Shown: positions 1-64,000, counted from the first letter of the stretch. The stretch: DNA of 64,000 bases from Acidilobaceae archaeon (GCA_038897215.1 JAWAWX010000001.1:352001-416000); one strand, 5' to 3'. Numbers and translations are program-made. The notes: a model not told the origin generated them from the sequence alone.

Positions 1-2204
1 ACGTAGCGTGGGCAGCGCCTCTAGCGGGCTCGCTGCTAGCCTTCCTCGGAATGCTCTTGAGGGTGAGGAGCGAGCTCTACTACTCGCTCGTCGCTTCTCT
101 CAGCATCCTAGTGTCAGCTATCGCCACCTCGTGGCTAGCCTGGCTGGTGCTAGCTGAGGAGGCGCCCCTCCTCGTGCCCGGACCTTTGATCCTCGAGAGC
201 CCCAGAGTCTCTCTAGACGTGAGAGCAGACGGGGTCTCCGTAGTCGTGGCTCTTGTAGCTTCCTGGATAGGCTTCATCATATCGGTCTACAGCAGAGAGT
301 ACATGAGGGGAGACGAGGGCTACGGGAGATTCTTCGCTCTGCTATCTCTCTTCGTTGGCGGCATGATGCTCCTAGCCTTGGCCGACAGCCTTGTAGTCAT
401 GTTCGCTGGCTGGGAGGCCACGGGTCTCTGTAGCTATGCTCTGATAAGCCACTGGTACGAGAACCCTCCCGATAAGTGGGTCGGGAGGCCGGGCAGGTAC
501 AGGCTCGGCTTCCCTATGTTCTTCCCGCCGACCGAGAGCGGGACTAGGGCTCTCGCGTTCACCATGATTGGAGACGCGTGGCTCCTAGCGGGGATAGCTA
601 CTCTGATTCGCTACACGGGGACGAGTAGCTTGACGGAGCTAGCGGCCAGCGCTGGGGTCTGGATGCTTGAGCTCTCGGGGAGCGGAGCGCTAGCCGTCAT
701 AGCGGCATCCATGACTATAGGAGCTCTGGCTAAGAGTGCTCAGATACCATTCCACGAGTGGCTCCTCACAGCTATGACTGCCCCGACTCCAGTCTCTGCT
801 CTGATACACGCTGCCACAATGGTTAACGCTGGAGTCTACCTGTTCCTCAGGATAGCTGGCTTCACTCTCGAGGCTGTGGCGGCGAGCGCTGAGCCTCCAG
901 CTCTCCTAGCTAGCGTTCTAGTCCCCGTGTACGCTGGCGTGCTCGCAGTAGGCCTAGCCACGTCTCTCCTCACCTCTCTCATCGCTCTCAACTCTGACGA
1001 GCTGAAGGTGGTTCTGGCAGCATCTACCTCGAGCCAGCTGGGGCTCATGTTCGCCTCCGCTAGCGCTAGCGGGCTGCTAGCTCTGTGGGGCCGCAGCGGG
1101 GAAGCGCTAGTGGCTTTCTACGCTACCCTACTCCATCTGCTGAGCCATGCTGTCTTCAAGGCAGCGCTCTTCCTAGCCGCTGGCTGGGTCATACACGCCT
1201 CTCACACTAGATTCATCGAGGGGATGAGGGGAGCTCTGCGCGAGGCTAGAGCAGCAGCGTTGGCGATGACGCTGGGGAGCCTGAGCCTAGCCGGGATCCC
1301 CCCGACTCTGGGGTTCTTCAGTAAAGACCTCGTGCTCCACTCTCTAGCCTGGAGTAGCCCAGCTCTAGCCCCCGTGGGGCTCGCTCTAGCCGTCCTCACT
1401 GCTCTCTACGCTGGGAAGACTCTGGGCGCGCTTCTCGGAAGCCGGGAGAGAGAGGCGCTAGAGGAGAACGGCCACAGCGGAGAGCCTCCAGCTATGAGCA
1501 CAGCCTACCTGTCTCTAGCGCTGGCATCGCTAGCTCTGGGGCTCTCGTGGCCCGCGTCAAGCAAGCTTGTAGCGAGAGCTGTCGAAGCCTCTCTCTCAGC
1601 CCCTCTGCCGGAGATCCACCTGAGCCTAGGCGCCGCCGCTCTAGCGAGCGTTGCGAGCCTCTCTGCTCTCGCCATCGCCATTGTCTACGGCTATCGGGGG
1701 GCTAGAGTGACCAGCTGGCTGGCCTCATCGAGTGTTTTCAAGGCTCTAAGCGAGATAGCCTATGATAGGTTCTTGATGAGCCCAGTTCTCTACGCTCTAG
1801 CTAGAGCCATGGGAACTCTTGGAGAGTTTGTTGCGAGGACTGTGCATAACTTTGCAGAATGCGCGACCATAGCGTTTATCGATGGTTTCGCGAGCGATAT
1901 CAGAGCGAGACCGTCTACCCGCGAGCTAGAGCATAGAGCTTGGCTGTCTGCTTATTGCTCGATAGATAGGCTCACCTGCAATCTCTGCTCTAGAGTCATA
2001 TCGTATTTAGCGAATTCAACTGTAGACACTGATCAAGCACTAGACAACCTATATCATAGAAGAGTAACGTCCACTGTCAGAACTCTCGGCAATAGAGTAA
2101 GACTCGTTCTTCGAGGAAGCGGCTCTCAGTACTTTGTTTTAGCATACATACTGTCAGTGCTCGCTGTAGCAATAGTCTTGCTAGCCATACTTTTAGGTAT
2201 GTAG
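1..2204 (+). CDS. nuoL: NADH-quinone oxidoreductase subunit L / MrpA-like antiporter subunit (5' end lies outside the window)
   Basis: Motifs GWE.TGLCSYALI, KSAQIPFHEWL..AMTAPTPVSALIHAATMV, STSSQLG, HAVFKAALF. The frame is open from position 3 (VAWAAPLAGSLL...) to the window edge. Confidence 0.9.
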   Translation, partial: VAWAAPLAGSLLAFLGMLLRVRSELYYSLVASLSILVSAIATSWLAWLVLAEEAPLLVPGPLILESPRVSLDVRADGVSVVVALVASWIGFIISVYSREYMRGDEGYGRFFALLSLFVGGMMLLALADSLVVMFAGWEATGLCSYALISHWYENPPDKWVGRPGRYRLGFPMFFPPTESGTRALAFTMIGDAWLLAGIATLIRYTGTSSLTELAASAGVWMLELSGSGALAVIAASMTIGALAKSAQIPFHEWLLTAMTAPTPVSALIHAATMVNAGVYLFLRIAGFTLEAVAASAEPPALLASVLVPVYAGVLAVGLATSLLTSLIALNSDELKVVLAASTSSQLGLMFASASASGLLALWGRSGEALVAFYATLLHLLSHAVFKAALFLAAGWVIHASHTRFIEGMRGALREARAAALAMTLGSLSLAGIPPTLGFFSKDLVLHSLAWSSPALAPVGLALAVLTALYAGKTLGALLGSREREALEENGHSGEPPAMSTAYLSLALASLALGLSWPASSKLVARAVEASLSAPLPEIHLSLGAAALASVASLSALAIAIVYGYRGARVTSWLASSSVFKALSEIAYDRFLMSPVLYALARAMGTLGEFVARTVHNFAECATIAFIDGFASDIRARPSTRELEHRAWLSAYCSIDRLTCNLCSRVISYLANSTVDTDQALDNLYHRRVTSTVRTLGNRVRLVLRGSGSQYFVLAYILSVLAVAIVLLAILLGM

Positions 2205-2214
2205 AGGGAGCTCT

Positions 2215-3561
2215 ATGAACACTGCTTTAACGGCAATAGTCTTTTTAGCATTATACTCTAATGCTGTAGCCTCTCTAGCGATACCTCTCTTGAGCCTAGC
2301 CAATAGCAGGTCTAAAGCTATCTGGCTCTCATCGCTAGCACCTCAAGTAGCAACACTGACCGCTCTAGCCGTAGTGCTGGCTACAGGAGCTAATCCCGCT
2401 TCGGGCTTCCTCAGCTCGGAGAAAGCCTCTTGGATACTAGCTGCATCTGCTACTCTAGGCTGTCTGCTGTCATCTCTAGCTATAGGTGTGTCTGCATACG
2501 ATTGGCTCACGCACCCTGGTGTTTACAGCTTAGTGCCTCTCGCTCTGCTAGGGCTCGTCCACTTATCTCTAAGCGGCGACCTCCTCGTAGCGTTAGCCGC
2601 GTGGCTTTTGGTAGCCATATCAAGTTACGCTCTGGTAGCTCTAGCCGGAGACAGGTCTAGCGTGAGAGCAGCTGTCATCTACGGAGTCGTCGGCATGATC
2701 TCGACGCTACTCCTGATCCTGGGCGTGGCTCTAGGCTCGGCTGCTCTTGAAGCCGGGAGAGAGCTCTTATCGCTCTCAGCGTCCACTATGATCTTAGCAT
2801 CTCTAGGGCTCAAGCTGGGGCTCTTTCCGTTCCACTGGTGGATTCCGGCTGTCTACGGGGGAGCCAACGGGAGGCTCGTGGCTGTTCTCGACGGCTCCTA
2901 CAAGCCTGCTTTCGCCGCTGCTCTGCTCTACCTCCTCTCCGAGGTAGCCGGGCCCGTCGCGCAACAGGTCTCTCTGGCTCTCCTCCTGCTAGGCTTGGCT
3001 AGCATGACCTACGGTAACGTCGCAGCTATGGTGACCGGTAGACTTCAAGAACTCCTAGCTTATAGTAGTATAGCTCACGCCGGCTTCATAGGAATCGCTA
3101 TAAGCATAGCTCTAGCTCCAGAGACCACTAGAAGCTACGAACTCGCCATAGCGGGCTTGCTTCTAGTAGCTCTAACTGTGGCTTCAGCAAAGCCCCCTCT
3201 CTTCGCTCTATCCTCTCTAGTCAGAGATGTTGGCGACCTGGAGAAGATCTCCTGGGATAGAGCTTCGAGCACGTCTATAGCAGTGCTTTCTCTAAGCCTG
3301 CTAGGCGTGCCTCCACTCTTGGGATTCTGGGGTAAGCTAGTGATAGCAATAGCCGTAGCTGAAGTGTCACCTCTAGTAGCGGCGATAGTTCTAGTCAACG
3401 TTACCGCTAGCTCTGTCTACTATCTGAGAGTAGTCGTCTCAGCTCTTAGGAGGAGCGGTGAGCGCCTAGAGCTAGACAGAGCTGTGAGAGCCACGCTCAT
3501 TGCCTCAACAGCGATCAACTCGTTGGGATTGATAGTAGCCGCTACTATTTACAGTCTCTAA
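2215..3561 (+). CDS. nuoN: NADH-quinone oxidoreductase subunit N
   Basis: KLGLFPFHWWIPAVYGG, LLAYSSIAHAGF, SLLGVPPLLGFWGK, YYLRVV; directly follows nuoL. Confidence 0.85.
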   Translation: MNTALTAIVFLALYSNAVASLAIPLLSLANSRSKAIWLSSLAPQVATLTALAVVLATGANPASGFLSSEKASWILAASATLGCLLSSLAIGVSAYDWLTHPGVYSLVPLALLGLVHLSLSGDLLVALAAWLLVAISSYALVALAGDRSSVRAAVIYGVVGMISTLLLILGVALGSAALEAGRELLSLSASTMILASLGLKLGLFPFHWWIPAVYGGANGRLVAVLDGSYKPAFAAALLYLLSEVAGPVAQQVSLALLLLGLASMTYGNVAAMVTGRLQELLAYSSIAHAGFIGIAISIALAPETTRSYELAIAGLLLVALTVASAKPPLFALSSLVRDVGDLEKISWDRASSTSIAVLSLSLLGVPPLLGFWGKLVIAIAVAEVSPLVAAIVLVNVTASSVYYLRVVVSALRRSGERLELDRAVRATLIASTAINSLGLIVAATIYSL

Positions 3562-3570
3562 GGTCTCTAT

Positions 3571-4203
3571 CTAGGCCGAAGAGAGACCTCTTCTGCGAGA
3601 CGACCAGGCTAGGATGGCTGGCGCTAGGGAGACTACCATCATAACCGCCGAGAGAGCAACCGCTTCAGCCGGCTCGAGCCTCTGGTAGTCTAGGATCCTG
3701 TGGCTGACAACGACCTCGTAGGTTCCGGCCACTGGCGAGGCGACAGCGATTATGAGTGTAGCCCACGTCTCGAGCACTCTAGAGTAAGCACGCTCCCCTT
3801 CTGCCTCGATGGGCGAGAGCTCCACAATGTAGGGCCCGAGCATCTGCAGGAGCTCTTGTAGCTTCGCTCCCCTCACTACCACCCACGTGTACGAGATGCC
3901 TGTAGCCAAGTTGACTGCAGTGCCGGCCTCTCTAGCCTCTAGCCGTCTGAGCACCTCAGACAATAGCCAGGGGTCCATTCTAGCCACTGCCGCTACCGCC
4001 ACGCCGGCTCCTCTAGTCTCTACTCTGGCTTCTATCTTGGTAGATGTGGGGGTCGCGAAGATTATAGCGACCTCGCTCTCTGCTAGCCTGAAGTCGAATG
4101 AGCGCTCGCCCTCCGGCTTTATTCCTAGGAGGTGAGCTACTATGGCTGATACCAGGATGGCTACAGCCATGACTGTCAGGATCCTGAAGAGGAGGCGCGT
4201 CAT
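3571..4203 (-). CDS. Membrane-anchored hypothetical protein, third gene of ABC-2 exporter operon
   Basis: N- and C-terminal hydrophobic segments; ATGA overlap with the permease stop. Confidence 0.65.
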   Translation of the reverse strand: MTRLLFRILTVMAVAILVSAIVAHLLGIKPEGERSFDFRLAESEVAIIFATPTSTKIEARVETRGAGVAVAAVARMDPWLLSEVLRRLEAREAGTAVNLATGISYTWVVVRGAKLQELLQMLGPYIVELSPIEAEGERAYSRVLETWATLIIAVASPVAGTYEVVVSHRILDYQRLEPAEAVALSAVMMVVSLAPAILAWSSRRRGLSSA

Positions 4204-4958
4204 CTCGGCTCAAACCTCCTAGTGAAGTAGATGAGAGCTATGAGGATTGCGAGGACAGCGAGAGACGGTATTAGCGCGAACTGCCACACCTCGATCTCCC
4301 TCGTGCCTCTGTACTCGTAGTAGACCAGGTCCTGGAGGCTTAGAGAGTGCCCTATCTTCTCCAAGAGCTCTACCTCTCTGATCCTCCCTATGATGGGGAG
4401 GATGGTGTTCATCACGATCACGATGAAGTAGACTACTACTCCGCCCACGCCGCTGAGCGCTTGACTCCTAGTAGTCACAGCTATCAGCGAGAAGAGAGAC
4501 CCGTAGAACAGCGCTTGAGTCAAGAACGCTAGGTAGAAGAGAGCAATCCACGAGATCTCGTCGAGTAGCGAGAACTTGAGGACTATGAGTGATGTGACGA
4601 GAGGGACTAGGAGGATTAAGGCGGAGGGGGCCACGACTCTGCTAGCCAGGATGGATAGAAAGACCCCGGCTCTGGGGAGAGGGTATGAGAGGTAGAGGCT
4701 CATGAGCCCAGACTCTGTAAGCGAAGCTATCCCAGCCGCGCTCCTCACAGCCAGGAACAAGACTAGAGCCAGCATAGTGGGGTCTAGGACTCCTCTAGAG
4801 AAGGTGGCTGGGTCCGCTACAGGCTGGACTACGACTATTATTGCTCCCAGAGAGGCTACGAAGACTAGCAGGAGGTCTATCACGGGCGGTCTCATGACCT
4901 CGTTGGAGTCGATCAAGAAGACCTCCAGAAGCCCTCTTAGAGTCCTCGAGCTAGCCAG
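4200..4958 (-). CDS. ABC-2 type permease (probable CTG start at 4958; first canonical start is TTG 4916)
   Basis: About 6 TM helices; E.G...LYLSYPLPR...L motif; GAGGTGA SD 6 nt before the in-frame CTG. Confidence 0.8.
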   Translation of the reverse strand: MASSRTLRGLLEVFLIDSNEVMRPPVIDLLLVFVASLGAIIVVVQPVADPATFSRGVLDPTMLALVLFLAVRSAAGIASLTESGLMSLYLSYPLPRAGVFLSILASRVVAPSALILLVPLVTSLIVLKFSLLDEISWIALFYLAFLTQALFYGSLFSLIAVTTRSQALSGVGGVVVYFIVIVMNTILPIIGRIREVELLEKIGHSLSLQDLVYYEYRGTREIEVWQFALIPSLAVLAILIALIYFTRRFEPR

Positions 4959-5844
4959 ACTTGATCACCTCCTCTATAGAGACCCCGGCTACGTCAACGC
5001 TAAGTATGACTGCTCCCAGCCTGGCTGCTACGGCTAGGCGCTCGAGTAGCCTGGGGTACTCCTGGTAGTCGCTCAGCCTGACTATGAGCGTGAACCCCTC
5101 TTTCTCGACATCGAAGCCCTCGTCTCTCAGAGCTGACTCGAGGCCCTCCGGATTCTCCGCTCTGACTCTGGCTAGGAGAGCCTTCCTCAGGATCTCGCTG
5201 GGAGTGCCGGAGGCTACAGTCCTCCCTCTAGATATCGCTACTATCTTGCTCACTACGCTCACTATCTCTGCTATTATGTGGCTGGATATCAGGAAGGATA
5301 TCCCCCTGTCTTTGTTGAGTTCCGCTATGAGTTCTAGTATCCTCCTCCTCTCTACTGGGTCTAGGTTGCTCGTCGGCTCGTCTGCCACTATGAAGCTAGG
5401 CTCCGCTATGAGAGCGTGAGCTATAGCCGCTCTCTGCTTCAAGCCCGCGCTGAGCTCCCTGAAGCTCTTCCACTCGTGCCCCTCGAGCCCCGCTAGCTTC
5501 ACAGCGTCTCTGACAGCGCTCCTGGAGGCTCCGTGGATTCTAGCCGCTCTCTCCAGGAAGTCCGAGACTCTGAAGGACTCGGGGAGAACGGGTCTCTCGA
5601 AGATAACACCGACCCCTCTTCTAGCCTCGTAGTCCACTAAGGGGTCGCGGCCGTTGAGCAACACTCTGCCAGCGTCTCTCCTCAAGAGCCCTAGGGATAC
5701 TTTTATCAGCGTCGTCTTGCCAGCTCCGTTCGGGCCTACTAGCCCCACTATCTCTCCTTTGTCTACGCTGATGTCAGCCCCCCTCAGGGCCTTCACGAGC
5801 CCGTAGCTCTTCTCTACCTTCTCAGCTACCAGGATGCCAGCCAA
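4951..5844 (-). CDS. ABC transporter ATP-binding protein (exporter type)
   Basis: Walker A GPNGAGKTT, signature LSAGLKQR, Walker B ADEPT, SSH. Confidence 0.92.
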   Translation of the reverse strand: MAGILVAEKVEKSYGLVKALRGADISVDKGEIVGLVGPNGAGKTTLIKVSLGLLRRDAGRVLLNGRDPLVDYEARRGVGVIFERPVLPESFRVSDFLERAARIHGASRSAVRDAVKLAGLEGHEWKSFRELSAGLKQRAAIAHALIAEPSFIVADEPTSNLDPVERRRILELIAELNKDRGISFLISSHIIAEIVSVVSKIVAISRGRTVASGTPSEILRKALLARVRAENPEGLESALRDEGFDVEKEGFTLIVRLSDYQEYPRLLERLAVAARLGAVILSVDVAGVSIEEVIKSG

Positions 5845-5950
5845 TAGTAGAGCCCCGGGAGGGTTTGAGAACTCTCCGACCCTTATCAGTACTAAGTAAA
5901 AACTATTAGGAGGCGGGTCTCGTAGCTGGGAGCGAGGAGGTTCTCGCGTC

Positions 5951-6799
5951 TTGCCTCGAAGACTCTACGTGTCTATAGACGCTGAGGGGCTACCCGGGGT
6001 CTTTCACCCAGCTCAGCTCAGCCCAGATGGTAAGCTCTTCAGGGAGCTACAGCTAGTGATGGGGAGATTCGTTGAGACCGTCGCTGATGAGGCGGAGAGA
6101 CTGGGCTACGATGAGGTGTGGGTTGCTGATAGCCACGGGTTCATGGGGAACGTGGAGTATCCGAGCGTCCCGGATAACGTGGTTCTAGTGAGAGGGTCTC
6201 CTAGACCTGTCTCCATGGTCTACGGGATAGAGAGAGGGTTCGAGGCCGCTGTATTCATAGGGTACCATCCTAGAGCCGGGACTGTGAGCGGGGTTCTTGA
6301 CCACACCTACAGCGGGAAGATATTCTGGGACGTTAGGATCAACGGAGTGTCAGTGAGCGAGTTCTACTTGAACGCTATAGTAGCAGGCTACTACGGAGTC
6401 CCGGTGATACTCGTAGCTGGAGACGACAAGCTGAGAGCCGACGTGGAGAAAGCCGCTCCCTGGGTCGTGTACGTGGTGCTGAAAGAGAGCGCGTCCAGGT
6501 ACTCTACTGTCTCCAGGAGTCTCAAGAAAGTCCTGGAGGATACGAGAGCAGGGCTGAGAGAGGCTGAGAGAAGGCTGAGAGAGGGAGAAGCTCGGCCTCT
6601 GAGAGCTCAGGAGCCTCTCGTGCTGGAGATGGTATTCAGGAGGCCCGACTACGCTGAGGTGGCAGAGCTCCTCCCCGGAGCTAGGAGGCTAGACGGATAC
6701 ACTGTAGTGGTGAAAGTCGAGAACCCCGTGGAAGCCTACAGAGTCCTCGATATAGTGGTTCTAGGAGCGTTCGGCCTAGAGTCTCTCCTAAGAGCCTAG
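5951..6799 (+). CDS. M55 family D-aminopeptidase (DppA-like)
   Basis: ISDxEG-like SIDAEG, ADSHG, IGYH, LDHTYS, GDD. Confidence 0.9.
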   Translation: MPRRLYVSIDAEGLPGVFHPAQLSPDGKLFRELQLVMGRFVETVADEAERLGYDEVWVADSHGFMGNVEYPSVPDNVVLVRGSPRPVSMVYGIERGFEAAVFIGYHPRAGTVSGVLDHTYSGKIFWDVRINGVSVSEFYLNAIVAGYYGVPVILVAGDDKLRADVEKAAPWVVYVVLKESASRYSTVSRSLKKVLEDTRAGLREAERRLREGEARPLRAQEPLVLEMVFRRPDYAEVAELLPGARRLDGYTVVVKVENPVEAYRVLDIVVLGAFGLESLLRA

Positions 6800-7482
6800 C
6801 AGAGAGGCCCTGTGTGTGACTTGATCGATAAAAGCCCATATGACATGGCTACCGCTGAGACTAGCTTAAGCGCGGAGACGAAGAGGGGCTCAGCGAGACC
6901 AAAGTCTTCGGCTAGAACTGCTAAAGCTAGAACCAGGACTCCTAGAGCTACCGCTAAGTAGGCTACGGTTTTCTCGCGTCTCAAGTAGGCGTAGAGGTAG
7001 AGAGCTGTAGCGAAGACTACGCCAGCTACTAGGAGAGCTACTGCCAGAGCTTGCGGGAGAGGCTCAGCGATCGCGCTATTAAAGCTGCTGAAAGCTACCT
7101 CTCCTAAGTCTACTCTAGCTCTAGCTATGGTGACTGCTAGTAGGAAAGAAGCTATGGTTAAGACTGCTGTCGCTATAAGAGATTGAATCGCGTAGCTTAA
7201 GTGCATGAGGACAACTATCGCCAACAATCCGGGGACAAGGTGCTGGAGGAAGTACGCTGTCTTAAACGTAGCTGACGCCATCGAGAAATCGCCATCGAGC
7301 CCCCAGCCTCTAAAGTAGCCGTAAGCTAGCAAGGCTAGAGCTATCGCGTAGAAGCCCATAGCTACACCCGCTACACCCTTGCAGGCTAATTGTCTTGCTC
7401 TAGCTTTCAGGTACGACCTGATGAGCATTTCTGATGACACGATCGAGATGAGAGAAGCCGCTATGAGAAGCAAGCTCTCCAA
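6796..7482 (-). CDS. Multi-pass membrane hypothetical protein
   Basis: About 7 hydrophobic segments; TATA-like sequence near 7510-7535. Confidence 0.65.
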   Translation of the reverse strand: MESLLLIAASLISIVSSEMLIRSYLKARARQLACKGVAGVAMGFYAIALALLAYGYFRGWGLDGDFSMASATFKTAYFLQHLVPGLLAIVVLMHLSYAIQSLIATAVLTIASFLLAVTIARARVDLGEVAFSSFNSAIAEPLPQALAVALLVAGVVFATALYLYAYLRREKTVAYLAVALGVLVLALAVLAEDFGLAEPLFVSALKLVSAVAMSYGLLSIKSHTGPLC

Positions 7483-7610
7483 AGTCTCTAACCCAAAAAC
7501 AATGCCTTAGCTAAAAAGCTTAATAACATTTATATCCGCGAAGAAGCGCTATGTCAGCCAGGCTACTCCTAAAGAGGACACCTCCTGGGGGAGACTCGGG
7601 GAGAGCACGA

Positions 7611-8636
7611 TTACCACGTGAGCCTGACTAGAGTCAGGTATATGCTGATAAGAGTTAGGAGAGCGGAGAGCCAGGCTAGAGCTGATGTGACTACTACCAT
7701 TTCAGGCTCTGTGAGAGGAGTTCTGGAGAGCACCAGTGTGAAGAGGCTCTCCGCTCTAGCGCTCCTCCTAACCTTCAAGAGCCACCCGTCTAGCTCCACG
7801 GGCTTCTCGAAGCTCCTCCTCTCTCTGAACCCCACGCTGGCTATCTTGAGGAACCCGTTGAGGCCCACGGGGAGAGCGGCGATGACCGCTGCGGCCTCGA
7901 GCCTCCCCGTTACCGCTATCGAGGCGTAGGCTGCTCCTAGAGCGAAGCTACCAGCGTCTCCGTTGAATGCTCTCGAGGGGTAGAGGTTGAGAGGGAGTAG
8001 AGCGGCTATGGATGCGAGAGCCGCTATAGATGCTACCAGCCCGAAGCTCGACTCCTCTATGCCGGCAGCTGTCTGCATTGCCGCCGCGAAGGCTAGAGCT
8101 GTTAGAGCGATCAAGGCGGTCGAGAGCATGACCCCATTGTAGGCGTCGTACATGTTGAAGCCGTTCGTGGCGACAGTGTAGGCTAGGAGGGCTAGGAGAG
8201 GGTAGAGTAACGTGAGTCTAGCGAAGCCGTCTAGCGGGATTAGGGGCCTCGGGTTGTAGGCTTCTAGCAAGAGCACTGGGAGCGCTGGGAGAGCTCCGAG
8301 AGCTATCTTGGCGTATGCTGGGAGAGGCTTGAAGTCGTCAGCGAGCCCTATGGCGGACGCTAGAGCGACGCTAAGCGAGGCGGCTAGAGCTCTGGAATCG
8401 CCGCTTGCCAAGTACACTAGAGCCATGGAGCTCGAGAACCCCGCGGCTAGAGCTAGGCCCACGCTCTCCGGGACGACGACTCTACAGGGCTTGTGGACAT
8501 CCACTCCGACGTGCTCCATCTTCTTGAACAAAGCGTAGAAGAAGATGGAGGAAGCTAGAGTGATCGCTAGAGAAGAGAGCCCTGCTAGCGCCAGCAATCC
8601 CGGATCCGCGAGAGCCAGGAGGTCTTCTAGCACCAC
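7611..8636 (-). CDS. Glycosyltransferase family 4, UDP-GlcNAc:dolichyl-phosphate GlcNAc-1-P transferase (AglH/Alg7-like)
   Basis: GVDVHK, PESVG, GLADD, TNGFNMYDAYNG, NLYPSRAFNGDAGS. Confidence 0.85.
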   Translation of the reverse strand: MVLEDLLALADPGLLALAGLSSLAITLASSIFFYALFKKMEHVGVDVHKPCRVVVPESVGLALAAGFSSSMALVYLASGDSRALAASLSVALASAIGLADDFKPLPAYAKIALGALPALPVLLLEAYNPRPLIPLDGFARLTLLYPLLALLAYTVATNGFNMYDAYNGVMLSTALIALTALAFAAAMQTAAGIEESSFGLVASIAALASIAALLPLNLYPSRAFNGDAGSFALGAAYASIAVTGRLEAAAVIAALPVGLNGFLKIASVGFRERRSFEKPVELDGWLLKVRRSARAESLFTLVLSRTPLTEPEMVVVTSALAWLSALLTLISIYLTLVRLTW

Positions 8637-9058
8637 TCGCAGTACACCCTCACTCTAACCACGTCGCCGTCTCTCAAGCCTAGAGCTTCTCTCAGGTAGG
8701 TGTTTGAGATGAGTTCTATCACGTCGTCGCCGTGCTTAGATGCTAAAGGCTTAACCAGGTAGACTCGAGCTCGAGGCTCTCCCACGAGCTCCGCTCGGTA
8801 GACTAGAACAGGCTTGAGTCCGCGGCTCCCCACGGGGGGCTCTACGAGAACGTGCCCCCCGGAGTCTAGACAGTCTCTGAGGCTACTCGATGCTCCGTAT
8901 ACTCTAGCGTTGAGAGTCCCCGGGTACGGCTTGAAGCCGAGAGCTCTCTCAAAGCTAGGAGAGTAGATGCTCACGTAGTAAGCCCCCTCTCCGAGCCCCC
9001 GTTCTACCAGAGCCTCTACCTCCACATAGCGGCACTCCTCGGCCAACAGCCGCACCAA
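8627..9058 (-). CDS. ribK: CTP-dependent riboflavin kinase (no N-terminal HTH)
   Basis: GLGEGAYYVS, LGFKPYPGTLN, IELIS..YLRE.LGL.DGD. Confidence 0.9.
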   Translation of the reverse strand: MVRLLAEECRYVEVEALVERGLGEGAYYVSIYSPSFERALGFKPYPGTLNARVYGASSSLRDCLDSGGHVLVEPPVGSRGLKPVLVYRAELVGEPRARVYLVKPLASKHGDDVIELISNTYLREALGLRDGDVVRVRVYCEWC

Positions 9059-9125
9059 ATATTAGGACTCCCTGGCGAGCTGTAGAAGTAAAATATGCTC
9101 AGCGCTCCGCAGGGCTGGTCTAGCG

Positions 9126-10301
9126 ATGAGCGTGATCGAGGCAGACGTAGCCATAGTCTACGGGAGCGTGATCGAGAACGCGCGGATCCCCGCGCCCGTC
9201 AGCGGCTACTACGACCTAGTCGTAGTCCCCGGATTCGTGGACGCTCACGCTCACCCCCAGGTCGTAGACGGGGGGCTCGAGCCCGGGAGGGTCTGGAGAG
9301 ACTCCTACGAGTGGTTCGAGAAGAGGAGGCTGTCCGTGGACGAGGTCGGAGTGAGGAGAGACCTGGAGCTCTCGGAGAAGCTCGCTAGGCTCACCTTCGC
9401 GAGAGCTCTCCTCGAGGGGGTCACGCTTATAGCTGTAACGGGAAGACTCCTCGCTAATGTCAGAGCCTGGCTCGGGATGAGGTCGAAGCCTAGAGCTGTC
9501 TTCCTGCCCTCGGTGATGGATAAGCCTGGGTGGACTGTGGGAGAGCTCTCTCTAGACTACGAGAAGGTCTCGATGATGGTGGAGGACGGCACAGCAAAGC
9601 TAGGGGTATTCGTTCACAGCTTGGGGACATCGAGCCCCGAGACTGTAGCTATGGCGGCTAGGATAGCGTCGAGAGAAGGCAGAATACTGGGGCTCCACTT
9701 CAGCGAGGGAGTGGATGAATCTAGGAGATTCGAGGAGGTCATGGGGCTCCCGCCGTACCCCGTGAGGATAGTCACAGTGCACTGCATAGACAGCGACTTG
9801 AGGCATAGAAACATACCCTGCGTAGCGTGCCCCGCTACCAACATGGCTCTCTACGGGAGGACTAGGAGGCATCTTGAAGCGTTCTCCGGGATCGGGAGCG
9901 ACTGGCCTCTCCTCCTGGGCTCCTCGCCCAGGCACATGCCTCTAGCCATTAGACTGTACAGGTCTTCGCTCCAGAGACTCGTGTCCATCTACACTATCGA
10001 GGGGTATAGAGCGTACTCTATGCCTCACGATGGAGACATCGTTGCTTACGATGGGGGAGTAGACGATCTCCTAGAGGGGAGAGCTCTCCCCAGCCTGGTC
10101 ACGGTAGCCGGGAAGGTGGCCGTACTCGAGAAGAGGCTCGCGGAAAGCGGGCTATCGCTGCCAGACGTAGAGAAGATGATAGAGGAAGCTATAAGAGAAG
10201 CCTACGATAAGCACAGGCTAGACGACTCTCTAAGACCACCGAGGCCTCTCACTCTCGACGAGCTTCTCTCGATAACGCTCCGCGAGCCTTCTTCAAGATA
10301 G
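9126..10301 (+). CDS. Amidohydrolase superfamily metal-dependent hydrolase
   Basis: PGFVDAHAH, HFSE, VHC, CP.TN, GSDW. Confidence 0.8.
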   Translation: MSVIEADVAIVYGSVIENARIPAPVSGYYDLVVVPGFVDAHAHPQVVDGGLEPGRVWRDSYEWFEKRRLSVDEVGVRRDLELSEKLARLTFARALLEGVTLIAVTGRLLANVRAWLGMRSKPRAVFLPSVMDKPGWTVGELSLDYEKVSMMVEDGTAKLGVFVHSLGTSSPETVAMAARIASREGRILGLHFSEGVDESRRFEEVMGLPPYPVRIVTVHCIDSDLRHRNIPCVACPATNMALYGRTRRHLEAFSGIGSDWPLLLGSSPRHMPLAIRLYRSSLQRLVSIYTIEGYRAYSMPHDGDIVAYDGGVDDLLEGRALPSLVTVAGKVAVLEKRLAESGLSLPDVEKMIEEAIREAYDKHRLDDSLRPPRPLTLDELLSITLREPSSR

Positions 10302-10464
10302 CTCCAGCAAGCATCAGCAAGACGTAGAGAGCCACTAGAGCCGCTAGAGCCAAGCCGAGCCGAGGATTCACTACAGCGACTCTCGCGGCTAGGAGGAGGA
10401 ATAGGAGGAGGACTATCAGAGTGAACGTGGACAAGAGTTCTCTGAGAAACCTCCTAAAGCCCAC
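10249..10464 (-). CDS. Small two-TM hypothetical protein
   Basis: Two hydrophobic helices with basic termini; GGGGG SD-like motif upstream. Confidence 0.5.
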   Translation of the reverse strand: MGFRRFLRELLSTFTLIVLLLFLLLAARVAVVNPRLGLALAALVALYVLLMLAGAILKKARGALSREARRE

Positions 10465-10702
10465 GAGTAGCCCCCAGAGGAGCCCTCCGAGAGCCCGGCT
10501 CTAAGCCTTACCGCGCGCTCTCCTGCTCTCATCGCTCCAGCTTAGAGCTAACGCTAATAGCTACCGAGGGTCTCGGGTAGCTAGAGTGGAGGGCGGGGTG
10601 AAGAATCGCAAACCGGGGCTCGCCACGTGGCCTAGAGCTCTCGCGTGACCGCCCTCCCGATAAGCTTAATACGCGGCTTGCTAGTCATTCACGAGCGTAG
10701 AG

Positions 10703-11923
10703 GTGCGCGTATTGGCTAGAGTGCTCGCTACTGCTCTGCTAGCAGTTGTAGCATTGACTCTGCTAGCCTCCCTCTCTCTCGTAGCCTCGGCTGGGTCGAG
10801 GGTTTCTCTCTTGTACTCTATCGAGGGCAACGTGCTGAGAGTCTCTAACCCCTTCTACTCTCTGGAGCTCAACCTGGAGAACGGGCTCTCTCCAGTCTCC
10901 TGGATAGCGCTCGACGCTAGAGCAGAGTGGGGTAGCGTGGCGGGCTTCACTCTAGACGTTTGCTCGGATAAGGGGCTCGAGAGCGGAGCTCCAGCTCTCG
11001 GTAGCGTGGCGTGGACTCACAGCGTTCTCTCCGCTACCAGAGACGTTCTCGTAGTCTCTCTAAGACCCGCCGCAGCGGATACCTGTGCTTCTCCTCTCTC
11101 GGTGACACTGGTAGCTAGCTTCTACTCCTGGCTCCCCTACGTAGACGTGCTTCTAGTAGTCTCGAATGAAGGCAATGAGACTGTCAGACTTGCAGGTTCT
11201 CAGGGAGCTCCAGCTGTGGCAGTGAGCCTGCCCGTGGCTCCCGGCTACAGAGCTGTAGCCGTCTCTCTAGACCGCGTTGGCCTAGCTGTCCACGAGGAGC
11301 CCGGAGATTACCTGAAGATAGCTCCGAAAACAGCCGCCATAGCTTTACTCGCTGACGGCTCTCTGAGAGCCGTCTACGGCGTCTCCGACGCGAGCCTAGG
11401 AGTATACGCTGTTCTCTCCTTCAGCCTAGAGGAGGGCCGGGCTTTGCTCAAAGCAAGCCTGCCGGCTCGCTCTATCGCCTCAGGGGAGCACGCTGTCTTC
11501 AGCTTCAAGCTCGCTCTAGCTTCTAGCGATGCTATCGCCGCATCTCTAGCAGGCTTCGCTCCAGCCTACGCTACTCTAGAATCCGGGGGCTTCGAGACGC
11601 TCCTGAGCATACTCCCTCTGAAGAGGTATCTTGAAGAGAGCTCTCGCCTAGTGGAAGAGCTGAGAGGGGAGATTAGAGAACTCGAGGCCAAGGTGGGAGA
11701 ACTCGAGGCTAAGATAGAGGAGCTCGGGGAGCAGGCCGCGTTCTGGGAGAGCGAGGTGAAGATAAGAGAGGCTACGATAAGCGAGCTGAGAGCCAGGATA
11801 GACGAGCAGAACCTGATAGTCCTAGCTACTATGGCTCTAGGGCTGGCTCTAGGGCTAGCTGGGGGAGTCGTAGCCTACAAGGCTAGAGTAGAGCGCGCTA
11901 GAGGAGTCCCGAGGAGGAGGTGA
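10703..11923 (+). CDS. Secreted, C-terminally anchored protein with a coiled-coil stalk
   Basis: Signal peptide, beta-rich body, heptad coil (LVEELRGEIRELEAKVGELEAKIEEL), TM helix and basic tail. Confidence 0.75.
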   Translation: MRVLARVLATALLAVVALTLLASLSLVASAGSRVSLLYSIEGNVLRVSNPFYSLELNLENGLSPVSWIALDARAEWGSVAGFTLDVCSDKGLESGAPALGSVAWTHSVLSATRDVLVVSLRPAAADTCASPLSVTLVASFYSWLPYVDVLLVVSNEGNETVRLAGSQGAPAVAVSLPVAPGYRAVAVSLDRVGLAVHEEPGDYLKIAPKTAAIALLADGSLRAVYGVSDASLGVYAVLSFSLEEGRALLKASLPARSIASGEHAVFSFKLALASSDAIAASLAGFAPAYATLESGGFETLLSILPLKRYLEESSRLVEELRGEIRELEAKVGELEAKIEELGEQAAFWESEVKIREATISELRARIDEQNLIVLATMALGLALGLAGGVVAYKARVERARGVPRRR

Positions 11924-12953
11924 TGGCTTTCGAGCCTGAAGAGATACCCCTTTCCTAGCCGACCCTGAGAGGTATGCTTCAGCGAGGCTCTCATCGGCTA
12001 GAGCCTTCGAGGAGCTAGTGTGCTCAGACGAGGTCCTCCTCTCTAAGAGCGTGGAGAGAATCAGAGCCGCTAGAGAGGGCTGGCTCCAGAGCTTCGTCGA
12101 GAAGCTCGACTTAGACTCTCAAGTCTACACGTTCTGGATAGCTCTCCTAGCTCTGAGAGAAGCGGGGAGCGTTAGGCTCCTGGATGAGTTCATCGAGAGA
12201 GAGCTGGAGCTAGCTAGGAGGCACCTAGACTCGGAGGAAGACCGGGACGTATTGAGGATAGCTGAGAGCCTAGGGCTTAGAGTAAAGCCCGCTGAGCTAA
12301 GAGTAGCAGTCTCGAGGAGAGAGAGGGGGGAGCTTCTCTACAAGGTCTTCGGCTACGCCATCCCACTCAGAGACTTTCTGAGAGTCTCCTCCAAGTCGAG
12401 AGCTGGAGAGCTGAGACTCGTGAACAACCCTGTGAGAGACGGGGTAGTCTACCTAGACGGAGAGACTCTGAGACTACTCGTCTCCGAGGCTTTCCGAGCC
12501 CGGCTAGCTGAGAAGCTGAGAGAGATAGAGGCTCCCGAGAGCCCCGCTTTCAGAGAGCTAGCTGAGAAGCTGAGAGAGATAGAGGCGCTGGCGCTCAGCG
12601 GTCTCGATGAGCTCTCCCTGCCTCAGTGTATCAGAGAACTCGCTACCAAGGCGTCGAAAGAGAGCTTGAGCGACCTGGAGGCTCACACGATAGTGTCATT
12701 CCTGAAGGCTTCCGGAGCTCCGAGAGACGCTGTAGCGGTCATGCTGAAGAAGCTAGGCTTAGCTGACGAGCGTGTAGCCGAGACGATAGCGAGAGCTCTC
12801 GAGGAGATAGAGGCTCCAGGGCCTCTGAGATGCGAAGAGCTCAGAAAGCGTGGTGTCTGCGACTGCGATAGAGACCTCACTCTAGAGTATCGAGAGCGCA
12901 GAAGCCGGGGTTCTGGGAGAGCTCGCGAGCCAGAGCATCGAGCCTCCTCCTAG
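11923..12953 (+). CDS. priL: DNA primase large subunit (5' end frame-disrupted; open frame starts at 11940)
   Basis: LVNNPVRDGVVYL, LPQCI, C-terminal CEELRKRGVCDC; the N-terminal YPFL motif is split across two frames. Confidence 0.75.
12503..12586 (+). repeat. 30-bp perfect direct repeat, period 54 (LAEKLREIEA x2), inside priL
   Basis: gctagctgagaagctgagagagatagaggc at 12503-12532 and 12557-12586. Confidence 0.9.
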
Positions 12954-13500
12954 ACTTCTCTAGTAGAGCGTTCGACTCCGAGACCAAGAGCTCTAGAGCC
13001 TCCTCGCTGACGAGGTCTACTCCTCTAAGCCTCAGGGGGGCTATCATCTGAACACTACTCATCACCTCGAAGGCGTAGCCTAGCCTAGGGTGCTTGGAGA
13101 CGACTCCGCTGTGCTTGAACCCGTGTCTTCTAGCCGCGCTGAGAGCGTAGAAAGCGCAGGAGAGCCTAAGTGTCCTGAAGTGGACTATGGGGCCGCTGAC
13201 TTTGAGCCAGAGGCTCTCGAAGCCTCTCCTCAGGACTCTAGAGACCTCCTCCACAGTGATCGGGTCGTGGGTCTTGTAGACTACTCTGGCTCTCCTCCTG
13301 CTCCAGTGCTCCTCCCCCTCGACCACTGTTATCCTGCCGATACAGCTACTAGTAGTGAGGAGTAGAGGCGGCTTGTTGAGCGCCTCTATCAACGCCTCTG
13401 CTCCCGGGTCTAGGTACCCTACGATCCTCTCGTCTAGAAGCTCTCCGAGCACTCTCCTCTTGTACTCCAGCCACTCCTCAACTCCTAGCTTCTGCTTCAG
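12877..13500 (-). CDS. taw3: tRNA wybutosine/wyosine methyltransferase Taw3/Tyw3 (probable CTG start at 13500)
   Basis: GYLD, TTSSCIGRI, KTH, GPIVH, GFKHSG. Confidence 0.88.
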   Translation of the reverse strand: MKQKLGVEEWLEYKRRVLGELLDERIVGYLDPGAEALIEALNKPPLLLTTSSCIGRITVVEGEEHWSRRRARVVYKTHDPITVEEVSRVLRRGFESLWLKVSGPIVHFRTLRLSCAFYALSAARRHGFKHSGVVSKHPRLGYAFEVMSSVQMIAPLRLRGVDLVSEEALELLVSESNALLEKSRRRLDALARELSQNPGFCALDTLE

Positions 13501-14311
13501 TGTCTACCACCACCTGAGCCAGCCTGGGCCCGACCTTCCTGACTGTTCTAGAGCGCAGAAGCCTAGCTCTCCAGCCGAGCTCCTCGAGCCTGGCTGAGAC
13601 GAGCTTCTCTGCTTCAGCCAAGTGCTCCCCCCTCTTCCCCATAGGCACGTGGAGGTAGAAGTGCACCCAGCCTCTGTCTCCTCTTAGAGCTTTGAGAGCG
13701 TAGGGAGCATACTCTAGAGCTAGGTCTGGGAGCGGCATCAGGACTCTGTCAGCTACCCCTACCAGCTTCTCCTCGACTACTCTAGCCGCGTCTCCTAGGT
13801 GTGCTACCACTCTATCGGAGACCTTGTTGAGTTCTATGTTCTCGAGCATGAGCTTGTAGGCGTGCTCGTTTATGTCTATACTGTGGACTAGCCTGGCTTG
13901 AGCTCTCTTGGCTATTATTATGGAGAACGTCCCTACTCCAGCGAACATGTTGACAACGACCTCCCCGGGCTCTACCAGAGAGGCTACTCGAGCGTGCTCG
14001 AATGAGAGCCTCGGGGTTATGAAGACTCTGGCTATGTCTACCTTGAATATGCAGCCGTGCTCTCTGTACGTTGTGACTGTTCTCTCCTCCCCAGCTAGGT
14101 GGACGAGCCTCCTGGTCTTGAAGGGGGGCTCAGTGGGGCTTACTGCTAGCCAGACCGACTTGATGTAGGGGAGGCTCTTCATCAGCTCTAAAGCTAGAGC
14201 TCTGTAGTCTTCTATCGATAGGCTCGAGGAGAAAGGCTTCTTGAGTACCGCTATGTCCCCTACTACTTCTAGAGTGCTCCAGACCTCTCCCGCCTTGTCT
14301 GCTCCGAGCAC
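13478..14311 (-). CDS. Trm5/Taw2 (Met-10+) family SAM-dependent tRNA G37 modification enzyme
   Basis: VVGDIA, REHGC.FKVD, NMFAGVG.FSI, IDINE, NIELN, DRVLMPLP; adjacent to taw3. Confidence 0.88.
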   Translation of the reverse strand: MLGADKAGEVWSTLEVVGDIAVLKKPFSSSLSIEDYRALALELMKSLPYIKSVWLAVSPTEPPFKTRRLVHLAGEERTVTTYREHGCIFKVDIARVFITPRLSFEHARVASLVEPGEVVVNMFAGVGTFSIIIAKRAQARLVHSIDINEHAYKLMLENIELNKVSDRVVAHLGDAARVVEEKLVGVADRVLMPLPDLALEYAPYALKALRGDRGWVHFYLHVPMGKRGEHLAEAEKLVSARLEELGWRARLLRSRTVRKVGPRLAQVVVDTEAEARS

Positions 14312-14354
14312 TCTCTCAGCTATAGCCTTGACGATCCGGGCCGCTCTCGAGCAC

Positions 14355-14412
14355 CCCCGTCAGCTGGGATGGATTGCATCACCGCTCATTATTGGAGTCA
14401 CTCATCACCACT
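14355..14412 (-). ncRNA. Box C/D sRNA
   Basis: Minus strand: C GTGATGA - GTGACTCCAATA - D' ATGA - GCG - C' GTGATG - CAATCCATCCCAG - D CTGA. Confidence 0.85.
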
Positions 14413-14449
14413 GTCTGGTAGCCTGCTCGGAGGCTTTTCTGCTGTATCT

Positions 14450-15550
14450 CTAGCTCTCAACATCTCCGGGCTCTAGCTTCTCGTGTATAGCTGAGGCTAT
14501 GGCTGTAAGAGCTGATGATGCTGCGAGCTCTGTCGAGAGAACGATCCCGGGAGCAAGGTCTACGACGTAGTCAGCGAATCTGAACAAGCCCGTGGGGACT
14601 CCGCTCCTCGCTCCCACCATGAGGTTCACTCTCCTCCCGGACCTGAAGGCTCTGAGTAGGAGCTCAGCCAGCTCTCCTGAGACTCTCGAGAAGGGCTCCC
14701 CCTCGGGCTCGAAGATCACTAGAGGCTCTCCCACTCTGCTCCTAACGAACTGGTGCATATCCTGGACTCTCACCGAAACCCTCCTCACCTGCCTCCCATA
14801 GCTCCTCTTCTGGACCTCGAACCTGGACTCAACCCCCTCTAGCACTCCTGATATGAAGTAGGCTAGAGGCTCAGCGTCCACTGCCCCCACTGGGGCTACT
14901 ACGAGCTCCCCGACTTCGAAAGACTGGACTGCTCTCCCGACCCTGGCTCCCATCAATTTAGCCGCGTCGAGAGGACCCAGGTAGGGCTCGTGGGCTAGAC
15001 TGAGTCTCCAGAAGAACTTGTAGAGAGGCTTCTTCCCCCTACCGGTCTTCTTGTAGAACTCTGAGCCTTTCAGAACTGAGAGGTAGGCTCTGCCGCCTAT
15101 TATGTTGACGAAGAAGACTTTGTCGGGCTCCTCCAAGTCGACCTCTGCTCCAGTAGCCTCCTTGACTGCTGCTCCAGCAGCCACGTTCACGTCTATGCTG
15201 GTGAAGCTGTGAGACCCCCTTCTCACAGTCCTCACAGCAAAGCTCTCTCCAGGCTTGAGAAAGCTCCTAGAGAGTTCTGCTACCGCTCCCGCTATAGACT
15301 CGAGGTCTGCGTCGACCTCCTTCTCTACGACGAACACCTTCTCGACTTCGGGCACACTCTTCCTGATAGCCTCCGCTGCCTCAGCCTTACTCCCAGCTCT
15401 GCAGACCACGACTAGCCCCTTGAAGCCAAGAGGAGACGCTACAACCACAGCTCCCGGAAGCACTTCTGAGACATAGCTCGCAGCGACTCTCTCCAAGTCT
15501 AGGCTAGTAGTGAGAATGATGTCCACAGGCTCGCAGACCTCTACCCCCAA
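14450..15550 (-). CDS. THUMP domain + SPOUT methyltransferase fusion (AF2226-like)
   Basis: THUMP: SFAVRTVRRG.HSFTSIDVN...G, VDLEEPDK. SPOUT knot: EPEG, VGARSGVP, DLAP..LSTE. Confidence 0.85.
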   Translation of the reverse strand: MGVEVCEPVDIILTTSLDLERVAASYVSEVLPGAVVVASPLGFKGLVVVCRAGSKAEAAEAIRKSVPEVEKVFVVEKEVDADLESIAGAVAELSRSFLKPGESFAVRTVRRGSHSFTSIDVNVAAGAAVKEATGAEVDLEEPDKVFFVNIIGGRAYLSVLKGSEFYKKTGRGKKPLYKFFWRLSLAHEPYLGPLDAAKLMGARVGRAVQSFEVGELVVAPVGAVDAEPLAYFISGVLEGVESRFEVQKRSYGRQVRRVSVRVQDMHQFVRSRVGEPLVIFEPEGEPFSRVSGELAELLLRAFRSGRRVNLMVGARSGVPTGLFRFADYVVDLAPGIVLSTELAASSALTAIASAIHEKLEPGDVES

Positions 15551-15816
15551 CCTCCCCCCAGACTCTAGAAGCTAGAAGCCCGGAGCTGTTCTCTCTTCTC
15601 GCTCTCAACACTCGCTGTAGACGCTCCTACAACCTTTCGAGAACTCCGCCAGTACACCAAGACCCCCTCTGCTGGAAGTCGTGCAGGCGACCCTGCGCTC
15701 AGAGCAGTGCTGGAGTCTTTGAGCACGTCCATCCCGACTTCTAGAGCTCCCCCAAGAAGCCTCCTAGAGCCTTGGGGGGTCTACGCTAGCGCTCGTGGCG
15801 CGCTAGTTGCTCACGT

Positions 15817-17103
15817 CTAGGCCTCCTGCTCGCTGAGAGGAGAGCTCTTGAGGAGGCTGACGGCTCTCCTCAAGACTTCCTCGAGGCTGACGTTCATGGC
15901 TCTAGAGAGCTCCTGTAGCTCCTCCGCTAGGTCAGCGGAGACCTCTATGAGGGCTCGCGCGCGCCCCGTCTTCGACGCTCTCCTGGCTAGCTCTCCGGCT
16001 ACCTCCTCGAGTCTTCGCGCATCGAACGAGACCCCGTCGGCTACCATGACTCCCTCTGACTCGAGTTCTCTCCTGAGCTCCTGAGGCAGAGCTACTCTAG
16101 AGACTAGGATCATGAGGTCGGGCTTGTACGTGGACTTGTATAGGAGGAGGAGCTTCGGCTCCTTGACTCTGAGAGCTCTCCCCTCTTCAGCTCTCCTCCT
16201 AGCCTCCGCTCTACCCACTCCGAGAGCCTCTGCTAGGCCCTCCCAGAGGCCCTCGAGCCACATAGATGCCCACTCCTCAGCGCTGATCGGTCTGCCGAAG
16301 TAGCCCTTGAGGTCTCTCGCTCTCTCCCACCACTCCTCTAGCTCCTTGAACTCTATGATCACGCTGGGCCTCCTCACCGGAGGGCTTCTCGAGAAGTCAA
16401 CCATGTCCAGGGTCCAGCCCTCGTAGACCATGGCGTCGGGCCGTAGAGCAGTGTAAAGCCCCCATATCCTCCTCAAGTCTCTCGAGTCCTCCCAGCTCAG
16501 CGGCCTGGGGGCTTCGTGGAAGAGGCTCAAGCAGCCTCTCGTTATCTCGCAGAGGACAGCGTTCGGTGGTATCGAGCCGAGCCTCTGCTTCCCGCTTCTA
16601 TCGAAGCTCAGGTAGCCGTGCTCTGGGTAGGCTAGCCTGAAGCCTCTCTCGGCTAGGAGAGCTAGGATCGATGAGAGGCCCCAGACTTGGTAGAGGCTCC
16701 TCATATTTGCTCTTAGAGAAGTCGTGACAGCCGCTCTAGCCTTAGAGACGTACTCCTCGAGAGGAGTCAAGCCTCTGAGAAGGTCTAGAGTGTAAGTGAA
16801 CAGCTTCTTCCTCAAATGGGCTCTAGGCTCCTCCACGAAGGACTTGAGCTCCTTCGGTAGAGTCACTCCTCTGAGCGCTAGCTTGTGCTCGAGAGCCTCT
16901 ACTGCCGCGAGAGCCTCTACTATCCAATGCTCTGCCTCGATGATCTCGGAGCTCGCGACGCTATCCACAACACAGTTCTTGAATCTCTCTGCTAGAACTA
17001 GAGCCTCGCTACTAGCGTACCTAGGGACTCTGCCTCTCTCCTCGACTAAGACGAGCCCTCTGGCTTCTTCTAAGACCTCGAGACAAGCCCTCACGCTCTC
17101 CAT
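15817..17103 (-). CDS. Hypothetical protein, candidate PD-(D/E)XK nuclease with C-terminal RHH-like segment
   Basis: LRPDAMV...VIIEFKE; C-terminal IEVSADLAEELQELSRAMNVSLEEVLRRAV. Confidence 0.6.
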   Translation of the reverse strand: MESVRACLEVLEEARGLVLVEERGRVPRYASSEALVLAERFKNCVVDSVASSEIIEAEHWIVEALAAVEALEHKLALRGVTLPKELKSFVEEPRAHLRKKLFTYTLDLLRGLTPLEEYVSKARAAVTTSLRANMRSLYQVWGLSSILALLAERGFRLAYPEHGYLSFDRSGKQRLGSIPPNAVLCEITRGCLSLFHEAPRPLSWEDSRDLRRIWGLYTALRPDAMVYEGWTLDMVDFSRSPPVRRPSVIIEFKELEEWWERARDLKGYFGRPISAEEWASMWLEGLWEGLAEALGVGRAEARRRAEEGRALRVKEPKLLLLYKSTYKPDLMILVSRVALPQELRRELESEGVMVADGVSFDARRLEEVAGELARRASKTGRARALIEVSADLAEELQELSRAMNVSLEEVLRRAVSLLKSSPLSEQEA

Positions 17104-17152
17104 CCCGTCTAGCTATCTAGCTCCCCGCTGGGAGCGCTCTAGCTCAGCGCTA

Positions 17153-17878
17153 TTACTTCTTGCGCCTCCTAGACAGATACTCTAGAGCCTCCTCGTCGCT
17201 TACATCATGCCACTCTCTGTAAGCGTCTGCTACAGCGTAATACGGTCCAGCTCTCAGATTGAGCACGAACGTCTCATCGGCTCTCTCAGATGCGATTATG
17301 GCTCCCTCTAGGCTTGCTGTGGGAGCTGCTAGCGTGACACTAGAGGCTCCATGCCTCCTGAGGAAGGCTGCAGCTACTCTCGCCGTGTACCCTGTAGCTA
17401 TGCCGTCGTCTACCAGTATGACTCTCCTATCTCTGACCCCGGAGTAGTCGAGGCTCCCCCTTAGCTTCAGCGTTCTCTCTCTGACGTGCGCGACCAGCCT
17501 CCTAATCTTCTCCTCTAATTCTCTCGGAGTGTACCCGGCTAGCGGGAGAGCTCTCTCCTCCAGCTCCACCGACCCGTCTAGATCTACTGCTCCAAAGCCA
17601 GCTTCCGTGGTCCACGGGAACGTTATCTTCTTGACCACGACTACGTCCAAGTCTAAGCCCAGCTCTTCTGCCACATAGAACGCTACCGGAACTCCTCCAG
17701 CAGCGAGAGCCACGACTAGAGAGTCCTCGAAGTAGCCCGACGCCTGCTTCAGGAAGCCCGCTAGAGCCCTCCCGGCCTCCGCTCTGTCAGCAAAGACCTC
17801 TACTCTCCAGCTGTAGTCCTCGCAGTAGACAACTCCTCTCCTCAGCTCGGATACCTTGGAGCAAGCCAGAGCCTCCAC
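17153..17878 (-). CDS. Type I phosphoribosyltransferase family protein
   Basis: FADRAEAG, GGVPVA, PRPP loop VILVDDGIATG.T. Confidence 0.9.
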   Translation of the reverse strand: MEALACSKVSELRRGVVYCEDYSWRVEVFADRAEAGRALAGFLKQASGYFEDSLVVALAAGGVPVAFYVAEELGLDLDVVVVKKITFPWTTEAGFGAVDLDGSVELEERALPLAGYTPRELEEKIRRLVAHVRERTLKLRGSLDYSGVRDRRVILVDDGIATGYTARVAAAFLRRHGASSVTLAAPTASLEGAIIASERADETFVLNLRAGPYYAVADAYREWHDVSDEEALEYLSRRRKK

Positions 17879-17960
17879 CAGGCTCTAGGCTAGCTCGAGC
17901 GAGAGCGCTTCTCTCTTTCCACGGAGATAGAGAGGAGTAGAGAAGACTCGCTAGCCTCAT

Positions 17961-18737
17961 CTAGGAGCTGGACTCGCGCCAGCTCACGGGGATCACTGCT
18001 CTGAGTTGTCTCAAGACCATGGCCTTGACTCCATACACTTTCTCCACCAGCTCCGAGGTCAGAACGCTCTCAGGCCTCCCCTCGGCTACTACTTCGCCAC
18101 TATTGAGGACGTAGACTCTATCAGACATTCTCATCGCTTGAGTCAAGTCGTGGAGAGAGACCACGACGGTTATGCCCTCGCTTCTAGCCAGCTTCTCTAC
18201 GACCTCCTGGACTTCTATCTGGTGTCTTAAGTCGAGGTGAGTCGTGGGCTCGTCTAGCAGAAGCACTCTAGGCTCTACTGCTAGAGCTCTGGCTATAGAG
18301 GCTAGCTGTAGCTCCCCCCCGCTGACTCTCGACACGTCTCTCTCGGCTAGGTGCTCCGCGCCTACCGTCTTGAGGGCTCTCAGCGAGACCTCGTAGTCTA
18401 TACTAGTTGGAGCCAGCTTTATCCAGGGCTTTCTACCGGTGAGCACGTACTCGAGAACAGTGAGACCCTCGGGCACCTGAACTCTCTGGGGGACATAGCC
18501 GACAAGCTTGGCGACCACGCCTCTAGGGGCTCTCGCCACGTCCACTCCCTCTACTAACACTCTCCCCCTCCTAGGCTTCACTATACCGCATATAGTCTTG
18601 AGCAACGTAGTCTTCCCGGCCCCGTTGGGCCCGATTACCGCGACAACCTCCCCCTCTTCTGCTCTCAGCGCGACCCCCTTGAGCACGTCTCGAGAGCCGT
18701 AGGATACATAGAGGTCTGAAACCTCGACTCTAGCCAT
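17961..18737 (-). CDS. Fe-siderophore/cobalamin-type ABC ATP-binding protein
   Basis: GPNGAGKTT, VSGGE.Q, LLLDEPT.HLD, LHD. Confidence 0.92.
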   Translation of the reverse strand: MARVEVSDLYVSYGSRDVLKGVALRAEEGEVVAVIGPNGAGKTTLLKTICGIVKPRRGRVLVEGVDVARAPRGVVAKLVGYVPQRVQVPEGLTVLEYVLTGRKPWIKLAPTSIDYEVSLRALKTVGAEHLAERDVSRVSGGELQLASIARALAVEPRVLLLDEPTTHLDLRHQIEVQEVVEKLARSEGITVVVSLHDLTQAMRMSDRVYVLNSGEVVAEGRPESVLTSELVEKVYGVKAMVLRQLRAVIPVSWRESSS

Positions 18738-19785
18738 GGCGTCTCAAAGCCTCCCTGCCTAGGAGGAGAGCTAGAAGCAGAGGGGCTCCTAGAAGAGACC
18801 CGACGACCCCGACGGGTAGCACAGCCGGGGCTATCACCGACCTCCCGATCGAGTCGGCTAGAGTGACGAGTAGCGCTCCGGCTAGAGCGGAAGCCGGGGT
18901 CACAAACCTGTAGCTATGCCCTACGAGTAGCCTCACTATGTGAGGAGCTATCAGACATATGAATGCGAGAACCCCCATGAACGCAGTGACTAGAGCAGCG
19001 GCTACCGTAGCTGCTACCGCTAGCTCTAGCCGGGCTCTTCGAGGATTCAAGCCAGAGGAGGCTGCTATCTCGTCTCCTAGGCTCAGCAAGTCTAGGTCTA
19101 GCGAGAGAGACCTAGCAACAAGGTAGGCTAGGATCAAGAATATGGGTATCGAGATGAATCTAAGCTCTAGCCACGAGGGCCTCCCCACGTCGCCGAAGAG
19201 CCAGAACGTGAGCATAGCTACTCTGAGCTCGTTGAATCTAACGTACTGGATGAGGTTGACTAGAGCTCCGTAGAAGAAGCTCATTGCTATAGCGGCTAGG
19301 ATGAGAGCTCTCTCAGTGAGCCCGGCTACGTACGCTAAAGCAAGAATTATCGCTAGCTGGACTAGAGCAGAGACTAGAGCAGCAGCCGCCAAGACGTAGG
19401 GGTTCTCGACTCTCAAGAACCACTGGGTAACCCCGCCTCCCAGCTCGAAGACAATCAGCGCCACGGCCACACCTAGGGCAGCCGCGTGAGATATGCCTAG
19501 AGTGAAGGGGGAAGCTAGAGGGTTCCTCAAGACTCCCTGCATGACTGCTCCAGCAGCCCCTAGAGCCATCCCGGCTACTATAGACGCTACGAGCCTCCTG
19601 ACTCTGAGATTAGCGACCACCGAGGCCATGGGGTCGCTAGTCTCGAGCCCTAGAGCCCCCCGGACCAGGTCTCCTAGAGAGACCCCGTAGGCTCCTATAG
19701 ATAAGTGGATCGGGATGACTGCTAGCAGAGCTAGGAGGAGAGCGAGGACAGCAATGTGCCTCCTATCAGCCAACGCTACGGACAC
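18730..19785 (-). CDS. FecCD/BtuC-family ABC permease
   Basis: Q.VLRNPLASPFTLGIS..A, LSLGDE.A...G, APHIVR. Confidence 0.92.
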   Translation of the reverse strand: MSVALADRRHIAVLALLLALLAVIPIHLSIGAYGVSLGDLVRGALGLETSDPMASVVANLRVRRLVASIVAGMALGAAGAVMQGVLRNPLASPFTLGISHAAALGVAVALIVFELGGGVTQWFLRVENPYVLAAAALVSALVQLAIILALAYVAGLTERALILAAIAMSFFYGALVNLIQYVRFNELRVAMLTFWLFGDVGRPSWLELRFISIPIFLILAYLVARSLSLDLDLLSLGDEIAASSGLNPRRARLELAVAATVAAALVTAFMGVLAFICLIAPHIVRLLVGHSYRFVTPASALAGALLVTLADSIGRSVIAPAVLPVGVVGSLLGAPLLLALLLGREALRRHG

Positions 19786-20960
19786 CTAAAGAGGTCCGAT
19801 AGGCTGGCGAAGCCGGGGAACCCGTTTTTCACGAACTCCTCGTAGAGCTCTCTGCCCAAGAAGACTCTGTATATCTCGTTGGCTTTCGCTACTGGGTCTA
19901 TGTCGGAGAAGGCGCTGGGGTAGAGGATGTAGCCGACCCAGTAGGCGTTAGCTAGCGCTGTAGCAACGTTAGTGTGGTAGTGGTTGTAGGGCAGTATCCC
20001 GTAGACTCTCCCCTCTCTGAACGCTACGAGGCTACAGTAGGGCTGAGGGTTCTTCCTGAAGTCTCCCAGGACTACTCCTAGATTGTTCTCGTCTATGAAC
20101 ACCACCTCAGGCTGCCTCTTGATGATATACTCGAAGTCTAGGCTCACAAAGCCTCCTCTGCCGAGCTCGTCTACTATAGAGGGGGTGTTGATGAGCTTGA
20201 ATGGGACGAAGTCGCCCTGAGTAGAGGTGAATGGCTGGGGTCCTCTATACGATACTGCTCCAACATAGACCACAGGCCTCTTCTCTATAGCCCCCGTTCT
20301 AGCCCTCAAGTCTAGGACTAGTTGCTCCACGTATCTCACCAACTCTAGAGCTCTCTCCTCTCTCCCTAGAACCTTCCCCAGCATCATCAAGGCTCTCTTG
20401 AAGTCCTCGAGTCTCAGGTAGCCAGGCTCTCCGTAGTCTACGACTACGACCTTAGCTCCCGTTTCAGCCTCGAGCCTATCGGGGTCTATGAATTGCATGT
20501 AGAGCCTGCTCATCACTATGAGCTGAGGCCTAACTGCTGCGATTAGCTCGGGGTTGGGAGGCCTCCCAGGGCCTCCGGGGCCTATTGTCGGCAGGTCTTT
20601 GAGTCTACTGTAGTGAGCTAGCAGGTAATCCATCCCAGTGGGAGTCCCGGGAGTCCACCTCTTCTCCATCTCCTCCACTCCAACCACGAGGTCTAGAGCC
20701 TGCAGGTAGGCGATGAGCCTGAGAGCGCCGGGGCCTATGGCTACTACTCTAGTCACGTTTCTCGGGACTACGACCTTCCTCCCAGCGAAGTCCACGACCT
20801 CAACGTACTCAGTCTCGTCCCCCAGCTCCGGAGACTCTCCTCGAGGCTGCTCGCGCGCCGCTTCTCGAGAGTCATGGATGTACGGGAAGAGGAAGCCCAG
20901 CAGGACCACTATGGCCAGAGCTAGAGCGAGGCCCGCTGCGAGAGGAGTCTTCCAGCTCAC
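19776..20960 (-). CDS. Class III metal/cobalamin-binding ABC substrate-binding protein
   Basis: N-terminal TM anchor; VVDFAGRKV.VP, RVVAIGPG, NPELIAA..P, PEVVF. Confidence 0.9.
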   Translation of the reverse strand: MSWKTPLAAGLALALAIVVLLGFLFPYIHDSREAAREQPRGESPELGDETEYVEVVDFAGRKVVVPRNVTRVVAIGPGALRLIAYLQALDLVVGVEEMEKRWTPGTPTGMDYLLAHYSRLKDLPTIGPGGPGRPPNPELIAAVRPQLIVMSRLYMQFIDPDRLEAETGAKVVVVDYGEPGYLRLEDFKRALMMLGKVLGREERALELVRYVEQLVLDLRARTGAIEKRPVVYVGAVSYRGPQPFTSTQGDFVPFKLINTPSIVDELGRGGFVSLDFEYIIKRQPEVVFIDENNLGVVLGDFRKNPQPYCSLVAFREGRVYGILPYNHYHTNVATALANAYWVGYILYPSAFSDIDPVAKANEIYRVFLGRELYEEFVKNGFPGFASLSDLFRCP

Positions 20961-21643
20961 GGTCTCACCTCGAAGAGCTCTCGGGGCTCTACCTCTAACA
21001 GTATTCCTCTACCGGCGAGCACGGGGACTCTCGCTCCAGCGCAGTAGAGGCAGAGCCTGCCTCCGCCTCTCTCGACTGTCTTCGTGGTCATCACGAGCTC
21101 CCCGCAGACTCTGCACTTAACGCTCTCAACTATGGGGGACCTCTCGGGTAGCTTCAGCACTCTAACTCTAGACACCTTGAAGTAGCTCTCCGGCAGGTCT
21201 ACGAGGGATAGTGCCGCTTTTCTCCAGAGTTCGTGGAATCTCTCGACCTCCTCTCTTGAAGCCGTTCTCTCGACTAGCACTTTGCGCCTCAGCTCTCTAG
21301 CCTCGCTCGGTACTAGCTCCCCGATCTTCTCAGAGTCGAAGTATACCCTCACGCCCTCGCTTGAGCCGCGGAGAGCTAGGGTTACAGCGTTCTTCCCGAG
21401 ATCCACGTAGACTAGAGAGTTGTTCCCTAGAGTGCAACCCGTCTTGACCTGGACGCCGTCAGAGAAGCAGTTATTGACCTCTACTATGGCTACTACCTCC
21501 TCGTGTATAGACTCGTAGACTCCCAGCTTCTCTACTCCGAGCTTCTCCATGGCTATCTCTGCTGCTCTCATGCCGATGACGAGAAAGGGGCATAGATGGC
21601 CGTGAAGCTCCTCGGCTCTCCTCAAGTCTTCAGGCGTAACCAA
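20957..21643 (-). CDS. FmdE-family protein with C-terminal Zn finger
   Basis: HGHLCP...G, NNCFSDGVQ..TGCT.GNN, C-terminal CxxC...CxxC. Confidence 0.9.
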   Translation of the reverse strand: MVTPEDLRRAEELHGHLCPFLVIGMRAAEIAMEKLGVEKLGVYESIHEEVVAIVEVNNCFSDGVQVKTGCTLGNNSLVYVDLGKNAVTLALRGSSEGVRVYFDSEKIGELVPSEARELRRKVLVERTASREEVERFHELWRKAALSLVDLPESYFKVSRVRVLKLPERSPIVESVKCRVCGELVMTTKTVERGGGRLCLYCAGARVPVLAGRGILLEVEPRELFEVRP

Positions 21644-21648
21644 GAATA

Positions 21649-21675
21649 GTGCACCGTTTCTTTATACAGGTGCAC
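21649..21675. promoter_or_regulatory. Candidate operator GTGCACC-N13-GGTGCAC between the TATA box and the fmdE start
   Basis: Perfect 7-bp inverted repeat; minus-strand CTTAAAT TATA-like element near 21682-21688; TTG start at 21643. Confidence 0.6.
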
Positions 21676-21736
21676 CAACAGATTTAAGCATTACGGTAGC
21701 GAGTCGCGCAACGTTCTAGCGCCTCATCAGCGCGTT

Positions 21737-22738
21737 CTAGCTAAGCCCCCTCCTTCGCGTAGAGCTACGAGCAAGCCTCTCTCTACCCCTCCTTCTGACC
21801 TCTAGCAGGATCTCTCCGGTCAGCTCTCGGGGGCTCATGTTCAGCCTCGCTAGGTCTTCCTCTAGGTCTAGCTCAGTGTATATCCCGTGTTCGTTCAGAA
21901 CTCTTCTAGCCTCGTCTAGGCTCCTAGTCTCCGAGAGCTCTGCCACCAGCGGGTTGGATTCAGCCACTTTTCTAGCATCTAGGAGGAATGTGGCTGTAGA
22001 GAAGAGACTCACCTCTACTACTCTAGACCCTCTTCTAGCCGAGAGCTCTCCTCGAAGCCCTCTAAACGCTAGCAGAGGTATTCTCGAAGCCTCTGTCTCA
22101 ACTACCTCGACTAGTTTCTCGAGTAGCTCCGCGTCATCAGGCTCCATGAATCTGCCTCCTAGCAGAGCTCCTCTTCGAGAGAGCTCATCGACTCTGCTTA
22201 GCACATAGCTCTGCGAGAGCTCTCCATCGCTCCCCGGAGAGTGGACTGCTAGAACCCCTCCTACTCTAGCGAGAGCAGCCAGCCCCACTAGGTCAGCGAG
22301 AGGACTCCAGAGAGTCTCCTCGAAGCCTAGAGCTAGGCTGTCACCACCCACGTCTACGCCCACTACTCTCGACGCTCCGACCTTCTCAGAGACCTCGAGG
22401 AGAGCTTCAGCGAGACCTACAGCCCCGCTCCAGATGTCTAGAACGTAGACTGGCTCCTCTAGAGCTCTCGCTACTCTCGCTGCAGCGAAGACGACCCTAG
22501 ACCCTCCTCTCTCAGCGTAAGAAGACCCCGAGACCAGGACGTAGCCTCTGCCTCTCTCCAAGTAGTCTCTGATCTCATCTAGCCTCACGGGCCCCGGCAC
22601 GGGGTCTACGTGAAACCTCTCCCACGCGATAGACGCCACTACTGCTCTAACACAACACCTCCTCATAGCTCGAGCTAGCATAGCAGCTGAGACCACGTCG
22701 CCGCCCCCGCCGATAGCAACTACTAGAGTAGAAGCCAT
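21737..22738 (-). CDS. DUF1152 family protein
   Basis: GGGGDV, WERF..DP.PGP, GVDVGGD.LA.G.E..L.SPLAD, GSDGE. Confidence 0.85.
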   Translation of the reverse strand: MASTLVVAIGGGGDVVSAAMLARAMRRCCVRAVVASIAWERFHVDPVPGPVRLDEIRDYLERGRGYVLVSGSSYAERGGSRVVFAAARVARALEEPVYVLDIWSGAVGLAEALLEVSEKVGASRVVGVDVGGDSLALGFEETLWSPLADLVGLAALARVGGVLAVHSPGSDGELSQSYVLSRVDELSRRGALLGGRFMEPDDAELLEKLVEVVETEASRIPLLAFRGLRGELSARRGSRVVEVSLFSTATFLLDARKVAESNPLVAELSETRSLDEARRVLNEHGIYTELDLEEDLARLNMSPRELTGEILLEVRRRGRERLARSSTRRRGLS

Positions 22739-22860
22739 CTCGGAGCCCTAGGAGAGCGCTGAGTCTATAGAGCTAATCAAGAACTCGCTAGGAGCGCTCC
22801 AGCAAGCCTCTCTTCGTATTTGAGGAGGTTTTGCGAATCTATATCAATAAACAGATAGAC

Positions 22861-22898
22861 TATTAAATAGTATTTAATAAATGGAAAATTTTAAAAGA
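22861..22898 (+). promoter_or_regulatory. Palindrome TATTAAATA-G-TATTTAATA followed by BRE/TATA of the psr-like operon
   Basis: Perfect 9-bp inverted repeat at 22861-22879, then GGAAAATTTTAAAA. Confidence 0.65.
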
Positions 22899-22937
22899 GT
22901 GGTCCTAGAATCTAGTTATGGCTGTGGGTGACGAGCC

Positions 22938-25484
22938 ATTGCTGTAAAACTCTCGAGAAGAGATTTCGTTAAGCTTTCTGCTCTCGCTGCCGCGCTAATG
23001 TCTATACCTCTTGGCTACAAGACCGTCAGGAAGACCGATGAGGCGTCGCTAGCCGGAGCCGGTATCGGTGGCATAAAGTTCGTTAAGACATACTGTAATA
23101 TGTGTGGAGCTCTCTGCGGCATACAGGTAGCCGTGAAAGACGGGAAACCTCTATTCGTGCTCCCCATAGATGACCACCCGCAGCGGGGTCTCTGCGGCAG
23201 GTCTGCTACCACTCCATGGCTCTGGAATCACCCGCTTAGAGTCAGGAAGCCTCTGAAGAGAGTCGGGGAGAGGGGCGAGGGCAGATTCCAGGAGATCTCC
23301 TGGGAGCAGGCTCTAGACGAGATAGCCGCCAAGCTTAGAGAGATAGCTGAGAAGTACGGCCCCCGAGCCATAGCCTTCACCTGGCACGATGTATGGAGCT
23401 GGCACGTCGGCCTATTCCAATACGGTCTCGGCACCCCTAGCTTCACGAACCACGTCGGAACCTGCCATACGAGCGGGACTGTGGCTAGAGGGGCTGTACT
23501 AGCAGCTGGAGGGCCTGCAAGCGTCGACCCGGATCTGACCAACGCTAGCTACGTCCTCCTGGTTGGCAGAGCCTACTCTACTGCTAACATGGGCCATGTT
23601 AACTGGCTCAGGTCTAGTGACAAGGTTAGGATTGTCTACGTCGGGCCCAGGATGGCTGAGATTGCTTTCGGGGAGGTCGAGTGGGTTCCTATCAAGCCTG
23701 CTACCGAAGTCGTCTTCGTGCTGAGTCTTATCAATGTGATCATAGAGGAGGGTCTTTACGACGCTGAGTTCCTGAAGAGGTATACTAACGCTCCGTTCCT
23801 CATCAAGCCCGACGGCAGGCCTCTCGTTGAGGCGGATGTAGTCGCGGGCGGTAGAACAGGAGTATATCTAGTATTCGATGCTAGAACAGGGAGACTCGAA
23901 GACCACACGAGAGCAGCAGACCCACACCTAACGTACACAGGTAGAGTAACACTAGCAGACGGAAGAGAGATAGAGGTAACAACAGCATTCAACCTACTTA
24001 GAGAAAGAGCAGCCAAATACCCGCCAGAAGAAGCGGAGAAGATAACAGGAGCACCGGCAACAACCATAAGAAGAATAGCGAGAGAATTCGCGCTATACAG
24101 AGGAGTAGCAGACGACACCTGGTACGTTACGTGGAACGGAGAACCGGACTTCTACGCTGTGATGGCTATACTGATACTCAACACTATCGTGGGGAGCTTA
24201 GAGAGGCCAGGCGGGCTAGGCTGGATGGAGACTAGGAGATTCCCAGCCATAGGGTCTGTTGTAACCGTGGGCGGGAAGAGGTACTGGAGACCTGTATGGG
24301 CTGAGACGATCCCAGAGGCTCACCCAGGCCTGCCTGAAGAGCTGTGGGGCAGCGCTGGCGAGACGAGGATCGATGTGAGGAAGTATAGGAGGACTGCTGC
24401 TACTTTCGACGCGATACTAGACGCTATAATCAAAGACGACCCCTACCCTGTCAGAGCCCTGATAGCGATCGGAAGCGACCCGCTCATGAGAGACATGGAT
24501 ACAGAGAAGGTTAAGGAGGCTTACAGGAAGCTCGAGCTACTAGTAGTTGTGGACGTTCTTCTCAAAGACTCGGGAATGTATGCGGACTACGTGCTTCCAG
24601 ACACCACGTTCCTAGAGAGAGACGAGATAGCGTCCAACAAATGGACTCTAGCCCCGGTAGTCCAGAAGCAGACGAAGGCCGTAGACCCGCCGCCTGGCTG
24701 CGAGGCTAGAGACTGGATCTGGGCGTTCATGGAGATAGTGAGGAGAGCCTGGCCGGAGAAGGCTAGAGCTCTAGGCTGGAAGGAGGAGTACAGAGACTAC
24801 GAGACCTACAAGAGAGACTTCGACGAGAAGCTGAAGGAGGCCATGGTGATAGCCCTAGCTAGAAGCTGGGCTCCGGTGCTCAGAGTCCCCGAGGCGGAGC
24901 TGAGAGAGCGGATCAAGAGAGAGCTCGACGAGAAAGGCTACATAGTGTTCCAGCCCAAGGTATACAACCCGGCCAGGCTCACTGCTCTAGGGACTCCTAG
25001 CAGGAAGGCTGAGATATACTCGCTGAGGAATCTAGCCGACGGGCTAGACCCGCTCCCCGACTTGAAGCCCCCGGCTTACACTGTGCCCAGAGGCGGTGAC
25101 GAGTTCTACCTAGTCAACGGCAAGAATGCGCTCGTAAGCGTCCACGCTACGCTAATGCTGCCGATGAGATGGCTTCATGACCCGAGAGTATGGATGAACC
25201 CGAAGGATGCCAAGAGACTAGGGATAAGAGACGGGGACTTGATAGAGCTCGAGGCGATAGACACTGGCAGGAAGGCTAGAGCGAGAGTCAGAGTGACTGA
25301 TAGAGTGATGCCGGGAGTCTTGTTCGTCTTCAGCCAGTCATTCGGTAGAATCATAAAGCACATAGAAGGCTATGAGCATCTCGCAGAGGGCATCAACCCG
25401 CACACATTAATCAGAGCGTACGCGATGCCGATAGTGGGAGGAGGGGCGACGAACTGCAGCGTCAGAGTCAGGAAGGTGAGCTGA
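22938..25484 (+). CDS. Tat-exported Mo/W-bisPGD oxidoreductase catalytic subunit, PsrA/PhsA/SreA-like (ATT start inferred)
   Basis: Tat motif SRRDFVK upstream of ATG 22998; FS0 CxxCxxxC...C; probable Cys ligand in NHVGTCH; ADYVLP.TTFLERD; MNPKDA..LGI.DGD. Confidence 0.9.
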   Translation: MAVKLSRRDFVKLSALAAALMSIPLGYKTVRKTDEASLAGAGIGGIKFVKTYCNMCGALCGIQVAVKDGKPLFVLPIDDHPQRGLCGRSATTPWLWNHPLRVRKPLKRVGERGEGRFQEISWEQALDEIAAKLREIAEKYGPRAIAFTWHDVWSWHVGLFQYGLGTPSFTNHVGTCHTSGTVARGAVLAAGGPASVDPDLTNASYVLLVGRAYSTANMGHVNWLRSSDKVRIVYVGPRMAEIAFGEVEWVPIKPATEVVFVLSLINVIIEEGLYDAEFLKRYTNAPFLIKPDGRPLVEADVVAGGRTGVYLVFDARTGRLEDHTRAADPHLTYTGRVTLADGREIEVTTAFNLLRERAAKYPPEEAEKITGAPATTIRRIAREFALYRGVADDTWYVTWNGEPDFYAVMAILILNTIVGSLERPGGLGWMETRRFPAIGSVVTVGGKRYWRPVWAETIPEAHPGLPEELWGSAGETRIDVRKYRRTAATFDAILDAIIKDDPYPVRALIAIGSDPLMRDMDTEKVKEAYRKLELLVVVDVLLKDSGMYADYVLPDTTFLERDEIASNKWTLAPVVQKQTKAVDPPPGCEARDWIWAFMEIVRRAWPEKARALGWKEEYRDYETYKRDFDEKLKEAMVIALARSWAPVLRVPEAELRERIKRELDEKGYIVFQPKVYNPARLTALGTPSRKAEIYSLRNLADGLDPLPDLKPPAYTVPRGGDEFYLVNGKNALVSVHATLMLPMRWLHDPRVWMNPKDAKRLGIRDGDLIELEAIDTGRKARARVRVTDRVMPGVLFVFSQSFGRIIKHIEGYEHLAEGINPHTLIRAYAMPIVGGGATNCSVRVRKVS

Positions 25485-25499
25485 GAGAGGTGAGCCCCC

Positions 25500-26069
25500 G
25501 TGGCGAGGCTCGCGTACTTATGGGATGAGAGGCTCTGCATCGCCTGCATGGCATGCGTGGTAGCGTGCACAGCGAACTACCCGGAGCTGAGAGAAGACCC
25601 CAACCCGAACCCGTACTGGAGGTGGATGGCGAGCAACATAAGAGTGGAGATCAGGGAGTTCGGGAGGCCGAGACTGAGACTCGTCTCATGCCAGCACTGC
25701 GAGAACCCGCCTTGCGTCACTGTGTGTCCCACTTTCGCTAGCTATATCGATAAGAAGACCGGGCTAGTTAAGTTCGATAAGAGCAAGTGTCTCGGATGCA
25801 AACACTGCGTGATAGCGTGTCCCTACGGAGCCAGGTGGGTTGGCAAAGACCTCCTGCCGCACAAGTGTATGGGTGAGCTCTGCGAAAGCAGAGTAGAAGC
25901 AGGGCTACAGCCTCTCTGCGTCAGCGTCTGCCCAGCCAACGCTAGAGACTTCGGCGACATAGACGACCCAGAGAGCAGCATATCTAAGAAGCTGAGAGCT
26001 CTGAGAACAGAGAGAATGCTGGAGGAGTACAGGACCGAGCCTAAGTACTTCGTGGTGACTGGTGGGTAG
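25500..26069 (+). CDS. Four-cluster Fe-S subunit (PsrB/NrfC-like)
   Basis: CIACMACVVAC, CQHCENPPCVTVCP, CLGCKHCVIACP, KC...C...CVSVCP. Confidence 0.92.
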   Translation: MARLAYLWDERLCIACMACVVACTANYPELREDPNPNPYWRWMASNIRVEIREFGRPRLRLVSCQHCENPPCVTVCPTFASYIDKKTGLVKFDKSKCLGCKHCVIACPYGARWVGKDLLPHKCMGELCESRVEAGLQPLCVSVCPANARDFGDIDDPESSISKKLRALRTERMLEEYRTEPKYFVVTGG

Positions 26070-26071
26070 AG

Positions 26072-27211
26072 ATGGTTGGCGCGAGAGTGACTGTAGCTGT
26101 ATCGGTAGCTCTCATCGTGGTAGGAGGCCTGCTAGCTCTCTACGGCTTCTTGACTAAGCAGGTGCCAAGCATAACCTGGGCTCTTCTAGTCCCTGCATAC
26201 GTGTTCTTCGGGCTCATGGCTGGAGGCTCTAGCATAGTCAACAGCCTCTACACAGTCTTCGGCTACAAGGGGCCCAGAGAGGAGCTGGAGAGGATAATAG
26301 TCTACGGCGTCGTGTTCTCGCTAGCCTCGCTGATAGCGTCGTTCCTAGCTATCGCGCTTGAGGTTTCACAGCCTTGGAACACTATCTACATCCTGCTATC
26401 TCTCAACCCGGAGTCTAGGATAGCCTGGATGGTGATCATCTACTCGATATACCTCGTCTTCCTGGTGGTAGAGCTAGCATACTTCCTGCTACACTCCGTC
26501 TCCCCGTCTAGAGTCAAGGTGTCTAAGGCTGTAGAGTTCGCTTTAGGAGTCTTAGTGCTGGTCGTCACGATAGCTGCCTACACGAACCTAGCGGGGATCT
26601 TCGGTAGTACCGCCACGATCCACATGTGGCACGGAGCCCACCTAGCAGCACTATTCATCCTGTGGGCTATAGCACTTGGAGCAGCCGGTCAGGGACTCTA
26701 CGTGCTGATCCTGAAGCGCGCTGACAGAGAGCTTCAGAGCTTTGCCGCAAGCTTCTACGGGAGGATCATGACTCTAGGCCTTCTAGCCACTGCCGCTGTA
26801 GTGTTCTGGATGGCTCTCCTAGCCGGCTACGGGCCTGCTGCTAGAGAGTGGGAAGTCATGCTTAATGGAGCCTACTCAGCTCACTTCTGGATAGGCTTCG
26901 TCATAGCAGGCCTAGCCGCCCCCATAGTGCTATCTATAGCCTCGACCACGACTAGAAACATCTTGTACCAGGCAGCCGCCTCGATCCTAGCCCTTCTCGG
27001 AGGCTTCATCGGCATGTACACCATAGTCGTAGCTCCTCAGACAGCGCGCCTCACAGTCTTCAGAGACTACGAGGTGATAGAGTTCGCACCACACGCCGAC
27101 GAGTACTTCGTCCTAGCTGGAACCATCCTGATCTGGATAGGGATACTGAGTCTGGGAGCTATCGTAGTCAAGAGCACATACGAGCGAGCACACCAACAAG
27201 CCCACAGCTAG
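26072..27211 (+). CDS. NrfD/PsrC-family membrane anchor
   Basis: About 10 TM; W.LLVPAYVFF...AGG, NPES.IAWM, HFWIG; followed by a T-rich terminator. Confidence 0.88.
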   Translation: MVGARVTVAVSVALIVVGGLLALYGFLTKQVPSITWALLVPAYVFFGLMAGGSSIVNSLYTVFGYKGPREELERIIVYGVVFSLASLIASFLAIALEVSQPWNTIYILLSLNPESRIAWMVIIYSIYLVFLVVELAYFLLHSVSPSRVKVSKAVEFALGVLVLVVTIAAYTNLAGIFGSTATIHMWHGAHLAALFILWAIALGAAGQGLYVLILKRADRELQSFAASFYGRIMTLGLLATAAVVFWMALLAGYGPAAREWEVMLNGAYSAHFWIGFVIAGLAAPIVLSIASTTTRNILYQAAASILALLGGFIGMYTIVVAPQTARLTVFRDYEVIEFAPHADEYFVLAGTILIWIGILSLGAIVVKSTYERAHQQAHS

Positions 27212-27212
27212 A

Positions 27213-27245
27213 ACTTTCCCGCTTCTATCCCTCCTTCTTTTTCCC
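27213..27245 (+). terminator. Pyrimidine/T-rich archaeal terminator after the psr-like operon
   Basis: cttttcccgcttctatccctccttctttttc. Confidence 0.5.
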
Positions 27246-27337
27246 CTCCCCTCCTCGCTTCTCTCGCGCTGAGCTCTCTAGAGGCTCCTCATTTAAGCTC
27301 TCGCGCTTCAAGGATGCTCTCCGGGTGCTTTCAGCCA

Positions 27338-28090
27338 GTGAGGGTCCTCTTGATCTCTGACGTGCACGGTAACTATGACGCTCTGAGAGCTGTTCTCGAA
27401 GCCTCTCCGCCTCACGACGACGTCTGGATCTTGGGAGACCTAGTCGACTACGGGCCTGAGCCCGATGCTGTAGTCGACGAGGTGAGAAGCCTAAAGCCAG
27501 GCGTCGCCGTCAGAGGGAATCACGACCACGCTGCTGCCTACGGTGTCGACTGTGGGTGTGGAGACGAGGTGCGGTGGCTCAGCGTCTACACTAGAGAGGC
27601 TGTGACCGCGAGGCTCTTAGACGAGGGGCACAGAGCGTGGCTTAGGTCTCTCAGGATCGTGGAGAAGCGTGAAGCTGGGAGATTCCAGGTCACGGTGGTC
27701 CACGGGAGCCCGAGCAACCCTCTATACGGCTACCTGAAGCCGGGGATGAGCTTAGAGGAGCTCAGAGCGTCTCTAGCTCAGAGACCCGGGCTGAGGCTCA
27801 GAGGGGGCTCGGTGGAGCCCGTCTCCGGGCTCTTCGCGGTCGGTCACGCTCACGTAGCGTACGAGCTTAGAGTCGACGAGGCCAGAGTCTTGAACCCGGG
27901 TAGTGTAGGGCAGCCTAGAGACGGAGACCCGAGAGCCTCCTTCGGAGTCCTCGACTTGGAGACCGGGAGGTTCGAGATTCGCAGAGTCGAGTACGACGTG
28001 GCTAGAGTAGTCTCTAAGCTGAGAGCTCTAGGCTTGAGGGAGGACGCGTTGGAGAAGCTGGCTTCAATCCTGCTCACTGGGAGAGCGTAG
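27338..28090 (+). CDS. Calcineurin-like metallophosphoesterase
   Basis: ISDVHGN, LGDLVDYG, RGNHD, HGSP, GHAH, NPGSVGQPRDGDPRAS. Confidence 0.92.
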   Translation: MRVLLISDVHGNYDALRAVLEASPPHDDVWILGDLVDYGPEPDAVVDEVRSLKPGVAVRGNHDHAAAYGVDCGCGDEVRWLSVYTREAVTARLLDEGHRAWLRSLRIVEKREAGRFQVTVVHGSPSNPLYGYLKPGMSLEELRASLAQRPGLRLRGGSVEPVSGLFAVGHAHVAYELRVDEARVLNPGSVGQPRDGDPRASFGVLDLETGRFEIRRVEYDVARVVSKLRALGLREDALEKLASILLTGRA

Positions 28091-28108
28091 CTCTGGGGAG
28101 CTCTGTGG

Positions 28109-29137
28109 CTAGAGCTCGAGAATGCTGACCTCCGAGACCCCGGCTTCGACTAGCTCGGGGCTAGCGCTAACAGGCGCGAGCACTACCGCCTTCCCCTTCC
28201 TCTCGTCAACTCTAACTAAGAGGCCCGGGTGGGGAGACTTCTTCACGTAAACTGCCGCTATGAGCCCTGCTCCTGGCCTGGGCCTCTGGTCTCCTAGGAA
28301 TACCACGGAGTCCAGAGGCACGGAGTAGCGCCTAGCGCCCGCCAGCTTACTGGCTATTAGCCTCTCTCTATGCAGCCTCCTCTCCTCGCTCGTCTTAGCC
28401 GAGCGAGCTAGAGGCTTGAGGCTCGCTACCTCGAGCCCTCTGCTCTCGAAGACCGCGAGCTTCTCTCTATCGAGCCCGAGAGCCACCACTAGCTCTACTC
28501 CGGCCTCGACCGCTATCTCCGCCTTAGCCTGAAGCCCTCTCTCCTCGACCCACCCGTCGGTGTCTATCACTAGAGGGGGCGGGCTCTGGGAGAGCTCTAG
28601 AGAGCATCGCTTGTACCTCTCTAGCATAGCGCTAGGAGTGAAGGAGCCGACGAAGCAGGAGCGCTCTACAGTAAACGAGGCCGTGGACCCGGGTACAACC
28701 GGGGGGTTAACGGAGGCTAGCGAGGCGAACCCCGGGCAGTAGACCTCATTCTGCCCGACGTCTATAGTGAGGAGCTCGGGTCTCGCTCCTGAAGCTGCCG
28801 CCAGCCCGGCTACTAGAGACGCTAGAGTGCTCTTACCGGAGTCCACGGGGCCCACTATCATCGACTTCCTTCTAGCAGCCTCTCTAGCCACAGAGTAAGC
28901 CTCCTCTATCTCCCCCGAGGAGAGCTCTACTAGAGCGGAGCCGGGCGAGCCGGACACCTGGATCCTTGCGTTCTCTCCCCTCAAGAGGACTGCTCTAGCT
29001 CTAGGGACCACTAGCCTGAAGCCTGCTCCCACGGGGAACCCCATTGCTTCAACTAGTCCTCCAGCGACCACCACTACCGCTGGGCCTCTGACTGCCAGGA
29101 AGCCGTCTAGGCTGATCTCTCTAGTGTATAGCTCCAC
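28109..29137 (-). CDS. Clp1/Grc3-family polynucleotide 5'-OH kinase
   Basis: GPVDSGKST, DVGQ....PG, IDTDGW, lid motif R..HRE. Confidence 0.85.
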   Translation of the reverse strand: MELYTREISLDGFLAVRGPAVVVVAGGLVEAMGFPVGAGFRLVVPRARAVLLRGENARIQVSGSPGSALVELSSGEIEEAYSVAREAARRKSMIVGPVDSGKSTLASLVAGLAAASGARPELLTIDVGQNEVYCPGFASLASVNPPVVPGSTASFTVERSCFVGSFTPSAMLERYKRCSLELSQSPPPLVIDTDGWVEERGLQAKAEIAVEAGVELVVALGLDREKLAVFESRGLEVASLKPLARSAKTSEERRLHRERLIASKLAGARRYSVPLDSVVFLGDQRPRPGAGLIAAVYVKKSPHPGLLVRVDERKGKAVVLAPVSASPELVEAGVSEVSILEL

Positions 29138-29200
29138 CTCCCCGGCCCTCCGCCGCTCTAGGGGAGAGAGCTCTCCTTAAAGAGAGCTCTCGCTGCGGCC

Positions 29201-29686
29201 CTAGACTAGGATCACGTTGAGCTCCGGCATCGCTCTCTTCAGCTCTCTAGCCACAGCCTCCGAGTCTTCGTAGACAGCCTGGATCTCGTACTTGCGCGCC
29301 AGCCTCCTGATAGCCTCCAGCTTGACTACCCACTCGCTCCTACGGTCTCCACTCCTCCTAAAAACAACCTCAGCTACAGCGCTCAGCAAGCCGGCTTCCT
29401 CTAGCTGCTTTAGCGTGATGCTCCTCATAGACTCCGGCCTGCCTGTGACCACGACTACAGCGTAGCCTCGCGAAGCGTAGTCGAGAGCTAGCCTCACGTA
29501 CTCGAGTCTAGGCTCGTCGAGGTAGGCGAACCTCTCGCTCAGAAAGCACTCCCAGAACCTGGCTCTAGGAGCTCCCCGGAGAGACTCGATGCTAGCACCG
29601 CCAACCTCGCTCAAGCACGCCTCAAGTCTTCTCCTCGAGTCCACCAAGACACCATCGACGTCGAAGACTACCGCTCTAGCTCTCAG
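29201..29686 (-). CDS. HAD phosphatase resembling the T4 PNKP 3'-phosphatase domain (CTG start inferred)
   Basis: FDVDGVL (upstream of the ORF-track start), VTGRPE, RR.GDRR.EWVVK, VYED. Confidence 0.8.
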   Translation of the reverse strand: MRARAVVFDVDGVLVDSRRRLEACLSEVGGASIESLRGAPRARFWECFLSERFAYLDEPRLEYVRLALDYASRGYAVVVVTGRPESMRSITLKQLEEAGLLSAVAEVVFRRSGDRRSEWVVKLEAIRRLARKYEIQAVYEDSEAVARELKRAMPELNVILV

Positions 29687-29762
29687 AAGCGTGTCCCCGC
29701 GGAGCGAGAGATGCTGACGCTTATTAGCCTGGAGCAGGGGAGACTGGGGAACAAGTGGAGAA

Positions 29763-29839
29763 GGGCCCGTCGTCTAGCCTGGCAGGACGCCGCCCTTACA
29801 CGGCGGAGGTCCGGGGTTCGAGTCCCCGCGGGCCCACCA
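29763..29839 (+). tRNA. tRNA-Val(TAC), CCA encoded
   Basis: GGGCCCG acceptor stem; anticodon arm CCGCC-CTTACAC-GGCGG; GGTTCGAGTCC T-arm. Confidence 0.97.
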
Positions 29840-29995
29840 GGAGCTCTCCACATGCCTCAGCTCAGCTATTCTGCTAGGAGGAATTAGTTTCATCTAGAAG
29901 CAGGGATTATATAGAGTCTATCAAGACTCGTTGAGGAGACCCTCTATTAAAACACACATAGCTCGGTCTAGATCCTCGCTATCGGATGATGGGAG

Positions 29996-30142
29996 ATGCA
30001 GCGGAAGAAGCGTGAAGCCAAGAGTAGGTCTAGAAGGGAGAGAGCGCGCGAGGAAGAAGAGCTATTCAGAATCTTGATGGAGTTGCTCGAACAGCGGCGA
30101 GAAGAGATAAGTCGGTACCTCTCAGCCTATGCTGACTTCTAG
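29996..30142 (+). CDS. Candidate 48-aa charged small protein (MQRKKREAKSRSRRERAREEEELFRILMELLEQRREEISRYLSAYADF)
   Basis: Open frame below the track cutoff; CTATTAAAA TATA-like element at 29944. Confidence 0.4.
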   Translation: MQRKKREAKSRSRRERAREEEELFRILMELLEQRREEISRYLSAYADF

Positions 30143-30244
30143 CTATCGCTTAGAGGCTCTCGCGAGACTCTCTTCTACCGACACACTCTGGAGACTCCGC
30201 TAGACTCGCGTATTGTTCCTCATCGACTTACCGGAGCTCTACGC

Positions 30245-30610
30245 TTAAGAGGTCGGAGAGGGCTTCTCCTTGAGCTCTTCTATCTTCCTGTAGAGCCTTG
30301 CCTCGACCTCTTCTCCCACCAGGTCCGTTACTATCTTCAGGAATACCGTGAACCCGCCCAGTAGTATTATCAAGTAGCCTATGATTATCAGCAAGACTCC
30401 CAGAGGAGCTAGGAGGAGCGGCCGCGCCGCCATCATGGCGAAGCCTAGACCTGCCATCGTGGAGCCTGCTAGCAAGACCACCGCGTATGCTAGAGCTAGG
30501 ACTACTGCTGCTGTGAAGGCTCTACTCCACGACACCAATGTGATCGACCTCGATCCAGCCTGAAGGAGCTGGGGGCTATTTAGTCTTCCTCTCGTCATCT
30601 TCGAGGCCAC
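30245..30610 (-). CDS. Small two-TM membrane protein (true start probably internal, near 30535)
   Basis: Two hydrophobic helices and a charged tail; downstream of MMPL. Confidence 0.55.
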   Translation of the reverse strand: MASKMTRGRLNSPQLLQAGSRSITLVSWSRAFTAAVVLALAYAVVLLAGSTMAGLGFAMMAARPLLLAPLGVLLIIIGYLIILLGGFTVFLKIVTDLVGEEVEARLYRKIEELKEKPSPTS

Positions 30611-33309
30611 CAGTTGAGCCTGCCTAGCGTGCTCACGTAGGCCGGGACTACTAGGAGCCTGGTGGCGAAAGCGTCTACGATGAAGAACGCTGCTATAGCG
30701 AAGCCTATCATCTTGAGCAAGGGTATGGCTGACACCATGAGGGAAGCGAAGGCAATCACGTAGATCGCTGCGAGCACGCTTATGACGACCCCCGTCTTCT
30801 CCACAGCCTCGAGCGCTGAAGTGCTCGCCTCACCGAGCTTCTCATACTCTTCTCGTATCCTAGCTGTGAGGAACGCCTCGAAGTCTACTCCCGTGGATAC
30901 AGCGAACCCCCAAAGGATTATCGGGATGACCCAGTAAAAGAGACTATCGAAAGTGGTGAACGCTGGGAGTTTGAGGTAGTGCTCGAAGAAGAGGCTGGTA
31001 GCCATCAAGCTGACGAGGAGAGCTAGGATTGCTGTAATGAGTATTCTAACCGGTTGGAGAACACTTCCTAGCAGGATGCCCATGACCAGAGCTACGAGGA
31101 GTAGTGCTATGGGTAGTGTTCTCGTGTAGAAGACGTCTACGAGGTCGCTTATAGTATCAGAGAGTAGTGGCGAGACTCCTGTGACATACGCTCTGACACC
31201 GTAGCTTGAGAGAACACTCCTCACCTCGTTGACTACACGTCTGGCTCCATCGCCCAAGGGGTCTTCTCTAATGCCCAGCTCTAAGACCACGTAGGGCTCC
31301 ACTGCTATCACTCTATGCCAGACTACTACTCCCCGCGACTCGAGTTCAGCCACAGCTTCCTCGAGAGCTTCGAGCGAGTCCTCGGAGACGACTGTTAGAG
31401 TCGAGAATCTCGATATATCGAATCGAGTGAAGAGAATCTCACTAGCCTTAACGAAGTCGGAGTCTAGAGGGAAGCTCAGATAAACGTTCTGAGTTACTGG
31501 AGTGTGCACTATGAAGTATAACCCTACTGCTAGAATCGCGAGAGAAGCCACTATAACCAGCACTCGATGCTCCACAGCTCTAGACGCGACCGCTCTAAGC
31601 CTAGGGCCCAGGCTTCTAGCCGGTATCCTCAGCTCTCTCCTAGGCCAGGCTAGTAGCCTCTCTCCCGCTAGCATTAGTATTGCCGGAGTTAGAGTGAGGC
31701 TGGCGATGAATGCCACCCCCACGCTGATGAGTAGAGCCACGCCTATGCTACGCAAGAGCTCGTGCCCACTGAAGATGAAGGCGGAGAAGCCGGCTAGCCC
31801 CGTAAGGCCTCCTAGAGCTAGAGCTATCGAGACTCTACGCCAAGCCTCTACAACAGCATCGCTCCAGCTCCTCCCCTTCTCTCTCTCCTCCACGACTCTG
31901 AAGAGGTAGTATATCGAGTAGTCTGCTGATATGCTGAAGACGAGCGGCACTATGAATAGCCTAGCGAGGTAGTAGATGTCTGTGTAGAGCGCGGCCACGC
32001 TGATAGCTCCAAACGCTGTAGTCAGAGACGCTATCGTGACAGCGAATATCAAGAGAGGAGCCGAGAGCGTGCCCATGAGTGCTATCGTCGTGAGTAGGAG
32101 CGATGCAGCCACTATCTTGTCTATCCTGCCGGTATCCTCCTGGAGAACTCTAAGCCTCTCAGTCTTCATGCTAATAGTGCCGTAGACGTGAAGCTCCTCG
32201 ACGTAGTCAGCCAGCCTCTCTCTTATCGCTTTATCCACTCTCACAGACTCCTCTGTATTAAGTTCCGCGCTCGTGTAGCCGACTGCTAGAGCGTACTCTC
32301 CATCGAGAGAGATGAAGGAGAGCCTGAGCTCCTCCGGGATCCCCTGCGGGAACGGGACGAGCCTAGTCTCGACGAACTGCCTGCACGCACTGATAGCCGA
32401 CGCTGGGCTCTCTCCTCCTCGGGCTCTATCGAAGGCCTCTCGTAGGCACGCATCGACTCTAGCGAGCTCCGAGCCCACGATCTCCGCCGCGATCCTCTCT
32501 GGCTCCGCCACTAGCGCTTTGAACTCCTCGAAGCTCAGAGCTTCTCTGAAGCCAGTTGTCTCGTAGACGTAGCGGAGCACCTTATCGCGGTCTCTGTAGT
32601 CGCTCAAGTCGAAGAACTCGGCTGCCTGAGCTAGACCGGGGTCTAGGCTTCGAGCCAGGTCTATGGCCGCTCTTCTAGCTGCCTCAGCTGGGGGGAGGGT
32701 CTTCTCGTAGCTCGAGAACGCCGCGTAGAAGAAGTCTAGGAGGGGCTTGGCGTCCGGGGGGATGCTCTGGCTGAGCTGGCTGTACGCATAGGAGCCCGGC
32801 TCCGGGTGGTCTTGCTGGAGCGCTGTGAGATAGTAGCCTAGGAATAGCTCGGCTAAGCCGAAGGTCTTGGCTAGACCCTCCTCTAGAGCGTCAGCGGCTG
32901 AGCCCGCTAGGAGAGCCGACTCTACTAGAGCCCCGTAGCTGGAGAGAGCCGACTCCAGCCTCCTGGATAGTTGCTCGAGAGCTGACTCGACTACTCTCGA
33001 GTAGACTGTGTGGGGGCCTACAACTACTCCGCCGAACTCCCTCAACGCGTCTCTAAGAGCTTCCTCGACCAGCATGGAGGTGCGTGCATCAGCAGGCTTG
33101 AATACAACAAGTATGGTCTCTCTAGCTGAGACCAGTATCCCTGCTTCCGTTAGCTTGGATAAGCCAACGTAGCTCTCCAGGTCTCTCCTCAAGAATGCTG
33201 TCTCATCGTACTCAAGCCTCTCATCGAGAACCAGAGCTTGAGAAGCCATAATGACTACGATGATAAGCCACACCACTAGACTCGCTACAGCTACATGCCT
33301 GGCGTTCAC
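30595..33309 (-). CDS. MMPL/RND-family transporter
   Basis: Two-fold 1+5 TM repeat; SADYSIYYLFRVVEE and GVDFEAFLTARIREE; C-terminal NWWP. Confidence 0.9.
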   Translation of the reverse strand: MNARHVAVASLVVWLIIVVIMASQALVLDERLEYDETAFLRRDLESYVGLSKLTEAGILVSARETILVVFKPADARTSMLVEEALRDALREFGGVVVGPHTVYSRVVESALEQLSRRLESALSSYGALVESALLAGSAADALEEGLAKTFGLAELFLGYYLTALQQDHPEPGSYAYSQLSQSIPPDAKPLLDFFYAAFSSYEKTLPPAEAARRAAIDLARSLDPGLAQAAEFFDLSDYRDRDKVLRYVYETTGFREALSFEEFKALVAEPERIAAEIVGSELARVDACLREAFDRARGGESPASAISACRQFVETRLVPFPQGIPEELRLSFISLDGEYALAVGYTSAELNTEESVRVDKAIRERLADYVEELHVYGTISMKTERLRVLQEDTGRIDKIVAASLLLTTIALMGTLSAPLLIFAVTIASLTTAFGAISVAALYTDIYYLARLFIVPLVFSISADYSIYYLFRVVEEREKGRSWSDAVVEAWRRVSIALALGGLTGLAGFSAFIFSGHELLRSIGVALLISVGVAFIASLTLTPAILMLAGERLLAWPRRELRIPARSLGPRLRAVASRAVEHRVLVIVASLAILAVGLYFIVHTPVTQNVYLSFPLDSDFVKASEILFTRFDISRFSTLTVVSEDSLEALEEAVAELESRGVVVWHRVIAVEPYVVLELGIREDPLGDGARRVVNEVRSVLSSYGVRAYVTGVSPLLSDTISDLVDVFYTRTLPIALLLVALVMGILLGSVLQPVRILITAILALLVSLMATSLFFEHYLKLPAFTTFDSLFYWVIPIILWGFAVSTGVDFEAFLTARIREEYEKLGEASTSALEAVEKTGVVISVLAAIYVIAFASLMVSAIPLLKMIGFAIAAFFIVDAFATRLLVVPAYVSTLGRLNWWPRR

Positions 33310-33563
33310 TCAAGTCACCCTACTGAACCCACAATGCAAAGCTACACATTGACTTTCCTTACTTTTAACTCTTACTTAACATTTTAGAGTCTACGTATCT
33401 TTACTACAGTTTTCTAATATGTTAAACGATGGTGCACTATGCTGACAATTACTCACATCACCATAGAACGGTTAAGTCTCCGAGCCTGATGCCGTACGAT
33501 GCCATGAAATCAAGCGAGAAAGCTGAAGTAGAGCTGAGCCGTTTCTCGGAAACCCTGTCTGTA

Positions 33564-34220
33564 TCACGCCACAGGCTTGACCTGCCGTAGCCCACTCCTG
33601 CAGAAGACTATTGCTCGCGAGGCGGCTACCAGAGTCTTGAACGAGCCTCTGGGAAGTACTCCCTTCTCGACTAGAGCCGATATGAGCTCCGCTAACTCCC
33701 TCTCCGTGACGCTCAGCTTCTCAGCTGCTTCTGAGATCGTAGTCGATGATGCTAGGGCTCTGAGTACTCTCTCGTCCTCGCCTCCGACCTCCATGCAGGA
33801 GGCTAGGAATCCGAGAGCCTCCGATAGAGCGCTGTAGACGGCCTCGTACACTATGTCTCTCAGCTCGTTAGCGCTGGCTACCAGGAGGTCTGATAGTAGG
33901 TAGAGCTCTACCCCCAGCTCTCTGGCTAGAGCTAGTGCTCTCTCGTCGGCCAAGCCCCGCCCGACGACAGCCGGCTTCATCCCGAGGACCTTAGCGTTGA
34001 CGTACGCCTGCCTTACTGCATCCACGTCGACAGCCCCACTCTTGACCTCTACAGCGTAGCTCTCTCCTCCTTTCTCCGCTACTAGGTCCACGTCGCTGAC
34101 CTCTACTCCCCCCACGACCACCTTCCTGCGGAAGTCTACCACTCTGAAGCCTAGACTCTCCAGGTACGAGGCCGCTATAGCCTCGGACGCTCTCAGAGCC
34201 CCCCTGCCGCTCTGAGGCAT
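33564..34220 (-). CDS. RecB-like/PD-(D/E)XK endonuclease with C-terminal HTH
   Basis: E..A..YL...GF, DVDLVA, AVEVKSG, Q.YVNA; likely ATG at 34220. Confidence 0.8.
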   Translation of the reverse strand: MPQSGRGALRASEAIAASYLESLGFRVVDFRRKVVVGGVEVSDVDLVAEKGGESYAVEVKSGAVDVDAVRQAYVNAKVLGMKPAVVGRGLADERALALARELGVELYLLSDLLVASANELRDIVYEAVYSALSEALGFLASCMEVGGEDERVLRALASSTTISEAAEKLSVTERELAELISALVEKGVLPRGSFKTLVAASRAIVFCRSGLRQVKPVA

Positions 34221-34368
34221 GGACTGCGCCCCGGTACGCGGGGAGCGAGCTTCTTTAAAGCTTAGACTCGAGATGCTAGAGTAGAGCAATTCTATGTGAC
34301 TCGATGATGCTCGCATAACGCTTATAGGCGTCAGGCTCCCCGGGAGCCGTAGGCGGGGGTATCACCTA

Positions 34369-35418
34369 GTGCCCAGGCTCAGGAGGAGCACTGGTAGCGG
34401 CTTGTTCGAGGTCGGGTTCAGCGCTATAGCCGACTTCTTCTACAGGCTAGTCGAGGTAGCCGACGTCCTGAAAAGCGAGGGGCTCTACTTCAGCTACGGG
34501 CCCGAGAGGCTACCCGATACTATAACGGTCCCAGAGAGGGGGACTCTTAGAGTCAAGTACGGGCTCCCCGTGACTCAGAAAGGCGGAGTCGTAATGGACG
34601 TGACGAGCGTCCAGCAAGCAGAGATTGCTGAGGATGCTGGAGCAGTCGGGGTCATGGTCTTGGATAAGCTACCATACGACCTCAGGAAGAGCGGGGGTGT
34701 AGCTAGGATGGCTGACGTTAAGGCTATAAGGGAGGTCATGGAGTCTATAAGCATAGCAGTAACAGCCAAGGCTAGAATAGGGCACTACTACGAGGCTCTA
34801 GTTCTCGAAGAGCTGGGAATAGACGCGATAGACGAGAGCGAGGTCTTGACGCCCGCTGACGAGCAGAGGCATATAAACAAGTGGCTATTCAGAGTACCCT
34901 TCATAAACGGAGCCAGAGACCTAGGGGAGGCTCTGAGGAGGATATACGAGGGCTCCTCCTGGATCAGAACGAAGGGCGAAGCCGGGACCGGAAACGTGTC
35001 GGAGGCCGTCAAGCACATGAGAGCGATCAACGCTGAGATAGCCAGGATCAGAGTCCTGGCTCCCGAGGATAGGGTTAGAGCTGCTAGAGAGTACGGCGTG
35101 CCCCCCGAGCTGGTAGACCTGACTGCTCGCCTCGGGAGGCTGCCCGTGGTGAACTTCGCCGCCGGGGGTATAGCCACACCAGCTGACGCTGCTCTGATGA
35201 TGTGGCTGGGAGCAGACGGGGTCTTCGTGGGCTCAGGTATATTCAAGAGCGGCGACCCGCAGGCTAGAGCTGAAGCTATAGTCTTGGCTACCGCCTTCTG
35301 GGACGACCCGGAGAAGGTTCTAGAAGCTCAGTCGATGGTCAGCGAGACTAAGTCGATGGTGGGCATAGACATAAGGACGCTGAAGCCCGAGGAGCTACTG
35401 CAGACTCGCGGAGTCTAG
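34369..35418 (+). CDS. pdxS: Pyridoxal 5'-phosphate synthase, synthase subunit
   Basis: [47 protein letters not shown]. Confidence 0.96.
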
Positions 35419-36026
35419 CGCGCTCTCGCTAGGAGGAGCTTGTGGAGCCTCGTGTCGCTCGTCAGCTCTGGGTGGAAGGAGAGAGCTATCAGCGAGCCCT
35501 GGTCTAGAGCCACTGGGTTCTCGCCGAGCCTCCCCAGCACCTTCACGTCTTCGTCCACGTTGGCGAAGACGGGGGCTCTTATGAATACCGCTCTGTAGGG
35601 CTTCTCGGGCTCGAACGGTATGTCTAGCTTGAGGTCTGCCTCGAATGACTCTCTCTGTCTGCCGAAGTAGTTCCTGATAGCGTCTGCTCTCAGGAGCCCC
35701 AAGCCGCTCCCGTAGCTCCTCCCTGTAGCCTTATCGTAGACGCTCCTAGCTAGCAGAGCAGCGCCAGAGGATACAGCCATAGCGGGAGCCCCCCCGGCTA
35801 CAAGCTCCTGGAGCTTCTCAGCTAGCCCCGATCTCTCCAGGAGCCTCCTCATAGCCGTGAACTCCCCGCCGGGCAGTATGAGAGCCGAGGCCCTCTCCAG
35901 ATCCTCTGGCTTCTTGGCGAGCACTGTCTCGCAGCTAAGCTCGAGCTCTCTACACGCTCTAGAGACCATGTAGACGTGCTCCTCGAAGCCCCCCTGAACT
36001 GCTATGATACCTACTCTGACAGCCAT
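35415..36026 (-). CDS. pdxT: PLP synthase glutaminase subunit (catalytic Cys position reads Ser)
   Basis: [35 protein letters not shown]. Confidence 0.9.
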
Positions 36027-36144
36027 AGCGAGCCACACACCTGAGGCTCTCGCGGGGCTCGGCTCTTATGTGTATTCATGGAGGCTCTGCTTGTAGCGAT
36101 GACCAGCTAGCTCCCCTAGCTGGCGCTCGCGGAGAGAGCGGAGG

Positions 36145-36624
36145 TCAGACGTGGAGAGGCTCTCTCCTCTCCTCCACTTCATCGCAACTCAAAGCTATGA
36201 CTGAGACCGTTGAGCCCTCTCCTCTGAGCACTAACAGCGCTCCAGGGCTACCGTCTAGCGTGATAGAGTAGACTCTCATCGAGTAGCCGGGGAATCCGCT
36301 GACTACCTCGAGAACGTCTCTGTTCACCAGCCTAGCTGAGCCCACCTCGATCACGTCGGCTGCTCTAACGACTAGGCTGGTCTCTCCCCCAGACTCTTCT
36401 ACGAGAGCTTCAGCGTTATCCTCTCCTACAGTCACGTAGGTGCACTTGCTGACCTGGATCAAAGGGACCAGTCTCGAGCTCGCCTCAGCCACGACTACTC
36501 TTAGCGGTGAGGAGTGGCACACGAAGTGCCCTGTCTCAGCGTCTAGAGCTGAGTGGAGCCCGAGGATCTCCTCGAGGAGACCGGGCGGAGCCTCGAGCCT
36601 CCCAGCCAGGAGCCTCACAGGCAG
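36145..36624 (-). CDS. Hypothetical protein (CTG 36624 or GTG 36618 start)
   Basis: Typical codon usage; GGGGGTG SD; TATA-like element near 36665. Confidence 0.55.
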   Translation of the reverse strand: MPVRLLAGRLEAPPGLLEEILGLHSALDAETGHFVCHSSPLRVVVAEASSRLVPLIQVSKCTYVTVGEDNAEALVEESGGETSLVVRAADVIEVGSARLVNRDVLEVVSGFPGYSMRVYSITLDGSPGALLVLRGEGSTVSVIALSCDEVEERREPLHV

Positions 36625-36747
36625 ACCTGAGCACCCCCAGAGCCGGGCTTAGAGCACCAGCCTCTATAAGTAACTAGCAGGCGAGTCGAGGCAACGCGGG
36701 ACAGAGGAGAGAGTATAAAGGCTGAGGAGCACAAACCCTCGAGAGGA

Positions 36748-36825
36748 GCCGCGGTAGTATAGCCTGGACCAGTATGCGGGCCTGTCAAGCCCGTGACCCG
36801 GGTTCAAATCCCGGCCGCGGCGCCA
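36748..36825 (+). tRNA. tRNA-Asp(GTC), CCA encoded
   Basis: GCCGCGG acceptor stem; CGGGC-CTGTCAA-GCCCG anticodon arm; GGTTCAAATCC; TATAAA at about 36715. Confidence 0.97.
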
Positions 36826-36836
36826 CGCTCCAGCTT

Positions 36837-36895
36837 GGGGATGATGTGTAAGAGGGTCTCCTGAAGCGGTGAGGAGAGCCGGAACAGCGGACCCC
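36837..36895 (+). ncRNA. Box C/D sRNA immediately downstream of tRNA-Asp
   Basis: GGGG - C ATGATGT - guide - D' CTGA - C' GTGAGGA - GAGCCGGAACAG - D CGGA - CCCC. Confidence 0.75.
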
Positions 36896-36963
36896 CTCGA
36901 CTATAAAGCTTTTAAAGGAGGAAAAGCGATCTAGGTGCTCGAGGCTTCGGAGAGGGGCAGGCT

Positions 36964-37596
36964 ATGGATAGAAGAGTCTTGCTCGCTGGAGTCGCGGCCC
37001 TGCTGGCCGTGCTGGTGATAGCCAACGCTGCAGCCTTCGCCTACAGGTGGCTAGCTGGAACCATCCAGATAGCTCCGGCAACACAGGCTACGGGAGCAGC
37101 GTGCACAGGCTTCTACAGCTCCGCCGCTCAGCCGGGCATACCACTGCCTCCGGCGGGCACTAACTATGACGCTACAACCTACGGGGATAACAAGATAACA
37201 GTGACGCCGGGCTTCCCGGTCTGCGAGTTCACATACGGGGGCACGACCTACAAGCTCTACGAGTCGATAACTGTCACCATACCGGTCACTGTGGGGAGCT
37301 GGTACATTAGAGACCTCTACGGCTTCGGCTACGCTCAGGGAACAGGCACTGTCTACGTGTTCCTAAAGGTGGAGGACACTGCCGAGCACCCCGTGACCAT
37401 GGCTCGGCTGATAGTGTACAAGGGCACTGATAAGATCGGAGAGCTAGACCTCACCCAGCTCGGCGCTGTGCTGAGCTTCGAGCTGAGGCCCGGAGAGGGA
37501 GTGCAGCTAGACCTATACTTCAAGGCTGAAGCGCAGGGCACTGTCAGCTTCAAGGTAGGATTCTACGTGAGCCACGAGAACGAGCCGCCGAGGTAG
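36964..37596 (+). CDS. Secreted beta-rich protein, candidate fibre/pilin subunit
   Basis: Sec signal ending ANAA; Thr/Gly/Tyr-rich; two Cys; own TATA and a T-run downstream. Confidence 0.7.
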   Translation: MDRRVLLAGVAALLAVLVIANAAAFAYRWLAGTIQIAPATQATGAACTGFYSSAAQPGIPLPPAGTNYDATTYGDNKITVTPGFPVCEFTYGGTTYKLYESITVTIPVTVGSWYIRDLYGFGYAQGTGTVYVFLKVEDTAEHPVTMARLIVYKGTDKIGELDLTQLGAVLSFELRPGEGVQLDLYFKAEAQGTVSFKVGFYVSHENEPPR

Positions 37597-37629
37597 CCTG
37601 CTTGTAGCCGCGCCAGAGGGCCGCCTCTC

Positions 37630-38679
37630 TTGCCCTCCTCTTTTTTCTCCTCTCTTCTAGCCTCTAGGCGTCTCGCTCTCCTAGCTCTAGCCGTGGGGCT
37701 ACTGTGCTTGCTTCTTCTCTACGGTAAGCTCGTCTGGCTCCCTCTAGCTCTAGTCGGCCCCTCGGGCTCCAGCCCCCCGTTTCTCGGCGCCGCCTCCTAC
37801 CTGCCTCTGCGCGGAGACAGGGTTCTCTACTGCTGGGACCCTCTCAGGACAGCCTGCGCTCTGAGAGAGGCTGGAGCGGGGGGCTTCGGGAGCCCCGCCT
37901 ACTACCTCGTTCTCGAGCTGAGCACCCCGGTCTGGGCTCTCGTCGGCCTCGTAGCAGTCCTCTCTCTAGCATTCTCGGCCTACGTCCTGGCCGGAGGCTC
38001 TCTGAGAGTCCTTGCTGCCGCTGGTCTCGCTCTCATTGCTCTCAACTCTATGGCGGTAGGCTCGCTCTACGTTGACCAGGGCTTGATAGAGTACGCTCGC
38101 CCTCGCGTCGAGGTCACCAGAGTCTACCTAGACCCCGTGCCCGGCGTCTTCAGAGTAGAGCTGTCGCTAGAGGGCTTCACTATGGAGTCAGCATCGTGTA
38201 GAATCGAGGAGCTAGGCTCTCTCGAGACGAGGGTCTCGGGGAGCGCCGTAGAGGCCCTAGTCCCCAGAGACTACTTCACCTGGCTCTACAGCGTGAGGTC
38301 TGCTCAGAGACCCTTCCTGCCGTCCCCCCCGGCGGCTGTCTACGAGGCTTTCAGAGTCTCTTGCTCCATAGAGTTAGACAAGGGGAGGATCGAGGGGGCG
38401 TACGTGGCCTCATTCGCCTGGAGAGAGCCGGAGATCAGCGCCTCCGGGTCTGTTGTAGCGATAGGGAACGGTAACCCCGTAGCCTTAGAGGTCTCTGTGT
38501 TCGTCGTAGACAAGGCGAGGCTAACCACTGCCTGGAGGGGCTCCAAGACTCTGGAGCCTGGAGAAGTCTGGACCCTAGACTTGTCCACGCTCGTCAGCCG
38601 GGGGGTCTACGATGTTAGAGTACAGTACACCTTCCTGGGGTCTGAGAGAGTGAGGGGTGTAGAGGTTAGTGTCGGCTAG
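37630..38679 (+). CDS. Membrane protein with degenerate S26 signal-peptidase-like motifs and C-terminal Ig-like domain
   Basis: TM, then ALVGPSGSSPP...GDRVLY, two more TMs and a beta-rich C-terminus; start codon uncertain. Confidence 0.5.
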   Translation: MPSSFFSSLLASRRLALLALAVGLLCLLLLYGKLVWLPLALVGPSGSSPPFLGAASYLPLRGDRVLYCWDPLRTACALREAGAGGFGSPAYYLVLELSTPVWALVGLVAVLSLAFSAYVLAGGSLRVLAAAGLALIALNSMAVGSLYVDQGLIEYARPRVEVTRVYLDPVPGVFRVELSLEGFTMESASCRIEELGSLETRVSGSAVEALVPRDYFTWLYSVRSAQRPFLPSPPAAVYEAFRVSCSIELDKGRIEGAYVASFAWREPEISASGSVVAIGNGNPVALEVSVFVVDKARLTTAWRGSKTLEPGEVWTLDLSTLVSRGVYDVRVQYTFLGSERVRGVEVSVG

Positions 38680-39289
38680 CGAGCCTAGGAGAAGAGAGAG
38701 GATCCTAGTCACCGCTGCCATAGCGTCCTCTCTCCTAGCCTCGGCTCTCGTCCTCTACGCTGTAGCCGGGAGGCTGGCTAGCTTCGAGGGCTACGCTGTC
38801 TCGGGCTACGTGGGGCTACTAGGCTACCAGCTAGAGGTCCTGGGGTCTAGTGTCCGGGCTCCTCCGCTAGAGAGCGTTAAGGCGATATCCGTGGTCGACG
38901 CTCTAATCGCTCTAGCCGGGCTAGCGCTAGCGCTAGCCGGGGCTCTGGCGCTGGCCCGCGGGAGGCTCTCTCTAGCGGGAGAGCTCTCCTCCGCAGCCTG
39001 CATAGCCTCCGCTCTATCGCTGGCACTCACTCAGTCGCTCGTCAGAGTTGTCGCCGAGGACGTGATCCCAGCTCTTCCAGTGAGAGGAGTATTCGCGACA
39101 CCAGCTGGGAGGCTTGCTCTAGAGGCTCCCGTAGTCAATGAGAGCCTGGCTCTCACAGTCTTCCACGATGCGAGAGCCCTAGTCCTCCTCTGGGCTACCC
39201 TAGGCCTGGCGCTGGCAGTTGCCTCCGCGTACGTGGCGTGGAGGAGGCTGGAGAGGGAGAGAGCTCTCCCCGCGGCCGGCTCCCCGTAG
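38669..39289 (+). CDS. Four-TM membrane hypothetical protein
   Basis: Hydrophobic helices; overlaps the previous gene (operon). Confidence 0.6.
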   Translation: MSASEPRRRERILVTAAIASSLLASALVLYAVAGRLASFEGYAVSGYVGLLGYQLEVLGSSVRAPPLESVKAISVVDALIALAGLALALAGALALARGRLSLAGELSSAACIASALSLALTQSLVRVVAEDVIPALPVRGVFATPAGRLALEAPVVNESLALTVFHDARALVLLWATLGLALAVASAYVAWRRLERERALPAAGSP

Positions 39290-39362
39290 AGTAGCGTCCC
39301 CAGATATATACACTCCTAGCGGGCTAGCGTTGTTGAGCGAGAGCTGCTCCCTGGTGGGGGGC

Positions 39363-39797
39363 TTGGAGAGAAGGCATAGAAAGAGGTACGGTAAAGTCGA
39401 GGACTACCTGAGGTGTATTCTCGAGATCTCTCGAGCGAAGGGCTACGCTAGAGTCAAGGATATAGCGGCAGCTCTGGGGGTCAAGCCCCCCACGGTAGTG
39501 CAGGCTCTTAGGAAGCTCAGCGAGCAGGGGCTAGTCAACTACGAGAAGTACGGGGGAGTGACTCTAACGAGCGCTGGCAGAGCGTTCGCTGAAGCCACCT
39601 CGGCTAAGCACGAGATAGTGAAGAGGTTCCTAGAACTGCTAGACCTGCCCGGCGAGGTGCTGGAGAGAGATGCCCACGAGCTAGAGCACGCTCTAGACCC
39701 TCTGACTCTCGCTAGGCTAAAGAAGCTGACAGAGCTCCTGAAGGAGACCGAAGAGGGCAGAGAGGTCCTAGCTAGGCTCAGGCAGGAGCCCTTCTAG
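39363..39797 (+). CDS. DtxR/MntR-family metal-dependent regulator
   Basis: EDYL..I, KDIA..LGVKPPTV, YEKYGGVTLT..G, KH, DAHELEH. Confidence 0.92.
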   Translation: MERRHRKRYGKVEDYLRCILEISRAKGYARVKDIAAALGVKPPTVVQALRKLSEQGLVNYEKYGGVTLTSAGRAFAEATSAKHEIVKRFLELLDLPGEVLERDAHELEHALDPLTLARLKKLTELLKETEEGREVLARLRQEPF

Positions 39798-39819
39798 CTA
39801 GCGTTCTGCGAGCTCGAGC

Positions 39820-40428
39820 CTAACCCTCCTCCACTGCTCTCATTATCTTAACCTGTAGTCTCGTAGCGTGAGACGAGATGATAGACTCTATGCTGTAGTC
39901 TATGTGGGTCCCCGTGGTCGGAGAGTAGGCTACAGCTCCTCCAGTTATGCTAGCCGGCTTGTCTGATAGCCTTAAGAGCTCCCCATACCTAGAGGCTATC
40001 TCTCTAGCTAATTGCATATCTTTAGCTGAGACTCTCACAATCAACCCCCCTAGTCTATCAGCCTCGACTGATAGCTTCTCGAAGACTCTCTCCATGAATT
40101 CCCGATACCACTCGCTCTCTCGCTCTAAGTCTATGCGCTCCATGACTTCATCCATGACTCTCTTCATGAAGGATCTCCTCAAATCAGCTATCCTATTCTT
40201 GACCTCCATATCGAGCTGTCCTCTTAGAGCGCTAACCTGCTCTACCACCACTCTATACTCTTCTTGTAGTCTTCTCTCAGCCTCGCTGAGAGCTTTGACG
40301 TAGGCGTCGTCTAGAAGTCTGAGAGCTGCTTCACGCGAATCCGCTAAAGTCTTCCTAGCCTCTCTCAGCCCGTACGAGCCAGCTCTCCTCCCGAGGACTC
40401 TCGGGTCCTTGACTATTATCTCCGACAT
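39820..40428 (-). CDS. A/V-type ATP synthase subunit E-like
   Basis: N-terminal coiled coil; C-terminal VRVSAKD...ITGGAVA....IDYSIES. Confidence 0.7.
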   Translation of the reverse strand: MSEIIVKDPRVLGRRAGSYGLREARKTLADSREAALRLLDDAYVKALSEAERRLQEEYRVVVEQVSALRGQLDMEVKNRIADLRRSFMKRVMDEVMERIDLERESEWYREFMERVFEKLSVEADRLGGLIVRVSAKDMQLAREIASRYGELLRLSDKPASITGGAVAYSPTTGTHIDYSIESIISSHATRLQVKIMRAVEEG

Positions 40429-40506
40429 TCTTACTCCTTGAATTAAAAGTTCTCTAAAACTTATAACTTCACATTCTAACCGATAAAAGTATGGGAGACT
40501 CTACTC

Positions 40507-42177
40507 TTGGGAATTTTTCGAAGACTAGTAGCCAAGAAGCTCAGCAGAGTGGTCATCGCCATACCTAAAGACGTTTACATGAGAGCACTAATTAGAATAG
40601 CCTCAGAGGGGCTACTCCATCTTGAGGAGCCCTCTCGCTCTCTCCCGGGAAAGCCGTCACCCCGCTTTAGAGAAGCGTTCACCAAGGCTTCTGAGAAGGT
40701 ATCGAAAGCACTCACCTACATGGAGGCTATTGGCTTAAAGCCTGAATTCAGGAAAGTCTCTATAGCGGTTAGGGGAGACTGCCTAGCAGCCTTTAGCAGA
40801 ACTCTCTCCGAGTACGAGAAGTACGAAGCGCGATTTGATGCTCTAGCTCAAGAAGTCTCTGCTCTAGGAGGAGCTCATGCCGTAGAGTCTTCTCAGCTAC
40901 CTAGAGGCATTGTAGAGAAGCTCTACGAGTACTACACTGTCATGTATGCTTTTAGAGAACTCTTCAGAATGCTAGCTCACGGAGTCGAATCCAGCACCTT
41001 CTTCTTCGTAGAAGGCTACGTTGACGACGAGGAGCTCCCGAAACTAACCAGGATCCTCGACGAGGAGACAGGCGGAGCTTACGCTATCGTGAGAATGAGG
41101 TGGGGTAGAGGGCACGTGGTCGAGGCTACTCCCGTCAAGCTAGAGCTACCTCCTATCATAAGCTCGTTCCACGAGATCACCAGAATGTATGGTGAGCCAC
41201 GACCGGGCGAGATTGTGCCCACGATTTTTCTAGCAGTAACGTTCCCCGTAGCTTTCGCTCTAATGTTCCCCGACGCTGGCCACGGCCTCGTTCTAGTGCT
41301 ACTAGGGCTACTGTTCTCTAGGAGGAGCAAGGTGTGGAGAGACATATTCGTAGTAGTAGGCTTGGCTGCCTTCATATCCGGGCTCCTAGCCGGAGAGTTC
41401 TTCGGGCCTCTAGGCGGGCACTTACTAGAGAAGCTCTTCGGCTGGATTAGCCCCATTCCTCCTCTAGCTCTCCCGACTTACGCTATAGAGAAGGGGCTTG
41501 GTAGCGAGGTCGTTTTCGACCTGCTTATTGGAGTCATAGTGAGAGGGCTGTGGTTCGGAGCATTCATGCTATCATTCGGCTCGCTGCTAGGCGTCTTAAA
41601 CGCCTGGCTCTCAGAGAGTATCTACGAGCTACTGGGCTTCAGGCTACCCAAGTTCCTCCTTTTCAGCTCCATAGCCTTAGCGGTCTTCACAGTCCCTCTA
41701 GCTCCTCACCTAGCTACGCTAGTCGTGGCGCTAGCAGCTGGGGGGGCTCTGGTCGCGATAGCCTGGCTCTTCTTCCTAGCTCCAGTCATCGGTGTTCTCT
41801 CTGGCCACGAGGTCGGAGAGTCGATAGTAGAGGGGGTCATGGAGGGCTTCGATACGATTATAATGGCTATGGGTAATCTGCCGAGCTTCTTGAGGATAGT
41901 AGCTCTAGCGCTAGCTCACTCAGTCATCATGCTCAGCTTCACGTTCATCTACCACACTCTAGCTGAGTTCGGGCTCTTTGGCAGCATAGCAGGCCTCATA
42001 CTCTACGTGGGCGGTAACGTGATAGCTTTAGCTATAGAGGGCATCATAGTCTTCGCTCATGCCATCAGGCTACACTTCTACGAGTGGTTCTCAAAGTTCT
42101 ACTACGGCGGAGGCCTCCCATTCACTCCCGTATCCACACCCCCAGTCTTCGCTATCGAGGAGAGCTCTCAAGACTAA
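40507..42177 (+). CDS. atpI: A/V-type ATP synthase subunit I (a)
   Basis: MYG.P...EI.PT, FP..FALMFPDAGHG, SFLRI.ALALAH (essential Arg), HAIRLHFYEWFSKFY. Confidence 0.9.
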   Translation: MGIFRRLVAKKLSRVVIAIPKDVYMRALIRIASEGLLHLEEPSRSLPGKPSPRFREAFTKASEKVSKALTYMEAIGLKPEFRKVSIAVRGDCLAAFSRTLSEYEKYEARFDALAQEVSALGGAHAVESSQLPRGIVEKLYEYYTVMYAFRELFRMLAHGVESSTFFFVEGYVDDEELPKLTRILDEETGGAYAIVRMRWGRGHVVEATPVKLELPPIISSFHEITRMYGEPRPGEIVPTIFLAVTFPVAFALMFPDAGHGLVLVLLGLLFSRRSKVWRDIFVVVGLAAFISGLLAGEFFGPLGGHLLEKLFGWISPIPPLALPTYAIEKGLGSEVVFDLLIGVIVRGLWFGAFMLSFGSLLGVLNAWLSESIYELLGFRLPKFLLFSSIALAVFTVPLAPHLATLVVALAAGGALVAIAWLFFLAPVIGVLSGHEVGESIVEGVMEGFDTIIMAMGNLPSFLRIVALALAHSVIMLSFTFIYHTLAEFGLFGSIAGLILYVGGNVIALAIEGIIVFAHAIRLHFYEWFSKFYYGGGLPFTPVSTPPVFAIEESSQD

Positions 42178-42275
42178 ATCTAGCCGTTTCTCCGCCAGCT
42201 CTAATCTACATCGCGAGAGCCGAGCGGCTCGCCAACCCTATAGCCTTCGAGAGATCTCGAGGCTGGGAGTCTGGG

Positions 42276-43508
42276 CTGGCGCGAGTAGACCCCAGGCTCT
42301 GCGTTCTGTGCAGAGGCAGAGGTCTCTGCGGGCTAGCGTACTGCCCCGCTCTAGCTAGGGCTCGAGCTCTCGTTAAGCTCGCTCCGCTCACCGAGACTAG
42401 AGTGGTGGAAGGCTCGAGCCCCCCATCGGTCTTCGTTGGCAGAGTCGGCTACCCTAGAGTGAGCGTGGGCCCCGCTACTCCACCCGAGGCTGGAGACACG
42501 CGGGTCTTCGACTACCCGGAGCTCTGGCTTGGGAGGAGGCTCGATGAGGTCATAGGATTCAGGCTGAGCCTAGTCTACGGGTCTAGCTTGGCTGACGTGG
42601 CTAAAGCCGGGGGGCTCGTCGAAGAGCTTAGGCTACTAGCGCTCAGCTCTAGGCCCGTAGACGTGGTGATGGTCTTGGCGAAGCCCCCCAAGCCCCGGGT
42701 AGGCTTGAGCGAGGAGCTGCCGCCGATGGGGCCCAGGTCTCCTCTAGAGAAGCTCGTCGTCAAGAGCAATCCCTCTGTCCCGAAGCCTCTCGAGAAGGCG
42801 TACTCGGACACAGACCTCAGAGCTACTGACGCTGTCTGGATGCTCTACAAAGAAGGAGTCCCCGTATCGCACATACAGAGAGTCTTCAGCGTTGGAGCAC
42901 TCGGGCTCGGGAGAGCTAGGAGGCTCGTGCCGACTAGGTGGAGCATAACAGCGGTAGACTCGATAGTCTCCGAGAAGCTGAAGGAGAGAGTCAGAGAGTA
43001 CAGCGAGGTCGATAAGATAGAGGTCTACATCCACAGAGGCTACGACAACCTCTTCCTAGCGATACTCTACCCGAGGAGGTGGAGCTTCGAGTGGATGGAG
43101 GCCTGGTGGCCTGGCTCCACGTGGAACCCGTTCGGAGGCGAGGTCGTAGTCGAGGGGGATTACGAACTCTACTCGGGGAGGAGAGACTACCCGGGCATCG
43201 GGGGGTGCTACTACGCCAGCATGCTCGCCGCTCTAGAGCACCTGGAGGAGAGGAGGAGGCAGGCCGCCGTGGTAATGCTGAGAGAGATATACCCGGGCTT
43301 CGATATACCGATAGGAGTCTGGTTCGTTAGAGAGATGGCTAGAGCCATGTTTAGAAGAGGCCCGGTTCTGAGAGCCGAGAGCTTGGACGAGGTGGCCGAG
43401 CTGGTCGATAGAGAGACGAGGCTGGGCTGGAGGCGGTGGCTTAGAGCATCGAGGCTCCTCAAGGCTCTGGCTTCAGAGAGGAGCCTAGATGACTATCTAC
43501 GAGGCTAG
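42276..43508 (+). CDS. nreA: Nre family DNA repair protein (CTG start inferred)
   Basis: N-terminal C..C.G.GLCG...CP; GSSPPSVFVGR.GYP; LVPTRWSITAVD; C-terminal PIP-like ERSLDDYL. Confidence 0.92.
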   Translation: MARVDPRLCVLCRGRGLCGLAYCPALARARALVKLAPLTETRVVEGSSPPSVFVGRVGYPRVSVGPATPPEAGDTRVFDYPELWLGRRLDEVIGFRLSLVYGSSLADVAKAGGLVEELRLLALSSRPVDVVMVLAKPPKPRVGLSEELPPMGPRSPLEKLVVKSNPSVPKPLEKAYSDTDLRATDAVWMLYKEGVPVSHIQRVFSVGALGLGRARRLVPTRWSITAVDSIVSEKLKERVREYSEVDKIEVYIHRGYDNLFLAILYPRRWSFEWMEAWWPGSTWNPFGGEVVVEGDYELYSGRRDYPGIGGCYYASMLAALEHLEERRRQAAVVMLREIYPGFDIPIGVWFVREMARAMFRRGPVLRAESLDEVAELVDRETRLGWRRWLRASRLLKALASERSLDDYLRG

Positions 43509-44319
43509 GAGACTCGGCAGGATAACAGTGCTAGTCGAGAGAGTAGAGAGAGCTCTAACTAGAACAGGGCTGCCAGACATAGACTATGCTCTCAACCCCT
43601 ACTCCGGTTGCTCTCACGGTTGCATCTACTGCTACGCTCGGCTCTACGTGAGTGATGCGAGAGTGAGAGAAAACTGGGGCTCGGTTGTTGCCGCTAGAGT
43701 GAACATTCATAGAGTGCTTGAGAGAGAGACTAGGAGACTCTCTCCGGGGCTCGTGGGGGTAGGGACTGTGACAGACCCCTACCAGCCCGTCGAGTCTCTA
43801 TTCAGGCTAACCAGGAGGAGCCTAGAGGTCCTCCTATCGAGAGGCTTCCGTGCCAGCATTCAGACAAAGAACCCTATGGTCTTGAGGGACCTCGATATCC
43901 TGGAGTCTAGGAGAGAGTTCGTAGACGTGGGCTTCACGATAACCACTCTGGATTGGAGTGTCTCCAAGACCATAGAGCCGCACGCTCCACCCCCTCTAGC
44001 TAGAGTGAGAGCTCTTGAAGAGCTCTCGCGGAGAGGTGTTGAGACGTGGGTTTTCTACGGCCCGGTGATACCCGGAGTGAACGACGACCCGGAGACCGCG
44101 AGGTCTATAGCCGAGGTCGCTGCCAGAACGGGGTCAGTGCTCTACGTAGACCCTCTCAGAGTCAAGCCGTTTATGCTGAGCGAGGAGCACCCATTGCGAG
44201 AAGCAGCGCTCAGAGCTAGGAGCAGGAAGTGGCTCAGAGAGCTACATGAGACAGTGGCTAGACTCTGTAGAGAGTACGGGCTGGAGTGTAGAGAGGGGTT
44301 TACAGCAAGCCCTCTCTAG
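43489..44319 (+). CDS. Spore-photoproduct-lyase-like radical SAM protein
   Basis: NPY.GC.HGC.YCYA, TDPYQP.E, QTK, EP.AP....R. Confidence 0.9.
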   Translation: MTIYEARRLGRITVLVERVERALTRTGLPDIDYALNPYSGCSHGCIYCYARLYVSDARVRENWGSVVAARVNIHRVLERETRRLSPGLVGVGTVTDPYQPVESLFRLTRRSLEVLLSRGFRASIQTKNPMVLRDLDILESRREFVDVGFTITTLDWSVSKTIEPHAPPPLARVRALEELSRRGVETWVFYGPVIPGVNDDPETARSIAEVAARTGSVLYVDPLRVKPFMLSEEHPLREAALRARSRKWLRELHETVARLCREYGLECREGFTASPL

Positions 44320-44324
44320 AAGCA

Positions 44325-44867
44325 TCAGCCGCCTCTCCTCAGGTACCAGCCTAAGTCGCGGATAGGCGTAGCCATCCTCTCCCCGCTCTTCTCGACTCCT
44401 CGAGCCCAGCCTAGAGGCTCTCCTCTAGCGTTCACGACGACCGCTACTCCTCTAGCCCACTCTACTAGATGGCGTTCTCTGAGAGTTCTCCCGTAGAGGA
44501 ACCTCTTCTCTCCGGCCTCGTTGACCACTATGCACTTCACTCTCTCGCCGCAGAGCTCTGAGAGCCTCCTGGCTAGAGGGAGGCCTGGCTTGAACCTGCC
44601 TTTCTCAACGTAGCCTAGGTAGAGCCCGGCTGCGTAGTGTGAGGGAAGGAGCTCGAGGACTTCTAGAGCCCACTCTGGGACGTCGAAGAGCTCCACGTAC
44701 CTAGCTCCGGGGACCTCTAGAGCCATCGGGTTAGCCGCTACCTCCTCGAGAGATAAACCCATGCTTGAGAGGAATCTCTCGAGAGCTCTCCGCTCCCCGC
44801 TCTTCAAGCGCCTCAAGCGAGGCCCGCGCGCTCTCTGAGCAGAGGGCTCTGCTGCCTGAGGGGTCAC
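44325..44867 (-). CDS. NIP7-like/PUA-domain protein coupled to the m5C methyltransferase
   Basis: GLYLG...GRFKPGL, GEKRFLYG, DLGWYLRRGG; GTGA overlap. Confidence 0.75.
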   Translation of the reverse strand: MTPQAAEPSAQRARGPRLRRLKSGERRALERFLSSMGLSLEEVAANPMALEVPGARYVELFDVPEWALEVLELLPSHYAAGLYLGYVEKGRFKPGLPLARRLSELCGERVKCIVVNEAGEKRFLYGRTLRERHLVEWARGVAVVVNARGEPLGWARGVEKSGERMATPIRDLGWYLRRGG

Positions 44868-45859
44868 CGCCTCTCCCTGGCTAGCATGCAGACAAAGAAG
44901 CCCTCGTAGCCCTGGATGTGAGGCCATAGCCTCCCGCAGTGAGCGAGCCGTGGGTCTAGCTCCACGCCCCTGTAGCTAGTCACTCCTCTAGAGAGCACTG
45001 GGTGCTCTAGCCTGACTACTGTCGCGTCACTGCGGGATTCTAGGACCTTGTGCACGACGTACTCTCCCTCTTCTACAGCAGTGGAGCACGCAGCGTAGAG
45101 CACCACGCCTCCTTCTCTCAGTAGTCTGAGTGCTTTCTCGAGTAGCCTCACTTGTAGCTCGTGCATTCTCCTGATGTCCTCAAGCCTCCCTCTCTTCTTC
45201 CTGCTCGGGTCCTTCCTGATGACTCCCTCTCCCGAGCTGGGAGCATCGAGAAGTATCCTGTCTGCTTTGAGTTCCTCGGGGAGGCTTAGAGCATCTGCTC
45301 TCACGAGCACGAAGCTCTTGAACCCCATTCTCTGAAGGTGAGACCTGAGGCTCCTCATCCTGAGTCTAGACTTCTCGACTGCTATCAGTCTAGCCTTGTC
45401 TCTGGTGAGTTGCAGTATCTGAGTCGCCTTGCCCCCAGGGGCTGCGCACATATCGATGATTAGTTCTCCAGGCTTGGGGTCTAGGAGGTAGCCTGCTAGC
45501 ATAGAGCCTGGGTCCTGGACGTAGTAGTAGCCGAGGAGGTACTCGTGTGTAGCCCCTACGCTGATAGGAGCGGAGGAGACCTCGTAGCCGTGGGGGAGCC
45601 ACTCGATCCTCCTCAGCTCGAAGCCCTTGGCTTCGAGTCTCGCCTCTAGCTCTGAGCAGTCTACCAGGTAGTCGTTGCACCTGATCGTCTCAGGGAGGGG
45701 CTTCTCGTTAGCCTCGAGGACTCTCTCGGCTTCGCTCACTCCTACCGCCTCCACTAGCCTGTAGACTATGCTGGGCTCGTATCCGTACCTTTGGGAGAGC
45801 TCTAGCACCTCTCTCGTGAACTCGTAGGGAGCGAATACTCTGGAGTCGAGACCGCTCAC
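44864..45859 (-). CDS. RsmB/NOP2 family RNA m5C methyltransferase
   Basis: GYYYVQD..S, DMCAAPGGK, LDAPSSGEG, YAACS...EE.E, WPH...EGFF. Confidence 0.92.
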   Translation of the reverse strand: MSGLDSRVFAPYEFTREVLELSQRYGYEPSIVYRLVEAVGVSEAERVLEANEKPLPETIRCNDYLVDCSELEARLEAKGFELRRIEWLPHGYEVSSAPISVGATHEYLLGYYYVQDPGSMLAGYLLDPKPGELIIDMCAAPGGKATQILQLTRDKARLIAVEKSRLRMRSLRSHLQRMGFKSFVLVRADALSLPEELKADRILLDAPSSGEGVIRKDPSRKKRGRLEDIRRMHELQVRLLEKALRLLREGGVVLYAACSTAVEEGEYVVHKVLESRSDATVVRLEHPVLSRGVTSYRGVELDPRLAHCGRLWPHIQGYEGFFVCMLARERR

Positions 45860-45864
45860 TGAGC

Positions 45865-46944
45865 CTAGCCCTCTATGACTCCGACAGTGCTCGCTAGCCT
45901 GTAGGCTACATCGTAGTCTATCTGCTTGTCTCCGAGTATAGTGTACCTCTCCGGTCTTATCGTAGGAGCTATGGATATCGCTTCTACTAGCTCCTCATCG
46001 GTCACCCCCAGCTCTCTAGCTGTTGTCGGGAGCCCCACGCTCTTGAGGACACTCTTGACTCTCCTCCAGTTCATCCCGTGGAGGCTAGCCGCTATGATCG
46101 TGCCTACCGCTACCGCCTCCCCGTGGAGAGGAGGCTTTCTAGCCGTCAGTGCTAGCGCGTGAGCTATGAGGTGCTCCGAGCCGCTAGCCGGCCTGGAGCT
46201 ACCGGCTATGCACATAGCTATCCCGCTACTTATCAGTCCCTCCACGAGGACTCTGAGCCCCTCCACGCTACCGCTAGCTACCTCTCTATGCTTGCTTATA
46301 GCGTGCCTAGCGCTAGTCAGAGATATCGTGGCTGAGTACTCCCCGTAGTACTCCCCCTTGAGCAAGCTGGCTAGCCTCCAGTCTCTCACAGCCGTGATTT
46401 TTCCGACGAGGTCCCCGAAGCCAGCCACATTGTACCTCCTCGGAGCTCTAGCCACAGCGTCTACATCAACTAGGATCACGTCGGGGGGCTTCGCGGGCTT
46501 CGACACAGGCCTCTCGAAGCCCTTGAGGCTAGCGTAGGGAGAAGCTATACCATCGTGGCTCGTCGCTGTAGGTATGCTGACAAAGAACCTCTTAGAGAGC
46601 TTGGCCGCGTACTTAGCCACATCTATAGACTTGCCTCCACCAAAGCCTACTATCACCTCCACAGAGCTGTCTACCTCCTGAGCTACAGTCATAGCCGCAT
46701 CCAAGCTAGCCTCTGTGACCACGAAATCCCAAACGCTGAGCCCCTCGTCTTCGAGAGCCTGCTTGAGAGCAGGGTAGAGAGACTCTCTCACGTTGGGGCC
46801 CGTGACGACGAGAACGCCGAGACTCCTCCTCCCGAAAGCGTCTACAAGGTAGGAGCCAGTCTTCTCCAAGACTCCGTAGCCGACGACTACTCTCTTAGGC
46901 AAGTCTATCTGGTGCTCTCTCGAAGCCCGCCACTCCAACTCCAC
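45865..46944 (-). CDS. egsA: sn-glycerol-1-phosphate dehydrogenase
   Basis: GGGKSIDVAK, PT..SHDGIASP, GSSRPASGSEH...HAL, HGEAV, RPERYTILG. Confidence 0.95.
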   Translation of the reverse strand: MELEWRASREHQIDLPKRVVVGYGVLEKTGSYLVDAFGRRSLGVLVVTGPNVRESLYPALKQALEDEGLSVWDFVVTEASLDAAMTVAQEVDSSVEVIVGFGGGKSIDVAKYAAKLSKRFFVSIPTATSHDGIASPYASLKGFERPVSKPAKPPDVILVDVDAVARAPRRYNVAGFGDLVGKITAVRDWRLASLLKGEYYGEYSATISLTSARHAISKHREVASGSVEGLRVLVEGLISSGIAMCIAGSSRPASGSEHLIAHALALTARKPPLHGEAVAVGTIIAASLHGMNWRRVKSVLKSVGLPTTARELGVTDEELVEAISIAPTIRPERYTILGDKQIDYDVAYRLASTVGVIEG

Positions 46945-47047
46945 GCCCGCCGGGCTTATAGCAAGCCGGAGAGCTAATAGAGCTCACCTGAGACTCCCCC
47001 CCTAAAGCCCCGGGGCTTGAGAGCTGTCTCCCGGGACTGGCTTCGTA

Positions 47048-50000
47048 TTGGAGGCTCTGATAGCCGCGGTCGTCTTAGCGGGCTCAGCGAGCCTGCTACG
47101 GGAAGCGCTCTCTGCTCTAGTAGCGTCTAGACTGGCTAGTGTCAGGGAGCCGGGAGCCGTCTCTCTCGCTAAGTCCAGGCTAGTGAGGCTTGCCTCGAGC
47201 TCGCTGAGCATCGAGGCCGCGGTAGCCGGGGCTCTAGCCGAGAGAGGGCTCTTCGGAGAGCTGGCTGAAGCGTGCTCCCACACCGAGGGGCTCCACGCTC
47301 TCTGCTCGGTCGCAAGGTCGGGAGCGGCTGTCGTAGCCGTAGACTTCGAGGAGTGGCCGGGCTCCTGCGGTGTCTCTATCCTCTCCCGGGAGAGAGCTCT
47401 CGCCTCCATCGAGCTCTCTCCCTGCTCTCCTGCTATTCTAGCGAGTGAGATGAAGCCGGGAGCCGTCGTAGCCTACGACTGGAGGAGAGCTCCTCGAGAG
47501 CTCGCGAGCCACGCTAGAGCCCGCGGGCTCAGGCTACTCAGCCTTCTCGACCTAGCTCCTCTGGCTCTCCCGGGGGAGCCAAGCTACTCTCTCAGCAGGC
47601 TCGCCTTCATCCTCGGCCTGGACTACGATGAATCCCCCCGGGGGAGGGCTAGAGCTGTTCTCCTCTCGTCTCTGAGGCTAGCTGGGGCTCTCTCAGCTCT
47701 AGGGCTCTGCTGGAGGCTAGCCGGTAGCGAGCCCTGGCTGGAGGGCCTCGCTACTCTCTGCGACTACGCTGAGGCAGAGGCTCCGGCTAGGAGAGCGGGG
47801 CCCGTGGCGCTCTCTGGGGCCGATGTTGTCGTGACGCCGCGCCTCCTCGACTCCTGCTCTCCTCTACACTGGACTCCCCGGAAGCTGGCGAGAGGCTCAA
47901 GCGAGCTCTCTGGAGCTCTAGGAGCTCTATTTAGGGTAGCTGGAGCCCGCGGGGTCTGTAGCGAGAGAGAAGTGCTCGAGTCTATCAGAGCGTCTCCGGC
48001 TATGAGCGAGAGCCTCTCGCTACCGGATACTGTCTGGGAGGAGGGGGGGCTCTCGCTCCCTCTGGTGGCTCACTGCAGAGACGCTCTAGCGCTGGCAGAG
48101 CTCTTGGAGAAGAGGGGAGCCAAGCTCGGGCTCGTCTTCGTCGAGGCTGCTCACGCCTGCGTTGCGCTAGCCGGAGTGGGGGTCGCGGAGCTCCTCTCTG
48201 CTCTCTCGAGAGTCTCTAGGAGGCTGTGGGTTAGCGTCGCTGACGCTAGCGATGTGCCTCACTACGCTGAGCTAGCTGGCTTTAGAGAGGCCCCCGTCTA
48301 CGTGGTGAAAGGAGCGGGAGACCTGAGCTCTCTCGAGACGAGGAGGGTCTTCGAGCTCGCCTACTCGCTAGCAGACTCAGGCTCCTGCGTTCTGGCAACG
48401 ACCCCCGCGTCTAGGCTCTCGAGTCTAGAGCTCGGCCTGAGAGTAGTGGAGAGACTGGAGGACGCTGCGGAGTGCTCTAGAGTCGTTGTGCCCACAGTGA
48501 GCGACCTCAGAGAGCTCGCCTCGAGACACGGAGTGAGCTTAAAGCACGCTCTAGTAGCGTTGCTAGAGCTCACTCAAGACCGGCTCGTCGTGGTCAGCGG
48601 TTGGAGAGAGCTCTCTCAGCACGCGAGTCTCAGAGAGCTCGAAGTCGAGCCAGCGGGGCTCGGGCTGGCTGTTGCGCCAGCGCTCTTCTCGAGCCCCCGG
48701 AAGGCTCTAGCTGAGGTGGAAAGAGCCGCTAGAGAGAAGTGGGGTCTGGAGCTTCGCCCGTACCAGAAGAGGATAGCTTTGTACATGCTGGAGCCCTACG
48801 TGAGAGGCCGCGGCTACGAGAAGCCCACTGTCATAGCCCTTCTGCCTACGGGAGCAGGCAAGTCGCTCGTATTCCAGAGCGTCTCCGTAGCGCTCCATAG
48901 AGCCTCAGGGAGGCCCGCGCTCGTGGTGTCGCCTCTCCTGGCTCTCATAGAGGACCAGATCGAGGGGCTGGAGAGAGCCGGTGTGAGAGTGTGCAGGCTG
49001 GACGGCATGGCTGAGCCCGCTGAGAGACTGGAGTGCTTGAGGAGAGCCGCTGGGGGGGAGGTTGAGATAGTCTACTCGACCCCGGAGCAGGTGGAGAAGA
49101 GTGAGGCTAGGAGGCTAGTCGAGAGCGGCTTCTTCAGCCTCATAGTCTTAGACGAGGCTCACTGCGCTATACGCTGGGGCTACACGTTCAGGCCTGCTTA
49201 CGCTCACGCTCTCTCATTCATCAAGAGAGTGAGAGACGAGAAGCCGTGGCTCCCCGTAGCCGCGTTCACTGCTACCCTCTCGGAGAGCGAGTTGAGGAAG
49301 CTTGCTGAAGAGCTGGGAGTAGGAGAGTTCGAGGTCGTAGAGGGGAGGGAGGCGCTCGAGGAGCCCGTGGCTCTAAGCGGGAGACCCAAGGTCGTCAAGA
49401 GCGCTGTCTTGAGGAGCAACCTGAGGCTGAGAGCTGTCAGAGCCCCTCCTTCGGCTAAGCTGAGAGCTCTAGTCGAGATAGTCTCGGAGCTGAGAGAGTG
49501 GGCTGAGGAGAGCGGAGGAGAGCCCTGGATAGGCCTAGTCTTCGTGCCCTATGTGAGCCCTTCGAGAGAAGAGGAGAGCGCTGAGAGCATAGCGAGACTC
49601 CTCGAGAGAGAGCTGGAAGAGGAAGTCTTAGTGTACCACGGGCAGATGCCGAAGAGAGAGAGGAGTAGAGCCCTTGATGCTCTGAGGTCTGTTGCTCGCG
49701 GGGAGAGGAGCTCTCCGAGGATCGTTGTGGCGACCAAGGCTTTCGGGATGGGGGTAGACATACCTTGCATAAGATGGGTAGTCCACTACATGATGAGCGA
49801 GAGCGTGGAGGACTACTACCAGGAAGTTGGGAGAGCTGGGAGAGACGGGAGAGAAGCAGTCTGCATCCTGATCCACTCGGGTAGAAGCGATTTCAAGAAG
49901 AGGCTCTCGCTGAGCCGGAGGCAACACCCAAGGCTCAAGGTAGTCGAGGCTCTCTGGGCGCTCGCTATGAGAGCAGTCGAGAAGACAGGCTCTAGGAGAG

Positions 50001-50890
50001 TCGCCTTCAGGCTCTCGAGGCTGAGAGAGGAGCTAGAGAGAGCTCTAGGAGCTAGAGTCAGCGAGGAGGAGCTAGAGAAGTCTCTACACGTGCTCTCGCT
50101 AGCCGAGCTGGCTGATTACGAGGTAGCCACGGGGGTCGCTCGAGAGTGCCGAGACGGCTACGTGCTAGCCGATGACTCGAAGAAGAGAGTCTGCCTAACG
50201 GACTCTCCGGGCTCCTCGGGAGAGCTCGACAGATACTGCCTCCTAGAGGTGAGGGCGGAGAGGGGGGAGGAGAGAGCTCTCGCTAGAGTTCTGAGAGAGG
50301 TGAAGCACGAGACCCTGATGAAGCTAGTAGCGTCCTTCAGACTGGCTGAGCTCTTGGCTAGAGAGGGGGAGGAGAGGGGGAGAGAAGCGATCCTATCATA
50401 CTTCAGGATCACTGGAGGCGAGCGCGGAGAGGACGTAGCTGAGGATATGAGGAGAGAGGTCGACAAGCTGGCTCTAGCTCGAGGAGTGCACGTGAAGAGA
50501 GTAGACTCGAGGAGATACGTGGCGGAGACGCTATCGAAGCCCGCGCGCCACACCGTGGCTAAAGCTCTAGCCTACGCTATCGTAGCCTCTCTCCTAGACT
50601 CCAGAACACCGCCTAGTGACGCCGTGGTCTATACTGAGAGAGGGCTCGCTCGCCTAGTCTCGAAGCACGTGAGAGCAGTAGCTAGAGAGCTCGAGAAGAG
50701 AGGCTACATGTACCCGGACAGAGTAGAGGTCAGAGCTCTCAACGCCGGGAAGCTCGCGGAAGAGCCAAGACTCGGCAAGACAGTGATACTAGCTCTAGCT
50801 AGGAAACCCGAGGCTCTCCCAGCTGGAGGAGACTACATAGAGATAACGCTTGCCCTAAAGCACTCCAGAGAAGAGGATAAACTACGCTAG
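47048..50890 (+). CDS. Large RecQ-family helicase with long N- and C-terminal extensions
   Basis: LPTGAGKSLVFQ, VSPLLALIEDQ, TPE, DEAHCAIRWGYTFRP.Y, FTAT, YHG.M, ATKAFGMGVD, YYQEVGRAGRDG. Confidence 0.9.
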   Translation: MEALIAAVVLAGSASLLREALSALVASRLASVREPGAVSLAKSRLVRLASSSLSIEAAVAGALAERGLFGELAEACSHTEGLHALCSVARSGAAVVAVDFEEWPGSCGVSILSRERALASIELSPCSPAILASEMKPGAVVAYDWRRAPRELASHARARGLRLLSLLDLAPLALPGEPSYSLSRLAFILGLDYDESPRGRARAVLLSSLRLAGALSALGLCWRLAGSEPWLEGLATLCDYAEAEAPARRAGPVALSGADVVVTPRLLDSCSPLHWTPRKLARGSSELSGALGALFRVAGARGVCSEREVLESIRASPAMSESLSLPDTVWEEGGLSLPLVAHCRDALALAELLEKRGAKLGLVFVEAAHACVALAGVGVAELLSALSRVSRRLWVSVADASDVPHYAELAGFREAPVYVVKGAGDLSSLETRRVFELAYSLADSGSCVLATTPASRLSSLELGLRVVERLEDAAECSRVVVPTVSDLRELASRHGVSLKHALVALLELTQDRLVVVSGWRELSQHASLRELEVEPAGLGLAVAPALFSSPRKALAEVERAAREKWGLELRPYQKRIALYMLEPYVRGRGYEKPTVIALLPTGAGKSLVFQSVSVALHRASGRPALVVSPLLALIEDQIEGLERAGVRVCRLDGMAEPAERLECLRRAAGGEVEIVYSTPEQVEKSEARRLVESGFFSLIVLDEAHCAIRWGYTFRPAYAHALSFIKRVRDEKPWLPVAAFTATLSESELRKLAEELGVGEFEVVEGREALEEPVALSGRPKVVKSAVLRSNLRLRAVRAPPSAKLRALVEIVSELREWAEESGGEPWIGLVFVPYVSPSREEESAESIARLLERELEEEVLVYHGQMPKRERSRALDALRSVARGERSSPRIVVATKAFGMGVDIPCIRWVVHYMMSESVEDYYQEVGRAGRDGREAVCILIHSGRSDFKKRLSLSRRQHPRLKVVEALWALAMRAVEKTGSRRVAFRLSRLREELERALGARVSEEELEKSLHVLSLAELADYEVATGVARECRDGYVLADDSKKRVCLTDSPGSSGELDRYCLLEVRAERGEERALARVLREVKHETLMKLVASFRLAELLAREGEERGREAILSYFRITGGERGEDVAEDMRREVDKLALARGVHVKRVDSRRYVAETLSKPARHTVAKALAYAIVASLLDSRTPPSDAVVYTERGLARLVSKHVRAVARELEKRGYMYPDRVEVRALNAGKLAEEPRLGKTVILALARKPEALPAGGDYIEITLALKHSREEDKLR

Positions 50891-51012
50891 AACAAGCATG
50901 ACACCAGTAGGCCCGCCTTCTCCTCGAAGTCAGCCATCAACACAGACCCATATTTAATCCTTTTTAGGTTCTCCCGGAGCGAGAGGAGAGTTGATCGAGG
51001 GGGCGTGCCGCT

Positions 51013-52623
51013 ATGGCTGAAACGGGGAGACTCCTCTATATAGCTCTAGCTCTCGTAGCCTTGATCCTGATAGGGATAGCCGGCTACCTGCTCCTAATAG
51101 CCCCCGAGGAGCAGCAGCCCGGAGAGAGACCGCCGCTAGAGGAGCAACCGCTAGTGACGTACAAGGAGATCAATGTCCTCAGGATCTCTCAGAGAGCCGA
51201 CTTATCGACCATTGATGTGCAAGCCGCGACAGACGCTCCTACTCTATCGGTCTTCGGGCACGTCTACGAGACCCTCTTTAGAGTCAAGTTCGACGAGAAC
51301 GGGAGAGCCTCATTCGTCCCCCACCTAGTAGAGTCCTACACTCAGATATCTGACACAGTCTGGGAGTTCAGGTTGAGGCAGGGAGTCAGGTTCCACGACG
51401 GCAAGCCTCTCACAGCATACGACGTGAAAGCAAGCTTCGAGAGAGGCCCTAGAGTCGGCGGCCTACCCAGGATCCTTCTAGGGTTCCTGAGCGAAGTCCA
51501 GGTGGTTGACGACTACACGTTCAGGCTAGTACTCAAATACCCCTTCGGCCCGATGATAGCCCATCTCTCTCACCCATCGACATCAATCATACCAGCGTGG
51601 GTAGCAGAGCAGTTCCCCAACACTCCAATCAACGACATCAGGTTCATAGTGGGAACCGGACCCTACAGATTTGTAGAGTACAAGAAGGGGGAGAGAACAG
51701 TCCTAGAGGCCTTCGAGGGCTACTGGGGAGAGAAGCCTACGGTTAAGAGGATAGAGTGGATCCCGATACCCGACGACTCCACGAGAGTGAGCTTCCTCGA
51801 AGCCGGGAGTGTTGACATAATAACGCACGTCCCACCGCAGTTCGTCAGCATCCTGAAAAACAAGGGCTTCAACATCGTGCAGATGCCGAGCGTTAGAGTG
51901 ATATACATAGGCATAAACGTGGAGAGAATCCCAGACCCTAGAGTCAGGCAGGCTCTAAACCTGGCGGTAGACAAGAACGCGATAGTCACCGGCATACTGG
52001 AGGGTGCTGGGAGCGTTGCGACAGCGCCGATACACCCCTCGGTCTTCGGCTACTCTAGGCAAACCCCGTATCCCTTCGACCCCGATAGAGCTAGAGCTCT
52101 GATAAGAGAGGCGGGCTGGGAGGGGAGAGAGCTAGTCTTCATAACGCCTCAGGGCAGGTACCTGAAGGATAGAGAGATAGCTGAAGCCGTCAAGGCGTAC
52201 CTGGAGAGAGTAGGGCTGAGAGTCAGAGTAGAGGTGATGGAGTGGGCCGCGTACATAACCAGAGTAACGACCCAGAAGGACTTCGACCTCTTCCTCCTAG
52301 GCTGGTCTACCGTGACTCTAGACGCTGACTACGGCCTATACTCGCTCTTCCGCTCTGGAGCAGCGTTCAACAGGATGCAGTACAGGAACCCGACTGTGGA
52401 CGACCTGCTCGAGAAGGCTAGAGCTGAGAGAGACCCGGCTAGGAGAGCTCAGCTGTACGCCGAGGCCCAGAGGCTGATATGGAGCGACGCCCCATGGATA
52501 TTCCTGCACTACGAGGACATAATAGTTGCCTCCAAGCCGGGCCTAGTGGGCTTTGAGATACAGCCTATAGAGAGATGGATCCTCACCTACACCATGGTCG
52601 AAGTCAGGGCTGGAGGAAGCTAG
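51013..52623 (+). CDS. Dpp/Opp ABC substrate-binding protein (family 5)
   Basis: FRLRQGVRFHDG..TA.DV, GTGPY, DPRVRQAL..AVD, FDPDRA. Confidence 0.93.
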   Translation: MAETGRLLYIALALVALILIGIAGYLLLIAPEEQQPGERPPLEEQPLVTYKEINVLRISQRADLSTIDVQAATDAPTLSVFGHVYETLFRVKFDENGRASFVPHLVESYTQISDTVWEFRLRQGVRFHDGKPLTAYDVKASFERGPRVGGLPRILLGFLSEVQVVDDYTFRLVLKYPFGPMIAHLSHPSTSIIPAWVAEQFPNTPINDIRFIVGTGPYRFVEYKKGERTVLEAFEGYWGEKPTVKRIEWIPIPDDSTRVSFLEAGSVDIITHVPPQFVSILKNKGFNIVQMPSVRVIYIGINVERIPDPRVRQALNLAVDKNAIVTGILEGAGSVATAPIHPSVFGYSRQTPYPFDPDRARALIREAGWEGRELVFITPQGRYLKDREIAEAVKAYLERVGLRVRVEVMEWAAYITRVTTQKDFDLFLLGWSTVTLDADYGLYSLFRSGAAFNRMQYRNPTVDDLLEKARAERDPARRAQLYAEAQRLIWSDAPWIFLHYEDIIVASKPGLVGFEIQPIERWILTYTMVEVRAGGS

Positions 52624-52636
52624 GCGGTAGTCCAGC

Positions 52637-53572
52637 ATGTTGAGATACCTCTTCTACAGGGTTCTTCTCTACATCCCCACTCTTCTCTTCATCCTGTTCG
52701 TCGTCTTCACGCTGATGAGAGCTCTGCCAGGAGACCCTATTAGGGTCATGTACGGAGAGTTCGAGCCTCCTCCCGAGGTCAGAGAAGCTCTCGAGAAGAA
52801 GCTCGGTCTCGACAAGCCTCTCATTGTACAGTACGTCTTGTACGTTAAGAGAGTAGTCGAGGGAGACTGGGGGAAGTCTATAAGCACGGGGGAGCCCGTA
52901 CTGCAACTCGTCTTGAGGAGATTCCAGGCTACTCTAGAGCTCACAGCGGCCAGCATCGCTATAGCTTCTCTCGTAGGGCTCTCTCTAGCGCTACTCTGCG
53001 TCTGGAAGCCGGACTCGCTGATAGACAAGGCAGTCAGAGTAGCTAGCGTGGCTAGTTACTCCATGCCGGTCTTCTGGTGGGGGCTCATACTGATCCTGAT
53101 ATTCGCTGTCTACCTTCGCTGGCTCCCCCCGGGTGAGAGAGGGGGGCTCGAGCACCTAGTCCTCCCTACTCTCACTCTTAGCATAGTCAACTTCGGGATG
53201 ATCTCGAGAGTATCTAGAGCAGCGATGCTCGAGATACTAGTCCAGGACTTCGTGGCGAGCGCTAAGGCTAGAGGCTTGAGCGAGTCGAGAGTCCTCCTCT
53301 ACTACGTGATGAGAAACGCGATAGTGCCCATCATGACAGTCGTAGGGCTCAGATTCGGGGTCCTCATGGGCGGAGCCGTGATCACAGAGACTGTCTTCAA
53401 GTACCCCGGGGTAGGCTCCATGATCTACGATGCGATACTAGCGAGAGACTACCCCGTTGTCTTCGGGGGCGTGCTCTTCGTAGCCATAGTCGTGATGACT
53501 GTGAATCTGATCGTAGACATACTCTACTACCTGATGGACCCCAGAGTGAGGCTCGAGAAGACTAGAGAGTGA
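52637..53572 (+). CDS. dppB: Dpp/Opp ABC permease B
   Basis: PGDP, GLDKP...QY, GDWGKS, A.ARGL, ITETVF.YPG.G, DPR. Confidence 0.92.
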   Translation: MLRYLFYRVLLYIPTLLFILFVVFTLMRALPGDPIRVMYGEFEPPPEVREALEKKLGLDKPLIVQYVLYVKRVVEGDWGKSISTGEPVLQLVLRRFQATLELTAASIAIASLVGLSLALLCVWKPDSLIDKAVRVASVASYSMPVFWWGLILILIFAVYLRWLPPGERGGLEHLVLPTLTLSIVNFGMISRVSRAAMLEILVQDFVASAKARGLSESRVLLYYVMRNAIVPIMTVVGLRFGVLMGGAVITETVFKYPGVGSMIYDAILARDYPVVFGGVLFVAIVVMTVNLIVDILYYLMDPRVRLEKTRE

Positions 53573-54489
53573 GAGTCTTGAAGCTCGGAGCTCTAGCCGA
53601 GACCCCCACGCGGCTACTCTCTGCAACCATCTATGCTCTAAGGCTACTAGGAGGAGACCCTATGTCGCTAGCAGCTCTCATAGTAGTGCTAGGCGTCTTC
53701 TCCACAGCTGTCTCAACAACCGTCCTACTCTACACTGGAGTGGTCTCGGAGAGCGTCTACGCTGGGATAGACCTAGGCAATAGGCTCAAGCTCCCGAGTC
53801 TCGAGCACCCTCTGGGCACAGACCACTTGGGTAGAGACATACTAGTGAGGATAGTCTTCGGGACGCGGATAGCTCTCTACGTGATAGCCGCCTCCGTCAC
53901 CATCGCTATAGTGCTCGGAACGCTGGTAGGCCTCGTGGCCGGCTACATGGGAGGCTACGTGGACCTAGTGGTCTCGAGAATAATAGACGCCATCATGAGC
54001 TTCCCCGCAGTACTCCTAGCTCTAGCCATAGTCGCTGTCCTCGGGCCCGGCATAGAGAACGTAGTCCTAGCTATAGGCATAGCTGAAGCCCCGGTTTTCG
54101 CTAGGCTAGCCAGAGGGCTGGTGGCAGTCGAGAAAGAGCACCTCTACGTAGAGGCTGCTAGAGCGACTGGAGCCAGCCACGCTAGAATCATATGGAAGCA
54201 CATACTGCCAAACATAGCCGGCCCCCTTCTAGTCCAGGCTACATTCACCTCCTCCTCAGCAATCCTCTGGGAGGCAGCACTAAGCTTCCTAGGTCTCGGG
54301 GCCCAGCCCCCCACGCCCAGCTGGGGCCTCATGCTGGCCGAAGCGCGGGGCTACATGAGGGTAGCTCCTCACACCATAGTATTCCCCGGTCTCGCGATAT
54401 TCTTGCTGGTCCTCAGCATAAACATCCTAGGAGAGAAGATGAGAGACCTAATGGACCCGAGGTATAGGAGTCTAGCTGGTAGAAGCTGA
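53569..54489 (+). CDS. dppC: Dpp/Opp ABC permease C
   Basis: HPLGTD.LGRD, YVEAARA.GAS, HILPN, LSFLGLG..PPTPSWG. Confidence 0.92.
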   Translation: MRVLKLGALAETPTRLLSATIYALRLLGGDPMSLAALIVVLGVFSTAVSTTVLLYTGVVSESVYAGIDLGNRLKLPSLEHPLGTDHLGRDILVRIVFGTRIALYVIAASVTIAIVLGTLVGLVAGYMGGYVDLVVSRIIDAIMSFPAVLLALAIVAVLGPGIENVVLAIGIAEAPVFARLARGLVAVEKEHLYVEAARATGASHARIIWKHILPNIAGPLLVQATFTSSSAILWEAALSFLGLGAQPPTPSWGLMLAEARGYMRVAPHTIVFPGLAIFLLVLSINILGEKMRDLMDPRYRSLAGRS

Positions 54490-54562
54490 AACCTTCTCTG
54501 AGGCTATAGAGCCGTCTCTTCTTTAAACCCTAGAGAGCTACAGAGAAACCGAGGACGGAGAC

Positions 54563-54628
54563 TTGGCGAAAGGATGCAAGAGAGGGAAGAAGAGCCAGGA
54601 GGCTGGAGAGGGGGAGAAGAAGAAATAA
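54563..54628 (+). CDS. Candidate 21-aa basic micropeptide MAKGCKRGKKSQEAGEGEKKK
   Basis: CTTTAAA TATA at 54521, GAGGACGGAG SD-like motif, TTG...TAA. Confidence 0.45.
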   Translation: MAKGCKRGKKSQEAGEGEKKK

Positions 54629-54675
54629 CGCTACCCCCCTCTCAGCCTCCCTCTACCCCCTCTCCCTCTATCTCG

Positions 54676-55176
54676 TCATAGTAGCATAGCCGCTTTCCAG
54701 ATCTCGTCTCCAACGTAGTGAAGGCTCTCCACTACTCTCCCCCGAGCTCTGCTCTCGAGAGCCCTCTTGAGGTCCTCAGAGGAGACTAGAGCTCTCCCAA
54801 CCATCACTGGAGCTTTGGTCTCCTCGTCTGCAACGACTACTATAGCTCCTTCACTGAACTCCCCCTCTACTCCTCTAACACCGGGAGCCATGAGGTCTGC
54901 TCCTCTAGCTAGAGCTTTCGCTGCTCCTCTATCGACGTAGACTACGGGGACTCTAGCTGGCTCTCTTAGCTTGACGAGGAGGTTTAGTAGAGGGATTAGC
55001 TCTCCCGAGACTCTAGCTAGAACAGGCTTCCCGTCTACCAGGTATATCTCGAAGTCCTGGAATACCGCTATCTCTGCTACCTCGAACTCCTCTCTCCTCC
55101 CCAGGATTCTCTCGAGAGTCTCTGCTAACGCGCGAGCCTCCTTTTTAGAGACCGCATGCCTCCTACTAGGCTTCAA
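54676..55176 (-). CDS. PUA-domain RNA-binding protein (MCT-1/Tma20-like)
   Basis: VDRGA...L.RGADLMAPGV, LHYVGD.IW. Confidence 0.88.
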   Translation of the reverse strand: MKPSRRHAVSKKEARALAETLERILGRREEFEVAEIAVFQDFEIYLVDGKPVLARVSGELIPLLNLLVKLREPARVPVVYVDRGAAKALARGADLMAPGVRGVEGEFSEGAIVVVADEETKAPVMVGRALVSSEDLKRALESRARGRVVESLHYVGDEIWKAAMLL

Positions 55177-55265
55177 GCCTCCTGTTTCACCAACCGAGGA
55201 GCACTCTTAGCCAAGAACGCTTTTAACTCCCTAGACTATAGCGTAGAGCAACAGGTGCCTAGAGA

Positions 55266-55490
55266 GTGAGCGATGCTTTTAGAGAGCTGAGGAGCTACAT
55301 CGGGATGCCTGTACTAGTGAAGATCAAGGGGGGCAAGGGCTTTAGGGGGATACTTAGAAGCTACGACCAGCATCTAAACATAGTCTTGGATAACGCTGAA
55401 GAGATAGAGGGAGAGAATAGGAGGACTCTCGGCAGAGTCTTGATCAGAGGAGACAACGTGGTAGTAGTGAGTCCAGCGAAGCTAGAGTAG
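55266..55490 (+). CDS. Sm-like archaeal protein SmAP1 (Lsm)
   Basis: Sm1 G.L..YDQHLN.VL..AEE; Sm2 IRGDNV; upstream of rpl37e. Confidence 0.95.
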
Positions 55491-55503
55491 AGGGTGGAGT
55501 AGC

Positions 55504-55692
55504 GTGGCTAAAGGAACCCCCTCTATGGGGAAGCATGGTAGGAGCAAGACGCACATAGTCTGCAGAAGGTGCGGTAGGCACTCATTCAACGTGGCTAAAG
55601 GCTACTGCGCTGCCTGCGGCTTCGGCAGGAGCAGGAGGATGAGGAGGTACAGCTGGCAGAACAAGAAGTGGAACCGTGTTAGAGTCAGGTAG
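55504..55692 (+). CDS. rpl37e: 50S ribosomal protein L37e
   Basis: KGTPSMGK...THI.CRRCG..S......CAACGFG. Confidence 0.97.
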
Positions 55693-55709
55693 AGCTGAGG
55701 CAGAGGGCT

Positions 55710-56840
55710 TTGGAGCAGAGGTTCGCGGCGAACAGGTCTAAGCTCAAAAAGCTCTCGGAGGAGTCCGGGTTCACTGCTCTAGTCTTGGTGGGCGAGCCCA
55801 ACATAGTCTACGCTCTCGGGCTGAGAAGCCCCTCTGGCGCTCTCGTCTTGAGCAACGAGTGCGGTGACTACTTGCTAGCCCCCCTCCTAGACTACACTAG
55901 AGCTCTGAAGTCTGCTCCTAGAGACGTCGAGGTCAAGACATACTTCAGGAGAGGAGAGGAGGGGATAAGAGCCGACGTCCCGAGCAGAGACGTAGCCGGA
56001 GATACTCTCTACTCGGCTCTCTCAGCTGTCCTCAAAGGCTGCGAGAGCAGAGTCGGGCTAGACTCCTCCTGGGCTAGAGCAGACGTAGCTAGAGAACTCG
56101 AATCCAAGCTGGGAGCCGTTGACGCGAGCAACCTAGTCAGGAGAGCTAGAGCTGTGAAGGACCAGTGGGAGGTCGAGCTGATCGAGGAGGCGGCCAGGAT
56201 AGCGGAGGAGGCTCTCAGGAGAGCCGTTGAGGCTCTTAGAGAAGGCGTCTCAGAGGAGGAGGTCGCTGGACTCATAGGGTACGAGGTGAGAAGACGGGGA
56301 GGCTGGAGGACCTCGTTCGACCCAATAGTGGCGTTCTACTCTAACACAGCGTACCCCCACCACGTCTCCTCGGAGACCAGGCTAACGGTGCCGGGCCCCG
56401 TGCTCATCGACCTCGGAGCCGTTGCTGGAGGCTACTCGAGCGACCTCACGAGAAGCTTCTGGCGTGGAAGTAGCGGGGGAAGGGGGGAGTACGGGAAGCT
56501 CGTGGAGACAGTGGTGGAAGCGCAGGAGACAGCGATCGACACTATAGCTCCGGGGGTTGAGGCGTGGGAGCCGGATAACGCTGCTAGGAGAGTCCTGGAG
56601 AAGCACGGGCTAGCCAGATTCTTCATCCACGGGCTAGGCCACGGGGTCGGAGTTGAGATCCACGAGGAGCCCTATCTCAGACCCGGCTCGAAGACCTCGC
56701 TTGAGAAGGGCATGGTTGTCACCGTAGAGCCTGGAGTCTACATGGAGGGAGTGTATGGAGCTAGAGTAGAAGACCTCGTCTTAGTGACTGAGAGAGGGAG
56801 GAGAGTGCTCACGAGGTTCGCTAAGATACTCGAGCTCTAG
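55710..56840 (+). CDS. Xaa-Pro peptidase (M24)
   Basis: PHH, D.G...GY.SD.TR, HGLGHGVG.EIHE.P, TVEPG.Y, R.ED. Confidence 0.93.
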   Translation: MEQRFAANRSKLKKLSEESGFTALVLVGEPNIVYALGLRSPSGALVLSNECGDYLLAPLLDYTRALKSAPRDVEVKTYFRRGEEGIRADVPSRDVAGDTLYSALSAVLKGCESRVGLDSSWARADVARELESKLGAVDASNLVRRARAVKDQWEVELIEEAARIAEEALRRAVEALREGVSEEEVAGLIGYEVRRRGGWRTSFDPIVAFYSNTAYPHHVSSETRLTVPGPVLIDLGAVAGGYSSDLTRSFWRGSSGGRGEYGKLVETVVEAQETAIDTIAPGVEAWEPDNAARRVLEKHGLARFFIHGLGHGVGVEIHEEPYLRPGSKTSLEKGMVVTVEPGVYMEGVYGARVEDLVLVTERGRRVLTRFAKILEL

Positions 56841-56940
56841 ATAGCAACTCGCCTTGATGCAGAGCTCGGTTAGAGCCTGAGCTCTGCGAGCGCTTGCAGA
56901 GACTCCTCTAGCCTTTAAAGGCTCTAGTCTCGATAGGTTG

Positions 56941-56995
56941 AAGTGATGAGGAGACCACGGGTCTGACTAGTGAGGAAACCTGTCTCAACCGAGAC
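56941..56995 (+). ncRNA. Box C/D sRNA
   Basis: C GTGATGA - GGAGACCACGGGT - D' CTGA - CTA - C' GTGAGGA - AACCTGTCTCAA - D CCGA; CTTTAAAG TATA at about 56913. Confidence 0.88.
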
Positions 56996-57008
56996 TTCTA
57001 GTGAGGCG

Positions 57009-57443
57009 ATGACTATGGACTTAAGTGATGACCTCGACTCGGGGGATGAGTTTGAACCCACGCTAGGAGCCTCGAGAATCTGCTTGAAGGACTCGGGGAT
57101 ACTGCCAGAAGAGCTGGCTAGCGAGGTTGAAGCCGAGGTCTACGTTAGAGACGCTACTCACGTAGACCTTCTGCTATACCACTCTAGCGATACAGAGCTG
57201 GTAGCGGAGGCCGCGTCGACACCCGATTGCCTAGTGCTACTAAGCCTCAAGCTTAGGAGGTGCGGGGCTTCGGCTAGAAGCCTCCTAGAGTGGGTTGAGT
57301 GGCCGGAGGTGTCGAGAGCAGTAGTGGAGGGGGATTGCGTTGAGCTAGCTGCTCTAGCTGACACTAAGTCTAGACTGAGAAACTTCCTGGAGAAGACCGG
57401 CATAAAGCCTCTGGGAGTTCTAGCCTTCAGGCAGAGAGGCTGA
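57009..57443 (+). CDS. Hypothetical acidic protein upstream of XPB
   Basis: ATG 57009 after GTGAGG; the ORF-track GTG 56970 is the sRNA C' box. Confidence 0.6.
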   Translation: MTMDLSDDLDSGDEFEPTLGASRICLKDSGILPEELASEVEAEVYVRDATHVDLLLYHSSDTELVAEAASTPDCLVLLSLKLRRCGASARSLLEWVEWPEVSRAVVEGDCVELAALADTKSRLRNFLEKTGIKPLGVLAFRQRG

Positions 57444-57472
57444 AAGACCGGGCTCGAATCGGGGTCTAGAGC

Positions 57473-59083
57473 TTGGAGACCAGGCTCCGCTTCAGAGTGA
57501 AAGGCTGGCTGAGCGAGGAGGAGTTCAGAGAGCTCCTAGAGTTCTCGAGCTACCTAGGCAGAACCCCCGAGGGAGCGGTCTTCGAGATAGACCAGGAGAA
57601 GATGAAGAGAGCGGGGGTTACTTTGAGAGATGTCTACGCTAAACTAGCCTCGACTCCCGGAGTCGATGAGAGCGACTTGAGCGAGATAGAGAAGCTCTAC
57701 AGAGAAGAGTACAGAGTAGAGGTCTACCTGGGGCCAGACGGGCTCCTGAGGATAAAGTCGAGAGTTCTGCTCAAGCCGTACCTGCAGAGAGTAGGATTGG
57801 AAAGCCTAGCGTGGGACCCTGAGGATAGGTCGTTTAGAGCCCGCCCTCACGTTTATCCTGATGTCGTGAAGAAGCTCTCGGAGCAAGGCTTGATCTTAGA
57901 GGATAAGCTGGGGCTCCTTCAGGCGAAGCTCCCTAGAGCCGTCTCGTTCACAGGCAACCTGAGAGACTACCAGAGAGAGGCTCTCGAGAAGTGGGAGTCT
58001 AACAGCTACAGAGGCATACTAGCTCTCCCCACGGGCTCGGGGAAGACCGTGATCGCTCTAGCGGGAGTAGCGAAGCTCTCTGCTCCAACCCTGGTGGTTG
58101 TCTACACGAAGGACCACGTGAGGCAGTGGGTTGAGGCCTTTAAGAGGTTCACAGACGCGGGGAGCCTGGTTGGAGCGTACTACAGCGAGGAGAAGAGGCT
58201 AGCGCCCATAACGGTCACCACCTACAAGTCCGCCTCATCGAATATCAGAGTCTTCGCCGCCAGGTTCTCTCTAGTGATCTTCGACGAGGCTCACCACCTG
58301 CCAGCAGATACCTTCAAGGAGCTCGCGCTAAGCCTCCCGGCTCCCTACAGGCTCGGTCTCTCAGCTACGCCGGAGAGAGAGGATGGGAGGCACGTCGACA
58401 TATTCCCGCTAATCGGGGGCGTGGTGTACCACCTGACCCCTACCGAGCTCGCTGAGAAAGGCTACCTAGCGCCCTTCGTGATAAAGAGAGTAAAGGTCGA
58501 CTTGAGCTTGCTGGAGAAGGCTCGCTACGAGTCTCTCAGGAGGAGGTATCTCGAGCTCTCTCGAGGAAGGAGCTTCCAGGAGCTCCTAGAGCACGCGAAG
58601 AGAGGTGACTCTAGCGCAGTCGAGGCTCTAAAGATTCACGCTGAGATGCTCGACATAGTTCAGAGTAGCGAGAGTAAGATAGAGAAGGTGGTTGAGATAG
58701 CTAGGAGAGAGCTCGAGAAGGGGGGCAAGATAATAGTATTCACTCAGTTCAAGAGCCAGGCTGAGAGGATAGCTGAGAAGCTCGGAGCACTGCTCCTCCA
58801 CGGAGGCTTGAGCGATGAGGAGCGGTCCAGAGTACTCGCTAAGTTCAAGTCAGCCAAGTCGGGTGTGCTGGTAGTCACAACAGTTGGAGACGAGGGGCTA
58901 GACATACCAGACGCTAGCGTAGGCATACTAGTCTCAGGGACTGGGTCCCGCAGGCAGTTCATCCAGAGACTAGGCAGGCTCTTGAGACCCTCTTCTCCAG
59001 GCAAAGTGGCTGTCCTATATGAGGTGATAGTGAGAGGGACGATGGAGGAAGCTCAGGCTAGGAAGAGGAGAGAGCTCATCTAA
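57473..59083 (+). CDS. xpb: XPB/Ssl2-like SF2 DNA helicase
   Basis: LRDYQ.EA, LPTGSGKT, DEAHH, GLSATPERED (RED motif), DEGLDIP, IQRLGRLLRP. Confidence 0.88.
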   Translation: METRLRFRVKGWLSEEEFRELLEFSSYLGRTPEGAVFEIDQEKMKRAGVTLRDVYAKLASTPGVDESDLSEIEKLYREEYRVEVYLGPDGLLRIKSRVLLKPYLQRVGLESLAWDPEDRSFRARPHVYPDVVKKLSEQGLILEDKLGLLQAKLPRAVSFTGNLRDYQREALEKWESNSYRGILALPTGSGKTVIALAGVAKLSAPTLVVVYTKDHVRQWVEAFKRFTDAGSLVGAYYSEEKRLAPITVTTYKSASSNIRVFAARFSLVIFDEAHHLPADTFKELALSLPAPYRLGLSATPEREDGRHVDIFPLIGGVVYHLTPTELAEKGYLAPFVIKRVKVDLSLLEKARYESLRRRYLELSRGRSFQELLEHAKRGDSSAVEALKIHAEMLDIVQSSESKIEKVVEIARRELEKGGKIIVFTQFKSQAERIAEKLGALLLHGGLSDEERSRVLAKFKSAKSGVLVVTTVGDEGLDIPDASVGILVSGTGSRRQFIQRLGRLLRPSSPGKVAVLYEVIVRGTMEEAQARKRRELI

Positions 59084-59307
59084 GCCTCTACATCGATCTC
59101 ATCGGGTAGCTTGAAGAAGCCGGCGCTAACTCTAACTGGAACATCTGCTCTCGCTCCGTGGTACACCGATGTCCAGAGCTCTCTCTTGAGAAGCTCTCTT
59201 ATAGCTGCTCTAATCGCCTCACTCCTATTAGAGTATCTGCCGCTTCTAACCAGGTCATCTATCCCCCTAACGTAGACCTCGGGTACTTTCACGGTAACGA
59301 GCCTCAT
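59080..59307 (-). CDS. Ribbon-helix-helix regulator (CdrS/CopG-like)
   Basis: MRLVTVKVP....IDDLV..GRYSNRSEAIRAAIRELL. Confidence 0.88.
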   Translation of the reverse strand: MRLVTVKVPEVYVRGIDDLVRSGRYSNRSEAIRAAIRELLKRELWTSVYHGARADVPVRVSAGFFKLPDEIDVEA

Positions 59308-59634
59308 TTCTGTTCTCCGCTCTCTCAGCTGAGGTAGCTGAGGGTATTCGAGGATCTATCCCTGAAAGCCGGAGAGCCGGAAGTACTGGTGCGCGACTAC
59401 CTAGCTATATCTCAAGCAGTGAGAACACCCCGGTTGAGCTAAACCAGAGGTTAACTGTGGCCTAGCCTCCAGTAATACCGGGGCTCTCGTAGCTCGCTTC
59501 AGCTAGAAGAATAATCCTGAGTTAGGGAGAGCTCTCGTCTAGAGTAGACATGAGCAAAGTATAATAATCTTGAGTCTTCACGTATATCAAGAGGGGGTCT
59601 TTCTATCAAGAGAGACGAGAGAGTTTTTGACTTC

Positions 59635-60600
59635 GTGAGAGTAACGACGGGGTCCAGGCTACACGCTGGCTTCTACCATATCAGCACTCTGTACAACGTG
59701 TGGAGTGTTCTCTTTGCTGGAGCAGGCTTCTACGTAGAGTACCCTAGGGTTGTAGTGGAGGCTCGGAGATGCGATAGAGTAGAGCTAGAAGGCTTCGGGG
59801 ACTTGACGGGAGCGGTGAAGGGGCTACTTCTACTAGCCGGGTTCACTGCCTGCTTGAGGCTTTCTGAAAGCATGCCTAGACACAGCGGCTTAGGTAGCAC
59901 CACTCAGATACTGCTAGCTTCTCTCCTAGCCGCTTCTCGAGCTAGCGGGTTTTCTTTAAGCATAGATAGCTTGATAGAGCTCTCGGGGAGAGCTTCGAGA
60001 TACTCCTCCATCGGGTCTCTTCTCTTCAAGTACGGGGGCTTCGTGGTAGAGCCGGGAGTCCCGGCTAAGAACGGGCTCTACAGACCGCTCGTCAGGCTAG
60101 ACGTGCCGGGAGACTGGAGATTCGTTATCGCTCTCCCGAGAGCCGAGAGAGGGCTCGATGAAACTCGAGAGAAATACGTCATGGATGTCGTCCTATTCAA
60201 GAGCGTTAGTACTGAAGCCAGGCTACTCATGTCGGTAGGCTGTCTGAGGCTAGCTTCGGGGATAGCTAGGAGAGACTTGGAGGACGCTCTAGCCGGTTTA
60301 GCGATGATGCAGAGAGGGACCGGCATGGTGTTCGAGACAGTGCAGGGAGGCGTATACAGAGAAGACTTGCAACACTTCGTCGAAATAGCGGACAGGAGAG
60401 GGGTCAAGCTAGCTCAATCGAGCTGGGGGCCGACACTCTACACTATAGCGACATCTTCTCGCGCTCCCTCAGTGAAGGAGAGCCTAGAGAAGGCTATGGA
60501 GAAAGCAGGGCTAGAGGGAGAGGTGCTCATAGCGGCTCCTCGGAACTCGGGAGCAAGCCTAGAGGCGGCTTCTCGCTCTCCGGCTTCTAGCTCTCGCTAG
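59635..60600 (+). CDS. Beta-RFAP synthase-like GHMP kinase family protein
   Basis: SRLHAG, PRHSGLGSTTQ, GGFVV, QSSWGPT, PRN.GA. Confidence 0.85.
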   Translation: MRVTTGSRLHAGFYHISTLYNVWSVLFAGAGFYVEYPRVVVEARRCDRVELEGFGDLTGAVKGLLLLAGFTACLRLSESMPRHSGLGSTTQILLASLLAASRASGFSLSIDSLIELSGRASRYSSIGSLLFKYGGFVVEPGVPAKNGLYRPLVRLDVPGDWRFVIALPRAERGLDETREKYVMDVVLFKSVSTEARLLMSVGCLRLASGIARRDLEDALAGLAMMQRGTGMVFETVQGGVYREDLQHFVEIADRRGVKLAQSSWGPTLYTIATSSRAPSVKESLEKAMEKAGLEGEVLIAAPRNSGASLEAASRSPASSSR

Positions 60601-60640
60601 CTGAATAGCCCTGCTTCTAGAGAGCACTCATCGAGGATAT

Positions 60641-60744
60641 TGGTGGGCCCGCCGGGATTTGAACCCGGGACCACGGGGTCCCGAATCGGGCGCCGCTCGC
60701 TACTCGGCGTACCCCGCATCCTAGCCAGGCTAGACTACGGGCCC
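60641..60744 (-). tRNA. tRNA-Pro(CGG) with a 26-nt BHB intron at 32/33 (intron 60685-60710)
   Basis: GGGCCCG acceptor stem, GGTTCAAATCC, CCA; removing the intron gives CGGGG-TTCGGGA-CCCCG. Confidence 0.9.
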
Positions 60745-60880
60745 TCTTACCGTCTCCTCTACGTCTCAGCGTCTCTCACAGCGGCTTTTTTAATTTGCGA
60801 GCTCTGCGAGCTCCGCTTCCACTCTCTCCGCCATACTGTCTTTAGGTCTCGTCTAGCGCTCTGCGAGTCGGGAGAGAGCT

Positions 60881-61624
60881 GTGGTCGAGCAGGCCATAGC
60901 TAGAGACTATGTGCTACAAGCTGTAGCCAAGAGGGTAGCTGGAGACATAGTTTTCAGCGATAACATAGCGGCTTCGCTGAAGAAGTGGCGCGAGTACTTT
61001 GAGGTATCTCAGTCAGAGATAGCTAGAGCCATGAATGTAGCTCCCAGCGTCATAAGCGACTACGAGAAGGGGAGGAGAGTGCCTGGAGCCAAGTTCATCC
61101 AGAGATTCGTGACCGCTCTACTTGAGATCGATGGGAGGAGGGGTTGGAAGAAAGTGACCGCACTCACAGCGAGCTTGGGGATTATGCCTGAGGTGATAAT
61201 AGACATGAGGGAGTTCGAGAAACCTGTGAGGCTCGAGGAGTTCATCACCGCGGTGAAGGGGGTTCTCTTGAATCCAGAGGCTAGAGCCGACAGGCTGATA
61301 TACGGTTACACGGTAGTCGATAGCATAAAAGCCATACTGTCTCTCAGCGGGCTCCAGTTCTCGATCCTCTTCGGGCTGACTCCCGAGAGAGCCTTCATCT
61401 TCACCAGGGTAGCTATGGGGAGGAGCCCCATGGTCGCTGTTAGAGTGACCCCCATAAAGCCAAGCATAGTGGTGCTACACGGCCCCAGAGAGAGAGTAGA
61501 CCCTCTAGCAGTAGAGCTCGCCAGGAGAGAGGGGATACCCCTCATACTGAGCCTGGCTAGGAGTGAGGACGAGCTGCTCTCAGAGTTGAGAAAGCTAGCT
61601 AGCCACGTTACTCCTCTGGGTTAG
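60881..61624 (+). CDS. Conserved archaeal XRE-HTH transcriptional regulator
   Basis: AGDIVFS...LKKWRE.F..SQ, PSVISDYE.GRR.PG, YGYT..DSIKAI, GRSPMVA.RV. Confidence 0.88.
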   Translation: MVEQAIARDYVLQAVAKRVAGDIVFSDNIAASLKKWREYFEVSQSEIARAMNVAPSVISDYEKGRRVPGAKFIQRFVTALLEIDGRRGWKKVTALTASLGIMPEVIIDMREFEKPVRLEEFITAVKGVLLNPEARADRLIYGYTVVDSIKAILSLSGLQFSILFGLTPERAFIFTRVAMGRSPMVAVRVTPIKPSIVVLHGPRERVDPLAVELARREGIPLILSLARSEDELLSELRKLASHVTPLG

Positions 61625-62005
61625 CTTGAGTATGGCTAGCGCTATGTCGCCCCCTGTCTCCTCGAGAGCTCTCCTAGCCTCCTCGAGGCTCACTCCGGCT
61701 TGCTCTGCTACTAGCTTCACGTCTTCCTCTGTGAAGACTGGGGCTTCTCCACGCTCGCTCTTCTTCTCCTCGACTCTATACTCTCCCACCACGTAGAGAA
61801 CCGGGGTTGCCCCCTTCTGCCTCACTATAGCGGCTGACGCGGGATTCTCGAAAACCATGACTGAGCCATCGCTAACCTCTACAACAACCCTAACAGCTTC
61901 GACCTCCTCCACGGTTATCCCCAGCTTCTTGAGCAACTTCTCTAGATCCTGAGGCTTGACCCCGAAGAAGCCTAAAGCCACTCCTCCCACTCCCCGGGTC
62001 TTCAC
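61595..62005 (-). CDS. nac: Nascent polypeptide-associated complex protein (start possibly GTG 61981)
   Basis: LKKLGI..EE, C-terminal UBA EEDVKLVAEQAGVS.EEA..AL.E.GGD.A.AI. Confidence 0.92.
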   Translation of the reverse strand: MKTRGVGGVALGFFGVKPQDLEKLLKKLGITVEEVEAVRVVVEVSDGSVMVFENPASAAIVRQKGATPVLYVVGEYRVEEKKSERGEAPVFTEEDVKLVAEQAGVSLEEARRALEETGGDIALAILKLTQRSNVAS

Positions 62006-62013
62006 GCTAGCTT

Positions 62014-63183
62014 TCAGCTCTTAGATAGCTCATCCCAGCTCCAAGGCCCCTCTCTCCACATCCTCGAGGCTAGCTCACCGTCTCGCATGTATAGGTGGAG
62101 GAGTTCTCTAGCCTGCTCTCTCCTAGCTCTGAAGTCTTCGAGGAAGGAGTTCAGCTTCTCGATAAGATACTCCTTCAGCTCACCCGTGAGCATCCTCCCA
62201 CTCCTGTAGTCCTCCTCGATCCTCCTGAGCTTCGAGTCGTCGGGCTCGAAGAACATCTTGAGCCACTGGAAGGAGACGTCGACATCAGGGTTGCCGCCCA
62301 GCTTTCTATGCAATTCTACCGTAGGCTGGCCTCCGGAAAACGCGTACCTCATCACCTTGTATCTAACGACCTCTGGAGGATCGTGGAGGAATATTGCTGT
62401 CTCCGGCTTAGAAGTGCTCATCTTGCCGTGGAGACCCGTGAGGGGAGGCAAGAACTTGGAGTGTATTGCTGCAGCCTTATTGTAGCCAAAGCTCTCCGCT
62501 ATGTCTCTCTGGAGTCTCCAGTAGGGGTCTTGGTCTATAGCTGCTGGGATCAGGCATCTCTTCTTCTCGAAGAACGTGGGGACTATCTGGAGAGCTGGAT
62601 AGAATATGAGCCCTATGTTCGTGGAGCCCGTGAAACCGAAGGTTGCTTTCACCTCGTTGAGGTTAAGCCTCTTAGCTACCTTTACAGCCATGGGGTAGAG
62701 CTTTCCGATGTACTCTATATCGTGGAATATGAATGTCCTATCGGGGTCGAAGCCTAGAGCGGCTATGTCTAGAGTGTTCTCGTAAGCCCATCTCCTAGCC
62801 TCGCCCAAGCTCATCCCCTCCTCGTCTAGGTACTTCTCGTCATCAGTTATCATTATGTACACGTTAGCCTTGAACCTATCCTGGAGCCACTTGGTCAAGA
62901 TGAAGGGTATGATGTGACCTATGTGCATAGGGCCTGAGGGACCTCTGCCAGTGTAGAGGAAGAATCCTCTGCCTTTCTCGTAGTCGTCTAGGATGAGTTC
63001 TAGGTCTCTGTGAGAGAAGAAGACTCCTCGCCTCAAGAGAACGTGAAGCTCTCCAGCGAGACTCTCTATCCTTCTCAGCAACTCCTCCGTTATAGGCTTG
63101 GTCCCGAATATCTCGATAAGCCTATCGTAGTCTACTTTGCCTCTTACCTCCCACGGCGTTACAACGAACTCCTCGGACGCCAC
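62014..63183 (-). CDS. trpS: Tryptophan--tRNA ligase (archaeal/eukaryotic type)
   Basis: VTPW, YTGRGPS..MHIGH, TDDEK, IDQDPY, KMSTS, AFSGG. Confidence 0.96.
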   Translation of the reverse strand: MASEEFVVTPWEVRGKVDYDRLIEIFGTKPITEELLRRIESLAGELHVLLRRGVFFSHRDLELILDDYEKGRGFFLYTGRGPSGPMHIGHIIPFILTKWLQDRFKANVYIMITDDEKYLDEEGMSLGEARRWAYENTLDIAALGFDPDRTFIFHDIEYIGKLYPMAVKVAKRLNLNEVKATFGFTGSTNIGLIFYPALQIVPTFFEKKRCLIPAAIDQDPYWRLQRDIAESFGYNKAAAIHSKFLPPLTGLHGKMSTSKPETAIFLHDPPEVVRYKVMRYAFSGGQPTVELHRKLGGNPDVDVSFQWLKMFFEPDDSKLRRIEEDYRSGRMLTGELKEYLIEKLNSFLEDFRARREQARELLHLYMRDGELASRMWREGPWSWDELSKS

Positions 63184-63350
63184 AACAGTTATTCACCGAG
63201 TCTCTCTGGTTGAAGAGCACACGAGCTTATTAAAGCGTTTTTCTCGAAAACCGCTCTCGCGAGATAGCTGAAAGAGGAGACGCTAGAGTCAGCGCTAGAG
63301 TAAGGCATCAAAATTTATCCCCGAGACCGCTGTAGGAGCCGAGGGCTGGC

Positions 63351-63974
63351 TTGTCGGAGAGCGAGTACTCCTCTCTGGTAGCAGAGATCCTGGAGTGTAG
63401 GAGGTGCCCTCTAGCTGAGAGCAGGACTAGAGCTGTTCCGGGAGAGGGCTCTCTAAGAGCGAGAGTGATGCTAGTAGGCGAGGCTCCCGGGAGGAGGGAG
63501 GACGAGGAGGGGAGGCCTTTCGTGGGGGCTGCTGGCAAGCTCTTGACGGCCCTCCTGGAGTCTATAGGGGTTAGGAGAAGCGATGTCTACATAACCAACG
63601 TGGTTAAATGCAGGCCTCCGAATAACAGAGAGCCGACCGAGGACGAGGTCAAAGCGTGCAACCCCTTCCTCAGGAGGCAGATAGAGCTAGTCAAGCCCAA
63701 AGCAATCGTGGCTCTTGGGAGGATAGCTGGGAGAACTCTCTACGAGATGGCTGGATTGAGGTGGGTGAGCGTGGAGCGCGCTAGAGGAAACGTGGTGAGA
63801 GCTAAGATACAGGAGCTAGAGGTCTCTCTAGTAGTCACCTACCACCCAGCCGCAGCACTTTACAACCCGCAGCTCAGAGCAGAGCTCGAGAACGACTTCA
63901 AAAACCTAGTCTCAAGACTGTTCCGAGAGGATAGCTGGAGCAAGAGGAGAGCTACCCTAGAGGACTTCATCTAG
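63351..63974 (+). CDS. udg: Family 4 uracil-DNA glycosylase with C-terminal PIP-like motif
   Basis: C..C.L, GEAPG..ED..GRPFVG, N.VKCRPP.NR.P, YHPAA; tail RATLEDFI. Confidence 0.94.
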   Translation: MSESEYSSLVAEILECRRCPLAESRTRAVPGEGSLRARVMLVGEAPGRREDEEGRPFVGAAGKLLTALLESIGVRRSDVYITNVVKCRPPNNREPTEDEVKACNPFLRRQIELVKPKAIVALGRIAGRTLYEMAGLRWVSVERARGNVVRAKIQELEVSLVVTYHPAAALYNPQLRAELENDFKNLVSRLFREDSWSKRRATLEDFI

Positions 63975-64000
63975 ACTCGTTACGCTATAAGCTAGGAGGC

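What the first reader, a model, noticed from the sequence alone, without database searches (positions are those of the whole stretch)
47048..50890. Giant archaeal RecQ with fossil exonuclease-like and DinG-like modules
Seen in sequence: an intact RecQ core at about 48750-49880, including the RecQ-specific aromatic loop DEAHCAIRWGYTFRP. About 550 aa precede it. These contain VAVDFEE (~47333) and LLDLAPLALPGEPSYSLSRLAFILGL (~47543), which resemble DnaQ/DEDDh ExoI and the 'DTL.la...p..sy.L..la..lg' segment but lack the downstream acidic/His residues. ADVVVTP and VFVEAAH (~48134) resemble a decayed DinG/XPD Walker-B region. The C-terminal PPSDAVVYT..L..V...LEKRG looks like a decayed SF1/UvrD C-terminal lobe. 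Established: true RecQ is rare in archaea (Hel308 and reverse gyrase are typical), and exonuclease-RecQ fusion is the WRN architecture. Inference: a laterally acquired multi-helicase chimera in which only RecQ stays active, ameliorated to host codon usage, lying near nreA and the SPL-like gene.
Basis: partly seen in the sequence, partly recalled or inferred. Interest (0 to 1): 0.75.

Follow-up and report, generated by a model that had tools for sequence, protein, structure and literature searches.

The report
Giant RecQ-like helicase, dead exonuclease
This intact 1280-residue archaeal gene joins a working RecQ-like DNA helicase to three burnt-out modules (a dead 3'-5' exonuclease, a motif-less helicase-like module and a degenerate ATPase-like domain), and belongs to a rare, undescribed family whose other members keep the exonuclease, as in the human Werner protein.

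Summary
ORF 47048-50890 (+) is intact, 1280 aa.

- **Helicase core.** aa 561-950 carry every RecQ-type helicase motif.
- **Family.** The flanks have no Pfam hits. The whole protein still aligns with a rare archaeal family of 1140-1590-aa proteins (Pyrodictium, Desulfurococcales and Thermoproteota MAGs, Ca. Methanodesulfokora, Archaeoglobales).
- **Exonuclease.** The relatives examined keep all five DEDDh residues, and 14 of 23 hit Pfam RNase_T. This gene and its same-genus orthologue keep only D99 and E101. The ExoII Asp is Pro, the ExoIII His is Glu, and the ExoIII Asp is Arg.
- **Other modules.** AlphaFold models (pLDDT about 86) show a two-lobed helicase-like module without Walker motifs (aa 255-545). 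They also show a winged helix (960-1075) and a RecA/P-loop-like domain (1133-1273). That last domain has real Walker A/B motifs only in Archaeoglobales relatives.

Specific DinG or UvrD ancestry is not shown. Lateral acquisition is unresolved (AU p = 0.095; GC3 like the neighbours).

A diverged sister form is universal in Acidilobaceae. No paper describing either form was found. The scan holds only this same stretch, read twice.

The parts
47048..50890 (+). Whole gene: 1280 aa, TTG start, stop included. A stand-alone gene between a divergent Fe-ADH_2 gene and an ABC peptide-transporter operon.
   Evidence: The orthologue in the sister species (L032/L057, 1288 aa) has the same neighbours.
47054..47110 (+). 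Weak N-terminal hydrophobic helix (aa 3-21). It is a remnant of the membrane anchor seen in relatives.
   Evidence: The best 19-residue Kyte-Doolittle mean is 1.72 here and 1.51 in the orthologue. It is 2.4-3.4 in 9 of the 10 other Thermoproteota- and Methanodesulfokora-type members.
47309..47752 (+). Dead DEDDh (RNase T/DnaQ-type) exonuclease domain, about aa 88-235. The ExoI residues D99 and E101 are kept (47342-47350). The ExoII Asp is P149 (47492-47494), the ExoIII His is E195 (47630-47632) and the ExoIII Asp is R200 (47645-47647). It also carries a roughly 15-residue deletion.
   Evidence: Alignments and residue table. Pfam RNase_T in relatives at the aligned place. HMM of relatives against this protein, E 1e-24. 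BLAST of the N-terminus to P0004, E 8.5e-30.
47810..48682 (+). Pseudo-helicase module, about aa 255-545: two alpha/beta RecA-like lobes without Walker A or DExx motifs. It holds the family motifs DVVVTP...W.P (aa 259-280) and the strand LGLVFV-E366.
   Evidence: AF2 model mfcd187b2f684, pLDDT 85.7. Foldseek and VIA hits are all helicases: nsp13 Z 9.1, DinG 6fws Z 8.8 with 283 aligned, and DbpA RecA2 Z 8.7 on lobe 2. The profile search finds only this family.
48728..49897 (+). RecQ-like SF2 helicase core (aa 561-950): motif 0 (LRPYQ), motif I (PTGAGKS), Ia, II plus the aromatic loop (DEAHCAIRWGYTFRP, 49151-49195), III (FTATL), V, and VI (YYQEVGRAGRDG).
   Evidence: This part is 74% identical to the sister-species orthologue, against 47-49% for the flanks.
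49925..50272 (+). Winged-helix domain with a long beta-hairpin wing (aa 960-1075).
   Evidence: AF2 model mbb10f71a4de0, pLDDT 86.9. VIA: CRP/FNR winged helix Z 9.6 (rmsd 2.0, 68 aligned); ORC/Cdc6 winged helix Z 8.2-8.8.
50444..50866 (+). Degenerate RecA/P-loop-like domain (aa 1133-1273), preceded by long helices. It contains PPSDAVVYT (50609-50635).
   Evidence: VIA: SLFN14 helicase Z 7.5, Kre33 Z 7.4, Brr2 Z 7.2, UvrD Z 6.3. The aligned domain of the Archaeoglobales relatives has Walker A (G-S-G-K-T) and Walker B (I-I-x-D-D). Six of the 23 scanned family members hit Pfam AAA_22; the summary gives neither which members nor where in the protein.

Best explanation
The gene encodes a large, single-chain DNA helicase. 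Its only catalytic part is a RecQ-like, presumably 3'-5', ATP-driven motor (aa 561-950).

It is a member of a rare archaeal family with this order of parts:
1. N-terminal membrane anchor
2. DEDDh 3'-5' exonuclease
3. two-lobed pseudo-helicase module
4. RecQ-like helicase
5. winged helix with a long hairpin
6. P-loop-type domain

In members with all parts intact, the helicase would unwind DNA and hand the 3' end to the exonuclease in the same chain. That is the logic of the Werner protein, reached independently.

In this genus the exonuclease has lost three of its five metal- and water-binding residues, and the anchor helix has weakened. The C-terminal P-loop is gone here, as it is in the other non-Archaeoglobales members. 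The dead modules are still kept under selection as folded DNA-binding or scaffolding parts. The protein therefore acts as a helicase only, most likely in recombination, repair or fork processing.

Shown: the homology, the domain order, the residue losses and the folds. Inferred: polarity, substrate, cellular role, and the function of the dead modules.
For: - The ORF is intact and all helicase motifs are present.
- The protein is collinear with the family over its full length: 35% identity over residues 10-1322 of P0004, E 4e-183. The N-terminus matches at E 8.5e-30 and the C-terminus at E 5.7e-16. An independent HMM gives E 1e-24.
- Relatives have RNase_T hits (14 of 23) and an invariant D-E-D-H-D set. 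The query has D, E, P, E, R.
- The models are confident, with helicase-like, winged-helix and RecA-like folds.
- Walker A/B motifs occur in the aligned C-terminal domain of the Archaeoglobales relatives only.
- Between the two species of the genus there are no stops. dN is 0.47 in the exonuclease and middle parts, against dS above 2 (saturated); the core has dN 0.18.
- The locus is the same in both species.
Against: - No biochemical data exist for any member, and no paper on the family was found.
- The fold matches of the middle and C-terminal domains have middling Z scores (7-9), a range the tool warns is common.
- dS is saturated, so the selection estimate is rough.
- D99 and E101 survive, so residual metal binding or an altered activity is not excluded.
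- The core scores at least as well on DpdF and PsyrT defence-helicase models (222 and 177 bits) as on RecQ. A repair role is therefore not the only reading.
Confidence: 0.75

Rival explanations
1. One reading: the gene was acquired laterally by this Acidilobaceae lineage as a ready-made multi-helicase chimera and was then ameliorated to the host's composition.
For: On the core tree the gene and its orthologue sit inside the exonuclease-bearing clade (SH-aLRT 90), next to sequences from Pyrodictium and Desulfurococcales MAGs. All other Acidilobaceae giants, plus this genome's own 824-aa paralogue, form a separate clade (98). The full-length type was found in only 2 of about 388 other Thermoproteota genomes sampled, and in roughly a dozen records of the best 80 kept from a scan of 185,579 species.
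Against: The AU test does not reject grouping it with the Acidilobaceae clade (p 0.095). GC3 is 0.67, the same as the neighbours at 0.62-0.70. The locus is shared with the sister species at saturated dS. The two clades are homologous along the N-terminus too (hhalign probability 96.5%). An old duplication followed by differential loss explains the data equally well.
Confidence: 0.3
2. It is a defence or mobile-element helicase (DpdF- or PsyrT-like, or Cas3-like) rather than a housekeeping repair enzyme.
For: PADLOC DpdF models give the highest core scores (222 bits), PsyrT gives 177 bits and a putative alternative Cas3 gives 127 bits. The distribution of the full-length type is patchy. Nuclease-helicase fusions are common in defence systems (general knowledge).
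Against: NCBIfam DpdF scores 159 bits against a cut-off of 550. The window has no dpd, toxin-antitoxin or cas neighbours; the flanks are housekeeping genes. No neighbour gene is shared by three or more of 11 loci of the family. The sister clade is present in 24 of 24 and 12 of 12 sampled Acidilobaceae genomes, which is core-gene behaviour. A dead nuclease is odd for an effector.
Confidence: 0.12
3. The flanking regions are decaying, functionless sequence. The gene is on its way to becoming a short helicase, like the 820-900-aa forms in the same family.
For: The catalytic residues and the membrane anchor are lost. The flanks evolve about 2.5-3 times faster than the core (dN 0.47-0.54 against 0.18). 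Short forms lacking the N-terminal half exist, including one in this same genome. Other first-reader notes (untested here) report several lost catalytic residues in this 1.16-Mb genome.
Against: About 890 flanking codons stay open in two species that differ at more than half of those positions. dN is far below saturated dS. AF2 folds the flanks confidently (pLDDT 86-87). Family motifs such as W.P and G..VE are retained.
Confidence: 0.1

Closest known systems
Werner syndrome protein WRN (3'-5' exonuclease fused to a RecQ helicase)
   Same: The domain logic matches in the intact relatives: an N-terminal 3'-5' exonuclease of the DnaQ-like superfamily sits upstream of a RecQ-type motor, followed by a winged helix. 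The WRN helicase domain is among the best solved matches to the core (E about 1e-28).
   Different: The relatives' exonuclease matches the DEDDh RNase_T family PF00929, and no hit to PF01612 was listed. By general knowledge WRN's exonuclease is the DEDDy type, so the fusion is probably independent. Here the exonuclease is dead. About 300 aa of pseudo-helicase lie between the exonuclease and the motor. No zinc-binding, RQC or HRDC Pfam domain is detected. There are also an extra C-terminal P-loop-like domain and an N-terminal membrane anchor in relatives.
Bacterial RecQ (E. coli, D. radiodurans; TIGR01389 / TIGR00614)
   Same: Motifs 0 and I-VI and the aromatic-rich loop after DEAH are shared. 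These are the best solved-structure matches (4q47 E 2.6e-35, 1oyw E 7e-34).
   Different: The protein scores below the curated cut-offs (194.6 against 640; 169.1 against 219.8). Only model positions 30-333 of 591 match. It has no Cys4 zinc subdomain and no HRDC. It is twice as long.
Exonuclease-bearing DinG of Gram-positive bacteria (DEDDh exonuclease plus a Rad3/XPD-type helicase)
   Same: The N-terminal half has the same order: a DEDDh exonuclease followed by a two-lobed SF2-like module. DinG structures give the widest structural coverage of the middle module: 6fws Z 8.8 with 283 of 336 aligned, and S. aureus DinG 9ii8 Z 6.5 with 270 aligned.
   Different: No Walker A or DEAH is seen in the consensus or invariant columns of the module in the aligned members. 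No sequence link exists outside the family. DEAD-box, nsp13 and Brr2 helicases tie within 1 Z. The architecture of Gram-positive DinG is recalled from general knowledge and was not tested here.
DpdF / PsyrT RecQ-like helicases of bacterial defence and toxin-antitoxin systems
   Same: The helicase core scores as high on these models as on RecQ (PADLOC DpdF 222 bits, PsyrT 177 bits).
   Different: The NCBIfam DpdF cut-off is not reached (159 against 550). No partner genes are present. The flanking domains are unrelated.
Giant RecQ-like helicases of other Acidilobaceae (Aeropyrum, Acidilobus, Caldisphaera, Thermodiscus; annotated 'DEAD/DEAH box helicase')
   Same: They have the same size (1270-1460 aa) with the helicase in the middle, and the core is 37-42% identical. 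The N-terminal profiles are homologous over part of the exonuclease, the linker and the first lobe (hhalign probability 96.5%, E 7.6e-10). The exonuclease motifs are also lost, and some carry an N-terminal hydrophobic helix.
   Different: They form a separate clade on the core tree. Their flanks are not detectable by BLAST from this protein. This genome's representative of that clade is the 824-aa paralogue elsewhere on the chromosome.

Membership tests
RecQ helicase family (canonical) | SF2 motifs I, Ia, II (DEAH), III, V and VI, plus motif 0 | tested here: met
   All can be read in the sequence and align to D. radiodurans RecQ. Pfam DEAD and Helicase_C match.
RecQ helicase family (canonical) | Aromatic-rich loop directly after motif II | tested here: met
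   DEAHCAIRWGYTFRPAY aligns with DEAHCVSQWGHDFRPEY of 4q47.
RecQ helicase family (canonical) | Score above the curated family cut-off (TIGR00614 recQ_fam; TIGR01389 recQ) | tested here: not met
   169.1 bits against 219.8, and 194.6 bits against 640.2. Only the first 333 of 591 model positions match.
RecQ helicase family (canonical) | Zinc-binding subdomain and RQC winged helix after the motor | tested here: inconclusive
   No RecQ_Zn_bind or RQC Pfam hit at E up to 1, and no Cys cluster can be read in aa 940-1000. A winged helix is predicted at 960-1075 (Z 9.6 to CRP-type winged helices). RecQ winged helices are not among the rows listed.
RecQ helicase family (canonical) | HRDC domain (present in many members, not all) | tested here: not met
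   No Pfam HRDC hit.
DEDDh 3'-5' exonuclease (RNase_T / DnaQ-like, PF00929) | Domain homology | tested here: met
   The link is indirect but strong. The region aligns collinearly with relatives whose aligned part hits PF00929 (14 of 23; 26-29 bits against a cut-off of 24 in five of them). The query alone has no Pfam hit. Its fold was not predicted.
DEDDh 3'-5' exonuclease (RNase_T / DnaQ-like, PF00929) | The five catalytic residues D, E, D, H, D | tested here: not met
   The query has D99, E101, P149, E195 and R200, and the orthologue has the same pattern. The 11 other loci in the table keep all five, as do the 26 relatives aligned.
WRN-type exonuclease-RecQ fusion | Exonuclease of the DEDDy / DNA_pol_A_exo1 type (PF01612) fused upstream of RecQ | tested here: not met
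   The relatives match RNase_T (DEDDh), with His in ExoIII, and not PF01612. The fusion order is the same, but the domain family differs and the domain here is inactive.
DinG / XPD (Rad3-like) helicase, for aa 255-545 | Two RecA-like lobes | tested here: met
   All 50 top rows of the pdb_via re-alignment are two-lobed helicases, and nearly all 50 of the pdb_via_wide scan are helicases or other RecA-like proteins. DinG 6fws scores Z 8.8 (rmsd 6.1, 283 aligned) and XPD Z 7.7. These are middling Z scores.
DinG / XPD (Rad3-like) helicase, for aa 255-545 | Walker A, DEAH, and family-specific sequence kinship | tested here: not met
   No GKT or DEAH appears in the consensus or invariant columns of this module in the aligned members. 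The profile search of 1.84 billion representatives returns 15 proteins: 11 of 1141-1477 aa with the module at the family's position, and four shorter pieces.
DinG / XPD (Rad3-like) helicase, for aa 255-545 | FeS-cluster and Arch insertions | not tested
   These were not examined. The module is only about 290 aa long, which leaves no room for them (inference).
P-loop NTPase (AAA_22-like), for aa 1133-1273 | Walker A and Walker B | tested here: not met
   They are present in the aligned domain of Archaeoglobales relatives P0033, P0034 and P0036. They are absent in the query and in all Thermoproteota-type members.
P-loop NTPase (AAA_22-like), for aa 1133-1273 | RecA/P-loop-like fold | tested here: inconclusive
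   SLFN14 Z 7.5 (109 aligned), Kre33 Z 7.4 (123 aligned), UvrD Z 6.3 (121 aligned). Foldseek gives Dna2 probability 0.90. The Z scores are middling.
DpdF (7-deazaguanine DNA modification system) | Curated HMM cut-off and dpd gene neighbourhood | tested here: not met
   NF041063 scores 159.3 bits against 550. The neighbours are Fe-ADH_2, RsmB-like, PUA, radical SAM, Nre and ABC-transporter genes.

The most novel reading that the evidence does not exclude
The family is an independently evolved archaeal counterpart of WRN. It is a single-chain, membrane-tethered machine of 3'-5' exonuclease, pseudo-helicase, RecQ-like helicase and ATPase that works on DNA at the cell envelope, for example on imported, exchanged or invading DNA in hyperthermophiles. 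Acidilobaceae have silenced its nuclease twice, once in the family-wide giant form and once in this genus, turning it into a pure helicase or scaffold. The window's gene would be a natural separation-of-function allele of that machine.
Probability: 0.2. Interest if true: 0.75.

Novelty: new variant of a known kind. Interest (0 to 1): 0.55.

Why it matters
RecQ-type helicases are thought to be marginal in archaea. The so-called RecQ-like Hel112 of Sulfolobus is in fact an Lhr helicase (PMC8301817).

Here a RecQ-like motor is embedded in a roughly 1300-aa multi-domain protein. That protein is universal in one crenarchaeal family and scattered in other hyperthermophiles.

- Intact members give a prokaryotic, probably convergent, exonuclease-RecQ fusion. 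This is a tractable thermostable model for how a helicase and a 3'-5' exonuclease cooperate in one chain.
- The window's protein, with the other Acidilobaceae forms, is a natural nuclease-dead version. It shows that the helicase and the scaffold are what selection keeps.
- Two further pseudo-ATPase modules and an N-terminal membrane anchor have, as far as I know, no counterpart in characterised RecQ-family helicases. They hint at an undescribed mode of regulation or localisation.

In practice, current annotations ("DEAD/DEAH box helicase", "helicase-related protein") miss all of this.

Tried and rejected
- **Flanks against other Acidilobaceae giants.** BLAST of the N- and C-terminal flanks found nothing beyond the same-genus orthologue. 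hhalign with a 2-sequence profile was weak (probability 7.7% and 45.7%). Only the 26-sequence profile showed N-terminal homology.
- **First word-indexed search of aa 1-560.** It returned only the protein itself and its orthologue. This was a sensitivity limit, not evidence of orphan status.
- **Synteny.** The window's neighbours recur only in the sister species.
- **Conserved neighbours around 11 full-length-type loci.** None was shared by three or more loci.
- **Profile search with the middle module.** Only the family itself came back, so no sequence evidence points to a DinG/XPD or any other ancestor.
- **ESM Atlas on aa 60-250.** The nearest clusters are unnamed. RNase_H-superfamily clusters appear only at 0.85, which is a lead and not evidence.
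- **UvrD-specific and DinG-specific readings.** Both are among the structural hits, but each ties with many other RecA-like proteins.
- **Composition test for recent transfer.** GC3 does not differ from the neighbours. The higher total GC of the N-terminal half comes from its amino-acid make-up.
- **Literature.** Three searches found no description of the family.
- **dN/dS.** dS is saturated, so only a rough bound is available.
- **Promoter.** No clear TATA-like box was seen by eye upstream of the TTG start. This was not pursued.

Full report
**1. The observation**

The window has one uninterrupted ORF at 47048-50890 on the + strand: 1280 codons, starting with TTG.

Pfam recognises only the two halves of an SF2 helicase, DEAD at aa 592-750 and Helicase_C at aa 830-934. 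NCBIfam ranks RecQ first (194.6 bits), then recQ_fam (169.1 bits) and DpdF (159.3 bits), and all three are below their curated cut-offs. The best solved relatives are bacterial RecQ (4q47, E 2.6e-35; 1oyw), followed by RECQ1, RECQ5, RECQ4 and WRN.

Motif 0, motifs I, Ia, II, III, V and VI, and the aromatic loop after DEAH are all intact. About 560 residues before the core and 330 after it have no Pfam match.

**2. What the flanks are**

A word-indexed search with aa 1-560 found only the protein itself and a 47%-identical protein from an Acidilobaceae MAG. The helicase core gave a different picture. It retrieved many archaeal proteins of about 1300-1600 aa, and several of them carry Pfam RNase_T (PF00929) upstream of the helicase.

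These proteins align with the query from end to end:
- The N-terminus (aa 52-555) matches P0004 at E 8.5e-30, and the C-terminus at E 5.7e-16.
- The whole protein is 35% identical to P0004 over its residues 10-1322.
- An HMM of 26 relatives' N-termini, built without this genus, scores the query at E 1e-24.

In the alignment all 26 relatives have the DEDDh set: D-x-E, then G-H-N-x4-D, then H-x3-E-D. In a second alignment of 11 other loci all five catalytic residues are kept, and only the non-catalytic ExoII Asn is Gly in one of them. Fourteen of 23 scanned members match RNase_T, and three match a polymerase-exonuclease model.

The query keeps D99 and E101 of ExoI. It has P149 in place of the ExoII Asp, E195 in place of the ExoIII His, and R200 in place of the ExoIII Asp. 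It also carries a roughly 15-residue deletion. The sister-species orthologue shows the same pattern.

**3. The middle module (aa 255-545)**

In relatives they read roughly v-v-v-t-P...S-C...W-x-P-r-K and G-x-x-V-E-x-x-Y-L.

An AlphaFold2 model of aa 235-570, built with 28 aligned sequences, has pLDDT 85.7 and pTM 0.80. It shows two alpha/beta lobes.

- Foldseek's best matches are all two-lobed helicases: Lhr, XPD/Rad3, CRISPR-associated DinG and DbpA, with E about 1e-3 and low TM scores.
- The independent aligner gives nsp13 Z 9.1, DinG 6fws Z 8.8 (283 of 336 residues aligned, the widest coverage) and Dbp5 Z 8.3.
- For the second lobe alone it gives the DbpA RecA2 domain at Z 8.7 (rmsd 3.1, 110 aligned).

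In the model the strand LGLVFV ends in E366, which is Walker-B-like geometry. No Walker A or DExx motif is seen in the consensus or invariant columns of the aligned members.

A profile of this module was run against 1.84 billion representative proteins. It returned 15 proteins: 11 of 1141-1477 aa carrying the module at the family's position, and four shorter pieces.

The module is helicase-like in fold and motif-less. A specific DinG/XPD origin remains only a possibility.

**4. The C-terminal third**

The model of aa 951-1280 has pLDDT 86.9. It has three parts:
- **aa 960-1075:** a winged helix with a long beta-hairpin. It matches CRP/FNR-type winged helices at Z 9.6 (rmsd 2.0) and ORC/Cdc6 winged helices at Z 8.2-8.8.
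- **Long helices** follow the winged helix.
- **aa 1133-1273:** an alpha/beta domain that matches RecA/P-loop domains of helicases. SLFN14 scores Z 7.5, Kre33 7.4, Brr2 7.2 and UvrD 6.3, and Foldseek gives Dna2 probability 0.90.

In the family alignment, the three Archaeoglobales-type relatives have a true Walker A (G-S-G-K-T) and Walker B (I-I-x-D-D) in exactly this domain. The query and all Thermoproteota-type members lack both. Six of the 23 scanned members hit Pfam AAA_22, but that summary does not say which members or where in the protein.

UvrD is only one of many weak structural matches.

**5. Distribution and history**

The genome is a 1.16-Mb single contig of an Acidilobaceae archaeon.

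All 24 sampled genomes of the family gave a strong core match (E about 1e-55 or better), except one 55%-complete genome whose best match was E 1.4e-5. Most of these ORFs are 1270-1460 aa, and a few are 820-1020 aa or cut by a contig end. The core is 35-43% identical. Their flanks are not found by BLAST.

Profile comparison still shows that their N-termini are homologous to the exonuclease-bearing family, from the ExoII region through the first lobe (hhalign probability 96.5%, E 7.6e-10). The aligned ExoIII His and Asp are missing there too.

On a tree of the core:
- The query and its orthologue fall inside the exonuclease-bearing clade (SH-aLRT 90).
- The other Acidilobaceae giants, together with short forms of 820-900 aa, form a separate clade (98).
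- That second clade includes this genome's own second copy, at about 702 kb on the chromosome.
- Forcing the query into the second clade costs 13.5 log-likelihood units, with AU p = 0.095.

The full-length type is rare:
- In a phylum-wide sample, strong matches outside Acidilobaceae were found in 2 of about 388 genomes.
- A scan of one genome per species kept its best 80 loci, and roughly a dozen of those records carry the type. They come from Pyrodictium, Desulfurococcales, several Thermoproteota MAGs, two copies in Ca. Methanodesulfokora washburnensis, and Archaeoglobales.

GC3 of the gene is 0.67, like its neighbours. The locus is the same in the sister species. Transfer and ancient paralogy with differential loss both fit these data.

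**6. Is the dead part still used?**

Between the two species of the genus there are no stops or frameshifts. Amino-acid identity is 74% in the core and 43-53% in the flanks. dN is 0.47 in the exonuclease and middle modules, 0.54 in the C-terminal domain and 0.18 in the core. Synonymous sites are saturated, with dS above 2. The flanks also fold confidently. This argues for retained structural roles and against free decay.

**7. Context and other features**

The gene stands alone. A Fe-ADH_2 gene lies divergently upstream, and an ABC peptide-transporter operon lies downstream. An Nre gene and a radical-SAM gene lie 3-5 kb upstream. No neighbour is shared among 11 loci of the family.

Nine of the ten other non-Archaeoglobales members have a strongly hydrophobic N-terminal helix (19-residue hydropathy 2.4-3.4), as do several Acidilobaceae giants. 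In the query it is weakened to 1.72.

PADLOC's DpdF and PsyrT models score the core as well as RecQ does. That places it in the broad RecQ/DpdF/PsyrT group but does not by itself argue for defence.

**8. Mechanism proposed**

In intact members, a 3'-5' RecQ-like motor and a 3'-5' DEDDh exonuclease in one chain suggest coupled unwinding and degradation of a 3' end, as in WRN. The winged-helix hairpin is a candidate strand-separation pin, and the pseudo-helicase is a candidate passive ssDNA-binding module. These steps are inferences.

In this genus only the motor is catalytic, so the protein should act as a helicase or translocase. Its cellular role (repair, recombination, fork restart, or handling of foreign DNA) is not shown.

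**9. Novelty**

Three literature searches found no description of the family. The "RecQ-like" Hel112 of Sulfolobus is an Lhr helicase (PMC8301817).

Database names for members are generic: "DEAD/DEAH box helicase", "helicase-related protein", "ATP-dependent DNA helicase RecQ".

I rate it a new variant of a known kind. It is a RecQ-like helicase in a WRN-like but independent fusion, with two extra pseudo-ATPase modules, and it is nuclease-dead in this genus.

Noticed in passing
L027:2865-5339 (own genome, chromosome about 702 kb; outside the window): A second RecQ-like gene of 824 aa lies in the same genome. It lacks the long N-terminal half and groups with the Acidilobaceae giant clade on the core tree. 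This genus therefore carries one representative of each clade.
   Followed up: partly
L049, L050, L053-L056, L058-L060 (first 20-60 codons of the family gene): Most non-Archaeoglobales relatives, and several Acidilobaceae giants (L014, L015, L020, L021, L025, L026), begin with a strongly hydrophobic helix followed by Arg/Lys. This suggests a membrane-anchored helicase-nuclease, which I believe is unusual for RecQ-type enzymes.
   Followed up: partly
P0033, P0034, P0036; L061, L062 (Archaeoglobales-type members): This variant has no N-terminal hydrophobic helix. It has a different, longer N-terminus, an intact Walker A/B domain at the C-terminus and roughly 150-200 extra C-terminal residues.
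   Followed up: partly
L054 and L060: Candidatus Methanodesulfokora washburnensis carries two full-length copies of the exonuclease-bearing gene on different contigs.
   Followed up: no
window 42084-44319 (+): An archaeal Nre gene (Nre_N and Nre_C, E 5e-103) overlaps by 20 bases a radical-SAM gene that has a faint DUF1848 resemblance. This is probably a two-gene DNA-repair operon. No link to the helicase gene was seen in other genomes.
   Followed up: no
window 44325-45859 (-): An RsmB/F-type methyltransferase gene overlaps by 64 bases a downstream gene for a PUA-domain protein (UPF0113). An earlier first-reader note says the methyltransferase lacks its motif IV cysteine. That claim was not checked here.
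   Followed up: no
P0004 about aa 1080-1115, equivalent to window about 50100-50200: In the wing of the winged helix, the Pyrodictium-type relatives have four cysteines in a C-x4-C ... C-x3-C pattern. These could bind a metal. The query keeps only some of them.
   Followed up: no
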